Shown here: positions 1 through 64,000 of the stretch, one piece after another
How positions within the stretch are numbered: the first letter of the stretch is position 1
Layout of the letters: every line of letters starts with the position of its first letter
Source: Heterodontus francisci
Lineage: Eukaryota
Assembly (NCBI RefSeq): GCF_036365525.1
Contig: NW_027140453.1
Location: 930,001 to 994,000, forward strand
DNA: 64,000 nucleotides
Reading direction: 5' to 3'
The notes under the pieces: generated by a model
What the model was told of the DNA's origin: nothing
What the model saw: only the letters and a program-made list of their open reading frames with translations
Databases searched by the model: none
Position numbers and translations under genes: made by a program

Positions 1-3000
1 GCCTCCACTGCCTTCTGCGGCAGAGAATTCCACAGGTTCACCACCCCCTTCCCCATCTCTCTCTCCCCCTCTATCTCCCTCTCCCCCTCTATCTCCCTCG
101 CCCCCCTCTATCGCCCTCTCCCCTCTATCTCCCTCTCCCTCTTGATCTCCCTCTCCCCCTTGATCTCCCTCTCTCCCCTCAATCTCCCTCTCCCCCCTCG
201 ATTTCCCTCTCCCCCCTCGATCTCCCTCTCCCCCCTCGATCTCCCTCGGCCCATCCATCTCACTCTCCCCCTCTATCTCCCTCTCCCGCTCTCTCTGCCT
301 CTCCCCCTCTATCTACCCCTCTATCTCCCTCTCCCCCTCTAANNNNNNNNNNNNNNNNNNNNNNNNNNNNNNNNNNNNNNNNNNNNNNNNNNNNNNNNNN
401 NNNNNNNNNNNNNNNNNNNNNNNNNNNNNNNNNNNNNNNNNNNNNNNNNNNNNNNNNNNNNNNNNNNNNNNNNNNNNNNCTCCCCCCTCTATCTACCCCA
501 CTATCTCCCTCTCCCCCTCTAGCTCTTTCTCCCCACTCTCTCTCCCTCTCCCCTCTTTCTCCCTCCCCCTCTCTCCCTCCCCCTCTCTCTCCCACTCCCC
601 CCTCTCTCTCCCCTTTCTCTCTCTCTCCCCCTTTCTCTCTCTCTCCCCTTTCTCTCCCTCGCCCCCTCTCCCGCCCTCTCCCCCTCTCTCGCCCTCTCCC
701 CCTCTCTCGCCCTCTCCCCCTCTCACCCCTTCTCACCCCTCTCTCACCCCCTCTCACTCCCTCTCACCCCCTCTCTCTCCCTCTCCCCTCTCTTTCATCC
801 CCTCCCCCTCTCTCTCTCCCCTCTCTCTCTCCCCCTCTCTCTCTCCCCCCTCTCTCTCTCCCCCATCACTCTCTTCCCCCTCTATCTCTCTCTGCCCCCT
901 CTATATCTCTCTTCCCCCTCTATCTCTCTCTCTTCCCCTACAACTCTTTCTCCCCATCTCTCTCTGTCGTTGTCTTTCGCTATCACTGTCTCTGTCTCTC
1001 TCTCTCACTGACGCTCCCTTTCTCTCTGTTTCTTTCTGTGTCTCTATCTCTCTCTTTCTGTCTTTCTCTCTCTCTCTGACTCTCTCTCTCTCTCTCTCTT
1101 TCATTCTCTGTTACTCTTTCGCTCTTTGCTTCTGTCCATGACTCTATTTGTGTCTCTCTCGCACCATCTCTGCCATTCTCTCTCTGTATCTCTCTCTCTC
1201 ACTGTCTCTGTATCTTCCTCTCAGTATCTCTGTCTCCCTCTCTATTTCTACCGCTTCCTCTCAGTCTCTCTCTCTCTGTCCCTCCATCTGTCTTTCCCTC
1301 CCTGTCACTCCATCTCTCTCCTTCTCTCTCTGTCCCTCCATCTGTCTTTCCCTCCCTGTCACTCCCTTTCCTTCTGTTTCTGTCTCTCCCTCTCTCTCTG
1401 TCTCTCCCTCTCTCCCTCTCTTTCACTGCCTCTGTCCATAACTCTGTCTGTGTCTCTATGACACCATTTCTCCCTTTCTGTTTCCCCGTCTCTCTTTCTT
1501 TTCATCTCTCCCTTCCTCCCTCGCTCCCAATAGAGCAATGGTTTCAACCATATTTCCTTCTTTCTTTACCCCTCCCTCTCTGTCCCTCTCTCTCCTTCTA
1601 TCTCTGCCTCTGCCTCTCTCTCTGTATCCCTCAGTCCCTCCATCTGTCTTTACCTCTCTGTCACTCCCATCTCTCCTTCTATCTCTGCCTCACTCTCTTT
1701 CTATCCCTCCATCTGCCCTTCCATTCCTGTCAATCCCCCTCACTCCTTCTCTCTCTGACTCTCTCTCTCTGTCCCTCCATCTGTCCTTCCCTCCCTGTCA
1801 CTCCGTCTCTCTCCTTCTATCTCTGTCTCTCTCTCTGTCCCTCCATCTGTCTTTCCCTCCCTGACACTCCCTCTCTCTCCTTCTATCTCTGTCTCTCTCT
1901 GTCCCTCCATCTGTCTTTCCCTCCCTGACACTCCCTCTCTCTCTTTCTATCTCTGCCTCTCTCTGTCCCTCCATCTGTCTTTCACTCTCTGTCTCTCCCA
2001 CTCTCTCCTTCTATCTATCGCTCTCTCTCTGTCCCTCCATCTGTCTTTCCCTCTCTGTCTCACCCCCTCTCTCCTTCTATCTCTCCCTCTCTCTCTGTCC
2101 CGCCATCTGTCCTTCCCTCCCTGACACTCCATTTCTCTCCTTCTATCTCTGTCTCTCACTCTATCCCTCCATCTGCCTTTCCCTCCCTGTCACTCCATCT
2201 CTCTCCTTGTCTCTCTATCTCGCACTCTATCCCTCCATCTGTCCTTCTCTCCCTGTCACTCCATCTCTCTCCTTCTATCTCTGTGTCTCTCTCTCTCTGT
2301 CCCTCCATCTATCTTTCCCTCTCCATCTCTCCCTCTCTCTCCTTCTCTCTCTGTCTCTCTCTCTGTCTCACCATCTGTCTTCCCATCCCCGTCACTCACT
2401 CTCTCTCCTATCTATATCTCTGTCTCTCTCTCTTTCCCTCCATCTGTCTTTCTCTCCCTGATACTCCCTCTCTCTCCTTCCCTCTCTGTCTTTCTTTATG
2501 TCGCTCCATTTGTCTTTCCCTGCCAGTCACTCCCTCTCTCTCATTCTATCTCATCTCTCTCACTGACGCTCCCTTTCTGTCTGTTTCTTTCTGTGTCTCT
2601 ATCTCTCTCTTTCTGTCTGTCTCTCTCTCTCTCTGACTCTCTCTCTCTCTCTCTGTTACTCTCTCTCTCTCTGTGCTTCTGTCCATGACTCTATTTGTGT
2701 CTCTCTCACACCATCTCTGCCTTTCTCTCTCTCTATCTCACTCTCTCACTGTCTCTTTATCTTCCTCTCCATATCTCTGTCTCCCTTTCTATTTCTACCT
2801 CTTCCTCTCTGTTTCTCTCTGTCCCTCCATCTGTCTTTCGCTCCCTGTCACTCCATCTCTCTCCTTCTCTCTCTGCCCCTCCATCTGTCTTTCCCTCCCC
2901 GTCACTCCCTCTCTCTCCTTCTATCTCTGTCTCTCCCTCTTTCTCTCTCTCTGTCTCTCCCTCTCTCCCTCTCTTTCACTGCCTCTGTCCATAACTCTGT

Positions 3001-6000
3001 CTGTGTCTCTATGACACCATTTCTCCCTTTCTGTTTCCCCGTCTCTCTTTCTTTTCATCTCTCCCTTCCTCCCTCGCTCCCAATACAGCAATGGTTTCAA
3101 CCATATTTCCTTCTTTCTTGATCCCTCCCTCTATGTCCCTCTCTCTCCTTCTATCTCTGTCTCTTCCTCTCTCTCTGTATCCCTCAGTCCCTCCATCTAT
3201 CTTTACCTCTCTGTCACTCCCTCTCTCTCCTTCTATCTCTGCCTCTCTCTCTTTCTATCCCTCCATCTGCCCTTCCATTCCTGTCAATCTCCCTCACTCC
3301 TTCTCTCTCTGTCTCTCTCTCTCTGTCCCTCCATCTGTCCTTCCCTCCCTGTCACTCCGTCTCTCTCCTTCTATCTCTGTCTCTCTCTGTCCCTCCATCT
3401 GTCTTTCCCTCTCTGTCTCTCCCACTCTCTCCTTCTATCTATCGCTCTCTCTCTGTCCCTCCATCTGTATTTCCCTCTCTGTCTCACCCCCTCTCTCCTT
3501 CTATCTATCGCTCTCTCTCTGTCCCTCCATCTGTATTTCCCTCTCTGTCTCACCCCCTCTCTCATTCCATCTCTGCCTCTCACTCTCGGTCTCTCCATCT
3601 GTCTTTCCATCTCTGTCTCTCCATCTCTCTCCTTCTCTCTCTCTCTGTCTCTTCATCTGTCTCCCCCCCCACATCGTCACTCCCTCTTTCTCCTTCTAAC
3701 TCTGTCTCTGCCTCGCTCTCTGTCTCTCTCTCTATCCCTCCATCTGTCCTTCCCTCCCTGTCACTCCATCTCTCTCCTTCTCTCTCTGTCTCTCTCTCTG
3801 TCCCTCCATCTGTCTTTCCCTCCCTGACACTCCCTCTCTCTCTCCTTCTATCTCTGTCTCTCTCTATCCCTCCATCTGTCTTTCCCTCTCTGTCTCTCCC
3901 TCTCTCTCCTTCTATCTCTCCCTCTCTCTCTGTCCCGCCATCTGTCTTTCCCTCCCTGACACTCCCTCTCTCTCCCTTTTTTCTCTGTCTCTCTCTCTCT
4001 GTCCCTGCATCTGTCTTTCCCTCCCTGACACTCCCTCTCTCTTCTTCTCTCTCTGTCTCTCTCTCTGTCCCTCCATCTGTCTTTCCCTCCCTGACACTCC
4101 CTCTCTCTCCTTCTATCTCTGTCTCTCTCTATCCCTCCATCTGTCTTTCCCTCTCTGTCTCTCCCTCTCTCTCCTTCTATCTCTCCCTCTCTCTCTGTCC
4201 CGCCATCTGTCTTTCCCTCCCTGACACTCCCTCTCTCTCCCTTTTTTCTCTGTCTCTCTCTCTGTCTGTCCATCTGTCTTTCCCTACCTGTGACTCCCTC
4301 ACTGCTTGCATCTCTGCCTCTCTCTCTCTTTCTCTCCATCTGTCTTTCACTCTGTCTCTCCCACTCTCTCCTTCTCTCTCTGTCACTCCATCAGTCTCGC
4401 CGCTCCCGCCCCCACCATCACCCGATCTCTCTCCTTCTCTCTCTGCCTCTCTCTCTGTCCCTCCATCTGTCCTTCCCTCCCTGTCACTCCATCTCTCTCC
4501 TTCTCTCTCTGCCTCTCTCTCTGTCCCTCCATCTGTCTTTCCCTCCCTGACACTCCCTCTCTCTCCTTCTATCTCTGTCTCTCTCTATCCCTCCAACAGT
4601 CTTCCCCTCTCTGTGACTCCCTCTCTCTCCTTCCATGTGTCTTTCTCTCTCTCTCTGTCTCTCCACCTGCCTTTCCCTCCCTGACACTACCTCTCTCCCC
4701 TTCTATCTCTCTCTCTCTCTCTCTATCCCTCCATCAGTCCTTCCCTCCCTGTCACTCCATCTCTCTCCTTCTCGCTCTGTCTCCCACTCTGTCGCTCCAT
4801 CTGCCTTTCCCTTCCTGACACACCACCTCTCTCCTTCTCTCTCTGTCTCTCACTCTGTCCCTCCATCTGTCTTTCCCACCCAGACACACCCTCTCTCTCA
4901 TCTATCTCTGTCTCTCACTCCATCCCTCCATCTGTCCTTCCCTCCCTGTTACTCCATCTCTCTCCTTCTATCGCTGTCTCTCTCTCTCTCTGTCCCTCCA
5001 TCTGTCCTTCCCTCCCTGTCACTCCATCTCTCTCCTTCTATCTATCTCTCTCTCTCTCTCTGTCCCTCCATCTGTCTTTCCCTTTCAGTCCCTCCCTCTC
5101 TCTCCTTCTATCTCTGTATCTCTCTCTCTCTGCCCCTCCATCTGTCCTTCCCTCCCTGTCACTCCATCTCTCTCCTTCTCTCCGTCTCTCTCACTCTGTC
5201 CCTACATCTGTCTTTCTCTCCCTGACACTCCCTCTCTCTCCTTCCATCTCTGCCTCTCACTCTCTGTCCCTCCAACAGTCTTTCCCTCTCTGTGACTCCC
5301 TCTCTCTCCTTCTCTCTCTGTCTTTCTATCTGTCGCTCCATCTATCTTTCCCTGCCTGTCACTCCCTCTCTCTCATTTCATCTCTGCCTCTCACTCTCTG
5401 TCCCTCCATCTGTCCTTCCCTCCCAGTCACTCCATCTCTCTCCTTCTCTCTCTGTCTCTCACTCTGTCCCTCCATCTGTCCTTTCCTTCCTGGCAATCCC
5501 TCTCTTTCCTTCTATCTCTGTCTCTGCCACTCTCTCTGTCTCTCTCTCTCTGTCCCTCCATCTGTCTTTCCCTCTCTGTCTCTCCGTCTCTCTATCCCAC
5601 CATCTGTCCTTCCCTCCCTGTCACTCCCCCTCTCTCCTTCTCTCTCTGTCTCTCTCTCTCTGTCTCTCCATCTGTCTTCCCCTCCCCGTCACACCCTCTC
5701 TCTCCTTCTATCTCTATCTCTGTCTCTCTCTCTGTCCCTCCACTTCTCTTTCCCGCCCTGTCACTCCCACTGTCTGCTTCTATCTCTGTCTCTCTCTCTC
5801 AATCCCTCCATCTGCCCTTCCCTCCCTGTCACACCCTCTCTGTCCTTCTCTCTCTGTCTTTCTCTCTGTCTCTCCATCTGTCTTTCCCTGCCTGTAACTC
5901 CATCTCTCACCTTCCATCACTGCCTCTCACTCTCTGTCTCTCCATATCTCTCCTTCTATCTCTGTCTCTCTCTCTCTGTCCCTCCATCTGTCTTCTCCCC

Positions 6001-9000
6001 CCCTCCGTCACGCCATCTCTCTGCTTCTATCTCTGTCTCTCTCCCTCTGTCCCTCCATCTGTCCTTCCCTCATTGTCACTACATCTCTCTCCTTCTATCT
6101 CTCTCACTCCCTCTCTTACCCTCCATCTGTCTTTCCCTCTCTGTCCCTCCCTCTCTCTCCTTCTATCACTGTCTCTATCTCTCTGTCTCTCCATCTGCCC
6201 TTCCCTCTTTGACACTCCCTCTCTCTCCTTCTCTCTCTGTCTTTCTATCTGTCGCTCCATCTGTCCTTCCCTCCCAGTCACTCCATCTCTCTCCTTCTCT
6301 CCGTCTCTCTCTCTCTGTCTCTCCATCTGTCTTCCCCACCCCCTGTCACTCACTCTCACTCCTTTTATCTCTATCTCTGTCTCTCTCTCTGTCCCTCCAT
6401 CTATATTACCCTCTCTGTCACTCCCACCCTCTCCTTCTATCTCTCTCCCTCACACTCTGTCCCTCCATCTGTCTTTCTCTCCCTGACACTCCCTCTCTCT
6501 CCTTCCATCTCTGCCTCTCACTCTCTGTCTCTCCATCTGTCTTTCCCTCTCTGTCTCTCCATCTCTCTCCTTCTCTCTCTCTCTGTCTCTTCATCTGTCT
6601 CCCCCCCCACCCCGTCACTCCCTCTTTCTCTTTCTAACTCTGTCTCTGCCTCGCTCTCTGTCTCTCTCTCTATCCCTCCATCTGTCCTTCCCTCCCTGTC
6701 ACTCCATCTCTCTCCTTCTCTCTCTGCCTCTCACTCTATCCCTCCATCTGTCTTCCCCTCCGCGTCACACCCTCTCTCTCCTTCTATCTCTATCCCTGTC
6801 TATCTCTCTGTCCCTCCACTTCTCTTTCCCTCCCTGTCACACCCACTCTCTGCTTCTATCTCTGTCTCTCTCTCTCAATCCCTCCATCTATCCTTCCCTC
6901 CCTGTCACACCCTCTCACTCCTTCTCGCTCTGTCTCTCTCTCTGGCTCTCCATCTGTCTTTCCCTGCCTGTCACTCCCTCTCTCACCTTCCATCACGGCC
7001 TCTCACTCTCTGTCTCTCCAACTCTCTTTCCCTCTCTATCTCTGCATATCTTTCCTTCTATCTCTGTCTCTCTCCCTCTGTCCCTCCATCTGTCCTTCCC
7101 TCATTGTCACTCCATCTCTCTCCTTCTATCTCTCTCTCTTTCCCTCCATCTGTCTTTCCCTCTCTGTCCCTCCCTCTCTCTCCTTCTATCTCTGTCTCTC
7201 TCTCTATCCCTCCATCTGCCATTCCCTCCCTGAAACTCCCTCTCTTTCCTTGCCTCTCTGTCTCTCACTCTATCCCTCCATCGTCCTTCCCACACTGTCA
7301 CTCCATCTCTCTCCTTCTATCGCTGTCTCTCTCTCTCTCTCTCTGTCCCTCCATCTGTCCTTCCTTCCCTGTCACTCCATCTCTCTCCTTCTATCTATCT
7401 ATCTCTCTCTCTCTCTGTCCCTCCATCTGTCTTCCCTCTCAGTCCCACCCTCTCTCTCCTTCTATCTCTGTATCTCTCTCTCTGCCCCTCCATCTGTCCT
7501 TCCCTCCCTCTCACTCCATCTCTCTCCTTCTCTCCGTCTCTCTCACTCTGTCCCTACATCTGTCTTTCCCTCCCTGACACTCCCTCTCTCTCCTTCCATC
7601 TCTGCCTCTCACTCTCTGTCCCTCCATCTGTCCTTCCCTCCCCCTCACTCCATCTCTCTCCTTCTCTCCGTCTCTCTCTCTCTGTCTCTCCATCTGTCTT
7701 CCCCACCCCCTGTCACTCACTCTCACTCCTTTTATCTCTATCTCTGTCTCTCTCTCTGTCCCTCCATCTATATTACCCTCTCTGTCACTCCCACCCTCTT
7801 CTTCTATCTCTCTCCCTCACACTCTGTCCCTCCATCTGTCTTTCTCTCCCTGACACTCCCTCTCTCTCCTTCCATCTCTGCCTCTCACTCTCTGTCTCTC
7901 CATCTGTCTTTCCCTCTCTGTCTCTCCATCTCTCTCCTTCTCTCTCTCTCTGTCTCTTCATCTGTCTCCCCCCCACCCCGTCACCCCCTCTTTCTCTTTC
8001 TAACTCTGTCTCTGCCTCGCTCTCTGTCTCTCTCTCTATCCCTCCATCTGTCCTTCCCTCCCTGTCACATCATCTCTCTCCTTCTCTCTCTGCCTCTCAC
8101 TCTATCCCTCCATCTGTCTTCCCCTCCGCGTCACACCCTCTCTCTCCTTCTATCTCTATCCCTGTCTATCTCTCTGTCCCTCCACTTCTCTTTCCCTCCC
8201 TGTCACACCCACTCTCTGCTTCTATCTCTGTCTCTCTCTCTCAATCCCTCCATCTATCCTTCCCTCCCTGTCACACCCTCTCTCTCCTTCTCGCTCTGTC
8301 TCTCTCTCTGGCTCTCCATCTGTCTTTCCCTGCCTGTCACTCCCTCTCTCACCTTCCATCACGGCCTCTCACTCTCTGTCTCTCCAACTCTCTTTCCCTC
8401 TCTATCTCTGCATATCTTTCCTTCTATCTCTGTCTCTCTCCCTCTGTCCCTCCATCTGTCCTTCCCTCATTGTCACTCCATCTCTCTCCTTCTATCTCTC
8501 TCTCTTTCCCTCCATCTGTCTTTCCCTCTCTGTCCCTCCCTCTCTCTCCTTCTATCTCTGTCTCTCTCTCTATCCCTCCATCTGCCATTCCCTCCCTGAA
8601 ACTCCCTCTCTTTCCTTGCCTCTCTGTCTCTCACTCTATCCTTCCATCGTCCTTCCCACACTGTCACTCCATCTCTCTCCTTCTATCGCTGTCTCTCTCT
8701 CTCTCTCTCTGTCCCTCCATCTGTCCTTCCTTCCCTGTCACTCCATCTCTCTCCTTCTATCTATCTATCTCTCTCTCTCTCTGTCCCTCCATCTGTCTTC
8801 CCTCTCAGTCCCACCCTCTCTCTCCTTCTATCTCTGTATCTCTCTCTCTGCCCCTCCATCTGTCCTTCCCTCCCTCTCACTCCATCTCTCTCCTTCTCTC
8901 CGTCTCTCTCACTCTGTCCCTACATCTGTCTTTCTCTCCCTGACACTCCCTCTCTCTCCTTCCATCTCTGCCTCTCACTCTCTGTCCCTCCATCTGTCCT

Positions 9001-11050
9001 TCCCTCCCCCTCACTCCATCTCTCTCCTTCTCTCCGTCTCTCTCTCTCTGTCTCTCCATCTGTCTTTCCCACCCCCTGTCACTCACTCTCTCTCCTTTTA
9101 TCTCTATCTCTGTCTCTCTCTCTGTCCCTCCATCTGTATTACCCTCTCTGTCACTCCCACCCTCTCCTTCTATCTCTCTCCCTCACACACTGGCCCTCCA
9201 TCTGTCTTTCTCTCCCTGACACTCCCTCTCTGTACTTCTCTCTCTGTCTTTCTCTCTGTCTCTCCATCTGTATTTCCCTCTCTGTCTCTCCATCTCTCTC
9301 CTTCTCTCTCTCTCACTGTCTCACCATCTGTCTCCCCCCCCCACCTCGTCACTCCCTCTTTCTCCTTCTAACTCTGTCTCTGTCTCTCTCTCTCTATCCC
9401 TCCATCTGTCCTTCCCTCCCTGTCACACCCTCTCTGTCCTTCTCTCTCTGTCTTTCTCTCTGTCTCTCCATCTGTCTTTCCCTGCCTGTCACTGCATCTC
9501 TCACCTTCCATCACGGCCTCTCACTCTCTGTCTCTCCATCTCTCTTTCCCTCTCTGTCTCTCCATATCTCTCCTTCTGTCTCTGTCTCTCTCTCTCTCTG
9601 TCCCTCCATCTGTCTTCTCCCCCCCCCCTCCGTCACTCCATCTCTCTCCTTCCATCTCTGTCTCTCTCCCTCTGTCCCTCCATCTGTCCTTCCCTCATTG
9701 TCACTCCATCTCTCTCCTTCTATTTCTCTCACTCTCTCTCTTACCCTCCATCTGTCTTTCCCTCTCTGTCCCTCCCTCTCTCTCCTTCCATCACTGTCTC
9801 TATCTCTCTGTCTCTCCATCTGCCCTTCCCTCTTTGACACTCCCTCTCTCTCCTTGTCTCTCTGTCTCTCACTCTATCCCTCCATATGTCCTTCCCTCCC
9901 TGACACTCCCTCTCTCTCCTTCTCTCTCTGTCTTTCTATCTGTCGCTCCATCTATCTTTCCCTGCCAGTCACTCCATCTCTCTCCATCTCTCCGTCTCTC
10001 TCTCTCTGTCTCTCCATCTGTCTTTCCCACTCCCTGTCACTCACTCTCACTCCTTTTATCTCTATATCTGTCTCTCTCTCTGTCCCTCCATCTGTATTAC
10101 CCTCTGTGTCACTCCCACCCTCTCCTTCTATCTCTCTCCCTCACATTCTGTCCCTCCATCTGTCTTTCTCTCCCTGACACTCCCTCTCTCTCCTTCTCTC
10201 TCTGTCTTCCTCTCTGTCTCTCCATCTGTCTTTCCCTGCCTGTCACGCCATCTCTCTCCTTCCATCTCTGCCTCTCATTCTCTGTCTCTCCATCTGTCTT
10301 TGCCTCCCTGTCTCTCCATCTCTCTCCTTCTCTCTCTCTCTGTCTCTTCATCTGTCTCCCTCCACCACCCCGTCACTCCCTCTGTCTCCTTCTAACTCTG
10401 TCTCTGTCTCGCTCTCTGTCTCTCTCTCTATCCCTCCATCTGTCCTTCCCTCCCTGTCACTCCATCTCTCTCCTTCTCTCTCTGTCTCTCACTCTGTCTC
10501 TCCATCTGTCCTTTCCTTCCTGGCAATCCCTCTCTTTCCTTCTATTTCTGTCTCTGCCACTCTCTCTGTCTCTCTCTCTGTCCCTCCATCTGTCTTTCCC
10601 TCTCTGTCTCTCCGTCTCTCTATCCCTCCATCTATCCTTCCCTCCCTGTCACTCCATCTCTCTCCTTCTCTCTCTGTCTCTCTCTCTGTCCCTCAATTTG
10701 TCTTTCCCTTCCTGATACTCGCTCGCTCTCCTTCTATCTTTGTCTCTGCCACTCTCTCTGTCTCTCTGTATGGCCCTCCATCTGTCATTCCCTTTCTGTC
10801 TTTCCGTCTCTCTCCTGCTATCTCTGTCTCTGCCTCTCTCTCTGTGTCTCTCTCTGTCCCTCCAGCTATCATTCCCTCTCTGTCACTCCCTCTCTCCTTC
10901 TCTTTGTCTGTCCCTCTCTCTCCTTCTCTCTCTCCTTCTCTCTCTCTCTTTACCCCCCTATCACTCCTTGCCCTATCTCTCTGTCGCTGAGACTCTCTAT
11001 ATCTCTCCCCCTCTATCTCTCTCTGTCCCTCGTTCTCTCTGTCTTTATTT
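1..11050. repeat. ~11-kb polypyrimidine (CT-rich) satellite with a ~60-bp degenerate unit and kb-scale higher-order duplications
   Basis: Almost all C/T on + strand; recurring unit tctgtccctccatctgtctttccctccctgtcactccatctctctccttctatctctgtctctc; near-identical ORF translations recur at 7104/8470 and 1126/2673; N-gap 343-479. Confidence 0.95.
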
Positions 11051-11139
11051 CAGTTCCTTCAGGTATATGGATGTATTGGAGAGCTTGGGTTATTCTCCAT
11101 CGGTCCTTCCGATCCACTCAATCTGGGCCCATCATCATT

Positions 11140-11420
11140 TTACACACCTCCATTAAATCTCCCCTCAGCCTCCTCTGTTTCAAAGAAAACAACACCAGCC
11201 TGTCCAATCTTTCCTCATAGCTAAAATTCTCCATTCCTGACAACATCCCTTGTAAATCTACTCTGTACCCTCGCTAGTGTGATCACATCCTTCCTGTAAT
11301 GTGCTGACCCGAACTGTACACAGTTCTCTAGCTGTGGTCTAACTAGTGTTTTATGCAGTTCCAGCATAACCTCCCTGCCCTTATATTCTATACATCAGCC
11401 AAAATAAAGGAAATTACAAT
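11140..11420 (-). mobile_element. Degenerate CR1 LINE 3' fragment
   Basis: Reverse complement resembles the CR1 ORF2 C-terminal region seen in other copies in the window. Confidence 0.7.
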
Positions 11421-11466
11421 CGAAAATCCTGTGAGAAAAACAATCCATATCATTAAAAAATATATA

Positions 11467-12400
11467 TCAGCAATTGCGGACGACACAAAGGTTGGTGGAG
11501 TTGCGGATAATAATGAGGATTGTCAAAGGATACAGCAGGACATAGATCGGTTGCAGACATGGGTGGAGAAATAGCAGATGGAGTTTAATCCGGACAAATG
11601 TGAGGTAATGTATTTTGGAAGGTCTAATGCAGGTGGGAGGTATACAGTAAATGGCAGAACCCTTTGGAGTATTGACAGGCAGAGAGATCTGGGCGTACAG
11701 GTCCACAGGTCACTGAAAGTGGCAACGCCGGTGGATAAGGTAGTCAAGAAGGCAGACGGCATGCTTGCCTTCATCAGTCAGGGCATAGAGTATAAAAATT
11801 GGCAAGTCATGTTGCAGCTGTATAGAACCTTAGTTAGGCCACACTGAGAATACTAAATGAAATTCTGGTCGCCACACTACCAGAAGGACTTGGAGGCTTT
11901 GGAGAAGGTACAGAGAAGGTTTACCAGGATGTTGCCTGGTCTGGAGGGCATTAGCTAGAGGACAGGTTGGAAAAACTCGGATTATTTTCACTGGAACGAT
12001 GGAGGTGGAGGGGCGACATGATAGAGGTTTACAAAGTTATGAGCGGCATGGACAGAGTGGATAGTCAGAAGCTTTTTCCCAGGGTGGAAGAGTCAGTTAC
12101 TAGGGGACATAGGTTTAAGGTGCGAGGGGCAAAGTTTAGAGGGGATGTGCGAGGCAAATTTTTTGCAGAGGGTGGTGAGTGCCTGGAACTTGCTGCCAGG
12201 GGAGGTGGTGGAAGCAGATACGATAGTGACATTTAAGAGAAATCTTGACAAATATATGAATAGGAAGGGAATAGAGGGATATGGGCCCCGGAAGTGCAGA
12301 AGATGTTAGTTTCGGCAGGCATCTAGTTCGGCGCAGGCTTGGAGGGCCGAATGGCCTGTTCCTGTGCTGTACTGTTCTTTGTTCTTTGTTCTTTATTTGT
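11467..12400 (+). mobile_element. CR1 LINE 3' portion (RT C-terminus, 3' UTR, TTCTTTG tail), disrupted
   Basis: ADDTKVGG, MEFNPDKCEV and LGLFSLERWR peptides in shifting frames; ends cctgtgctgtactgttctttgttctttgttcttt. Confidence 0.9.
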
Positions 12401-13420
12401 TCTTTGCAACACAAGTGTGATTTATTAAACTTTAACACAACAATGTTTGTTACTCAGTCGTGTAAAGTGCATTGCACTGTTACTGACCTTTACTCCAATC
12501 CCTCAATCCCACTTCATCTCGGGGAGATTGTTATAAGATTCACCCCATCCTTACAAACATAAATATTACCCACATCAAACCAGTGCAATTAGAAATTGTA
12601 CACAGCTGCTGATAGGTAGTAACAAGACCGAAGGGAATGTTCAGTCTTCCATCTCTAACCCAGGCAAATATATGTCTTCATTTATACTGATATCTGTCTG
12701 TCTGTCTGAATGGAATCAGATAGAGGCCAGACCTCTCCAATAACAACATTGTTTGACCATTTCACTTTTTATGGCAGACAGAAAGTTTTCATCTACCTTG
12801 TCTCTATTATTCTGCAGTGATGTCCTGGAACTGAGATGATTGACCTCCAACAACCACAACCATCTTCCTTTGTGCTCAGTATAATTCCAACCAGCAGATT
12901 CCCACTGACTTCAGTTTTACTCGGTCTCCTCGCTGTCACACTCGGTCAAACGCGGCATTGATGTTAAGGTCAGTCTCTCTTTCCCGTAGCAGACAGGAGT
13001 GAATCGTTCCCTTTGACCCGTTGAGTCCTGAACATGCTCTGCTTCTTCACAGCCAGATAAAGGACTGTACACGGCCGATTAATGTAGCCCCTCAAACACT
13101 CCGAGTGCAGGTTCAGCTTAGGAACAGAGTACAGTTCCTTCTAAATTCTCTCTCTGTCTTCCTCTCTCCGTCTCTTCCTCCTGCTCTCTCTGACACTAGG
13201 AGTGAGACAGAGGGAGAGAGGGTTAGATATGCAGACAGAGAGCGGGCAGTAGAGAGGGACAGGGTTGGAGAGAGAGAGAGAGATTGTTGGGGTGGATTGA
13301 AAGGGAGAATGTAAGATATATGAATTTGATGTAATCCTTCACTGCTGTGTGCACAAACATATAGGAGATAGGTATGGAGATGGAAACATCAGGAGAGATC
13401 CAGAGGCAATAGCCTCTATT

Positions 13421-15391
13421 TTAAACATCCATCAAGCTATTCCTTTCTCTTTCACTTTCTCCATCACTTTCTCCATCAGCTATCACTTTCTCCATCAGCC
13501 TGCCATGGGGAACCTTATCAAACGCCTTACTGAAGTCCATGTATATGTCATCGACAGCCCTTCCCTCATCAATCAACTTTGTCACTTCCTCAAAGAATTC
13601 TATTAAGTTGGTAAGACATGACCTTCCCTGCACAAAACCATGTTGCCTATCACTGATGAGCCCATTTTCTTCCAAATGGGAATAGATCCTATCCCTCAGT
13701 ATCTTCTCCAGCATCTTCCCTACCACTGACGTCAGGCTCACCGGTCTATAATTACCTGGATTATCCCTGCTACCCTTCTTAAACAAGGGGACAATATTAA
13801 CAATTCTCCAGTCCTCCGGGACCTCACCCGTGTTTAAGGATGCTGCAAAGATATCTGTTAAGGCCCCAGCTATTTCCTCTCTCGCTTCCCTCAGTAACCT
13901 GGGATAGATCCCATCCGGACCTGGGGACTTGTCCACCTTAATGCCCTTTAGAATACCCAACACTTCCTCCCTCCTTATGCCGACTTGACCTAGAGTAATC
14001 AAACATCTGTTCCTAACCTCAACATCCGTCATGTCCCTCTCCTCGGTGAATACCGATGCAAAGTACTCGTTTAGAATCTCACCCATTTTCTCTGAGTCCA
14101 AGCATAACATTCCTCCTTTGTCCTTTAGTGGGCCAATCCTTTCTCTAGTTACCCTCTTTCTCCTTATATATGAATAAAAGGCTTTGGGATTTTCCTTAAC
14201 CCTGTTTGCTAAAGATATTTCATGACCCCTTTTAGCCCTCTTAATTCCTCGTTTCAGATTGGTCCTACATTCCCGATATTCTTTCAAAGCTTCGTCTTTC
14301 ATCAGCCGCCGAGACCTTATGTATGCTTCCTTTTTCCTCTTAGCTAGTCTCACAATTTCACCTGTCATCCATGGTTCCCTAATCTTGCCATTTCTGTCCC
14401 TCATTTTCACAGGAACATGTCTCTCCTGCACGCTAATCAACCTCTCTTTAAAAGCCTCCCACATATCACATGTGGATTTACCTTCAAACAGCTGCTCCCA
14501 ATCTACATTTCCCAGCTCCTGCCGAATTTTGGTATAGTTGGCCTTCCCCCAATTTAGCACTCTTCCTTTAGGACCATTCTCGTCTTTGTCCATGAGTATT
14601 TTAAAGCTTACGGAATTGTGATCACTATTCCCAAAGTAGTCCCCTACTGAAACTTCAACAACCTGGCCGGGCTCATTCCCCAACACCAGGTCCAGTATGG
14701 CCCCTTCCCGAGTTGGACTATTTACATACTGCTCTAGAAAACCCTCCTGGATGCTCCTTACAAATTCTGCTCCATCTGGACCTCTAACACTAAGTGAATC
14801 CCAGTCAATGTTGGGAAAATTAAAATCTCCTATCACCACCACCCTGTTGCTCCTACATCTTTCCATAATCTGTTTACATATTTGTACCTCTATCTCACGC
14901 TCGCTGTTGGGAGGCCTGTAGTACAGCCCCAACATTGTTACCGCACCCTTCCTATTTCTGAGTTCTGTCCATATTGCCTCACTGCTCGAGTCCTCCATAG
15001 TGCCCTCCTTCAGCACAGCTGTGATATCCTCTTTGACCAGTAATGCAACTCCTCCACCCCTTTTACCTCCCTCTCTATCCCGCCTGAAGCATCGATATCC
15101 TGGGATATTTAGTTGCCAATCATGCCCTTCCCTCAACCAAGTCTCAGTAATAGCAATAACTTCATACTCCCAGGTACTAATCCAAGCCCTAAGTTCATCT
15201 GCCTTACCTACTACACTTCTTGCATTAAAACAAATGCACCTCAGACCACCAGTCCCTTTATATTCATCATCTGCTCCCTGCCTGCTCTTCCCCTTAGTCA
15301 CACTGACTTCATTATCTAGTTCCTTACAGGCTTTTGTTACTACCTCCTTACTGTCAACTGACCTCAATTGGTTCCCATCCCCCTGCCACAT
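13421..15391 (-). CDS. CR1 ORF2: APE endonuclease plus N-terminal reverse transcriptase (truncated)
   Basis: FNARS, ITETWL, GDFNFP and SDH endonuclease motifs; KSPGPDG, NYRPVSLTS, QHGF and YMDFSKAFDKV RT motifs; no F/YADD region. Confidence 0.93.
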   Translation of the reverse strand: MWQGDGNQLRSVDSKEVVTKACKELDNEVSVTKGKSRQGADDEYKGTGGLRCICFNARSVVGKADELRAWISTWEYEVIAITETWLREGHDWQLNIPGYRCFRRDREGGKRGGGVALLVKEDITAVLKEGTMEDSSSEAIWTELRNRKGAVTMLGLYYRPPNSEREIEVQICKQIMERCRSNRVVVIGDFNFPNIDWDSLSVRGPDGAEFVRSIQEGFLEQYVNSPTREGAILDLVLGNEPGQVVEVSVGDYFGNSDHNSVSFKILMDKDENGPKGRVLNWGKANYTKIRQELGNVDWEQLFEGKSTCDMWEAFKERLISVQERHVPVKMRDRNGKIREPWMTGEIVRLAKRKKEAYIRSRRLMKDEALKEYRECRTNLKRGIKRAKRGHEISLANRVKENPKAFYSYIRRKRVTRERIGPLKDKGGMLCLDSEKMGEILNEYFASVFTEERDMTDVEVRNRCLITLGQVGIRREEVLGILKGIKVDKSPGPDGIYPRLLREAREEIAGALTDIFAASLNTGEVPEDWRIVNIVPLFKKGSRDNPGNYRPVSLTSVVGKMLEKILRDRIYSHLEENGLISDRQHGFVQGRSCLTNLIEFFEEVTKLIDEGRAVDDIYMDFSKAFDKVPHGRLMEKVIADGESDGESERERNSLMDV

Positions 15392-16338
15392 TAGTTTAAA
15401 CCCTCCCCAACAGCGTTAGCAAAAGCACCTCCAAGGACATTGGTTCCAGTCCGGCCCAGGTGTAGACCGTCCAATTTGTAATAGTCCCACCTCCCCCAGA
15501 ACTGGTCCCAATGTCCCAAAAATCTGAACCCCTCCTTCCTGCACCATCTCTCAAGCCATGCATTCATCCTGACTATTCTTTCATTTTTACTCTGACGATC
15601 ACGTGGCACTGGTAGTAATCCTGAGATTACTACCTCTGAGGTCCTACTTTTTAACTTGGCTCCTAACTCCCTAAACTCTGCTTGTAGGACCTCATCCCGT
15701 TTTTTACCTATATCATTAGTGCCTATGTGCACAATGACAACTGGCTGTTCACCCTCCCCCTTTAGAATGTTCTGCAGCCGATCTGAGACGTCCCTGACCC
15801 GTGCACCTGGGAGGCAACATACCATTCGGGAGCCTCGTTTTCGACCACAGAACCGCCTATCTACTCCCCTTACAATCGAATCCCCTACGACTATAGCCCT
15901 TCCACTCTTTTTCCCGCCCTTCTGAACAGCAGAGCCAGCCACGGTGCCATGGACCTGGCTACTGCTGCCTTCCCCTGGTGAGCCATCTCCCTCAACAGTA
16001 TCCAAAACGGTATACTTGTTTTGGAGGGAGATGACCGCAGGGGACTCCTGAGCTGCCTTCCTGCTCTTTCTCTGCCTTTTGGTCACCCATTCCCTTTCTC
16101 CCTCAGCAATCCTAATCTGCGGTGTGACCAATTCACTAAACGTGCTATCCACGACCTCCTCAGCATCGCGCATGCTCCAAAGTGAGTCCATCCGCAGCTC
16201 GAGAGCCGTCATGCGGTCTAACAAGAGCTGCAGCTGGACACAATTCCTGCACGTGAAGGAGTCAGGGTCATCAGCCATGTCCCTGAGCTCCCACATTGAG
16301 CAAGAGGAGCATGATACGGGTCTGAGATCTCCTGCCAT
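15391..16338 (-). CDS. CR1 ORF1: C4 zinc finger plus SGNH/GDSL esterase domain
   Basis: CSSC...CRNC; IVVGDSIVRG, VHIGTNDIG and DGLHL motifs; stop overlaps ORF2 ATG (TAATG). Confidence 0.92.
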   Translation of the reverse strand: MAGDLRPVSCSSCSMWELRDMADDPDSFTCRNCVQLQLLLDRMTALELRMDSLWSMRDAEEVVDSTFSELVTPQIRIAEGEREWVTKRQRKSRKAAQESPAVISLQNKYTVLDTVEGDGSPGEGSSSQVHGTVAGSAVQKGGKKSGRAIVVGDSIVRGVDRRFCGRKRGSRMVCCLPGARVRDVSDRLQNILKGEGEQPVVIVHIGTNDIGKKRDEVLQAEFRELGAKLKSRTSEVVISGLLPVPRDRQSKNERIVRMNAWLERWCRKEGFRFLGHWDQFWGRWDYYKLDGLHLGRTGTNVLGGAFANAVGEGLN

Positions 16339-16520
16339 TTTTAATCTTAAGTTTAAACTTAGTTAAATGAAAAAGGAACGAAAAGTTTTTACCAATCACA
16401 ATAAAACCAGAGAAATCGAAAAAGCCTTACCTTATAAACACCCCACCGAGTCCTTTTTTTTTGGTTAGAGGAGGAGGGCGGGTGGGAGACACTACAAGTG
16501 TGGTATCTCGGGTTCAGAAA

Positions 16521-17480
16521 CCGCCCAAATATATAGTGTTTTACTTACCCAGCAGCCCCCTGGCCTCCGCGGAAAAACAAAAGGAAATTAAATTTACTTT
16601 CAAACTGACTTTCCCAGCTGCTCACTCGCTCACACTCTGCTCCCGAAAAAGCTGCTGCACTGAAAGGAAAGTTATTTTAAACCGCCCAAATATATAGTGT
16701 TTTACTTACCCAGCAGCCCCCGGCCTCCGCCGAAAAACAAAAGGATTTTAAATTTACTTTCAAACTGACTTTCCCAGCTGCTCACTCGCTCACACTCTGC
16801 TCCCGAAAAAGCTGCTACACTGAAAGGAAAGTTATTTTAAACCGCCCAAATATATAGTGTTTTACTTACCCAGCAGCCCCCTGGCCTCCGCCGAAAAACA
16901 AAAGGATTTTAAATTTACTTTCAAACTGACTTTCCCAGCTGCTCACTCGCTCACACTCTGCTCCCGAAAAAGCTGCTGCACTGAAAGGAAAGTTATTTTA
17001 AACCGCCCAATTATATAGTGTTTTACTTACCCAGCAGCCCCCTGGCCTCCGCGGAAAAACAAAAGGAAATTAAATTTACTTTCAAACTGACTTTCCCAGC
17101 TGCTCACTCGCTCACACTCTGCTCCCGAAAAAGCTGCTGCACTGAAAGGAAAGTTATTTTAAACCGCCCAAATATATAGTGTTTTACTTACCCAGCAGCC
17201 CCTGGCCTCCGCCGAAAAACAAAAGGATTTTAAATTTACTTTCAAACTGACTTTCCCAGCTGCTCACTCGCTCACACTCTGCTCCCGAAAAAGCTGCTGC
17301 ACTGAAAGGAAAGTTATTTTAAACCGCCCAAATATATAGTGTTTTACTTACCCAGCAGCCCCCGGCCTCCGCCGAAAAACAAAAGGAAATTAAATTTACT
17401 TTCAAACTGACTTTCCCAGCTGCTCACTCGCTCACACTCTGCTCCCGAAAAAGCTGCTGCACTGAAAGGAAAGTTATTTT
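16521..17480 (-). repeat. Six tandem ~160-161-bp monomers upstream of CR1 ORF1
   Basis: ccgcccaa unit starts at 16521, 16682, 16842, 17003, 17164 and 17324; units nearly identical. Confidence 0.95.
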
Positions 17481-17975
17481 CAGTACTGAGGGAGTGCTGC
17501 ACTGTTGGAAGGTCAGTACTGAGGGAATGTTACATTGTCGGAGCGTCAGTACTGAGGGAGCGCTGCACTTTCAGAGGGGCAGTACTGAGGGAGTGCTGCA
17601 CTGTCAGAGGGTCTGTACTGAGTGAGTGCTGCACTGTCAGGATGCCCTCTTTCAGATGTCACATTAAACAGAGACTCCATCCTCTTACTCCCGTGGATAT
17701 AAACGATCCCATTGGACTATTTTGAAGAACAGCAGGGGAGTTCTCCTTGGTGTCCTGGCCAATAATTATCCCTCCATCAACGTCATTAAAATAGATTACC
17801 TGGTCATTCTCACATTGCTGTTTGTGGGAGCTTGCTGTGCACAAATCAGCTGCCATGATTCTTACATTACAACAGTGACTACACTGCAGCAAAACAAGCA
17901 TTTCATTGGCTGTGACGCACTTTGGCAGGTGGTCGTGAGGGACGATATAAAATAGCCTGTCAATAACTCCCTCTT
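17481..17975 (+). mobile_element. DeuSINE (SacSINE1/AmnSINE1-like) with ~33-bp cagtactgagggagtgctgcactg tandem repeats; 5' head missing
   Basis: Deu-domain-like core and typical tail (ttcctacattacaacagtgactacac-like, cattggctgt) recognised from memory. Confidence 0.75.
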
Positions 17976-18829
17976 TCTATTTGATATTGAAAGTCCAAGT
18001 GAATCGCTGTTTCACCTGGAAGGAGAGTTTGGGGTCCTGGACGGTTGCTGACATATTGAAGCACTTTATCGTGAGAATGATCTGTCTGGGACACTCAGTG
18101 TCCATTTATGTTCTAATATACACAGCCTATTGCTCAAAACTGACACATTACTGATATGGGAGGTATTTATCCTGTGAATATTTTCTGTCGGATACTCAGT
18201 GTCCATTAATCTGAGAGGATACAGAGCACATTGCCACAATATGACCCAGTACTGATGTCGTGCCAGTCAGATGAGTCTCACAGACTGAGGACAATGGACT
18301 GTTTAGATCAGAGGCACAGATAGGATCTCCCGAAAAGGCACCGGTACATATTCAGGTACATAGGCAAACAAGAGTGAAGACAGCCAGAGAGGGAGAGAGA
18401 GAGAGAGGGAGAGAGCTGTGAGAGTCGCTGTGTAACCAGGAAATGTGACATTGTGAAGCCTCTGCCCAGCTATCAATGGACCAGAGACTGACTGCTGGTC
18501 ACACCCTAACATTGGGACAATGATGGGACTGCGATGGGCTCTGTATTTAAATTTCAAGTCAAACATTGCCAAGGGTGTATTTCTCGAAGCATTAATCTGT
18601 ATATCTGAGGGAGTTATTGATAGGCTATTGTCAAATACTGACCCATTACTGATATGGCTGGGATTAATATCAGAACCATAGCTAGGGGCTGATGGATTCA
18701 AACATGGAATTCTGGGAAAGCTGGGCACAGCTTGTTCCAGGATTTCGGAGAGGAAAGGGAGGTTGGAGATGGGTCAGTATTTTGTAAGGACAGAGGAGTC
18801 AAGGGTTGCTTCTTTTGAAGGAGTCATCG

Positions 18830-20400
18830 AGTCATTTACGGCACTGAAGAAGGCCATTCGGAACATCGGGTCCATGCTGGCTCTCCACGGTGCTGTGCAA
18901 TCAGTGCACTCCCCTGGCTCGATCCCTGTAGCCCTGTAAGTCTATTTCTCTCAGGTGGCTATCCGACTATCTCTTGAAGTCATTGATCATCTTCGCTTCC
19001 ACCATCCTGTGGGCAGTGAGTTCCAGGTCATTAACACCCTTAGTGCAAATAAAATTCTTCCTTATATTCCCTGCATCTCTAACCCAAACCTTCAACCTCC
19101 TTATTGTACCATTAGTTAATGGGAACCAGTTTTCCTTGTCTGAGTTATCTGTACCCAATGCCTTTATTTATGAAGCCCAAGATCCCACATGCTTTCCTAA
19201 CCAAGCTCTCACTATGTCCTGCCATTTTCAAAGATGTGTGCACATACACCCCCAGGTCCCTCTGTCCCTGCACACTCTTTACAACTGTGCCATTAAGTAT
19301 ATATTGTCTCTCCCTATTCCTTCTGCTAAAATGCATCACCTCACACTTGTCAGAATGAAATTCCATTGGTCACCTTTCTGCCCATTCTGCTCGTCTATCT
19401 ATGACCTGATCCAGGCAGTTCATATCATCTTCACTGTTTGCTGCACCTCCAGGTTTGGTGTGGAGAGCAAATTTTGAGATTCTGCTCTGTATTTCAAGAT
19501 CCAAGTCATTTATATGTTGCAGAAAAAGCAGTGGTCCCAGCACTGACCCATGGGGGAACACCAGTGACTACCATCCCTCAGTCAAAAAAGCAACCATTTA
19601 CTACGATTCGCTGTTTCCTGTCCTGACGGCACTTTTTCACCCAAATGAACACTGACCCTCTCATCCATGAGCCTCAGTTGTGTTAACCAGCATTTTATGG
19701 GGTACCTTGTCAAACGCTTTCTTAAAATCCACATAAACAACATCCACCACATTCACTCCATCGACCTTCTCTGTTGCTTCATCAAAGAATTCAATTAGAT
19801 TAGTCAATAATGTTCAGCCTTTTGAAAATCCATGCTGGCTACCCTTAATTAAACTCGAACCTCTCCAACCGTCTATTGATTTTTCTCTGATTATTGTTTC
19901 TAGAACCAAACCCATCACTGATGTTAAACTAAGTGGCCTGTAGTTGCTCGGACTGTCCTTACACCCTTTCTTCAATAAGGGTTTGCCACTCTGTCGTCTC
20001 TGGCACCTCCCCCATAACCAGGGAAGATTTGAAGATGACGGCAAGCCCTTCTTCTATCTCTACCCTCCACTTCCTTTCACAACCTGTGATGCAAGTTATC
20101 TGAACCAGGTGACTTATCCACCCAAAGCATAGCCAGCCCTTTTAGTACCAGCTCTCAATTGTTATCCTATCCATTGCCTCTACTCTCTCTGCTTCTATAG
20201 ATAATTTTCAGCCTCCAGTTCCTTCGGGAACACTGATACAAAGTTCTCATTAAGTATATTAGCTTTGCCCTGTGCCTCAAAGCACATATTACTCTCTCCG
20301 TCCTTACTTGACCCCTCTTTACCTCTTACTACTCACTTACTATTTACGTGCTGGTAGAAGATCTTTGAGCCCCTTTTATGAATCTCCCTCTCCCCTTTCC
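18830..20400 (-). mobile_element. Degenerate CR1 LINE (RT and 3' end)
   Basis: NYRPLSLTS, GSVLGPLLF and MEFHSDKCEV peptides on minus strand with frameshifts. Confidence 0.85.
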
Positions 20401-20509
20401 ACATTGAGGCTGAAATGGGCTTTGTTTGCAACAATTACATCATCCAGGTCTGATCAGATACTCGGAGCTTTTGTGAACGAATTCCCATCAACCTCAACAA
20501 GTTGTGCAA

Positions 20510-20960
20510 TTTCCCCATTTGTCAGTGTTTTACCCCCTTCTGATGTTGTTCAATTTGTTAGTGTTTTTCCCCTGCTGAAGTTGTTGCTGTATTTGTTGTT
20601 TTTTTCACTGAAGTTGTTGTTGAACCTGTTGGTGTCTTTGCCCAGCTGAAGTTGCTGCTGCATTGCTTGATGTACTTCCCTAAAGTTGTTGGTGAAGTTG
20701 TAGGTGTTTCCCCTGCTGACGTTGTGAGAATAGTAGTTGTTTTTTTCCTCCCCGCTTCCCCTAATGTTGCTGGATTTGTTGGTGATTGCTTCCTGAAGTT
20801 GTTGTTGGATTTGTTGGTGTAATCTTCCTGTTGAAGTTGTTGTGATGTTTGTTTTTAATTCTCCTGAAGAAGTTGTTGAATTTGTTGGTGTCGTTCTGCT
20901 CCTGACGTTGTTGTATTTGTTGTTCTTTTCCCCCATCCTGAAGTAGTTGTTGAATTCCCC
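20510..20960 (-). repeat. CAA-rich minisatellite (GTT on +), ~33-bp degenerate unit
   Basis: Repeated ctgaagttgttgttgaatttgttggtgtttt. Confidence 0.85.
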
Positions 20961-21179
20961 TGTTCCTCCTGAACATGTTACACTCACCACCCCTCATGAC
21001 TCAGCTTACACTGTAACTGTATCCCTGAGTGAAATCTCTCTAATGTGCAGGTAATATCTGCTTCCAGCGTCTCCCTGGGACCCTGTTCCACAGAGCGACC
21101 TCCTGCTCATTGAAATAACCTTTCTGCAGGTTCGTTTCCAGGTCAAATAATTAAAACATTAAGTAACTATTACAACAAA

Positions 21180-21790
21180 GAGTATTGTCCCTTTTCCCTC
21201 AAGGGGGCTGGAATAGAAAGCGCTGGATGTTGTGTTACTGTTGTATGCAGCTCGGATTAGACCCCTTCTGGAGAAACCATGTTCAGTTCTGTGCATCAAA
21301 ACTCAGGAAGGATGTCTCAGCCTTGGAGGTAATGACACCAGGTCTAAAAGGGTTAAATTAGCTTCACAGTTTGCATGGCCTAATGTTATATTCTCTTAAG
21401 TGTAGGAGATTAAAGGGTGATCTCATTGAAATATTTAGGATGATTAAAGGATTCGATGGTGTTAATGGACAGAAACAATTTCCTCTGCTGGGGGAGTCCA
21501 GGGCAAGGTGGGGTGGGGCTGTTCAGGAGTGATGTCAGGAAACGCTGGTTCACACAGCTGGTAGTGGAAATCTGGAATTTTCTCCCTCAAAAGCTCGACA
21601 GATGGGGGTGTGAGGGGGGTTAATCAGACATTACAAAGCAGAGCTTGCTAAATTGATGTTAGGTGAGGGTATTAAATGATATGGAACCCAGATGGGCAAA
21701 TGGAAATAAGTTGTAGATGATCCATGATCTCCCTGAATGGCGGAACAAGCTTGAATGGGCCGAATGGCCCATTCCTGCTGCCAGGATTTC
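21180..21790 (+). mobile_element. Degenerate CR1 3' fragment
   Basis: Similar to CR1 ORF2 C-terminus; ends gggccgaatggcccattcctgct. Confidence 0.7.
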
Positions 21791-22169
21791 TCATTTTCCT
21801 CTGTCAGGATTTGAGTGAGCTGGATTATCCAGGGTGGAAGCACTGACCAGAAAAGAATGGAGCAGCACGAGGTTTGGGGAATGCTGGGCAGACCCACCAT
21901 GCACAGTCACATCCCTTCTGATACCATCCCTCAGCAATCATTTAAGAGTGAGTGTTCCCTCCCAGAACAAAAACACTGGATTTCCATGATCAGATGGGAA
22001 AGTCATTCCAGCAAAATCAAAACCTTCTTGAGACGGTCATGTTCAGCGTTCATAGATGTGTTGAGCAGACAGAGACTGCAATAAAACTTTAAAGACACAG
22101 TTTACAATCAGATTTACAATCACACCGGGTGGTCAGGGAGTCAAACACGTTAAAAACACGTTAAACACG

Positions 22170-22850
22170 GAAAAACACCAAAACATTCAGCAACAACCTC
22201 AACAGGAAAAACACCAACAAATTCAACAATAACTTCAGGAGAAAAACAACAACATCGAGAAAAAACACCAATAGATTCAACATCAAATTTAGCAGGAGAC
22301 AAACAGGAAAAAATACAAAAACAACTGCACCAGAAAAATAACCCACGAACAAGCTCAGCAATAACTTTAACAGGAGAAAAATAAAGTACGAATAAAATCA
22401 ACAACAACTTCAACAGGAGAAAAACACCAACAAAGTCAACAACAACTTTAGCAGGAGAAAAACACCAACAAATTCAACAACAACCTCAAGGGGAAAAGCA
22501 CCAACAAATTCAACAACAAGAAAAACACCAACAAATTCAACAATAACTTCAGCAGGAGAAAACAACAACAAATTCAAAACAACAACCTCAACAGGGAAAA
22601 CACCATCAAATTCAACAACAACTTCAACAGGAAAAACATCAACAAATTCAACAACAACTTCAGCAGGAGAAAAACACCAACAATTTCAATAACAACCTCA
22701 ACAGGAAAAACACCAAAAAATTCAACAACAACCTCAACAGGAAAAAAAGCAACAAATGCAACAACAACTTCAACAGGAAAAACACCAACAAAGTCAACAA
22801 CAACTTCAGCTGGAGAAAAAAACAACAAATTCAACAACAACCTCAGCAGG
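22170..22850 (+). repeat. CAA-rich minisatellite, ~33-bp unit
   Basis: Repeated aacaacaacttcagcaggagaaaaacaccaacaaattc. Confidence 0.9.
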
Positions 22851-22969
22851 CTCTGCACGTTGTCTGTTCGTGGGATCTTGCCTTGTAGAAACTGGCTGCC
22901 ACACTTCCTGCATTACAGCAGTGGCTGTACTTCGAAACAGTCGCAAAGAATATGGGAATAGCAAAACAT

Positions 22970-23900
22970 ATGAGATTAGCAAAACTGTGAGATCTTGGGC
23001 TTCATAAATAGCGGCAGAGCCTACAAAATATGGGAAGTTATGCTGAATCTTTATAAAGCTCTAGTTAGGCCACAACTGGACAATTGCATCCAGTTCTGGT
23101 CACCACACTTTAGGAAGGAGGTGAGTTTCCTTGAGAGGGTGCAGAGGAGATTTACCAGAATGGTTCCAGGGATGGGGGATTTTAGTTACAAGGTTAGGTT
23201 GGAAAACCTGGAGAAAATGAGATTGAGTGGAGACCTGATAGAGGTGTGCAAGATTGTGACAGGTTTAGATGAGGATCACAAAGAAAAGCTGCTCCTCACC
23301 CAGGAGTCAGTTCCCCAGCTCCACTGACTAGTCCCACAGTGTTGGTGTTCATGCTCCTCGCTCCAGCTGCAGGGAATTTACAGCACAGAAACAGACCATT
23401 CGGCCAGACACGTCCATGTAGGCCTTTTTGGTCCACACGAACATCGTTCCACGCCCTCTTCATCTCGCCCCCAGCCGCATCTCCTTCTGTTCCTCTCTCC
23501 CTCATGTCCGATGCAGCTTCCCCATCCCCCCAAGCTTAAATACATCTTGCCTATTCCTCTCAGCCTGTGGTAATGAGTTCCACATTCTCCCCACTCTCTG
23601 GGTGAAGATGTTTCTCCCGAATTCCAAATTGGATTTATTGGTGACTGTCTTATATTGATGACCCCTCCCCCTTTTTCTGGTCTCACCTGCAAATGGAAAA
23701 AATCTTCTCCACAATAATGTGATCAAAACCCGTTTCATAATCTTAAAGAGCTCTATCAGGTCACTCCTCAGCCTTCTCTTTTCTGGAGAAAAGAGCCCCA
23801 GTCTATTCAGTCTTTTCCTGATCATTATAACCTCTCAGTTCTGATATCATCCTTGAACATCTTTCTGTGTCTTCTTCATGTCGAAGACATGTTCACACTG
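22970..23900. mobile_element. Two CR1 fragments (22970-23300 on +, 23380-23900 on -)
   Basis: LYKALVRPQL..FWSP peptide on +; LGLFSPEKRRLRSDLIE peptide on -. Confidence 0.8.
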
Positions 23901-23964
23901 CAGTAGATAAACCCAACAGGATACAGAGCTGCAGGCTTTTATCTGAAACAGGTGTTTCTGTTGG

Positions 23965-24003
23965 TGTTTTTGTTGAACTGCTCCATCTCTCTGAGTCACT
24001 GTG
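23965..24003 (-). other. 23-RSS of inverted V segment
   Basis: Minus strand CACAGTG (24003-23997), 23-nt spacer, ACAAAAACA (23973-23965). Confidence 0.95.
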
Positions 24004-24496
24004 CAGACTCCAGGCACAGAAATACAGCGCCGAGCGATTCTCCTGCAGGCTGGAGGACTCCAGGTTGAACTGGGAACCAGTCGGTCGTTTGGCAGTGAAA
24101 CCCTCCACCGTCCCTTCTGAGTTCACACTTGGTGTAACTGCGGAGTAAAACATCAGCCGCAGCTCCTTCCCCAGGTCCTGTCTGTACCAGAACATGTAAC
24201 CGCTACTCTGGCCCTCCACACGGCACTCCAGTCCCACTCCCTCCCCAGGAAATCTGGAGACGGCGGTGGGAGTCTGGCGGACCCTCGCTGAGATCGCGCC
24301 TGAAGGAAGAGACCGGGAGAGAAGAAGGTCAGTGAACAGGGACAATCTGGGATGTGAAGAATGAAGGAAGGAGAGAAAGATAGAGAGAAAGAAAATAAGA
24401 AAGAGAGCTGTTAACACAAACAATGGGGGTGTGGGGTGGAGGTGAGAAAGATCCCTTACTTTGAAATAAGACCATGAGACTCAGTAACAGATACAT
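24004..24496 (-). CDS. TRBV: TCR (beta) V segment, inverted, apparently functional; leader 24496-24460, V exon 24299-24004
   Basis: Spliced product MYLLLSLMVLFQSAISARVRQTP..LECRVEGQSSGYMFWYRQ..ALYFCAWSL; GT/AG phase-1 intron; C23, W41 and C104 intact. Confidence 0.92.
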
Positions 24497-24649
24497 CTTC
24501 CACTGGAAGCTTATCCTGCAATTGGGAAATCAGTGGAAAGAAGAGAGTTGAGTCTTGTGAGAAGCCACATGAAGACTCAAGCAAGTGATTCAGGTTTGTC
24601 CAACACCTTCCTACCTTCCTACCACGCCCCGCTCTCTACCATTGGCTGC

Positions 24650-24990
24650 CAGTAGTTGCTGTTGCATTTGTTGGTATAGATCTGCTGCTGAAGTTGTTGT
24701 TGTATTTGTTGTTGTATTTGCTGGTGCTTTTCTCCGACTGAGGTTGTTGAATTTGTTAGTGCTTGAATCTTCTGCTGATCTGTTGTTGAATTTGTTGGTG
24801 TTTGAATCTCCTGCTGATATGTTGTTGAATTTGTTGGCGTTGTTTTCCTTTTGAGGTCGTTGTTGTGTTTGTTGGTGTTTTCCCTGCTGAGGTTTTTGTT
24901 GTACTTGTTTCCTTCCCTGCTTCAGTTGTTGTTCAATTTGGTTTTTCATGTTGTTGTATTTTTTGGAGTTTTTTCCCCCCTGCTGAGGTT
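24650..24990 (-). repeat. CAA-rich minisatellite directly upstream of the inverted V promoter
   Basis: GTT-rich on +; same family as the 20.5k, 22.2k and 60.4k arrays. Confidence 0.85.
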
Positions 24991-25897
24991 ATTTTCTCTT
25001 TTTTAATTCATTCATGAGATTTTGGTTGTGGTCAGCATTTATTGTCCATCCCTAATCGTCTAATTGAGAAGGTGGTGCTGAGCTGCCTTCTTGAACCACT
25101 GCAGTCATGTAGGGTCGGTAAACCCACAGTGCTGTTAGGAAGGGAGTTTCAGGATTTTGACCCAGTGACAGTGAAGAATTTTCACAATGACTGGAGTTCA
25201 GTGCGGTGAAGAACTTAACCCTATAACTCCCGTTTAGCAGAAGGGGGTGAAATAAAACTGTCTTGGCCCCGAAACAAGGCAGCAGGCTGACGGGTCTTAT
25301 TGGGTCATCGTATCATGCAGGTCAAATCCAGGCCATTCAGCCCATCGATCCTGGCCTGGCAGCTCGAAAGAGCGACTTCCTCCCATCTTTCTTCATCTTA
25401 CCCTATCAACAGATTCTTCTATTCCTTTCTCACTCATGTATTTATTCAGCTCCCCTTTAACTGCATCGTCTCTATTCGACCTCAACCCATTCCATTTGGT
25501 CTGTAATTCCACATTCTCTCCGCTCCCTGGGTTAAAGAACCTCCTCCTGAATTCCCAATTGGATTTATTAAGGACTACCTTACATTTATGATCCCTTATT
25601 TTCATCTTCCCTGTCCAATTGCTCCCACTCCCTGTTCTTTCTGAATAACCCTGCACTTGATCTTGCAGCTTGTCTGCCTCCTTCCTACCATTACAACAGT
25701 GACTGCACGTCAAAATGTATTTGACTGGTTGAGGCTTGAGTGAAGCAGAGAACTGTCGGGCCGAATGGCGCGGATCTTTGCATTAACTTCCATCTAGTTC
25801 TGTGCCACAAGCGCCAACACGAGTCGAGTAGGAGAATATAACTAATGACTGAAACAGGTTCAGTATCTGACAATGAAACGCCTGCAGAATCAGTGCT

Positions 25898-25928
25898 TGC
25901 AGTTGCACCTGGAGCCACTAGGTGCCAG
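25898..25928 (+). promoter_or_regulatory. Candidate CTCF site with upstream (U) motif
   Basis: TGCAGTTGC-acctggag-CCACTAGGTGCCAG; core is 1 mismatch from CCRSYAGRKGGCRS. Confidence 0.55.
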
Positions 25929-26344
25929 TGTTACTCCACTGTAGCCGCTGCCCAGAACATGCTCAGACAGAGTGAGCTTTACCCACAGCAGCTCCACAGG
26001 TCAACTTGGCTGCTTCTGAAATGTTTCACTTCTCAACTATTTCACAGACACACAAAAAAAAAAACGCAGTTGGACTTCATCATGTTTGGTCTTTAATAGT
26101 GACCAGAGCACCCCGGATTCGCCTGAGGCCTCCTTAGCTCAGCCCATGAAATGACCTGTCAACATGTCAACATGTGGGAGCCAATGAACCATCAGGAATT
26201 TGCACCCCCTCCCTCCCCCCAATGGGAACATGAAACAGTGGGGAGGAGGAGACAGTAAATGTCACTCAGAACATTGAGATTTTCTGCAATAAACCAGCTC
26301 AGTGATTTCACACAATGAACACATGGATCTGTCTCCCTCCAGAG

Positions 26345-27238
26345 ATGACTGTGTCTCACCTCTGCGTTGTGTTGCTGGTGTTAAGGGGTAAGGTGGACCT
26401 CGACTGGGAGATGTCAGTCATCTTCACTGCTCTTTCCCTGTGTGACCCCATTGGGAGTTTACCCCCTTACAAGGCACCGTCACTGTGATTATTAATTTAG
26501 CTGCTCTCTTTCTCTTTTTGTATCCCTTTCTCTATCTCTCTTTCTCTCTGTCTAACAATAAATGTTCCTCTATGTCTGTCCCTCCCAGTCTCCCTGTCTC
26601 TCTGTCTCTCTTACTCTCTCTCCCTGTCCTCTTAGCTCCTTCATGTCTGTTGCCGATGTCTAGAATGTTGCTGTTTTTCTCTCTCTGTCTGTGCTTCCCT
26701 CTCTCTCTCTCTCTCTGTCTCTGCTTCTCTCCTTTTCTCTCACTCTTTTTCACTCTATGTCTCTCTCTCTCTTTGCAGCTCCCCGTCTCCCACCTCTCCC
26801 TTCTTACGAAGAAACACGGGACATTTAGGGCACACAGCAGGTCATTCAGCCCATCGTGCCTCTCCCCTCTTCGTGGCCGATGTCAATTTAAACATTGTCC
26901 CTGGGTTTATCTCTCTCTCTCTCTCTCTCTGTTTTACAGATGTGGGGGCCGTGTTGATGCAACAGATTCCCGCTTCCATATCCTATTCCCCAGGCTCTCC
27001 AGTCAGTATCCAGTGTATTTACACAAAGGCAGATGCTGGCTCCGATATCCACTGGTACCCGTGGCATCCGGACCGTGAGCCCGAGAACCTTTTCTATTCC
27101 ACCTCTGCCGGAACAGTCATTCCCTCCAGAGAGGTTGGCGGTTTCACCGCCAGGAGACCCAGCAACACCCATTTTTCCCTGGAGTCCACCAGCCTGTGGG
27201 TGAATCAATCAGCCGTGTATTACTGTGCCTGGAGTCTG
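26345..27238 (+). CDS. TRBV: TCR (beta) V segment, open frame; leader 26345-26387, V exon 26940-27238
   Basis: MTVSHLCVVLLVLRDVGAVLMQQIPAS..IQC..HWYPW..AVYYCAWSL; GT/AG intact; atypical FR2 (WYPW). Confidence 0.88.
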
Positions 27239-27277
27239 CACAGTGACTCAGAAAGGTGCCAGATTTCAGCAAAAACT
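27239..27277 (+). other. 23-RSS
   Basis: CACAGTG-23nt-GCAAAAACT. Confidence 0.93.
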
Positions 27278-28424
27278 CTAAAGGGGGAGGAAAGCACTTG
27301 TGGGAGATGAACCCGTCTGTCTATCTCAGTGTCTTTCTGTCTCTCTGACTATCTGCAGGTTTCTGTGTCNNNNNNNNNNNNNNNNNNNNNNNNNNNNNNN
27401 NNNNNNNNNNNNNNNNNNNNNNNNNNNNNNNNNNNNNNNNNNNNNNNNNNNNNNNNNNNNNNNNNNNNNNNNNNNNNNNNNNNNNNNNNNNNNNNNNNNN
27501 NNNNNNNNNNNNNNNNNNNNNNNNNNNNNNNNNNNNNNNNNNNNNNNNNNNNNNNNNNNNNNNNNNNNNNNNNNNNNNNNNNNNNNNNNNNNGGTTATTT
27601 GCACTATTTATCTATCTATTTACCTTGATTATATATATATTTGTCATCGATTTATCTCTCCGTCTCTCACCTCTCTAAATATGCATCCACCATACATCTG
27701 ACGTTTATCATCTATCTAACACCATTATTTACACCATACCAGTTTAATTATTGATGCATCATGATTTGTATTTTACTGATAGTTTCACCTTCTTGCTCTC
27801 CTTCGACTCAGAGTACATCAATACATTATGAATTATTAAAAATGCTGCAGCAATGTGCTCAGATCCTTCTCGTTCAGGCAGCCTCTACCTGTAAAGAACA
27901 GATTCCGAGGTGGGGTAAATGGGTTTATGGTCCTGTTGAATGAGCTGTCGGTGGTATGTGACAAGAGTTACACATAGCTCCCTATTGTACATGTCCACGA
28001 TGATTCATACAATGCAAAAGTGAGACACCTCCCCAGAGAGGTCTCTCACTGGAAGACCTGCCTCCTGACGGCGGTTTGAGCATCTGTTCAAAACAGTTAA
28101 CCCACTTCTTCATGACACTGTCGCTTTTCAAAGTATCTAAGATTTCACCCCAATGTAAAACATAACCCTTGAATTGTCGTTTAGCACAGGGAAAAGAGCT
28201 ACCCAATGCAACACCAATCAGACACAAGCAACGAGAGCCAGATACAGACGGGAAGCATTTCCTTATTCAAGCTCCTTCCGACCAGTGGGTGTTATTATTC
28301 TGTCATACCCAGAAGTGAGGGGTCAGAAGGAAACCCTGCTTCCAGTGCTGTCATTTCCACTCTCTGCTTTATCTTCAGCCGCCTGATATTGGTTCATGAA
28401 CAGATTCAGCCCTCAGTCTGCAGG

Positions 28425-29240
28425 ATGCAGTTAGTCAAACTCTTCCTAATCGTCTGTTCTCTTCTTCCATGTAGGTATTCATCGTTCATAAAGATACCTG
28501 TGCTAAAATACATGCTGTGTTTTCATTCACTACTAACTTCTATCAAACTAGATTGATAAAACATCATTGCAGTCGATTTTCTGTCATTTCTTAAACTACT
28601 TACTTTACTTTCACTGTCAATAATATTTACTTAATGAAATTTATGACTGAATAAAAATTACTTATATATTCGTGACGCTACTATACCTATCTTTAACCGA
28701 TAAGTTTTCCCTAATTCTGGATTAATTTGTCTGTCTCATATCACTTGCTACATTATTTTACAATCTCTATATCTATCTGTGTATTATCTATATATCTACA
28801 AATATATCATTTAACGATATATTGTCTGCCTATATAGTTATCTAGTATTATCTACTTATCTATTTGGATAGTTATAGTTGGTTATCATATGTCACAATAT
28901 GTTCTAAACTTTTTAAACTATTCTCCTTATTTCTCAAGGCAAAACTCTAGCAGAGGTGATACACCAGTGGCCAACTCTGGTGGTGGGGAAGAGAGGTGAA
29001 CCAGCAGAATTAAACTGTTACCAGAATGACAGTAGTAAGAGCGTTATGCTGTGGTATCGGCAGTATGCCGGGCAGGGGCTCACCCTAATGGGTCATTTTA
29101 TTAATGGAATCCCAGTCACATACGAAGGAAAATTTGAGGAGGAGGTGAAGATTTTAAGGCCCAAGGAGAGACGATGCAGCCTGAGGGTCCTCAAGGTTAA
29201 GGCTGCGGATGCGGCAGTGTATTACTGTGCAGCCAGTGAG
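28425..29240 (+). CDS. TRBV: TCR (beta) V segment, functional; leader 28425-28470, V exon 28939-29240
   Basis: MQLVKLFLIVCSLLPCKTLAEVIHQWP..LNC..WYRQ..DAAVYYCAASE; phase-1 GT/AG intron. Confidence 0.93.
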
Positions 29241-29279
29241 CACAGCGCTGCAGACTGCCTTAGTGCCAGTGCAAAAACC
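29241..29279 (+). other. 23-RSS
   Basis: CACAGCG-23nt-GCAAAAACC. Confidence 0.92.
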
Positions 29280-29634
29280 AACAGGGTGAACAACACAACT
29301 GACTGACAGACAGGAGCAGTGACAATGGTTCCCTGCCACACCAGCCATTTTCCAAGCTGGTGATTCCCGGATTCCTGAACCTTCATCAAGGGCTGAATGA
29401 CAGGGAATAGCAGAAGGTACGAGGAAGAGAGAGAAGGAAAGAAAGAGATGTGCCTCAGATCCCCTGCAAAATTTCAAAGTCCTCGTCTACACTGTTTAAT
29501 TTCTGGCACTGTGTATGTTAAAACTAAATCACTGTCGCTGTCTCAGACTTGATTAAATAATAGGTTAATTAATGATCTAAATAAGACAGAAAGTTAACAT
29601 CACCATTGTGAAGTGATCGATAGAGTATCAATCA

Positions 29635-30160
29635 TCTACAAGGTACAAGTCAGGAGTGTGATGGAATACTCTCCACTTGCCTGGATGGGTGCAGCTCCAA
29701 CTGCACTCAGGAAGCTCAACACCATCCAGGAAAAAGCAGCCCTCTTGATCAGCAACCCATCTACTACCTTCAACACTCACTCCCTTTATCACATGGCAGA
29801 AGTGTGTACCATCGACAAGATGCACTGCAGCAAAGCATCGAGTGTCCTTAGACAGCACCTTCCAAACCAACCAACTGTACCAACTAGAAGGACAAGGGCA
29901 GCAAATACATGGGGGCACCACCACCTGCAAGTTCCCCTCCAAGTCACACACCATCCTGACTTGGAACTATATCACCGTTTCTTCACTGACACTGGGTCAA
30001 AATCCGGGAACTCCCTTCCCAACAGCACTGTGGGTGTACCTACCCCCCATGGCTCAAGAAGGCAGCTCACCACCACCTTCTCAAGGGTAATCAGTGTTGT
30101 GAAATAATTGCTGGCCTTGTGAAAGAAACTCACGTCCCATGAAGGAATAAGAAAAAAAGT
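29635..30160 (+). mobile_element. CR1/L2-group LINE 3' fragment
   Basis: YKVQVRSVMEYSPLAW peptide; A-rich tail. Confidence 0.75.
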
Positions 30161-30612
30161 TATATCAGGTCTTTCACGACTTCAAGACGCCCCAAGACAG
30201 TTAACAGCCAATTAAGAACTGGAAAATGATAGTCAGATCCTCTGCTACTTCTTCTCTTGCTTTGATTTTTTTTTATTCATTCTGGGGACCTGGGTCCCTC
30301 TGAGAAGGCCAGTAGTTATTCAACATCGCTAATTGCCCTGGAGAAGGTGTGTGCTGCCTTGTAGATAACTGAAGAGTTTGCTAGGTCATTTCAGAGAGCA
30401 GTGTACTTAAAACACGGAAGCCAATTGGTGTACAGCACCATGCAATAGGCAGCAGAGACAGGCAGATAGATAGCTAGNNNNNNNNNNNNNNNNNNNNNNN
30501 NNNNNNNNNNNNNNNNNNNNNNNNNNNNNNNNNNNNNNNNNNNNNNNNNNNNNNNNNNNNNNNNNNNNNNNNNNNNNNNNNNNNNNNNNNNNNNNNNNNN
30601 NNNNNNNNNNNN

Positions 30613-30880
30613 AAAGACAGATGGGTAGACAGATTGATAGATAGACAGACAGATAGGCAGACAGATAGATAGACAAATAGTCAAATAGATTGTTAGATAG
30701 ACAGACAGATATGCAGATAGGTAGATATGAAGACAGACAGACGGATTCATACAGATAGAGAGACAAATTGACACAGATAGACAGACAGACACACAGCCAT
30801 GCAGATATATAGATAGAGAGAAAGATAGACAGATAGCTACAGAGATAGATAGATAGCTGTATAGATAAATAGACAGAGAT
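30613..30880. repeat. GATA/GACA microsatellite next to N-gap 30478-30612
   Basis: Direct reading. Confidence 0.9.
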
Positions 30881-31024
30881 CTTTTTCTCCCTTTCTCCAT
30901 CTATCTCTATCACTGCCTCTCTTTTACTCTAACTGTTTTTCACCATATCATCCTCTCTGACTCTGTCTCGCACTATGTCTCTCTCTCATTCCTTGGCACT
31001 TTCACATACACTCTATCACTCCAA

Positions 31025-32620
31025 TAGAATCGTAGAAAGTTTAAGGCACAGCAAGAGGCCAATTGGCCCATCGTGTCTGTGGCGGCTGAAAAACAATCCA
31101 CCTATTCAAATCACACCTTCCAGCATTTGGTCCATAGCCCTGCAGATTACGGCACTTGAGGTGCATATCCAGACTCCTTTGAATGAGTTGAGAGTGTCTG
31201 CCTCAACTACCCTTTCAGGCAGCGAGTACCTGACCCCCACCACTTCTAAGGTTTTCCTTTTCTCCCCTCCAATTCTTCTAACAATCACATAAAATCTCTT
31301 CCCCCTCGTCACTGATCTCTCTGCCAAGATGAATAGACCTTTCACCTCCACTCTATCCAGGCCCCTTCAATATTTTTTACATTTCTAACAGACCTCCCCT
31401 CAGCTTTCTCTGTTCCAAGGAGAACAACCCCAGCCTATCCAATCTTTCCGCACAGCTGCATTTTCCAGTTCTGGCAACATCCTCGTAAATCCCCTCTGTA
31501 CCCTCTCCAGTGCAATTACATTCTTTCTGCATTGAGGTGACCAGTACTGCACACAGTACTCAAGTTGTGGCCTAACCAATGATGTATACAGTTCCAGCAT
31601 AACCTCCCTGTTCGTGTATTCCATACCTCAGCTAATAAAGGAACGGATTCCATATGCCTTCTTAACCAACTTATCGACCTGTCCTGCTACCTTCAGTAAT
31701 CTGGAGACATTCACTCCAAGTTCCCTCACTTCCTCTACACTTCTCAGTATTTTCCCATTAATCGTATGTTCCTTTGCCTTGTTTGACCTCCCCAAATGCA
31801 TCACCTCACACCTCTCCAAGTTGGATTCCATTTGCCACTCTTCTGCCCATCTGACAAGACCATCAATATCTTCCTGCAGCCTACAGCTATCCACCTCGCG
31901 ATCTACCACACGGCTAATCCTTGTGTTGTCTGCATACATCTTGAAAATGCCCCCCTACATTTACATCCAAATCGTTAATACATACCACAAAAAGCAGGGA
32001 ATCCAGTGCTGAGCCCTGTGGAACGCCACTGGGAACAGCCCTCCAGTCGCTAAAACACCCATCAACAATTACCCTTTGTTTCCTGCCACTAAGCCAATTT
32101 TGTATCCACCTTGCTGCATTTCCCTTGATCCCATGGGATTTTGTTTTTTTTGAACCAGTCTGCCATGTGCAGCCTTTTCAAAAGCCTTGCTAAAATCCAT
32201 GTAGACCACGTCAACTGCACTACCCTCATCTATCTTCCTTGTTACTTCTTCAAAAAATTAGATCAAGTTGATAAAACAAGATCGTCCCTTAACAAATCTA
32301 TGCTGTCTATCCTTGATTAACCCATGCCTTTCTAAGTGACAGTTTTTCCTGTCTCCCAGAATAGATTGCAATAATTTTCTCACTACTGAGGTCAGACTGA
32401 CTGGCCTGTAATTAGTCAGTCTATCCTTCTCTCCCTTTTTAAACGGAGGCACAACATTAACAATTCTCCAATCCTCCGGCACCACACCTGTGAGGACTGC
32501 AAAAAGATGGTCAGACCCTCTGCTATTTCTTCTCTTGCTTCTTTTTGCAGCTTCGGATTCATTTCATCCGGCCCTGGTGATTTATCAACTTTCAAGGATG
32601 CTAATCCAAATAATGTTTCC
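31025..32620 (-). mobile_element. Degenerate CR1 LINE (RT to 3' end)
   Basis: VPEDWRIVNV, YADNT and LVRPQLEYC peptides on minus strand. Confidence 0.88.
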
Positions 32621-32629
32621 TCCCTCAGC

Positions 32630-33025
32630 TTCGCTCCCTTAAACCCAGAGCAACCAGCAGAAAGTGTCTTAATTCCGCCGCAAACATGCCATTCAATTTC
32701 ATCGACGTTTGCTATTTTCCTTCTGTCGCTGAGTATGTTTAAATTCTGTCACAATCACTGTTCTACATTTGATCAACTGATTAATGATCTCAACAAGACT
32801 GTGCGGCGGTGACTTGTGAAATCAGCAATCAATTATTGAATATAAGACAGTGAACTCATTAATCTGTTCCCCCTTTTTTGGCAACAAAAGTGTGAAGAAT
32901 ATACTGTTAACCATATAACATCTACACCCACTTTTGCTCATGTAGATTTCACTCTTCTGCTTTACATCTGTACAGATACTGGCAGGAAATTAGGACAAAG
33001 ACTGAATTTGTATCGTTAATTCTGC
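32630..33025 (+). pseudogene. Orphan frameshifted TCR V leader (ATG 32686) plus intron; duplicate of 33720-34125 lacking a V exon
   Basis: atgccattcaatttcatcgacgtttgctattttccttctgtcgctga|gt aligns to the 33777 leader with +1 nt; intron homology continues to ~33025. Confidence 0.85.
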
Positions 33026-33776
33026 GGGTAATAATCCTCTGCAGGAGAGGATGAAACACTGAGAAGGAGGATGAATTTCGGGAATTGACTTGAAGAAGCC
33101 CACAGCATGGGTTTCACTGGGAAAGTAACAAACACAGCTTGTTGCAGTTGCACCATGCTGCCACTGGTCGGCGCAGTGGCTCCACTATATTTCGCGCCAC
33201 CACAGGCTTTGGCGCCGCTGATCAATGAGTCAATTCCTCTGCTTCCGCAATCTTTTCACTTTAAAGGCTAAATGCAGTTAGATTTCCACTTTACAGTGAT
33301 GTTATATGAGCCGCCGCCACTGCCATCGAACTATCCACCTTCTCTTCCTCCACTACTGATTTTAATTTGCAAAAGGATGTTAATAATCCCCTGTTGTGCG
33401 CCATAAGCTCTGGAGTCACCCAAAGCAGCTATTGTTGCACCGCTCCTTGCTTTTTTCACCTACCCTCTCCAACACCTCGCTACCTTCAAAATTTCCCTCG
33501 ATTCAGCATGAAAGCAAGCTCACAAAGGGAAGAGAGTGAAGATATTGGCAGCAGAGTAGAAAGTGGGGAGGAAGGAGGGAAATGGAGAGAAGAAGCAAGT
33601 GGAAAGGGGCGGAAGGAAGCAAACAAAAGAATGGGGGACAACTTAAAGGTAGGGGCGGGGATCATTGCCTTGAGATAACTTCCTCTGATGACGATCCGCT
33701 CTGCCTACACCTCATCTCTCTCCCTCCCTTAAAACCCAGAGTAACCAGCAGAAAGTCTCTCAGATCCACAGCAAAC

Positions 33777-34510
33777 ATGTCTTTCAGTTTCATCGTCTTT
33801 GCTATTTCCCTTCTGGCGCTGAGTAGGTTAAAATTCTGTCCCAATCAATCTTCTACATTTGTTTAACTGAAAGGGATGATTAATAATCTCTATAAAACTG
33901 AGCGGCGGTGACTTGTGAAATCAGTAATCGATTATTTCATATCAGACAGTGAACTCATTCATCTGTCCCCTAGTTCGGGAAGACAAGTGTTATTAATATG
34001 ATGTTAACTCTTTAATGTTTGCACCCACTTGCAAACTTGTGGATTCCACGATTCTATTTTACAGTTGTAAAGATCCAGGTGCTTGCAGGAAATTAGGACA
34101 CAGACCGAATTTCCGTCGTTAATTTGGTGCAACACCGACGTCCATCGTCTCAATTGTAACTCCATCGATACTAGTTCATTCACTCTAATTTCTCTTTCTA
34201 GGTGTTTGCCGGGGTGATGTGATACATCAATGGCCTCAGTCACTGGCTGTTAAACAACCAGGACCCGTGGAAATTAACTGTCTGCAGAAAGGAACAGTTC
34301 GCAACTACATGTACTGGTATCGTCAGTCCCCCGGCGGAGGATTCCTGTTAATCGGGTTTACCTATACAGCAGGTGAACCTCAGTATGAAGATGGATTTAA
34401 GAGCGGGTTTGTTATTACCAGGACTCTGAACAATAAGAAATCCACTCTGACGATCGAGAGTGTGAACGCCACGGACGAGGCGGTGTATTTCTGTGCAGCT
34501 GGTGATGGGA
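33777..34510 (+). CDS. TRBV: TCR (beta) V segment, functional; leader 33777-33822, V exon 34202-34510
   Basis: MSFSFIVFAISLLALSVCRGDVIHQWP..INC..MYWYRQ..DEAVYFCAAGDG. Confidence 0.93.
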
Positions 34511-34549
34511 CACAGCGGTTCAGAGTCATTGGCCGCCTTGACAAAAACC
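34511..34549 (+). other. 23-RSS
   Basis: CACAGCG-23nt-ACAAAAACC. Confidence 0.94.
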
Positions 34550-34729
34550 CTCACACGTCTCCCTTCAAACGGGTGCATTTAACCCAGCATTCCGTGAAGA
34601 GCAGCCCTGGCTGATCGGATGCGGATCTGCATCTGTTCAGTGCCCGTTCGAGTGGCAGAACGCCCATGTTCTAACTCCCCACAACCTCCAGACAGGCAAC
34701 ACACACTGTCTGTGCCCACACCTGAATAA

Positions 34730-37700
34730 TGGTTCATAGAACGGCTCTTCAACACGTACCTCTGTCAGACCACACCTGGAGCACTGTGCACAATTCTCAG
34801 TTCTATATGCCTGTGTAGACGACATCTGAAGTGCTGGGGACAGTTCTTACATCCAAATACCTTACCTAGTGCGCATTTGGAGCCCTGTGTACAGTTCTGG
34901 TTTCCATCGACCTTGATTGGACCAAATCTGCAGTGCTGTGCAGAGTGCTGGTCTCCATATTACACAGAGAGGTACGAGCAGAAGTACAAAAACGATTTAC
35001 AAGAATGATACCGGAGCACAAAAGGTTATAACTATGAGGAAAGATTGAAAAGTCTGGGATTCTTTTCTCCAGTCAAGAGAAGGCTGAGGGGTGACCTGAT
35101 AGAGGTGCTCAAGATTATGAAAGAATATGACAGGGCAGAGAAGATGTCTGTATTTGTGAGGAAGGTAATGAATACATCATACTCACTAATAACTCCAAGA
35201 AATGAATTTACACAGAGTGGTAAGAATGTGGAATTCGCTAGCACACAGAAAAATGATGTGTATAACCAGATATATATAAATGGATGCTGGATAAAAACAT
35301 TAGGGAGCAGGAAATAGCACGTCATACTGATAGGGCTGGTTGAAGACATTGTTCATGTTCTTTCATCGGATGTGGGAATAAAATGTGAGAATAAGCTAAC
35401 CAGCAATATAAAAACAGATGGTCGGAGCTTTTACATAAAAAGCAAGAGAGTAGCTGAAGCTGACGTTGGTTCCTTCGAGGTAAAGGCAGGTGAAATCATC
35501 ATGAGGAATGGGGAAATAGCAGGGGAATTGAACTAATATTTTGTGCTTGTCTTCACAGTTGAAGACACAAGTTCCATCCCAGAAATAGGCAGTTATCTGG
35601 GGCTTAAAAAGAGTGAGGAAATTAAGGATATTCATATCAATTGAGAAAAACTTTTGGAGAAACCTGAGGGATTAAAATCTGACAAGTCCCCTGGAACAGA
35701 TGGATTATATACCAGAGTTCTAAAAGAGATAGCTGCAGAGAGAGTGTGGGCGCTGGTTATGATTTGCCAGAATTCCTTAGATTCAGGAATGGTCCCATCG
35801 GAATGAAAGTTAACAAATGTTCCACGGCTTTTCAAGAAAAGAGGCAGTGAGAAATCTCAGGATAAGGGATCAGTCATTCCGGACTGAGATGAGGAGAAAT
35901 GACTTCACTCAAAGGTTTGTGAAACTTTGGATTTCTCTACCCCAGAGTGTTGTGGATGCTCCTTCACTGAATACATTTAAGGCTGGAATTTTTGATCCCT
36001 CAGGAAATGAAGGGATATGGGGAGCAGGCAGGAAAGTGGAATTGAAGCCCAAGATCAGCCATGATTGTATTGAATGACGGAGCAGGCTCGATGGTATATA
36101 TTGTCTTCACCCGCTCCAATTTCTTGTGTTCTGTGGGTCTCAAGTCACATGTAGGCCAGACCAGGTAAGGACGGTGGATTTCCTTCCCTAAAAGAAATGA
36201 GTGAGCCAGCTGGGTGTCAGGGCCCCTTAACAGAGACAAGCTTTCAATTGCAGATTTTCTGATGAAATGATTGTATTTATTCATTAATTGAATTTAAATT
36301 CCACCATCTGACCTGGTAAGATTCTAACGCATGTCCCGTAGAGATTCACCCCGGCCTAATTCGATGTCACCAGCGTCAGCAGCCGAAGCAATGGATAAAA
36401 AATGGGAAGACGGAGCAATTACAAAGCATGTCTTCATAATGCCTATTTTATCAATTGCACTGTGCAAATCTCAGGTGCCTGTAGTTACACATTACAGCCA
36501 CGAGATGGGGATGGAGCTCCACCGCAGTCTGAGTCCCACTTGCTTCTGAAAAGACTGAGCGAGCAAAGCAGCAGTGACTTGACCAATCTACCAAATAGTC
36601 AATTCCACTAACTCTGAAACAGATTAAAATCATAACCATTCCACCCAAAATAGACAACTGGATTTCCCCAAGTCTGCTCGTTCATAGTGACTGGTTTGAG
36701 CAAACACTTGTGATATACTAAAACAAATGATCTGAAGGAAGTAAAGAGGGGAAGCAAAGTTAGAAAACAGTGAAAGAAAAATGGAGAAGGAGGAATTTCA
36801 TATAAAGAAACACATTCAGGGATGTGCACATCACTGACAATGTCAGTATTCATTATCTATGCCGAATTGCCCTTAACTGAATGACTTGCTCGCCCATTTC
36901 AGAGGCAGTTAACAGTGAACTACATTGCTATCAGGTGATGCATTTTGGCAGCAGGGAGACAGAGAGGAAATACAGACTTAATGACACAGGCCTGAAGAGT
37001 GTTCAAGGGCAGAGGGACCTGGGGGTTAATGTGCATAGATCTTTGAAGGTGGCAGGACATATTGAGAGAGAGGTTCACGAAGCTTATGGGATCTTGGGAT
37101 TCATGAACAGAGGTATAAAGTACAAAAGCAGGGTGGTTATGCTCAACATATATGAGGTTCTGGTTAGGCCCCAACTTGAGTACTGAGCCCGGTTCTGGTC
37201 ACCACACTTTCGGAAGGATGTAGGGTCCTTGAGAGGGTGCAGAGGAGATTTACCGGGATGGTTCCAGGGATGAGAGATTTTAGCTACATGGTTAGTTTGG
37301 TGAAGCTGGGGTTGTTCTCCTTGGAGCAAAGGAAATTGAGGGGAGATTTCACAGAAGTGTACAAAATGAAGAGAGGTTTAGATAAAGTAGACAAAGAAAA
37401 ACTGTTCCCATTAGCTGATTGTACAAAGACTAGGGGACGAAGAGGATAGGAACAAAACAGAGAATAAAAGCTGAGAAAAACTGAAATCCGATAGGGAGTT
37501 GAGGAGAATTCTTTACCCAAAATACAGAATTCAATGCCAGCAGAAACTGCTAAGACAAAGGCAGGAACAGGAAGGGGCCATTCAGGCCCTCAATTCTGTA
37601 CCACCATTCAATGAGACCATGGCTGATCTGTGATCTAACTCCATGTTCCCACCTTTGCCCCATATCCCTTAATATTTATTTTGGATCACAAAAACCTATC

Positions 37701-37890
37701 CATCTCCGATTTCAAATTAACAATTGATTCAGCATCAATTTCCGTGAGCAGAAGAGAGTTCAAACCTCTCCACCCATTGTGTGTAAAAGTGTTTCCTAAT
37801 TTCACTCCTGAAAAGTCTGGCTCTAATTTTTAGTCTTGGCCTCTTAGTCCTAGATTCCCAAACCAGCGGTAATAGTTTCTCTCTATCTAC
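34730..37890. mobile_element. Cluster of degenerate CR1 fragments and a SINE remnant
   Basis: LGFFSPVKRRLRGDLIE, LVRPQLEY and QRRFTGMVPG peptides on +; minus-strand 3' tail at 37560-37890. Confidence 0.75.
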
Positions 37891-37894
37891 TCCC

Positions 37895-38019
37895 AAAGAC
37901 TAAATAAATACGACTTCAAACTGGAGACCTCCAGCCTGCGGGAGAATCACTCGGCCGTGTATTTCTGTGCCTGGAGTCTTCACAGTGATTCAGAGAGATG
38001 GAGCAGTTCAACAAAAACA
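37895..38019 (+). pseudogene. 5'-truncated V relic (FR3 only) with intact 23-RSS (37981-38019)
   Basis: LNKYDFKLETSSLRENHSAVYFCAWSL followed by CACAGTG-23nt-ACAAAAACA; abuts a CR1 fragment; not in the ORF track. Confidence 0.92.
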
Positions 38020-38419
38020 CCAAAGGCAGCAGGAAACATCTGTTTCAGAGAAAATTGCTCGGTACCTCGACCTACTGTTCCCTTATGCAGAGTGACAGTG
38101 TTTATTACAATAAAAAGAGTTGTGTTATGATTGTAGTGACACACTAGATTTACAGGTACTGCCGAGGGTGCAATGAAGGATTAATAAGGATGTCACGAGA
38201 TTTCAGAATGAAATTATCAGGAATCAATGACAATAATCTGGGTATTGAAACATTAACACTGTGTTTACCTTCTCCACAGGCACAGCAGAGGGGGATCCAG
38301 GACCATGGACCGGACAATGGCTTTCAGAACGATTTAGTGAGAAAACTAAGAGAGCAGGAGATCATGTAGATCCAGCTTGATATACATCAACAGGACAAGG
38401 AAACCCACTACTTTAGAGA

Positions 38420-38888
38420 GAGAAAGAGTGTGTATGTGTGTGAAAGAGAGAGCGAGATCTAGTGAGAGAGAGGAAAAACGACAGGCAGAGTTAAAGAGAC
38501 TGAGACAGAGAGAGATACAGCGATCGAGGCAAAGACAGTGAGACAGCAAGAGACACATAATGAGGGAGAGAGAGAGACACTGAGATAAAGAGCTTGTGAC
38601 AGATAGGGAGATAGATCTAGAGAGAGACAGAGACAGGGAAATAACTGAAGAGATAACAAGATTAAGAGAGAGGGAGAGTCAGAGAGAAGGAGAGAATGGG
38701 AGACATAACCTTAGATACATGAGGAGAGAGAGAGTCAGAGAGAGAAAGTGAGCCAAGATAGACTGAGATAGAGAGGGAGAGAGAGTCTGAGAAAGGAAGA
38801 GAGTGGGAGACATAAACCTAGACACATGAGGAGAGAGAGAGAGAGAGACAGAGAGAGAGTGCAAGAGAGCGGAAGGTAAACTGAGATA

Positions 38889-38940
<52 letters not shown>
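38420..38940. repeat. GA-rich low-complexity tract
   Basis: Direct reading. Confidence 0.85.
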
Positions 38941-38959
38941 CAAATTGGCAGCCAATTCA

Positions 38960-39070
38960 ATTCTGATTTGTTGAACTGGGTGAATGGGCGTCTCCAACAT
39001 TGTATCACTTCCTAATGCTCTTCATGTTCCTCCCAATGATTTGTAAAGAGTGGATTTGGACCCTCACAAG
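38960..39070 (+). promoter_or_regulatory. Conserved V promoter of the CAWS family (copies at ~47095, 49537 partial, 56870, 58775)
   Basis: Shared block ctgattgg..gggcgtgtccaaca..catcacttcct..caatgatttgtaaagag, 60-170 bp upstream of leader ATGs; contains inverted CCAAT, GC/KLF box and ETS motifs. Confidence 0.7.
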
Positions 39071-39127
39071 AGTCTAAGCTCCTGATCTCACTCCTGTGTC
39101 TATTAAGAGAACAAGTTGAAGTGAAAG

Positions 39128-39583
39128 ATGTATCTGTTACTGTGTCTGATAATCTTGTTTCATTGTAAGTGAATGTGAAATGCAAAAACTATCGGTAATA
39201 ACTGTCCCCTCTTCTCCCTGTCTCCCTTTCATTCCCAGAAGTTCCCTGTTTACTGATCTCCTCCTCTCTCCATCTCTCTCCCAGATGTGAACTCACAGAC
39301 TATCCTCCAGACTCCCGCTGCTGTCTCCAGATTTCCCGGGAAAGGAGTGGAACTGAGGTGCACAGTGGAGGGGAGCAGCAGTAACATCTACATGTACTGG
39401 TACAGACAAGAGCCAGGGAAGGAGCCGCTGTTGATGTTTTACTCCAATACTGCTAACTATGTGGATCCAGAGGGGACGGTGGACGGTTTTACCGCCAAGA
39501 AACTGAATAAGTACGAGTTCAAACTGGAGTCCTCCAACCTGCGGGAGAATCACTCAGCCATGTATTTCTGTGCCTGGAGTCTT
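39128..39583 (+). CDS. TRBV: TCR (beta) V segment, functional, TRBV30-like; leader 39128-39164, V exon 39285-39583
   Basis: MYLLLCLIILFHYVNSQTILQTP..LRCTVEGSSSNIYMYWYRQ..AMYFCAWSL. Confidence 0.94.
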
Positions 39584-39622
39584 CACAGTGACTCAGAGAG
39601 ATGGAGAAGTTCAACAAAAACC
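39584..39622 (+). other. 23-RSS (consensus)
   Basis: CACAGTG-23nt-ACAAAAACC. Confidence 0.96.
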
Positions 39623-39963
39623 CCAAAGGCAGCAGGAAACACCTGTGTCAGATAAAACCAGTCGGTGCTGCTTCCTGTTGGTTTTTTTTTTATCATTGGG
39701 AACATGTTTCTCACAAGAAGACAGTGCGGATTTAAATAGAAAGTGACAGGTTAGATATAGAAGCACAGGGGAATTGTGGAATAGACTTTGCAGAAATGAT
39801 ATCAGAACACAGAGGTTAAAGTTATCAAGATAGTTTGAACATCGGGGGATCTTTGCTCCAGAAAGGAGAAACTGAAGGGTAAGCATTCAACGGTCTTAGA
39901 GAGATTATTACAGATTTTAATATGTGAAATGAAGATCAGATAAACACAGATAGATAGATAGAG

Positions 39964-39994
<31 letters not shown>

Positions 39995-40584
39995 TACATC
40001 CGTTGTCGTTGGATGTCACGGTGTTTTCTTTCTCCAAAGGGACAGCAGAGTGCGCTGCAGGACCATGATAAACATCAGAGTCTGGAACACACTTTAACAG
40101 CGACCTGGGAACACAAGGAGTTCATTCATCACCTCGAAAACACTCCGCCCTTCAATGAGATCATGACTGATCAGTAACGTCCTGTCGCTCCCTCTCTCCA
40201 TCCCTCTCTCTCCCTCTCTCCATCCCTCTCTCTCCATCCCTCTCTCTTCCTCTCTCTCCCTCTCTCCATCCCTCTCCCTCCAAACCTCTCCCTCTCTCTA
40301 GCCCTCACTACACGTAGGCAAACAACCCCACAATGTATAGGAACTAACTCAGCTCGGAACTCTTAACCATCTGAGCGCTGTTTCACACTGTTCAAAAGTG
40401 AGACCCCTCTCCAGATACCTTCATCTCCGGGACTGGGACATCTGCCTCCTGACGGCGAGATCAGAAGCTGCTGAAACCTGTTTACCAACTTTCATCTCAG
40501 ACTCGAGTCGCATTTGATGTGTTCTTCAAAGAAACCAGCAGTTCAGACCAGTGAACAATTTAACCCTTTAACTCCCATTCAGCA

Positions 40585-40950
40585 AAGAGGTACGGTAGCA
40601 GAGTGGTTATTTTACTGGACTAGTAATCCAGAGGCCTGTACTAATGATCCCCGGACATGAGTTCAATTTTCACCAGGGGCAGAAATGGAATTTAAATTCA
40701 ATTAAATAAATAAATAGAAATCTGTCATGGAAAGTATGAGTAATCCTGTACATGGAGTGTCGTAAAAACCCAACGGATTCATTGATGTCCTTCAAGGAAG
40801 GAAATCTGCCGTTCTAACCCGGTCTGGCCTATAAGTGACTGCAGACCCACAGCAATGAGGTTGACTATTAACTGCCCTCTGATATGGCCCAGCAGGTACT
40901 CCCAAAGATGGTTCACCATCACCTTCTCAGGGTCAATAAGGGATGGGCAC
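40585..40950 (+). mobile_element. tRNA-derived SINE
   Basis: A/B-box-like head (ggtagcagagtggtta..gagttcaatt); related copies on minus strand at ~36130-36330 and 46490-46890. Confidence 0.65.
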
Positions 40951-41237
40951 ACTCTCTGGGTATAGAGGCTTGTTTCCCTGAATTCTACTCTATCAAAGCC
41001 CTTTCTGAAATGTGAACACCTCTATTCAATCTCCCCCTATCCTCCTGTGTTGTATCATTCCACAACATTGTTATGCAAAGTAATGGGGTGGAGCAGAGTG
41101 TCGCAGTAAGTGACTGCCAATAACAATGACAACTGGATGCTGGGTATTTAATTGGATACGATATAGAAAACGCCTGCAAGTGTGTTGTTGAAAACTCCAC
41201 ACGTTCACACATCGAGTTAGTATCGAATGAAGAAATC

Positions 41238-42070
41238 ATGTTGCATGAAGTTCTCTGTTTAATCTTGATGGCTGCATTCTTTCCACGTAAGTGAAAGTCA
41301 GAAACTGTGTAGAATAATGTATTGTAATGTCAGCGGTGATTCTGTCTGGAACACTCCTGTGTCTGAGTCTCACTCCACAACACTTGAGCTCAAAGTCAAA
41401 AGTAACACCCCAGGTGTCAGGGCTGAGGGAGTGCTGCACTGTCGCAGAGGCAGGACTGAGGGAGTGCTGCACTATCGCAGAGGCAGTACTGAGGGAGTGC
41501 TGCACTATCGCAGAGGCAGTATTGAGGGAGTGCTGCACTGTCGCAGAGGCAGTACTGAGGGAGTGCTGCACTATCGCAGAGGCAGTACTGAGGGAGTGCT
41601 GCACTGTCGCAGAGGCAGTACTGAGGGAGTAACTACATTGGTTGCAAAGCCTTTCTGATGTCTTGAGGTCCTGAACGGCGCTATATTAATGTCAGCCCTT
41701 TCTTTCTTGCAATGCAGCTCCTGCTCCAATCCATTATTGACTGAAATAATAATTTAATCGATGTTCCATCCCACAGGAATACTCGCCTCCTATGTGGAAC
41801 AGTCGCCCTCTATCCTATCGATTGCAGCAGGAGATTCAACAACACTCAGATGCACGCTGACCAATACTGGCTGTACATTAATGTACTGGTACAGACAACA
41901 ACCAGACAGGGCACTGGAATCTCTGTTCTATTCTGCGACAGAAGGGTCTGTTACAAATTACACGTCTGAGTCATTTAATGCAGTCAGATCCAGCAATGCA
42001 CTGTTTACTTTGGCACTGAGAAACGCTGCTCCATCTCACACCGCTGTCTATTTCTGTGCTTGCAGTATCG
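41238..42070 (+). CDS. TRBV: TCR V segment of a distinct family, open frame, two extra Cys; leader 41238-41286, V exon 41777-42070
   Basis: MLHEVLCLILMAAFFPRILASYVEQSP..LRCTLTNTGCTLMYWYRQ..AVYFCACSI; GT/AG intact. Confidence 0.9.
41410..41710 (+). mobile_element. DeuSINE remnant with ~6 tandem 33-bp units inside the V leader intron
   Basis: gcagtactgagggagtgctgcactgtcgcagag repeats, then SINE tail ggcgctatattaatg. Confidence 0.75.
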
Positions 42071-42109
42071 CACAGTGTTTGAGAAAGCGGATTCGCAGCT
42101 GCAAGAACC
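42071..42109 (+). other. 23-RSS
   Basis: CACAGTG-23nt-GCAAGAACC. Confidence 0.9.
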
Positions 42110-42129
42110 TGCAGCGGATGAACGGGAGT

Positions 42130-42350
42130 TCAGTGCTCATCATCCACCGGCAGGGGGCAGCAGTAGATTGAATGTCAGTGTTCATCTTCCACCAGCAGGG
42201 GCAGCAGTAGATTGAATGTCTGTCCTCATTTTCCCCCGACAGGGGGCAACAGTAGATTGAATCGCTGTGCTCATCTTCCACCGGCAGGGGGCAGCAGTAG
42301 ATTGAATCTCAGTGCTCATTTTCCACCAGCAGTTGGCAGCAGTGGATTTG
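42130..42350 (+). promoter_or_regulatory. Five 45-bp tandem repeats each carrying a CTCF-like core
   Basis: CCGGCAGGGGGCAG at 42147 and 42281 match CCRSYAGRKGGCRS exactly; other units are variants. Confidence 0.65.
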
Positions 42351-42461
42351 AGCCTCCCTGATGGTTATGGACCCAGTAATAGAACACAGACCTTAGAACA
42401 TTACAGCGCAGTCCAGGCGCTTCGGCCCTCGATGTTGCGGCGACCTGTGAAACCATCTGAC

Positions 42462-44861
42462 CTAAACTATACCATTTTCATCCATATGTCTATCCAATGA
42501 CCACTTAAATGCCCTTAAAGTTGGCGAGTCTACTACTGTTGCAGGCAGGGCGTTCCACGCCCCTACTACTCTCTGAGTAAAGAAACTACCTCTGACATCT
42601 GTCCTATATCTATCACCCCTCAACTTAAAGCTATGTTCCCTCGTGTTTGCCATCACCATCTGAGGAAAAAGACTCTCACTATCCAACCTATCTAATCCTC
42701 TGATTATCTTATATGTCTCTATTAAGTCACCTTTCCTCCTCCTTCTCTCCAACGAAAACAACCTCAAGTCCCTCAGCCTTTCCTCATAAGACCTTCCCTC
42801 CACACCAGACAACAACCTAGTAAATCTCCTCTGTACCCTTTCCAAAGCTTCCACATCCTTCCTATAATACGGTGACCAGAACTGCACGCAATACTCCAGG
42901 TGCGGCCGCACCAGAGTTTTGTACAGCTGCAGCATGACCTCGTGGCTCCGAAACTCGATCCCCCTACTAATAAAAACTAACACACCGTATGCCTTCTTAA
43001 CAGCCCTATTAACCTGGGTGGCAACTTTCAGGGATTTATGTACCTGGACACCAAGATCTCTCTGCTCATCGACACTACCAAGAATCTTCCCATTAGCCCA
43101 GTACTCTGCATTCCTGTTACTCCTTCCAAAGTGAATCACCTCACACTTTTCCGCATTTAACTCCATTTTCCATCTCTCAGCCCAGCTCTGCAGCCTATCT
43201 ATGTCCATCTGTAACCAACAACATCCTTCGGCAATATCCACAACTCCACCGACATTTGTGTCATCCACAAATTTACTAACCCACCCTTCTACACCCTCAT
43301 CCAGGTCATTTATAAAAATGACAAACAGCAGTGGCCCCCAAACAGATCCTTGCGGTACACCACTAGTAACTAAACTCCAGGATGAACATTTACCATCAAC
43401 CACCACCCTCTGTCTTCTTTCAGCGAGCCAATTTCTGATCCAAATCACTAAATCACCTTCAATCCCATACTTCCGTATTTTCTGCAATAGCCTACCGTGG
43501 GGAACCTTACCAAACGCCTTACTGAAATCCATATACACCACATCCACGGCTTTACCCTCATCCACCTGTTTGGTCACCATCTCAAAAAACTCAATAAGGT
43601 TTGTGAGGCACGACCTACCCTTCACAAAACCGTGCTGACTATCGCTGATGAACTTATTCTTTTCAAGATGATTATAAATCCTATCTCTTATAACCTTTTC
43701 CAACATTTTACCCACAACCGAAGTAAGGCTCACAGGTCTATAATTACCAGGGCTGTCTCTACTCCCCTTCCTGAACAAGGGGACAACATTTGCTATCCTC
43801 CAGTCTTCCGGCACTTTTCCTGTCAACAATGACGACATAAAGATCAAGGACAAAGGCTCTGCAATCTCCTCCCTGGCTTCCCAGAGAATTCTAGGATAAA
43901 TCTCATCTGGCCCAGGGGACTTATCTATTTTCACACTTTCCAAAATTGCTAACACCTCCTCCTTGTGAACCTCAATCCCATCTAGCCTAGTAGTCTGTAT
44001 CTCAGTATTCTCCTCGACAACATTTTCTTTCTCTACTGTAAATACTGATGCTAAATATTCATTTAACGCAACCCCTATCTCCTCTGATTCCACACACAAC
44101 TTCCCACTACTATTCTTGATTGGCCCTAATCTAACTCTAGTCATTCTTTTATTCCTGATATACCTATAGAAAGCCTTAGGGTTTTCCTTGATCCTATCCG
44201 CCAATGACTTCTCGTGTCCTCTCCTCGCTCTTCCAAGCTCTCCCTTTCGATCCTTCCTGGCTAGCTTGTAACTCTCAAGCGCCCAAACTGAGCCTTCACG
44301 TCTCATCCTAACATAAGCCTTCTTCTTCCTCTTGACAAGCGCTTCAACTTCTTTAGTAAACCACGGCTCCCTCGCTCGACAACTTCCTCCCTGCCTGACA
44401 GGTACATACTTATCAAGGACACGCAGTAGCTGCTCCTTGAATAAGCTCCACATTTCGATTGTGCCCATCCCCTGCAGTTTCCTTCCCCATCCTACGCATC
44501 CTAAATCTTGCCTAATCGCATCATAATTTCCTTTCCCCCAGCTATAATTCTTGCCCTGCTGTATATGCCTGTCCCTGCCCATTGCTAAGGTAAACCTAAC
44601 CGAATTGTGATCACTATCACCAAAGTGCTCACCTACATCTAAATCTAACACCTGGCCGGGTTCATTACCCAGTACCAAATCCAATGTGGCATCGCCCCTG
44701 GTTGGCCTGTCTACATACTGTGTCAGAAAACCCTCCTGCACACACTGGACAAAAACTGACCCATCTAAAGTACTCAAACTATGGTATTTCCAGTCAATAT
44801 TTGGAAAGTTTAAGTCCCCCATAACAACTATCCTGTTACTCTCGCTGCTGTCGAGAATCAT
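42462..44861 (-). CDS. CR1 ORF2 (endonuclease C-terminal part plus full RT), split from its N-terminus by the SINE
   Basis: GDLNFP, SDH, QHGF, DFSKAFGKV, GVPQGS, FVDD and LVRPHLEYC motifs. Confidence 0.9.
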   Translation of the reverse strand: MILDSSESNRIVVMGDLNFPNIDWKYHSLSTLDGSVFVQCVQEGFLTQYVDRPTRGDATLDLVLGNEPGQVLDLDVGEHFGDSDHNSVRFTLAMGRDRHIQQGKNYSWGKGNYDAIRQDLGCVGWGRKLQGMGTIEMWSLFKEQLLRVLDKYVPVRQGGSCRAREPWFTKEVEALVKRKKKAYVRMRREGSVWALESYKLARKDRKGELGRARRGHEKSLADRIKENPKAFYRYIRNKRMTRVRLGPIKNSSGKLCVESEEIGVALNEYLASVFTVEKENVVEENTEIQTTRLDGIEVHKEEVLAILESVKIDKSPGPDEIYPRILWEAREEIAEPLSLIFMSSLLTGKVPEDWRIANVVPLFRKGSRDSPGNYRPVSLTSVVGKMLEKVIRDRIYNHLEKNKFISDSQHGFVKGRSCLTNLIEFFEMVTKQVDEGKAVDVVYMDFSKAFGKVPHGRLLQKIRKYGIEGDLVIWIRNWLAERRQRVVVDGKCSSWSLVTSGVPQGSVWGPLLFVIFINDLDEGVEGWVSKFVDDTNVGGVVDIAEGCCWLQMDIDRLQSWAERWKMELNAEKCEVIHFGRSNRNAEYWANGKILGSVDEQRDLGVQVHKSLKVATQVNRAVKKAYGVLVFISRGIEFRSHEVMLQLYKTLVRPHLEYCVQFWSPYYRKDVEALERVQRRFTRLLSGVEGRSYEERLRDLRLFSLERRRRKGDLIETYKIIRGLDRLDSESLFPQMVMANTREHSFKLRGDRYRTDVRGSFFTQRVVGAWNALPATVVDSPTLRAFKWSLDRHMDENGIV

Positions 44862-44905
44862 CTTTGCTATCCTCTCCTCTACATCTCTGGAACTATTCGG
44901 AGGTC

Positions 44906-45264
44906 TAGATTAGATTAGATTAGACATACAGCACTGAAACAGGCCCTTCGGCCCACCTAATCTGTGCCGACCATCAACCACCCATTTATACCAATCCTAC
45001 ACTAATCCCATATTCCTACCAAACATCCCCACCTGTCCCTATATTTCCCTACCACCTACCTATACTAGTGACAATTTATAATGGCCAATTTACCTACCAA
45101 CCTGCAAGTCTTTTGGCTTGTGGGAGGAAACCGCAGCACCCGGAGAAAACCCACGCAGACACAGGGAGAACTTGCAAACTGCACATCGGCAGTACCCAGA
45201 ATCAAACCCGGGTCCCTGGAGCTGTGAGGCTGCAGTGCTAACCACTGTGCCACTGTGGCGCCCC
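44906..45264 (-). mobile_element. HE1-like V-SINE inserted in CR1 ORF2
   Basis: tRNA-like head (gtggcacagtggttagcactgc..gggtttgatt), V-domain-like core tgtgtctgcgtgggttttctccgggtgctgcggtttcctcccaca, CR1-like tail and (TCTAA)n; AGGTC on both flanks. Confidence 0.85.
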
Positions 45265-47261
45265 ACAGGTCCATAGAAAACTCCCAACACGGTGACCTCT
45301 CCTCTCCTGTTTCTAACCTCGGCCCATACTACCTCAGTGGACGAGTCCTCAAACGTCCTTTCTGCCGCCGTAATACTCTCCTTGATTAACAATGCCACAC
45401 CCCACCCCCACCCCCCTCTTTTACCATCTTCTCTGTTCTTACTGAAAGATCTAAATCCCGGAACCTGCAGCATCCATTCCTGTCCCTGCTCTACCCATGT
45501 CTCCGAAATGGCCACAACATCGAGATCCCAGGTACCAACCCATGCTGCAAGCTCACCCACCTTATTCCGGATGCTGCTGGCGTTGAAGTAGACACACTTT
45601 AAACCAAGTTCTTGCTTGCCAGTGCCCTCTTGCGTCCCTGTAACCTTATCCCCTACCTCACTACTTTCAACAGCCTGTACACTGGAACTACAATTTAGGT
45701 TCCCATCCCCCTGCTGAATAAGTTTAAACCCCCCCGAAGATCACTAGCAAATCTCCCCCCCCAGGATATTGGTACCCCTCTGGTTCAGGTGAAGACCATC
45801 CTGTTTGTAGAGGTCCCACCTACCCCAGAAAGAGCCCCAATTATCCAGGAAACCAAAACCCTCCCTCCTACACCATCCCTGCAGCCACGTGTTCAACTCC
45901 TCTCTCTCCCTATTCCTCGCTTCGCTAGCACGTGGCACGGGCAAGAACCCAGAGATAACAACTCTGTTTGTTCTCGCTCTAAGCTTCCACCCTAGCTCCC
46001 TGAATTTCTGCCTTAAATCCACATCTCTCTTCCTACCTATGTCGTTGGTGCCTATGTGGACCACGACTTGGGGCTGCTCCCCCTACCCCTTAAGGATCCC
46101 AAAAACACTATCCGAGACATCACAAACCCTGGCACCTGGGAGGCAACACATCAACCGTGAGTCTCTCTCGTTCCCACAGAACCTCCTCTCTGTTCCCCTA
46201 ACTATGGAGTCCCTAATGTCTAATGCTCTGCTCCTCTTCCCCCTTCCCTTCTGAGCAACAGGGACAGACTCTGCACCAGCGACCTGTACCCCATTGCTTA
46301 CCCCTGGTAAGTCGTCCCCCCCCCAACAGTATCCAAAACGGTATATCCAAAATGAGCACAGACCAAGCTGTAGAATAGATCAGCAGCCCAGTATGACCCA
46401 AATATTGTTCCACCTACATCCCTCGGGCCAGTGTTGCAGAAAACGTTTGCCAGGAGTCCCACCTGACTATTTGAGAATCAACATCTAGCTGTTGTTTTCT
46501 TAATTCGTTCATGTGATGTGGGCCTCGCTGGTTAGGCCAGCATTTATTGCCCATCTCTAATTGCCCTTGAACTGAGAGGCTTGCTGGGCCATTGCAGAGG
46601 GCATTTAATAGTCAAACACATTGTGTGGATCTGGAGTCACATGTAGGCCAGACCAGGTGAAGGCGGCAGATTTCCTTCCCTCATAGTCGTCAGAGAACTG
46701 GATGGATTTTTGAAACAATGGACACGATTAGACGAGCTTTCTTTCCAAAAAAAAATCCAGATTTATTAATGGCATTGAAATTTCATGATCTGTATTGGTG
46801 GGATTCACCCCACATCGCTAAAACACTAGCAGAGACTGTGGATTAGGAGTCTCGTTAAATTACCAACACACTAATACATCCCCGACAGGAGCAGATCATT
46901 TGGAATCCAGATGTCTGTAATTGGAAATCTACATGTGGCTAATTTGGGAATGCCGATGAGGTTCATTTGGAAATCTGGATATGAACAACTGGAGAGTTCT
47001 AATCAGTAAATTAGAAACTGAACAACAGACACCCTTGTTGGGGATATTAACAACACTTAATCCAGTCACTCAACCATCAAAAGCAACCACGTCCATTCTG
47101 ATTGGTTGGGTGGTGGAAAGGGGCGTGTCCAACACTGCATCACTTCCTCATGCCCTTCATGTTTTCCTCAATGATTTGTAAAGAGCGGATTGGTTAGTCA
47201 CAGAACTGATCCCCTCTGTTCCACTGCCTTTGCTGTTTGAGAGGGCAGTGTCAAGTGGGCG

Positions 47262-47713
47262 ATGTATCTGTTCCTGGCTCTGATAATCCTGGTTCAACGT
47301 GAGTGCCAAATACAAGGATTATCCTTCAGAACCTTTCTCTCCTCTCCCTGTTTTTCTTTCATTCCCAGAAGTTCCCTGTTTACTGATCTCCTCCTCTCTC
47401 CATCTCTCTCCCAGATGTGAACTCAAAGAATATCCACCAGACTCCCGCCGCTGTCTCCAGATTTCCCGGGAAAGGAATGGAACTGAGGTGCACTGTGGAG
47501 GGGAGCAGCAGTACCCTCTACATGTACTGGTACAGACAAGAGCCGGGGAAGGAGCCGCTGCTGATGTTTTACTCCAATACTGCTAACTATGTGGATCCAG
47601 AGGGGACGGTGGACGGTTTTACTGCCGAGAGACCGACTGACTCCCAGTTCAACCTGGAGTCCTCCAGCCTGTAGGAAAATCACTCGGCCGTGTATTTCTG
47701 TGCCTGGAGTCTT
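47262..47713 (+). pseudogene. TCR V pseudogene (TAG at 47672-47674 in FR3); leader 47262-47298, V exon 47415-47713
   Basis: CTG TAG GAA where paralogs have CTG CGG GAG; otherwise intact. Confidence 0.92.
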
Positions 47714-47752
47714 CACAGTGACTCAGAGAGATGGAGCAGTTCAACAAAAACC
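47714..47752 (+). other. 23-RSS (consensus)
   Basis: CACAGTG-23nt-ACAAAAACC. Confidence 0.96.
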
Positions 47753-49757
47753 CCAAAGGCAGCAGGAAACACCTGTTTCAGATAAAACCAGGTGGTGCTG
47801 CGTCTTGTTGGGTGTTGTTTTTTTTATTATTGGGAACATGTTTTTCACAAGAAGACAGGGCGAAATTTAATAGAAAGTCACTCTAGAATTTGCCTTTATA
47901 GCCACTCCAGGCGCTGCTCCACACACCACTGACCACCTCCAGGCGCTTACTCATTGTCTCTCGAGATAAGGAGGCCAAAGAAGACGAAGATATAGAAACA
48001 CAGGGGAATTGTGAAATAGACTTTACAGGAATGATATCAAAACACAGAGGTTAAAGTTATCAAGATAATTTGAGCATCGGGGGATCTTTGCTCCACAAAG
48101 GTGAAGACTGAAGGGTCAACGTTCAGCGGTCTTTGAGAGGTTAATAAATATTTTAATATGTGAAATGAAGATCAGATAAAGNNNNNNNNNNNNNNNNNNN
48201 NNNNNNNNNNNNNNNNNNNNNNNNNNNNNNNNNNNNNNNNNNNNNNNNNNNNNNNNNNNNNNNNNNNNNNNNNNNNNNNNNNNNNNNNNNNNNNNNNNNN
48301 NNNNNNNNNNNNNNNNNNNNNNNNNNNNNNNNNNNNNNNNNNNNNNNNNNNGTGTTATGTCACTGTGTTTTCTTTCTCCAAAGGGACAGCAGAGTGCGCT
48401 GTAGGACCATGATAAATATCAGAGTCTGGAACACACTTTGACAGTGACCTGGGAACACAACGAGAACATTCATCACCTCGGAAACACTCCGCCCTTCAAT
48501 GAGATCACGACTGATCAATACATTCCCATCGCTCCCTCTCTGCATTCCACTCTCTCCCTCTCCATCCCTCTCTCCATCCCTCTTTCTCCCTTTATTTCCA
48601 TCCCTCTCTCTCACTCTATCTACCAAGCTGGTGTAAAATGAGAGAATGCCGTTATACATTCCTGTCTTTTACAGGGGCAGTGACTGTCTCTCTATCTATC
48701 TCTCGATTTCTCTCCCTCTCTCTATATCTATCTGTCTACCTGACTGTCTCTCTATCTAGCTCGATATTTCTCTACCTATCTGACTTTCCCTCCATCTCTC
48801 TATTTCTCTACCTCTCTCTATATCAATCTGTCGACCTGACTGTCTCTCTCTCTATCTATCTCTCTACCTGGTTGTCGATCTCTTTGTCTCTCTATCTATC
48901 TATCTCTCTACCTGTTTAAATATCTCTCTGTCTCTGTATCCATCTAACTCTATCTTTAGGCGATTACAGTTCGTGTGAACTAATTAAATATACTGCAGTA
49001 ATGTAACAAATGACTGTCTTTTCATAGATTTTCTATATATTAACCAGTAGAAGATGTCGTTCATCATCAATTATCTATCAAAATCCTCTATGATCTTCAA
49101 TATCTGGATCACATCTACCATTAACCTTCTCTGCTCTAAGGAGAGAAACCCCCAGCTTCTCCAGTCTCTCCACAGTAACTGAAGTCCCTCATCCCTGGCA
49201 CCAGTCTGGTTAACCTCCCTCTAACCTTCACTGCAAAGAGGCGAACAACTCCCAAATGTACAGGAACTCAATACATCTGGCGATTAAACATCGAGACAGA
49301 GAGGGTGAATCAGGGAGACATAGAGAGGAAACACTCAGCATAAATGAAGGGGTCAGAGGGAGACAGAGAGAGGAAGATGCACACACACGCGTGCGCACAC
49401 ACAGATACAGAGAGAAAAAGAGAGAGAAAGAATGGGAGACAAAGCTCGATACATGCAGAGAGAGAGTGAGCAACAAATAGTAAGAAAGAGAGAGGAAGAT
49501 GCACACACGCGCATACACACACACAGATACAGATCCTGTTCCTCCCAATGATTTGTAAAGAGTGGGTTGGTTATTGACAGCACTCATCATTCCTGCTCTC
49601 TCCCCTTTGCTGATTCATTGAGATTTCATTGAAACAATATTTCTACTTCACATTTCTTTTGGTTATGTTTTTATTTATTTATCTATTTCTTTCTCTCTCC
49701 CCACTGGACTGAAGTTCCCTGTTTATTGATCTCGTCCTCTCCCTGTCTCTTTCCCAG

Positions 49758-50042
49758 ATGTGAACTCACAGACTACCCGCCGCTGTCTCCAAATTTCCTG
49801 GTGAGCAGGTGAAGCTGAAATGCACCGTGGATGGTAGCAGTGACCCTTACATATACTGGTACAGACAATACCCGGGGAAGGAGCTGCAGCTGATGTTTTA
49901 CTCCCTAACTGCACAAGGGGTGAACTCAAAGGGGACGGTGGAGGCTTTCACCACCGAAAGACCGACTGACTCCACGTTCGACCTGGAGTCCTCCAGCCGA
50001 CGGGAGAATCATTCGGCCGTATATTCCTGTGCCTGGAGTAAT
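49758..50042 (+). pseudogene. TCR V pseudogene: no leader exon, ~11-nt FR1 deletion causing frameshift, YSC for YFC
   Basis: cagacta^cccgcc versus cagactatcctccagactcccgct in the paralog; promoter remnant at 49537 not followed by an atgtatc leader. Confidence 0.9.
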
Positions 50043-50081
50043 CACAGTGACTCAGAGAGATGGAGCAATTCAACAAAAACC
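50043..50081 (+). other. 23-RSS (consensus)
   Basis: CACAGTG-23nt-ACAAAAACC. Confidence 0.96.
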
Positions 50082-50596
50082 CGAAAGGCAGCAGGAAACA
50101 CCTGTGGAGGGTAAAACCGTTCGGTGCCTCGACCTGCTGTTCCCTTTTGCAGAGTGAAAGTGTTTATTACAATAAAAAGAGCTGAGTTAATATTGTAGTG
50201 AGATTTTAGATTTACAGGTACTGGCGAGGGTGCAATGAACGATGAATAAGGATGTCACGAGATCTCAGAATGTAACTATCTGGAATCAATGACAATAATC
50301 TGGATTTTTTATGCACTGACCCTGTGTTTACCTTCTGCACAGGGACAGCAGAGGGGGTTCCAGGACCATGGAATGGACAATGGCTTTGAAAAGGATTTAG
50401 TGAGAAAACGGAAAGAGCGGGAGGTCTGCAGATCCAGCTTGATATACATGAACAGGACAAGGACACCCACTTTGTTAGAGAAGGGAAGATAGTGTATGTG
50501 TGTGACAGAGAGAGATCTAGTGAGAGAAAGCAAAAACGACAGACAGAGTTAAAGAGACTGAGACAGAGAGGGAGACAGAGATAGAGACAATAAGGG

Positions 50597-51035
50597 GATA
50601 TTACAGGGATTGATCTGGAGAATGAAGGATTATTGTAGGGATTGATCTGGAGAATGAAGGATTATTATAGGGATTGATCTGGAGAATGAGGGATTATTAT
50701 AGGGATTGATCTGGAGAATGAAGGATTATTATAGGGATTGATCTGGAGAATGAGGGATTATTATTGGGATTGATCTGGAGAATGAAGGATTATTATATGG
50801 ATTGATCTGGAGAATGAGGGATTATTATTGGGATTGATCTGGAGAATTAAGGATTATTATAGGGATTGCTCTGGAGAATGAGGGATTATTATCGGGATTG
50901 ATCTGGAGAATGAAGGATTATTATAGGGATTGATCTGGAGAATGAGGGATTATTATCGGGATTGATCTGGAGAATTAAGGATTATTATAGGGATTGATCT
51001 AGAGAATGAAGGATTATTATAGGGATTGATCTGGG
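50597..51035. repeat. 32-bp minisatellite, ~14 copies
   Basis: gattattatagggattgatctggagaatga(a/g)g; period 32 (tgatctgg at 50611 and 50643). Confidence 0.95.
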
Positions 51036-51039
51036 AGAT

Positions 51040-52400
51040 TGAGTGGGGTCAGTGAGTGGAGTCAGTGAGTGGAATCTATGAGTGGGGTCAGTGAGTGGTG
51101 TCACTCAGTTGAGTCAGTGAGTGAGGTCAGTGAGTGGGGTCAGTGAGTGGGGTCAGTGAGTGCGGTCAGTGACCGGGGTCAGTGAGCGGAGGCAGTGAGT
51201 GGAGTCTGTGAGTGGAGTCAGTGAGTGGGGTTAGTGAGCGGGGTTAGTGAGCGGGGTTAGTGGGGAGTCAGTGAGTGGGATCAGTAAGCGGGGTCAGTGA
51301 GTGGGGTTAGTGAGCAGGGTCAGTGGGGAGTCAGTGAGTGGGATCAGTAAGTGGAGTCAGTGAGTGGAGTCACTGAGTTGTGTCACTCACTGAAGTCAGT
51401 GAGTGAGGTCAGTGAGTGGGGTTAATGAGCAGGGACAGTGAGTGGAGGATGTTAGTGGAGTCCGTGAGTGGAGTCAGTGAGCAGAGGCAGTGAGTGGAGT
51501 CTAAGAGTGGGGTCAGTGAGTGGGGTCAGTGAGCGGGGACAGTGAGCGGGGACAGTCAATGGAGTCAGTGAGCGGGGTTAGTGAGTGGGGTTAGTGGGCG
51601 GGGTCAATGGGGAGTCAGTGAGTGGGATCAGTAAGTGGGGTCAGTGAGCGGGGTTAGTGAGCGGGGTCAGTGCGTGGGGTCAGTGAGTGGAGTCAGTGAG
51701 TGGAGTCACTGAGTGGTGTCACTCAGTGGAGTCAGTGAGTGAGGTCAGTGAGTGGAGTCAGTGGGCGGGGACAGTGAGTGGAGTCAGTGAGCGGGGTTAG
51801 TGAGCGGGGTTAGTGAGCGTAGTCAGTGAGTGGGGTCAGTGACAGGGGTTAGTGAGTGGGGTCAGTGCGTGTGGTCAGTGACTGGAGTCAGTGAGTGGAG
51901 TCACTCAGTGGAGTCAGTGAGTGAGGTCAGTAAGTGGGGTCAGTGAGTGTGGACAGTGAGTGGACTCAGTGAGTGGGGTCAGTGAGAGGAGTCAGTGAGT
52001 GGTGTCGGTGAGTGGAGTCAGTGAGCGGGGTCAGTCAGTGGGGTCAGTGAGTGGGGACAGTGAGTGGAGACAGTGAGTGGGGTCAGTCAGTGGTGTCAGT
52101 GACTGGGGTCAAAGAGAGGAGTCAGTGAGTGGTGTCAGTGGGTGGGGTCAGTGAGATGAGTCAGTGAGTGGGGTCACTGAGTGGGGTCACTGAGTGGGGT
52201 CACTGAGTGGGGTCCGTGAGTGGGGACAGTAAGTGGAGTCAGTGAGAGAGGACAGTGAGTGGAGTCAGTGAGTGGTGTCAGTGAGTGGGGTCAGTGTGTG
52301 GGGTCACTGAGTGGGGTCAGTGAGTGGAGTCAGTAAGTGGTGTCAGTGAGTGGGGTCAGTGAGTGGGGTCAGTGAGTGGGGTCAGTGAGGTGGGTCAATG
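51040..52400. repeat. 13-bp G-rich minisatellite (GGGGTCAGTGAGT / GGAGTCAGTGAGT), ~100 copies
   Basis: Direct reading. Confidence 0.95.
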
Positions 52401-53506
52401 ATTGGGGTCTATATCGATCGATCTATCTATCTATCTATCTCTCAATCTATCTATCTCTCAATNNNNNNNNNNNNNNNNNNNNNNNNNNNNNNNNNNNNNN
52501 NNNNNNNNNNNNNNNNNNNNNNNNNNNNNNNNNNNNNNNNNNNNNNNNNNNNNNNNNNNNNNNNNNNNNNNNNNNNNNNNNNNNNNNNNNNNNNNNNNNN
52601 NNNNNNNNNNNNNNNNNNNNNNNNNNNNNNNNNNNNNNNNNNNNTTCTATTGTTCCATTTGTCTATCCATCCATTGCTCTATCGATCCCTCCAGCTATCG
52701 ATACATATCTCTATTTATCTCTATTTATCTATTTATCTATTTACTCTGTCATCTATATATATTTGTCATCGATCGATTTATCTGGCTCTTGTCTGTCTAA
52801 GTGTATATCCATCCCTCTGTTGTTTATCATATATCTAACGTCATTGTTTACATCTCGCAGTTCCATCAGTGATATATCATGGTTTGCTATTTTGTTGATA
52901 TTGTTGTATCTTCTTGTTCTCCTTCGATTCAGATTATATCAATACAATATTAATGATTAAAATGCTCCATCCACGTGATAAGGCTCTTTTCGTGAGGTAG
53001 CCTCTACATTTTAAGAACAGATTACAAGGCAGGGTAAATGGGTTCATGATACAGTTGAAAGAATGGACGGAGGATTCTGACAAGGAGTTGCACAGAGCTC
53101 CCTATTCTACATGCCCCTGATGATTCATACAATGCAAATACGAGACAACTCCCCAGATAGGTCTCTCACTGGAACAGATTCCTAATTTGGCGGTTTTGAG
53201 CAACTGTTGACAATTATTAACCAACTTGTCTTTCAGACACTCGGTGTCTTTTGAAGAACTTTCAAAGCATCTGGGAGTTAGGCCCAGGCAAGAATTTAAC
53301 CCTTCAATTCTCGTTTAGGAGACAGGGAAAATAAATCTTTCTCAGCCTAAAACAAATAAGCCCCTTGATGCATCTTAGATAGTTATAGAATCATACAGCA
53401 CTGACCAAGGTCATTCGATCAATCGAGCCTGGTCTGGCTGTTCGAAACAGTTACCCAAAATAAACAACATCATCCCTTGGCCATGGGCTGCAAGAAGTAC
53501 AGAATC

Positions 53507-54207
53507 TGTTACAAACTGCTGGATAGCACATGAACTAAAGTAACCTGAGCTCAGACACTGGCCTGTGCTGGTAAAAACCAGTTTGAACTAATTAATTTAT
53601 GTGACAGACAAGGGAGAAATCACAGGAATAGAGCCTTATTTGGAAACGGTGTGATACCGGGGTCTTTGGGCCTGGGCCAATAAGGAGAAGATACGAACGA
53701 GGTGAGCAGGCCTAAACCAACAGGAAAGAGACAGCACAGTTTTGAAGAGATAAGAAAGAGAATAAGTATGGAGAATCTCAGGCATAGAACCAGCGAGAAA
53801 CTCCAGAGACCAACCATTGTGGAAGTGGAAGACCCTGCGTGAGCAACGCGGTGATGACGTAAAAGAGAGAGAGATCAGAACGTCTGGCCAGCATCAGCTC
53901 TTCCCTTTCCGGGAATTATCGTTTGTTTTCTGTGACGAGGTCAGGGAAAGGTCAGAGGAACCTGGTGGGTGTGCTTATCAATTCTAGCTAGCTTTGTTAT
54001 TAACTGTATAACCCAGTTGAGTTGCATGCTTTTGTCTAACCAAGTGTATAAGCCTTATTCTTCCATTGTACAACAACGTGAATAAAGTAACTTGATAGTT
54101 AAAGAAAGGACTGAGTTTCCTCCTCTTTGTACTAAGCCATTAACCGTAACTGGTGGATTAGGTGGAGGGTGGCTCTCCTGTAACCCCAATATCCCAAACA
54201 CGTGACA
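53507..54207 (+). mobile_element. Possible solo LTR
   Basis: TGTTAC...GTGACA ends, CCAAT, TGACGT, TTCCGGGAA and AATAAA (54081); no clean target-site duplication. Confidence 0.3.
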
Positions 54208-54429
54208 GCCAGAATCAAGTGGGTGAAGGGAATAAAGGGGCCAAGGGGGAGTTGACTCCGCACCACGGTTTAAAATCCTGTTCCCATCTCTCTGCATCTC
54301 AGCCCATCAGCACCTCCTTCTATTCCTTACTCCCTCATGTCCTGATCTAATCTCCCCCTTAAATGCATCTCCACTATTGGCCTTAACTTACTCGCTGTGG
54401 TCGTGAAATTGAGCCCCCTGGTTCTAGAC

Positions 54430-56180
54430 TTCTCAACCACAGAATCACAGAATTGTTACAGTGCAGAAGGAGGTCATTCGGCCCATCGTGCCCGCACTGT
54501 CTCTCTGGAAGAGAAATTCCCTCAGTCCCACTCCCCTGCCTTCTCCCCATAACCCTGCACATCCTTCCTTTCAATATAACTGTCTAATTCGCTCTTGAAT
54601 GCTTCAATTGAACCTGCCTCCACCACGTTCTCAGGCAGTGCATTCTGGACCTTCACCACTCGCTGTGTGAAAAAGTTCTCCCTCATGTCACTTTTGCTTC
54701 CCTTACCAAATACTTTAAATCTGTGCCCTCTCGATCCTTTCACGAGTGGGAAAAGTTTCTCTCCATCTACTCTGTCCAGATCCCTCATGATTTTGAAAAC
54801 CTCCATCAAATCACCTCTCAGCCTTCTCTTCTCCAAGTAAAACTGTCCCAACCCGTCCTTCCACTCTTAATGACTGAAACAAATATACACCTAGGCCCCT
54901 GTGCTCCTGCACCCCCTTTCGAGTTGTGCCCTTTATTCTCTATTGTTCATCCGACCAAAATGAATCACTTCACATTTCTCTGCATTGAACCTCATCTGCC
55001 ACCTGTCTGCCCATTCCACCAACATGTCTATGTCCTTTTCAAATTCGACATTATCCTCCTCATCATTCACAATGCTTCCAAGTTTCGTATCATCGGCAAA
55101 CTTTGAAATTGTGCCCTGTACACCGAGGTCTAGGTCATTAATATATATCAGGAAAAGCAAAGGTCCTAATACTGATCCCTGGGGAACTCCACTGCAAACC
55201 TTCCTCCAGCCCGAAAAACCATCCATTAACCATTGCTCTTTGTTTTCTGTCACTAAACCAATTTCGTCGCCATGTTGCTACCGTCCCTTTTATTCCACGA
55301 GTTACAAGTTTTCTCACATGTTTGCTGTGTGGCATTGTATCAAACGCCTTTTGAAAGTCCATGTATACCACATCCACAGCATTGCCCTCATCAACCCTCT
55401 CTGTTGCCTTCTCAAAAAAATTCTAGCAGGTTAGTTAAACATGATTTTCCCTTATGGAATCCATGCTGTCTTTCATTAATTAACTCGTCCATGTGACTAT
55501 TGATTTTGTCCCGAATTATTTTTTATAGAAGTTTCCCCACCACCAAAGTTAAACTGACTGGCCTGTAGTTGCTGGGCTTATCTTTACCCCCTTTTTGAAC
55601 AAGGGTGTAACGTTTGAAATTCTCCAGTTATCTGGCACCAGCCCTGAGTCTAAGGAAGACTGAAAAATTATGGCCAACGCGATTTCCACCCTCACTTCCC
55701 TCAGTATCCTTGAATACATCTCATCTGGTGCTGGTGCTTTATCTACTTTATGTTCAGACAGCCGATCGAACACTTTCACTTTACCCATTTTACACACTCT
55801 AGTGTCTGACTTACCTTCTCTTTCAACCAGAGGAAACTTCTTGCCTGCATCTACCCTGTCTATCCCTTTAAGGACTTTGTAGGTTTCAATGAGATCACCT
55901 TTCATTCTTTGAAACTCCAGAGCATTCAGGCCCAGTTTCCCCAATCTCTCTTCATAGGACAGTCCCGCCATCCCTGGAACAAGTCGGGTGAAACTTCTTA
56001 GCACTCGTTCCATGGGAATAATATCCTTCCGAAGGTCAAGGGACTAAAACTGCACACAGTACTCGAGGTGTGGTCTAACCAAGGTTCTCCACGATTGAAG
56101 CAAGACTTCATTACTCCTGTACTCAAATCCCCTTGCGATAAAGGCTAACATAACATTAACTTTCCCAATTGCTTGCTGAT
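54430..56180 (-). mobile_element. Degenerate CR1 LINE fragments
   Basis: GVPQGSVLGP..FADDTK, MDFQKAFD and RRLRGDLMEV peptides. Confidence 0.88.
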
Positions 56181-57035
56181 GCTATATGTGAAGTCTCTAC
56201 CTTCCGAAGCTCCTGCCAGGGGATATCATTTCTCCCTAACTGCTCTATCGAACGGCTGTACCTCCAGGGTTAAAGCGTCCCATTTGCTTGCTCTGATCCA
56301 GGAAAACTGTCCCAGCTTCTCCAGTCTCTCCACATAACAACCGTCTCTCAACCATGGCACCATTCTGGTAAATGTCTCTTCAACAGCCCTGGTCTAAGGA
56401 TAACGATGGCATAGTTGCAATGTCACTGCGATAATAAGCCAGAGGCCTAGGCTGATGCCCAGGTTACATGGGTTCAGGCACAGGCACACCCAGTGCAATT
56501 TAAACTTGCCAAGGACCCAGTAATGTGCATAGCCCTGCTGTAGAATAGGCAAGGAGCCCAGTGCCACACAGGTGGCATTGCACCTATTTGCCTCAGGCCA
56601 CTGTTGCTTACAACGTTTGCCAGGAGACACACGGCATCGACATCTGGCTATTCGGAGATGAAGGTGTGGATAAACTGGAATCCAGATGTCTATAAATTGG
56701 AAATCTACACGTGGCTAATGTGGGAATGCCGATGAGGTTCGTTGGGGATCTGGATATGTTCAATTGGAGATTTCTCATCAGTAAATTAGAAACTGAACAA
56801 CATACATCCTTGTTGGGGATATTAACAACACTTAATCCAGTCACTCAACCATAACAAGGAACCACGTCCATTCTGATTGGTTGGGTGTTGGAAGGGGGCG
56901 TGTCCAACACTGCATCACTTCCTCATGCTCTTCATATTTTCCTCAATGATTTGTAAAGAGCAGGTTTGGACCCTCACAAGGCTTACACTCCGGTTCTCGC
57001 TGCTTTGCTTATTTCTAAACAGCTTCAAGGGGAAG

Positions 57036-57489
57036 ATGTATCAGTCATTGGCTCTGATAATCCTTTTGCACTGTGAGTGAGTCTGAAATACCAACGTTTT
57101 CTCTAATAACCTTCCTATACTCATTCCCTCTTCCTTTCATTTCCTAGAAATCCCCTGTTTACTGACCTCTTCCTCTTCCCCACTCTCTCCCAGGTGTGAA
57201 CTCGCAGACTATCCTCCAGACTCCTGCCTCTGTCTCCAGAGTTGTGGGGGAGGAAGTGGAACTGAAGTGCACTTTGGAGGGGAGCAGTACCCTTAACATG
57301 TTCTGGTACAGACAATACCCGAGGAAGGAGCCTCAGGTTATGTTTTACTCCACGGGTACTAATCACAAAAATCCAGAGAAGGAGGTGGATGGTTTCACTG
57401 CCGAGAGACCGACTGGCACCCAGTTCAACCTGGAGTCCTCCAGCCTGCGGGAGAATCACTCGGCCGTGTATTTCTGTGCCTGGAGTCTT
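57036..57489 (+). CDS. TRBV: TCR (beta) V segment, functional, TRBV30-like; leader 57036-57072, V exon 57194-57489
   Basis: MYQSLALIILLHCVNSQTILQTP..LKCTLEGSSTLNMFWYRQ..AVYFCAWSL; branch point TACTGAC at ~57160. Confidence 0.94.
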
Positions 57490-57528
57490 CACAGTGACTC
57501 AGAGAGATGGAGCAGTTCAACAAAAACC
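57490..57528 (+). other. 23-RSS (consensus)
   Basis: CACAGTG-23nt-ACAAAAACC. Confidence 0.96.
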
Positions 57529-57839
57529 CCAAAGGCAGCAGGAAACACCTGTTGGACATACAATAGCGCGGTATTTCCACTTGAATTGATGCAGGGCTAT
57601 CATATTTTTGACAATAAGAATAGACGGGTGAGAATAAAATTGAGAGCACAGGTGCAGAGGCGAAGAGTCTGGCCTCTTTCTGTGCTGATAAGCTTTCTAT
57701 CTTTCTATGAAAGATTAAGAAGGGTGGCACCACACTGAGAGGTTTTCACTATCAGGAGAGAATATCAGAAAAACGATTGGGGTTTTATCCACTAACACGG
57801 TGTCTTCTTTCACTCAGATGATCAAACACACAACTCTCT

Positions 57840-58650
57840 TTGTTAGGAACAAAGGAAGAGGAGTAGGCCATTCAGCCCCTTTGTCCCGTTACATAGAAAC
57901 AGGAGGAGATCATTCTGCAAATCTCGTAAATATGCTCTGCACCCTAATAAGGAGCCTCACATTCTCCCTTAAGTGTGGTGGCCAGAACTGGACGCAATAC
58001 TCCAGCTGGAGCCTAACCAGAGCTTTATAAAGGTTCACTGCTTTTGGACTCAATACCTCCATTTATGAAGATCAGGATCCCATCTGCTTTACTAACCACT
58101 CTCTCAACATGCCCTGCCACCTTCAAAGATCGATGCACATGCAGCCTCAGGTCCACTGTTCCTTGCAAACTCTTTCGAAATCTGCCTTTTAGTCTATATT
58201 GCCTTTGTCTATCCCTTCAGCCAAAATGCATCACAGCGAATTTCTCCAAGAAGAGGGCCCTATAGGACCAGTAACACACAACTGCCTGGAAAACTGTTTA
58301 TGAAGAATTCAGGAGGAGGTCTCTCAGTCTTTTGGAGCCTCTTACAAAGGAACATGAGGAGGCCAATTACTCCCCTGCCTCATTGCGCACAAACAGGAGG
58401 AGGTTATTGATCAATGTAGAGCTTGTTAGTAGGAATTGGAGAAGGGTACTTAGTCCCCCTTGAGCCGATTAATATGAACAGGAGTAAGCCATTCAGCCCC
58501 TTTGAGCCTGTTGCACAGGAGCAAGAGGAGGCCAATTCAGTTCCCCCCTCAGTCTGCACAGGTACAGGAGGAGGCCCATTCAGCCCCTCGAATCTGTTAA
58601 ATAGGAAATGGGTGAGGCCATTCAGCCCCATCGAGCCTGTTACATCTGAA
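57840..58650 (-). mobile_element. CR1 fragments plus degenerate tandem copies of the CR1 3' tail
   Basis: Repeated aacaggaggaggccattcagcccc..gagcctgtt. Confidence 0.7.
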
Positions 58651-58884
58651 GAGCCATCCACATGTGACAGTTTCGCTCAGGCTCTTGTATCCAATTGGGA
58701 AATCCAGATGTGGAGATCCGCGTTTCTGATTGGCAAATACAAAAAGAGCAATTGCGAATTTAAACCATGCTAATTCCGATTGGTTGAATGAGAGAAGGGG
58801 GCGTGACCAAACGCCCCTCACCACCTTGCTTTCCTCAATGGTTTGTCAAGATGACTTGATGAATAGGGAAAGGTCCAGTGAAAG

Positions 58885-59110
58885 ATGTATCTGTTACTGG
58901 GTCTGATGACCATCTCCCACCATAAGGAACTTTATGAAACATAATGCTGCTTAATAATTTTCTTTACTTTATAATTTCCTTCTCTCCTTGACGCTTTCAT
59001 TCCTCCCTTCCATCCTTCTTCCTCGATAATCCAGAGTGTCCTGGCGTCATTTTCGACCCATCTCTTTCCCAGATGTGAACTCACAGATTGTCCTCCAGAG
59101 TCCCACCACT
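58885..59110 (+). pseudogene. TCR V relic: leader with dead donor (GT>AT at 58922), first ~38 nt of V exon (from 59073), remainder and RSS deleted
   Basis: MYLLLGLMTISH leader; ag|atgtgaactcacagattgtcctccagagtccc then acctgtgggagataaa, which resembles post-RSS sequence of paralogs. Confidence 0.85.
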
Positions 59111-59464
59111 ACCTGTGGGAGATAAAGTTGCGCTGTACAGAGACTTGATTTTTGTGCAGGGCGATGGTGTTTGTGACAATAAGAAGGGACCCGTGTGAAT
59201 AAAAGTGAGAGAATAAATATAGAGGCACTGGTAAAGATGTCACTAATAGCCTGCTTATGTTCCCTAAAACCTTCTGTCTGTCTATGAATGATTAACGGGG
59301 ATGTGACCCAAATTGAGAAGATGTAAATATCAGGAAGGAATGATCACTAAAAATATTTAGGTTTCATCTCCTGACACTATCTTCATTCTCCACAGGGACA
59401 GCAGAGAGCGCTCTAGGACCGTCAAACAGACAACAGCCTGCCCCCTGCTTATTCAGGACACAAC

Positions 59465-60130
59465 CTAGGAACATAGGGAATAGGAGAAGGAGTAGGCCAT
59501 TCGGCACATCGAACCGACTCATGGCTGATCACCTACCTCTGAGTCATTTCCCCCCCACTATCCCCATCTCCCTTGATGTCATTAGTATCTAGAAATCTAT
59601 CGCTTTCTGTCTCGAACATGCTCAATGCAGTCAGCTTACAAAGACATCTTTGGTAGAGAATTCCAAAGATTCACAACTCTCTTAGTTAAAGAAATTCCTC
59701 CTCATCTCAGTCTTCAATGGCCTGCACCTTATTCGGAGACAGTGTATCCTGATTCCAGACTGAACACGCTATCGACATTTGTCGAGTCATGTCTTGTCAG
59801 AATTTTGTAAGTTTCAATGCGATCACCTCTTATTCTTTGGAACTCCAGAGAATACAGACCCAGTTTCTGTAATCGCTCTTCCTCAGACAAACCCACCCAG
59901 CCAGGGATTATTTTGGTGAATCTCTGCTGCATTCTCTCTTTGGCAAGTATATCCTTCCTTCGATAAGGAGAACAAAACTGTAAACAATACTAGAGGTGCT
60001 GTCGCATCAAGGTTCTATACAATTGCAACAAGACATTTTTACCCCTGTACTGAAATCCCATTGCAATGAAGGCCAGCATACCATTCGCCTTCGGAATTGC
60101 TTGCTGCACCTGCATATTAGCTGTTAGTGT
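59465..60130 (-). mobile_element. CR1 3' fragment
   Basis: QQRFTKIIPG..LGLYSLEFQRIRGD peptide. Confidence 0.8.
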
Positions 60131-60409
60131 TGTGAGTTCATAATGTTGTGTGTGATGCAAGATAAATGAGAAGCGTGGAGTCCAGTTGGTTGAAGATCAC
60201 AAACAAGTCTATTTACAGCTGAACTATCATACACAGTACTGAACTAACTATTTACAGGACCTGCCTGTAGGTGTTCCAGTTACAGAGTGACACTGGCTAC
60301 GAGTCACGTGACTACGTGCCGGAATTTAGCTCATTAGCATCCTAAGATCTTAAAGGGACATGAGAGAGAGATGGAGAGACGGACAGAGAAAGACAGAGGG
60401 AGAGAGAAA

Positions 60410-60590
60410 GATTAACACCAACGAATACAATAACAACTTGAGGAAAAAACACCAACAAATGCAGCAGCAACTTCAGCAGGCGACTAGCACCAAAAAATGC
60501 AACAACTTCAGCTGGAGACTACCAACAACAAATGCAGCAACAACTTCAGCAGGAGACTAAGAGCAACAAACGCAACAACAACTTATACTT
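60410..60590 (+). repeat. CAA-rich minisatellite upstream of V promoter
   Basis: Same family as the 22.2k and 24.7k arrays. Confidence 0.75.
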
Positions 60591-60746
60591 GCAGCCAAAC
60601 AGAGAGACAGGGGTGTGGCTTCCAATCAGGGAGGAAGGAGTTGTGAAAACCAAATCACTTACTTCAGTCTTCATGTAGCTCCTCACAGGACTCAAAGCTC
60701 TTGTTTCCACTGATTTACAGATTACAAACACAGCTTCCAGTAGAAG

Positions 60747-60783
60747 ATGTATCTGTTACTGAATCTGATAGTATTATTTCAAT
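60747..60783 (+). pseudogene. TCR V leader exon with no V exon in the window (orphan, or very long intron)
   Basis: MYLLLNLIVLFQ t|gtaagg; leader and ~150-bp promoter homologous to those of the inverted V at 24496. Confidence 0.8.
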
Positions 60784-60859
60784 GTAAGGGATCTTTTTCC
60801 CAAGTAACTTTTTGTGTTGACATTCAACATTTATCTTTTCGCAGTACCCGTTTCCCGCA

Positions 60860-61240
60860 ATTAGGGGGAGCAGTTGCTGGAGGTGCAGCTCTCATTGCCA
60901 ACCAACAGGGGGGAGCAGTAGATGGAGGTGCAGCTCTCATTGCCCACCAACAGGGGGCAGCAGTAGATGGAGGTTCAGCTCGCATTGCCCACCAAAAGGG
61001 GGTAGCAGTCGCTGGAGGTGCAGCTCTCTTTGTCTACCAACAGAGGGCAGCAGTAGACGGAGGCGCAGCTCTCTGCCCACCAAAAAGGGGGCAGCGGTCG
61101 ATGGAGGTGCAGCTCTCAGTGCCCACCAACAGGGAGCAGCAGTAGATGGAGGTGCAGCTATCATTGCCCACCCACAGGGAGCAGCAGTAGATGGAGGTGC
61201 AGCTGTCATTGCCCACCAACAGGCGGCAGCAGTAGATGGG
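60860..61240 (+). promoter_or_regulatory. ~8-9 tandem 45-bp repeats with CTCF-like core and U motif
   Basis: Unit ggaggTGCAGctctcattgcccaCCAACAGGGGGCAGcagtagat. Confidence 0.6.
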
Positions 61241-61394
61241 ATTTCAGCAACAAGAACATGAAATGTTAGAAATCCTCAGTGCATCAGGCAGGATCTGCAG
61301 AGAGTAAAACAGAGCTATCGCTTCACATCAGAACCGGCAAACATGAGAAGCGTTTTGAGCAACTTAAATGGATGTTTGAGCGTGAAGAAATGCA

Positions 61395-64000
61395 AAAGAG
61401 ACAGTCTGTGATAGGGTGGGGAGGGGAGGGACAGATAGAGAGATAGAGGGAGACAGGGAGAGATAGAGAGGCAGAGAGAGAGAGAAAGGCAGAGAAAGAG
61501 ATACATAGAGAGAGGAACATAGAGACAAAGACCCACAGAGACAGAGAGAGAGACAGATAGATGGAGATCGAGTAATATAGCGTTTGAAAAACAGAGACAG
61601 AGTGAGGCAGAGAGACATAGATGGAGTGACTGCGAGAGACTGAGAGAGGGAGAGAGAGACAGAGAGAGAGAGACTGAGAGAGAGAAAGGCAGAGAAAGTG
61701 ACATATATAGAGAGAAACACAGAGACAGAGACCCACAGAGACAGAGAGAGAGACAGATAGACGGAGTTCGAGTAATATAGCGTTTGAAAAAGAGAGACAG
61801 AGTGAGGCAGAGAGACAGAGATGGAGTGAATGCGAGAGAATGAGAGAGAGAGAGACAGAGACAGAGAGAGAGAGACAGAGGGAGATGTAGAGAGAGAGAC
61901 AGACAGACAGAGAGGGAGCGATGGAGAGAGAAAGTAGACAGAGATGGAAAGTAGACAGAGATAGAGTGAGATAGTATTAGGCACAGAAAGAGAGACAGAG
62001 TGAGGTAATGAGACAGATGGTGAGACAGAGAGAAAGAGAGAGACAGAGAGAAAGAGAGGCAGACAGAGACAGTGAGAGGCTGATAGCCAGAGTGAGAAAA
62101 AAGAAGAACGTCAGAGACAGGCAAAGAAAGAGGAGGAAAAGGAGGGAAAGAGTAAAGGGCGGAAGGAAAACAGAGAACAAGACAAAGAGGCAGAGAGTAA
62201 GAGGGACAGAGCGAGAGTGAACGGAAGAGAGAGAGAGAGACAAACAGAGAGACAGAGGGAGCGAGAGACAGAGAAGAGACAGTAGACAGAGACCGAGTGA
62301 AATAGTGTTAGGCACAGAAAGAGAGACAGATGAGGTAGTGAGACAAATGGAGAGATAGAGACAAAGAGAGAAACAGAGAGAGAGGCAGACAGAGACAGTG
62401 AGAGAGTGAGAGGCAGAGAGAAGTTAGAATGTCAGAGAAAGGCAAAGATAGAGAGAGAGAAAGGAGAGAAAGAGTAAAGGAAGGAAGGGAAAGCGAGAAC
62501 AAGACAAAGAGACAGAGAGAGACAGGGGCGAAGAGAGAGAAAAGAAAGAGAGAGGGGGCAGACAGAGAGACAGAGGGAGGGAGAGACAGAGACAGAGGTA
62601 GAGAGAGAGAGAGAGAGAGAGAGATACAGATAGACAGAGAGAGACAGTAGACAGAGACCGAGTGAAATAGTGTTAGGCACAGAAAGAGAGACAGATGAGG
62701 TAGTGCGACAGAAGGAGAGACAGAGAGAAAGAAAGAAACAGAGAGCGAGGCAGACAGAGACAGTGAAAGAGTGAGAGGCAGAGAGGAGAAGGAAGAACGT
62801 CAGAGACAGGCAGAGATAGAGAGAGAGAAAGGGAGAGAAAGAGTAAAGGGAAGGAGGAAAACAACAAGACAGAGAGTCAGAAAGAGAGATGGGGCAGAGA
62901 GAGAGAGAGTGGCNNNNNNNNNNNNNNNNNNNNNNNNNNNNNNNNNNNNNNNNNNNNNNNNNNNNNNNNNNNNNNNNNNNNNNNNNNNNNNNNNNNNNNN
63001 NNNNNNNNNNNNNNNNNNNNNNNNNNNNNNNNNNNNNNNNNNNNNNNNNNNNNNNNNNNNNNNNNNNNNNNNNNNNNNNNNNNNNNNNNNNNNNNNNNNN
63101 NNNNNAGACAGCGAGAGAGAGACAGATAGACAGAGAGAGACAGAGATACGGAGAGAGAGAGAGGCAGGGAGGGGGCAGACAGAGACAGTGAGAGTCAAAG
63201 AGGCAGAGAGGGGAAAAAGAACGTCAGAGACAGGCAAAGATAGACAGAGAGAAAGGGAGAGAAAGAGTAAAGGGAGGAAGGATACAGAGAACAAGACAAA
63301 GAGGCAGAGAGATTCAGCGAGAGAGACCGAGAGAGACAGCAGACAGAGATCGAGTGAAATAGCGTGATGCCGAGAAAGAGAGACGGAGTGAGGTAGTGAG
63401 ACAAATGGAGAGATAGAGCGAAAGAGAGAGACAGAGAGAGAGGCAGACAGAGACAGTGAGAGAGTGAGAGGCAGAGAGAAGAAAGAAGAACGTCAGAGAC
63501 AGGCAAAGATAGAGAGAGAGAGAAAGGGAGAGAAAGAGTAAAGGTAAACAGAGAACNNNNNNNNNNNNNNNNNNNNNNNNNNNNNNNNNNNNNNNNNNNN
63601 NNNNNNNNNNNNNNNNNNNNNNNNNNNNNNNNNNNNNNNNNNNNNNNNNNNNNNNNNNNNNNNNNNNNNNNNNNNNNNNNNNNNNNNNCAGAGATATAGT
63701 GTGATAGTTTTAGACACAGAAAGAGAGATAGAGTGAAATAGCGAGACAGAGATGGAGAGACTGGGAGAGACAGAAAGAGACAAAGAGAGGCAGAGAACGA
63801 GAGACAGTGAGAGATGTGATGCTGAGAGAGAAAAGGAAGAACATCAGAGACAGGCAAAGATAGAGAGAGAGAAGCAAAACAGAGATCAAGACAAAGAGAT
63901 AGAGAGACACAGAGAGAGAGGGAGACAGAAAGAGAGACAAAGAGAGAGGAAGATAGATAGAGAGAGAGAGAGAGCAAGAGATAGAGATAGAGAGAGACAG
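61395..64000. repeat. GA-rich degenerate satellite with ~180-bp and ~350-bp higher-order repeats; two N-gaps
   Basis: Recurrent ttaggcacagaaagagagacag at ~61978, 62309 and 62673; gagtaatatagcgtttg at 61570 and 61770. Confidence 0.9.

Follow-up and report, generated by a model that had tools for sequence, protein, structure and literature searches.

An old Cys106 and a recent CDR1 cysteine in a TCR-beta V segment of Heterodontus francisci

Among the V segments in a 64,000-nucleotide stretch of the Heterodontus francisci genome (contig NW_027140453.1, forward-strand positions 930,001 to 994,000; hereafter the window, numbered from its first letter), one encodes two cysteines in addition to the canonical C23 and C104. 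A sequence-only reading of this DNA had likened the extra residues to those of type II IgNAR V domains, and had proposed a hard-wired CDR1-CDR3 disulfide that would constrain the TCR paratope. The question raised by this locus is to which receptor the segment belongs, how each of the two cysteines came to be there, and whether they would bond to each other.

An intact TCR-beta V segment in a multi-cluster locus

The gene has the organization of a complete V segment. A leader exon of 16 codons plus one nucleotide (41238-41286, +) ends in a phase-1 donor, GTAAG, and is separated by a 490-nt GT-AG intron (41287-41776, +), which contains a 33-bp tandem repeat (41423-41630), from an open V exon of the clan that we term CACS (41777-42070, +). 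The frame 41779-42069 encodes C-TLTNTG-C-TLMYW and YF-C-A-C-SI. The positions of the extra cysteines, seven residues after C23 and two after C104, the presence of a leader and the germline origin of both residues, which are encoded within the V exon, all agree with what the sequence-only reading had described. Along the forward strand, canonical Cys23 (41851-41853) is followed by the CDR1 Cys (41872-41874), which lies five residues before W41 (W41-5) and is encoded by TGT where most sister copies have TAT for Tyr, by W41 itself (41887-41889), by an N-Y-T glycosylation sequon (41956-41964), by canonical Cys104 (42055-42057), and by the clan-wide extra cysteine at IMGT position 106 (Cys106; 42061-42063). 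From sharks to turtles, most members of the clan have an N-Y/F-T sequon, and on the family tree its Asn is invariant. The exon is bordered by a 23-spacer RSS (42071-42109, +) with the heptamer CACAGTG and the nonamer GCAAGAACC. Directly behind the RSS lies a 45-bp tandem repeat of 4.9 copies (42130-42348), the core of which presumably resembles a CTCF site.

Several lines of evidence identify the chain. The V exon domain matches the Pfam V-set (E=1.2e-14), and an AF2 model of it adopts an ordinary, full V-beta fold that includes the C'-C'' region (pLDDT 93.1, pTM 0.85). The best Foldseek matches of the model are V-beta structures, with TM scores of up to 0.90, and each match bearing a chain-specific title is a TCR beta or V-beta. 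Shark relatives are 61-73% identical; several are named TCR beta, and two TCR-beta cDNA proteins of nurse shark are among them, as are TCR-beta models from epaulette shark and sawshark. The features expected of a TRBV gene, namely a V-set domain with C23, W41 and C104, a leader-intron-V arrangement and a 23-RSS, are all present. The segment is an intact shark TCR-beta V with two germline extra cysteines.

An RSS scan of the window detected ten 23-RSS V ends, nine on the forward strand (within 27239-57490) and one on the reverse strand (24003). The nine other than the segment studied here terminate in CAWS, CAAS or CAAG type sequences. Two CAWS-family copies appear to be broken: the one ending at 47714 carries a stop in FR3, and the one ending at 50043 reads Y-S-C and then runs into the RSS.

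At 42 kb beyond the V with the CDR1 Cys is a C-beta exon on the opposite strand, followed by a J cluster, a D, a second J cluster and a second D. Another cassette is found about 142 kb from this V on the same strand. The V is linked to D-beta, J-beta and C-beta elements with 12/23-compatible RSS and, because the near cassette is on the opposite strand, could join it by inversion. The forward-strand V segments of the window are downstream of, and inverted relative to, the adjacent D-J-C-beta cassette, as is mammalian TRBV30, and four of the six copies that carry the CDR1 Cys (see below) lie about 42 kb from an opposite-strand C-beta. Multiple C genes in TCR beta were reportedly described in the horned shark papers of the 1990s. 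At least 21 near-identical TCR-beta constant exons are dispersed through the V array on both strands (contigs C407, C761, C779, C1317, C1675 and C2233; G000). The modules nearest to our V are C407:1014091-1040547 (L104-L106) and C407:1114227-1130474 (L109, L110, L098). Each of the two modules examined has its own D and J cluster, one of them in the order D-J-D-J-C. The TRB locus is multi-cluster, with a number of C-beta modules that assembly redundancy may inflate. For mammals and teleosts, few D-J-C clusters are described in the accessible part of a published account (PMC10464911).

A young CDR1 cysteine in a large V family

Scoring the best 150 of 1399 candidates in this genome returned at least 149 close matches on seven contigs. 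Once duplicates were removed and 6 partial matches dropped, these 149 places yielded 146 full-length copies, 117 of them intact. This single TRBV family has no fewer than 146 full-length copies, and its 117 intact members encode 89 distinct proteins. The leader pattern seen at 41238-41286 recurs in 135 of the 146 copies. CDR1 and CDR2 of the family show about double the density of amino-acid change seen in the framework, and leader introns differ in length, often in steps of about 33 nt (327-556 nt among the commoner lengths).

The two extra cysteines have very different distributions in this family. Like Cys104, which is found in every copy (146/146), Cys106 is nearly universal: 144 of 146 copies have it, as do 117/117 intact ones (codons TGT 103, TGC 41), and the two copies that lack it have a stop and a deletion, respectively. 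On a tree of the 98 distinct intact copies, the Cys106 codon changed 7 times with 0 changes of the amino acid, a silent count that gene conversion may inflate; the neighboring Ala105 changes 10 times. The absence of replacements at a codon that does change argues that Cys106 is there by more than chance. At W41-5, the 146 copies have Tyr (113), Asn (12), Trp (11), Cys (6) or a stop (4). The idea, implicit in the sequence-only reading, that the two residues would be conserved together fails in sharks, since the CDR1 Cys is missing from 138 of the 144 Cys106 copies, and 10/10 relatives in eight further sharks and rays combine Cys106 with Tyr at the CDR1 position.

The six copies with the CDR1 Cys form one clade (support 100/98). 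The other five are 99.67-100% identical to the window over the 3.3-kb locus, one of them with a 66-nt gap, and three of the five remain about 99.9% identical for 9.9 kb upstream. The closest Tyr paralog among the copies compared has TAT in place of TGT, a single-base Tyr-to-Cys change. These data indicate that the CDR1 Cys arose once, recently, in this shark. Such close identity invites the suspicion that the odd codon itself, or the set of six copies, results from assembly redundancy or error: over 3.3 kb one copy shows 100% identity, several reach 99.9% over 10 kb or more, and the contigs are unplaced and have modules in common. We consider this scarcely credible, as the copies differ in substitutions, in intron repeat count and in upstream breakpoints, three of them are on one contig, and TGT is found in all six. 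Redundancy could cut the copy number; it would not remove the allele. Somatic hypermutation was rejected as the source of the CDR1 Cys, because the codon is present in six genomic copies and because, in the accessible part of their paper, Ott et al. 2018 report no somatic hypermutation of TCR beta in the nurse shark (PMC5931798).

On the other hand, we found no reason to invoke selection. Tyr-to-Cys is a single transition, and on the family tree the 8 sites with a Tyr majority gained Cys 7 times, once at W41-5. For this shark, selection for the CDR1 Cys is therefore unsupported and was rejected in view of the background of such gains elsewhere in the family. The allele has the appearance of a tolerated variant, not under selection so far, that segmental duplication has spread. 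A different CDR1 Cys, at C23+9, is found in three intact copies (L009, L010 and L082, at C779:1233686, C2233:590124 and C1675:71024), has two origins on the family tree and occurs in no other species among the V domains compared.

A further possibility is that the CDR1 Cys is neutral or mildly harmful in a V lineage that is becoming a pseudogene, in which case it would form no useful bond and would be rarely used. A break in the A run of the nonamer would weaken recombination. The family norm for this element is GCAAAAACC (127 of 146 copies), and the variant GCAAGAACC is private to the six copies with the CDR1 Cys, in all of which it occurs. Moreover, their sister clade, joined with weak support (87/59), has Trp at W41-5 and is non-intact in 10 of its 11 copies. 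The changed nonamer and the largely broken sister clade fit a decaying lineage, and both the single young origin and the Tyr-to-Cys gains at other sites suit it. However, the leader, splice sites, C23, W41, C104 and heptamer are intact in all six copies, and the same change is found widely among turtles. We regard this explanation as unlikely, although it carries real weight; it could also hold for expression while the geometry of the bond stays real.

In one run presumed to be RNA (X1), a contig joins the leader to the V exon of a family member, which is thus spliced there. Across four such runs, 6/6 contigs covering 41873 among the matches listed read A, that is, Tyr, an outcome with a chance of about 78% if the share is 6/146, and the source species or individual may differ; these contigs thus weigh neither for nor against use of the allele. 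The V ends only 7 nt past the Cys106 codon, so that Cys106 would often survive trimming. The two nurse shark cDNAs of the family retain Cys106 (2/2), in a CDR3 of 11 residues. CDR3 is 11 residues long in all six V-J-C records of the clan (P0003, P0005, P0007, P0008, P0009 and P0022), with an identical junction in those of Mustelus and Pristis. Just two of these records, P0005 and P0007, are cDNAs; the remaining four are models from genomes and may have been patterned on the cDNAs, so that the uniform length may be an artefact. The CDR3 of the six fully seen records contains no further Cys, and Cys106 is therefore normally partnerless in them.

The Cys106 clan and its turtle members

The clan with Cys106 extends to newt, alligator and turtles, usually without a partner Cys. 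At the CDR1 column, newt rows have Lys (4/4) and alligator rows Phe, Tyr or His (4/4). In the turtle clade, 11 of 14 rows carry Cys at exactly the same column as the shark copy. They include rows from the pleurodire Pelusios and from the cryptodires Natator, Caretta, Eretmochelys and Chelydra, and 4/11 are Logan proteins. Within an otherwise Cys subfamily, Gopherus P0164 and the truncated first domain of Caretta P0176 have Tyr; these turtle members have either reverted to Tyr or retained it. The search for orthologs thus cuts both ways for the earlier proposal, with Tyr in all ten cartilaginous-fish relatives and the same Cys pair in turtles.

We examined the history of the pair on a 45-row cross-species tree from which both trait columns were removed, and whose rows were picked from matches already carrying Cys106, plus seven outgroups. 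Grouping the turtle CDR1 Cys rows and the shark copy in a single clade was rejected with the trait columns dropped (AU p=0.00026), and the distribution of the CDR1 Cys requires three changes. On this phylogeny, the turtle CDR1 Cys is of separate origin from that of the shark, and is found in both suborders. Support for the clan as a whole being monophyletic is 83/92 (unstarred) on a tree in which the CDR1 trait column was kept, and Cys106 appears to be the mark of an old TRBV clan shared from sharks to turtles. The convergent and long-kept pair of turtles is a stronger lead than the young allele of the shark.

The two positions also covary. Among 396 distinct V domains, Cys at W41-5 is found in 17 of the 45 that have Cys106 and in none of the 351 that do not, and the other CDR1 offsets in the Cys106 class have 0-2 Cys each. 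In beta-like domains with a small residue at 106 (Cys rows excluded), W41-5 is aromatic in 73 of 95, compared to 0/12 in those with Trp106. The rows counted are related, and the counts reflect some two origins for Cys and possibly a single one for Trp106, so that Fisher p-values exaggerate the association. Such size compensation between W41-5 and residue 106 is what direct packing would give. The W41-5 column aligns with the conserved His of mammalian-type V-beta CDR1, which we take from TCR crystallography to contact Ser94 (IMGT 106). Based on the separate origin in turtles and on this covariation, a disulfide between the CDR1 Cys and Cys106 is likely, if the gene is expressed.

These observations suggest how the bond could have come about. 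W41-5 would be a buried CDR1 anchor, His in mammalian V-beta and Tyr in the clan, seated on residue 106, and Tyr would normally cap the free, buried Cys106. Replacement of this Tyr by Cys would convert a packing contact into a covalent staple from CDR1 to the end of the F strand. Such a staple would hold the CDR1 anchor in place, perhaps with a gain in stability. Overall, the explanation that we prefer, with a probability of about 0.58, is an old Cys106 family in which six copies have recently undergone a CDR1 Tyr-to-Cys change, the two cysteines likely forming a disulfide if expressed. A broader and more speculative scenario, which we hold to be doubtful as a whole, is that a free Cys106 beneath the CDR1 anchor has been preserved in an ancient TRBV clan found in sharks, rays, newts, turtles and crocodilians, and that the CDR1-Cys106 disulfide evolved there at least twice; both turtle suborders would have kept it since a locked CDR1-beta serves a fixed ligand, and the shark would have newly acquired it.

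In its strong form, the proposal of the sequence-only reading becomes a selected, hard-wired bond of the IgNAR type II kind that would give shark TCR a constrained, protruding paratope. Both cysteines are indeed germline, Cys106 is kept in the two nurse shark cDNAs and would often outlast trimming, and the convergence in turtles shows that the pair can persist. Nevertheless, the pair is present in only 6/146 shark copies and in 0/10 of the other cartilaginous-fish relatives, no sign of selection is seen at the CDR1 site on the shark family tree, and Cys106 sits at the base of CDR3 rather than in a long loop, with cDNA CDR3s of 11 residues. We therefore judge this proposal improbable. The disulfide itself remains plausible in the light of the turtle origin and the covariation; the constrained IgNAR-type paratope does not.

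Comparison with known systems

Extra intradomain disulfides are known in single-domain antibodies and are undescribed as a germline V-beta feature in the literature searched. We found no description there of a germline Cys pair in TCR beta; one may be in print in the main nurse shark TCR papers, the 1994-1996 horned shark TCR papers or supplements. No PDB TCR with the Cys pair was present among the matches listed. The shark copy alone, one young allele among about 146, is of modest significance. If true, a natural, convergent V-beta staple would point to a place at which TCR beta domains can be made more stable, and the Cys and Tyr paralogs of turtles would offer a clean test of CDR1-beta rigidity in ligand recognition.

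The likenesses to IgNAR type II and to NAR-TCR proved to be analogies only, as the segment is a leadered TCR-beta V. In the accessible part of PMC12907318, type II VNAR are described as having an extra Cys in CDR1 and another at or in CDR3, joined by an inter-loop disulfide, and VNAR in general as single Ig domains with a long protruding CDR3 and without a conventional CDR2. Our V shares with them a non-canonical CDR1 Cys, at C23+7, in 6/146 copies only. It is not a heavy-chain-only Ig V without CDR2 and has no Cys in a protruding CDR3. It is a paired TCR V-beta that has a CDR2 and in which the V itself encodes the Cys at the CDR3 base; the disulfide here is a predicted one. The CDR3 Cys of VNAR originates from the junction. 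Unlike in IgNAR type II, the junctional apex of CDR3 would stay free in the shark V.

The supporting V-delta of NAR-TCR is also a TCR V with a germline CDR1 Cys. In the part of PMC1845163 available, this conserved residue is drawn as a putative interdomain bridge in a leaderless segment of the delta locus. By analogy, the CDR1 Cys of the shark might be exposed and bond to another chain or domain, leaving Cys106 free. This appears most improbable to us: the shark V has a leader, beta relatives and a D-J-D-J-C-beta cassette as neighbor in place of a delta cassette, and W41-5 behaves like a buried anchor that takes Cys only together with Cys106, a candidate partner within the domain.

A C-A-C ending is not confined to TCR beta, for human V-delta2 and mouse V-gamma5/6 segments end in the same way. 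Likewise, the TRGV-like teleost sequences P0034 (Prochilodus) and P0151 (Albula) have a germline Cys106 in a TCR-gamma-like chain. Both domains of Albula P0151 carry a CDR1 Cys at W41-6, one position off, and could represent a third origin of a similar pair.

Among the closest known counterparts are the nurse shark TCR-beta V1-V3 (ADW95889, ADW95896), which belong to the same V family (64-65% identity), begin with YVEQ and end in C-A-C. They correspond to the C-A-C family in the primer table of Ott et al. 2018, as far as that paper was accessible (PMC5931798). Nurse shark V1-V3 keep Cys106 in rearranged cDNA and have Tyr at the CDR1 anchor, so they lack the pair. The pair itself is matched by turtle TRBV sequences (Natator CAM5078457, Caretta CAM2097378 and Pelusios A0A8C8 records), so far unannotated 'Ig-like' models, which have Cys at C23+7, Cys106, the same CDR1 length and an N-F-T sequon. 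Unlike the shark allele, which is confined to one young clade, the turtle pair extends over both suborders and several paralog groups.

Follow-up and report, generated by a model that had tools for sequence, protein, structure and literature searches.

Organisation of the TCR-beta locus

The window analysed here, a 64,000-nucleotide stretch of the Heterodontus francisci assembly (contig NW_027140453.1, positions 930,001 to 994,000), contains ten V segments with 23-bp-spacer RSSs. One of these V segments has TCR-beta chains among its top natural PDB matches, and others match bamboo-shark and whale-shark proteins, one of which is named a TCR-beta chain. When D, J and C segments were mapped over 664 kb of the contig that contains the window, the set of elements that defines a TCR-beta locus was complete, namely V segments with a 23-RSS, GGGAC-type D segments with 12/23 RSSs, J segments with FGxG and C-beta exons. 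The assembly holds 21 C-beta exons, 99-100% identical to one another, on six contigs (C407, C761, C779, C1317, C1675 and C2233), with six of them on a single 1.57-Mb contig, that of the window. The mapped blocks form head-to-head pairs in which C-J-D-J-D is followed by nine V segments spread over both strands and then by D-J-D-J-C; on the far side of each C are larger V clusters oriented toward it, and most V genes are 3' of C and inverted. Some of the D-J-C copies may be haplotype duplicates. Work on the horned shark in the 1990s reportedly gave hints of multiple TCR-beta clusters. The literature we searched, mostly outside subscription journals and supplements, yielded no cartilaginous-fish report of a many-block TCR-beta locus or of a CTCF array such as the one described below; inverted 3' V genes and two to four TRB loci are described in other vertebrates, in reports that give no shark locus map (PMC11754216, PMC10464911). 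The multiplied D-J-C blocks are possibly more notable than the array.

A divergent second TCR-beta J and C exon lie tail to tail with the working unit (C407:994555-998585 and 23 more places). The best PDB matches of the second C exon, C-beta-2, are TCR-beta chains, and all 24 copies of the exon are broken; the relic J is open in nine of ten copies and has an RSS like that of the working J segments. Because the relic J and the broken C-beta-2 lie on the strand of the cassette that precedes them, each block consists of two TCR-beta units placed tail to tail, one of them dead. No D was found between the array and the relic J in the three copies scanned, and a search for an intact C-beta-2 in other species gave no match, which is weak evidence. 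E-beta was not located by an ETS-RUNX motif scan.

The cassette consists of an orphan V leader followed by an array of 45-bp units, which we call type B. Searches with the leader, the array and the 3' flank each return the same 24 places, and no intact V gene was found ahead of any type B array (the best 40 candidates were scored in each search). Four of the 21 working C exons lie so close to the end of a contig that too little sequence follows them; each of the other 17 is faced by a cassette located 23-34 kb downstream. The remaining cassettes are second copies further out (four), face a contig end (two) or have no C ahead (one). For 23 of the 24 cassettes a dead C-beta-2 exon, matched by hand, lies 7-15 kb downstream on the same strand, and the relic J follows in all ten copies for which downstream DNA was fetched, 3.4 kb downstream in the window's copy. 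The order is fixed: V cluster, leader and array, relic J, dead C-beta-2, a single CTCF-like site and, on the other strand, the working C-J-D-J-D. The cassette ends the V cluster and points toward the relic J and the dead second C-beta, with the array at the seam between the V cluster and the J of the dead unit. Three of the copies are 100% identical over 2.2 kb. Since all 24 descend from one ancestral block, the constancy of this position represents one event and is no evidence of selection. The new elements here are the cassette without a V exon, its recurrence at a fixed position in 24 copies, and the dead TCR-beta unit beside the working one; tandem CTCF clusters are already known from human and mouse IGH.

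Anatomy and origin of the 45-bp array

On the forward strand of the window, the cassette begins with a 38-bp repeat and V promoter region (60409..60746), homologous to the corresponding region of the V gene that has its leader start at 24496 on the reverse strand. It continues with the orphan TCR-beta leader exon, 12 codons with a GT donor and a member of the 'CAWS' V family (60747..60783), and with an intron remnant (60784..60832) that gradually ceases to resemble intact paralogs up to about 60823, where the deletion junction probably lies. A leading degenerate unit (60833..60878), intermediate between the consensus of type B and that of the related type A described below, contains a CAG that is also an apparent splice acceptor. 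It is followed by the type B array proper (60879..61237, +), in each of whose eight full 45-bp units a spacer separates an upstream-motif-like GTGCAG from a CTCF-core-like sequence with an 8-bp tail, and by a 3' flank (61249..61349, +) that is a dispersed-repeat remnant with 75-82% matches on large chromosomes. TRF places a 45-bp array at 60863-61239 with 8.4 copies, 85% matches and a score of 542. The eight to nine units noted by the first-pass annotation, and their start some 75 bp after the orphan leader (80 bp from the end of the leader exon to the TRF start), agree with these results, whereas its unit formula of TGCAG, 13 nt, core and cagtagat was too strict: TGCAG stands 13 nt ahead of the core in six of eight units, but only one conforms exactly. 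With head-to-tail units inside the 10-100-bp range and a copy number that varies from four to eight full units among 24 paralogs, the array is a minisatellite (VNTR).

Resemblance to CTCF sites was scored with a count matrix approximating JASPAR MA0139.1, for which 12.7 bits corresponds to p of about 1e-5. On this matrix the eight units score 12.1, 19.0, 13.1, 18.2, 7.3, 12.7, 7.2 and 13.7 bits, so that five of eight reach at least 12.7 and the best 19.0; across arrays, 96 of 158 full units exceed 12.7 bits and 144 of 158 exceed 8.1 bits, and each of the 24 type B arrays retains one to four units at 16 bits or more. The best unit cores match 13 of 14 positions of the published consensus CCASYAGRKGGCRS (PMC6746451), the fourth base of the core differing from it in nearly all units. 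The units also fit the arrangement of upstream motif and linker described for CTCF sites (PMC12885311), carrying the upstream (zinc fingers 9-11) motif at a linker of 5-6 bp, and a comparison by eye with the experimentally tested upstream motif of the IL3 insulator, CTGCAGCTTT, gives agreement at 8 of 10 positions (PMC12885311). Shuffled units reached 19.0 bits in 2 of 20,000 cases and combined 12.7 bits with TGCAG at 12-13 nt in 0 of 20,000, figures that overstate the surprise because the unit had been chosen for its CTCF resemblance. The locus is rich in minisatellites, and among the tandem arrays listed in the 664 kb only two families, the 45-bp arrays and one 52-53-bp array, score highly, the rest at 3.1 bits or less.

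We also considered a coding exon, in which the leader would be spliced to the array, 45 bp being 15 codons, and yield a secreted repeat protein. In its favour, the array is immediately preceded by a pyrimidine run with an AG behind it, and one type B array has a reading frame of 120 codons free of stops. Once leader and array are joined by splicing, however, the frame would end after 18-22 residues in 23 of the 24 copies and after 36 in the one that lacks a GT donor, and the open frame has only low-complexity matches, at 20-40% identity, among 1.84 billion proteins. The early stops and the nature of these matches led us to reject this reading, whose probability we judge to be negligible.

The sister array at 42 kb, type A, comprises five units (42130..42348, +; 4.9 copies by TRF) immediately after the RSS of a V gene from the 'CACS' family, whose open V exon and 23-bp-spacer RSS occupy 41776..42109 (+). 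TRF confirms for both arrays the shared 45-bp period and orientation noted in the first-pass annotation. Type A arrays lie directly behind the RSS in the 39 'CACS' genes examined, a subset picked from search matches, with 1-31 units and in many genes one unit only; the longest, L099 (C761:1527600-1529069), has 31 units behind one V RSS, and the description of the type B array as the larger one thus holds within this window but not elsewhere. Nor are the linkers simply different, as had been described, since the two consensus units are identical at 33 of 45 positions. The 12 diagnostic positions that separate them bear out a separate homogenisation of the two arrays. Their independent origin, in contrast, finds no support, given the common period, this identity and the leading type B unit, in which A and B states are mixed.

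The orphan promoter and leader region is 74% identical over 406 bp to the gene at 24496 and 82% identical to its closest paralogs. The intact paralog in the window (23965..24496, -) has no array behind its RSS, and in 12 of 12 'CAWS' paralogs with an RSS found, no CTCF site above 5.8 bits occurs within 900 bp behind it. Because the orphan leader's own V family has no arrays, the cassette is likely a deletion chimera, and we infer from these sequence relationships that the 5' end of one V gene was joined by deletion to an array derived from one ancestral repeat, with separate homogenisation thereafter. The loss of V exon and RSS that had been proposed is thus retained in modified form. Neither element precedes the type B array in any of the 24 cassettes, which dates the deletion as a single event before the duplications; it probably removed more than one gene's exon, as the leader's closest relatives have no such CTCF site and arrays of this type go with a different V family. 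Conceivably, the cassette came instead from an extinct V subfamily that had an array of its own. We are highly confident of the overall origin and anatomy, that of a related minisatellite fused by deletion and carried in 24 duplicated blocks.

Other sources of the cassette were rejected. A germline junction made by RAG is opposed by the apparent lack of a heptamer at the junction, and a V exon hidden in the 380-bp gap of two copies by the finding that the gap is a SINE-like insertion in the intron. A genome-wide satellite or transposon origin of the unit is at odds with the exact unit's 16 matches, all on TCR-beta contigs; the unit core has 463 matches, of which the 100 listed begin at C407, implying that the lower-numbered large contigs have none, provided the listing is in order. 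A search for copies of the array in other species by way of mis-predicted proteins found none. The SINE-like element, about 356 bp long, is inserted in the orphan intron of L025 and L026 on contig C2233. A second decayed V gene, with a leader and the start of a V exon only, lies just upstream of the orphan leader (window 58885-59150). Beside V genes of the window, and always on the V strand, are single CTCF-like sites of 10-14 bits at 25912, 36495, 40039, 48383 and 59395 (+), one of the five with the upstream motif.

Variation among units and among copies

The first-pass annotation had proposed selection for clustered CTCF anchors, to be recognised by conservation peaking on the motif. Between types A and B such a peak is weak: one of nine high-information positions differs (p=0.23), as do two of 15 core positions (p=0.14), and, of the 12 differences, two lie inside the 19 bp that the matrix covers (p=0.037). 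The types share an unbroken stretch of 18 bp across the core (p=0.013), but this includes non-motif letters. Within type B the check is negative. Among 50 distinct units, high-information positions account for 9 of 42 variants, where 8.4 would be expected, the mean score is 14.7 against 15.1 for permuted columns (p=0.61), and 15 of the 50 carry a change at one of the strongest G positions. Variation among type B units does not spare the motif, and the proposed selection finds no support there; type A, with a mean score of 16.4 against 14.9 (p=0.07), offers a hint of constraint.

These results bear on the possibility that selection expanded the cluster and maintains it as a strong anchor, in the manner of the ten CTCF-binding elements (CBEs) clustered at the mouse 3' Igh end (PMC10293834). 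The core and its spacing are kept in two separately homogenised unit types, the type A hint points the same way, and the array is oriented into the D-J-C block as those CBEs are (PMC10293834). Against this, type B units vary without evident constraint, many type A genes make do with a single unit, and the two arrays, being of common origin, are not two independent trials. We regard selection of this kind as unlikely. The unit number is best explained by ordinary minisatellite turnover rather than by selection for more anchors.

The array may alternatively be a neutral relic, a CTCF repeat formerly linked to a V gene or to the dead unit and kept by whole-block duplication, any binding to which would have no effect on rearrangement. 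Its variation looks neutral, its unit number ranges from four to eight full units among copies, its neighbours are wrecked (an orphan leader, no D in the three copies scanned and a C-beta-2 broken throughout), and the orphan promoter diverges between two cassette lineages as its flanking DNA does (7.8% versus 7.4%). On the other hand, despite having diverged by 27% from the sister array, the consensus retains a score of 19.0 bits, few of the differences between the types fall within the matrix span and none within the 18-bp run over the core, and at least one strong unit persists in all 24 arrays. We consider this reading a serious contender, nearly as likely as the folding barrier proposed below. 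In the neutral-like variation of its units, the divergence of its promoter at the rate of the flanks and its setting in a minisatellite-rich region, the growth of the array has the appearance of ordinary repeat turnover, whereas the motif itself is real and old.

The same promoter comparison informs a reading in which the V promoter would give a sterile transcript and load cohesin beside the array, with extrusion toward D-J. Promoter, leader and GT donor are retained in 23 of 24 cassettes, and the mouse Trbv1 promoter works in this way together with its CBE (10.1101/2024.10.13.618029), but the promoter region is no better conserved than its flanks between the two lineages, and we hold this role to be very improbable.

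Facing sites, known CTCF elements and a possible barrier

In mouse, V(D)J joining is known to be guided by clusters of CTCF sites. Dense clusters also occur in the VH domain of human IGH, as 'hot spots' with anything between 3 sites over 100 bp and 50 over 2.1 kb (PMC6746451). Like these, the array is a dense cluster of CTCF motifs with similar spacing that is not linked to an RSS, lies in a V region and runs along V transcription (PMC6746451); unlike them, it belongs to a cartilaginous-fish TCR-beta locus, stands behind an orphan leader at the end of a V cluster, and has the upstream motif in most of its units, which are putative CTCF sites. Human IGH usage has been linked to CTCF-site variants rather than to tandem repeats (PMC10362067). 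The CBEs associated with mouse and human VH RSSs are single sites 17-19 (or 48) bp from the nonamer (PMC6746451, PMC10293834). Type A resembles them in lying at a fixed short distance directly behind a V RSS and in being tied to one V family, but has 1-31 units rather than single sites; type B shares that origin and has neither V exon nor RSS.

The position of the array recalls two other mouse elements. In Igk, the CTCF sites of Sis face J and stop RAG scanning (PMC11153149), and the array likewise lies in the interval between the last V and a J, a few kb upstream of that J and pointing at it, in a locus of inversional joining (PMC11153149). It differs in that its J belongs to a dead unit, in having 5-9 tandem units instead of a pair, and in having no consistent V-facing, Cer-like partner: scattered single opposite sites (13-15 bits) occur 7-15 kb upstream in some copies, and the array itself does not form the paired, oppositely oriented V-facing element of the Sis or IGCR1-CBE2 type. 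In Tcrb, CBE3 occupies the interval that separates E-beta from the inverted Trbv31, which is used twice as often once CBE3 is lost (10.1101/2024.10.13.618029, PMC10772921). In 17 of 17 cases the array likewise lies between C-beta and inverted 3' V genes and points back at D-J-C, although it stands 16 kb further out than the single site behind C and borders a large V cluster, not one gene. The 3' Igh CBEs, too, form a cluster of sites in one direction 3' of the constant region with a facing site upstream of D (PMC10293834), but they end their locus, whereas the array has many V genes beyond it and is a minisatellite.

The single site, at 18.3 bits, lies 7.5 kb behind C-beta and faces C (C407:1006922-1006953 and 17 more exact copies, 18 in total). 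Judged by its sequence and placement, it fits the position of CBE3 better than the array does and is the best candidate counterpart of CBE3. RUNX- and E-box-like words, identified by eye about 0.6-0.8 kb inside this site, could mark E-beta. About 5 kb upstream of the first D, a 20.3-bit CTCF-like site, present in 21 exact copies, faces the array; because the array points at J and C and this site points back, the two are convergent across D-J-C. Two strong opposite CTCF-like sites 110 bp apart also lie about 5 kb upstream of the first D (C407:1045232-1045349 and paralogs), and this opposed pair, near ETS-RUNX composite words, is a candidate CBE1/CBE2- or IGCR1-like element.

By analogy with these systems, we suggest that the array may work like an element of the Sis or CBE3 type, and we tentatively favour, at a little short of even chances, its interpretation as a passively expanded and probably CTCF-bound one-way folding barrier in a Sis/CBE3-like position. 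The 45-bp minisatellite, related to the 42-kb array and presumably fused by an old deletion to the promoter and leader of a lost V gene, would be bound by CTCF and, oriented toward J and C, would stop loop extrusion in one direction where the V cluster ends. Loops would then run from the array to the facing site upstream of the first D and would bring the V cluster near D for inversional joining, while RAG scanning from the relic J would be stopped at the array, as it is by Sis and CBE3 in mouse. Inversional joining in mouse depends on loops and diffusion (PMC10772921), and skate TAD borders carry oriented CTCF motifs, such that the rules of CTCF orientation appear valid in cartilaginous fish (PMC10115646). 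The array may be redundant, as the 18.3-bit site behind C points in the same direction and fits CBE3 better. A search for ChIP runs that contain cassette sequence turned up none, which counts neither for nor against binding.

A bolder reading, which we consider doubtful, holds that some twenty near-identical D-J-C blocks each stand tail to tail with a dead unit whose V cluster was captured by inversion, and that the array would be a length-variable CTCF gate that blocks wasteful joins of V to the dead J and docks the captured V at D. If so, the array would be a tunable, minisatellite-built counterpart of Sis and CBE3 and a clue to the origin of the lone inverted 3' V-beta of land vertebrates. 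Returning to the barrier we favour, binding by CTCF would imply that CTCF-guided inversional joining was in use at the base of jawed vertebrates, and the 24 natural paralogs with their differing unit numbers would constitute a built-in dose series. Should the array prove unbound or inert, it would be an ordinary minisatellite relic, and the surrounding locus would be the real news.

A third CTCF-like array, an unrelated 52-53-bp minisatellite with a CTCF-like core and the upstream motif at 13 nt, occurs in L065 (C407:795996-797141) and L077 (918964-919130). We rejected it as proof of locus-specific selection because its 53-bp family is dispersed genome-wide, with 619 exact matches and the chromosome-scale contigs C21, C22, C28 and C39 among the first 100 listed. 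In a locus full of minisatellites, one of them scattered through the genome, CTCF-like arrays can spread without a tie to the locus, and the sequence of the 53-bp family makes it a possible repeat-borne source of CTCF sites in this genome. At C407:918912-919130, a 22.5-bit site and the short 52-bp array have divergent orientations close to where V genes change strand between two blocks, a possible domain border.
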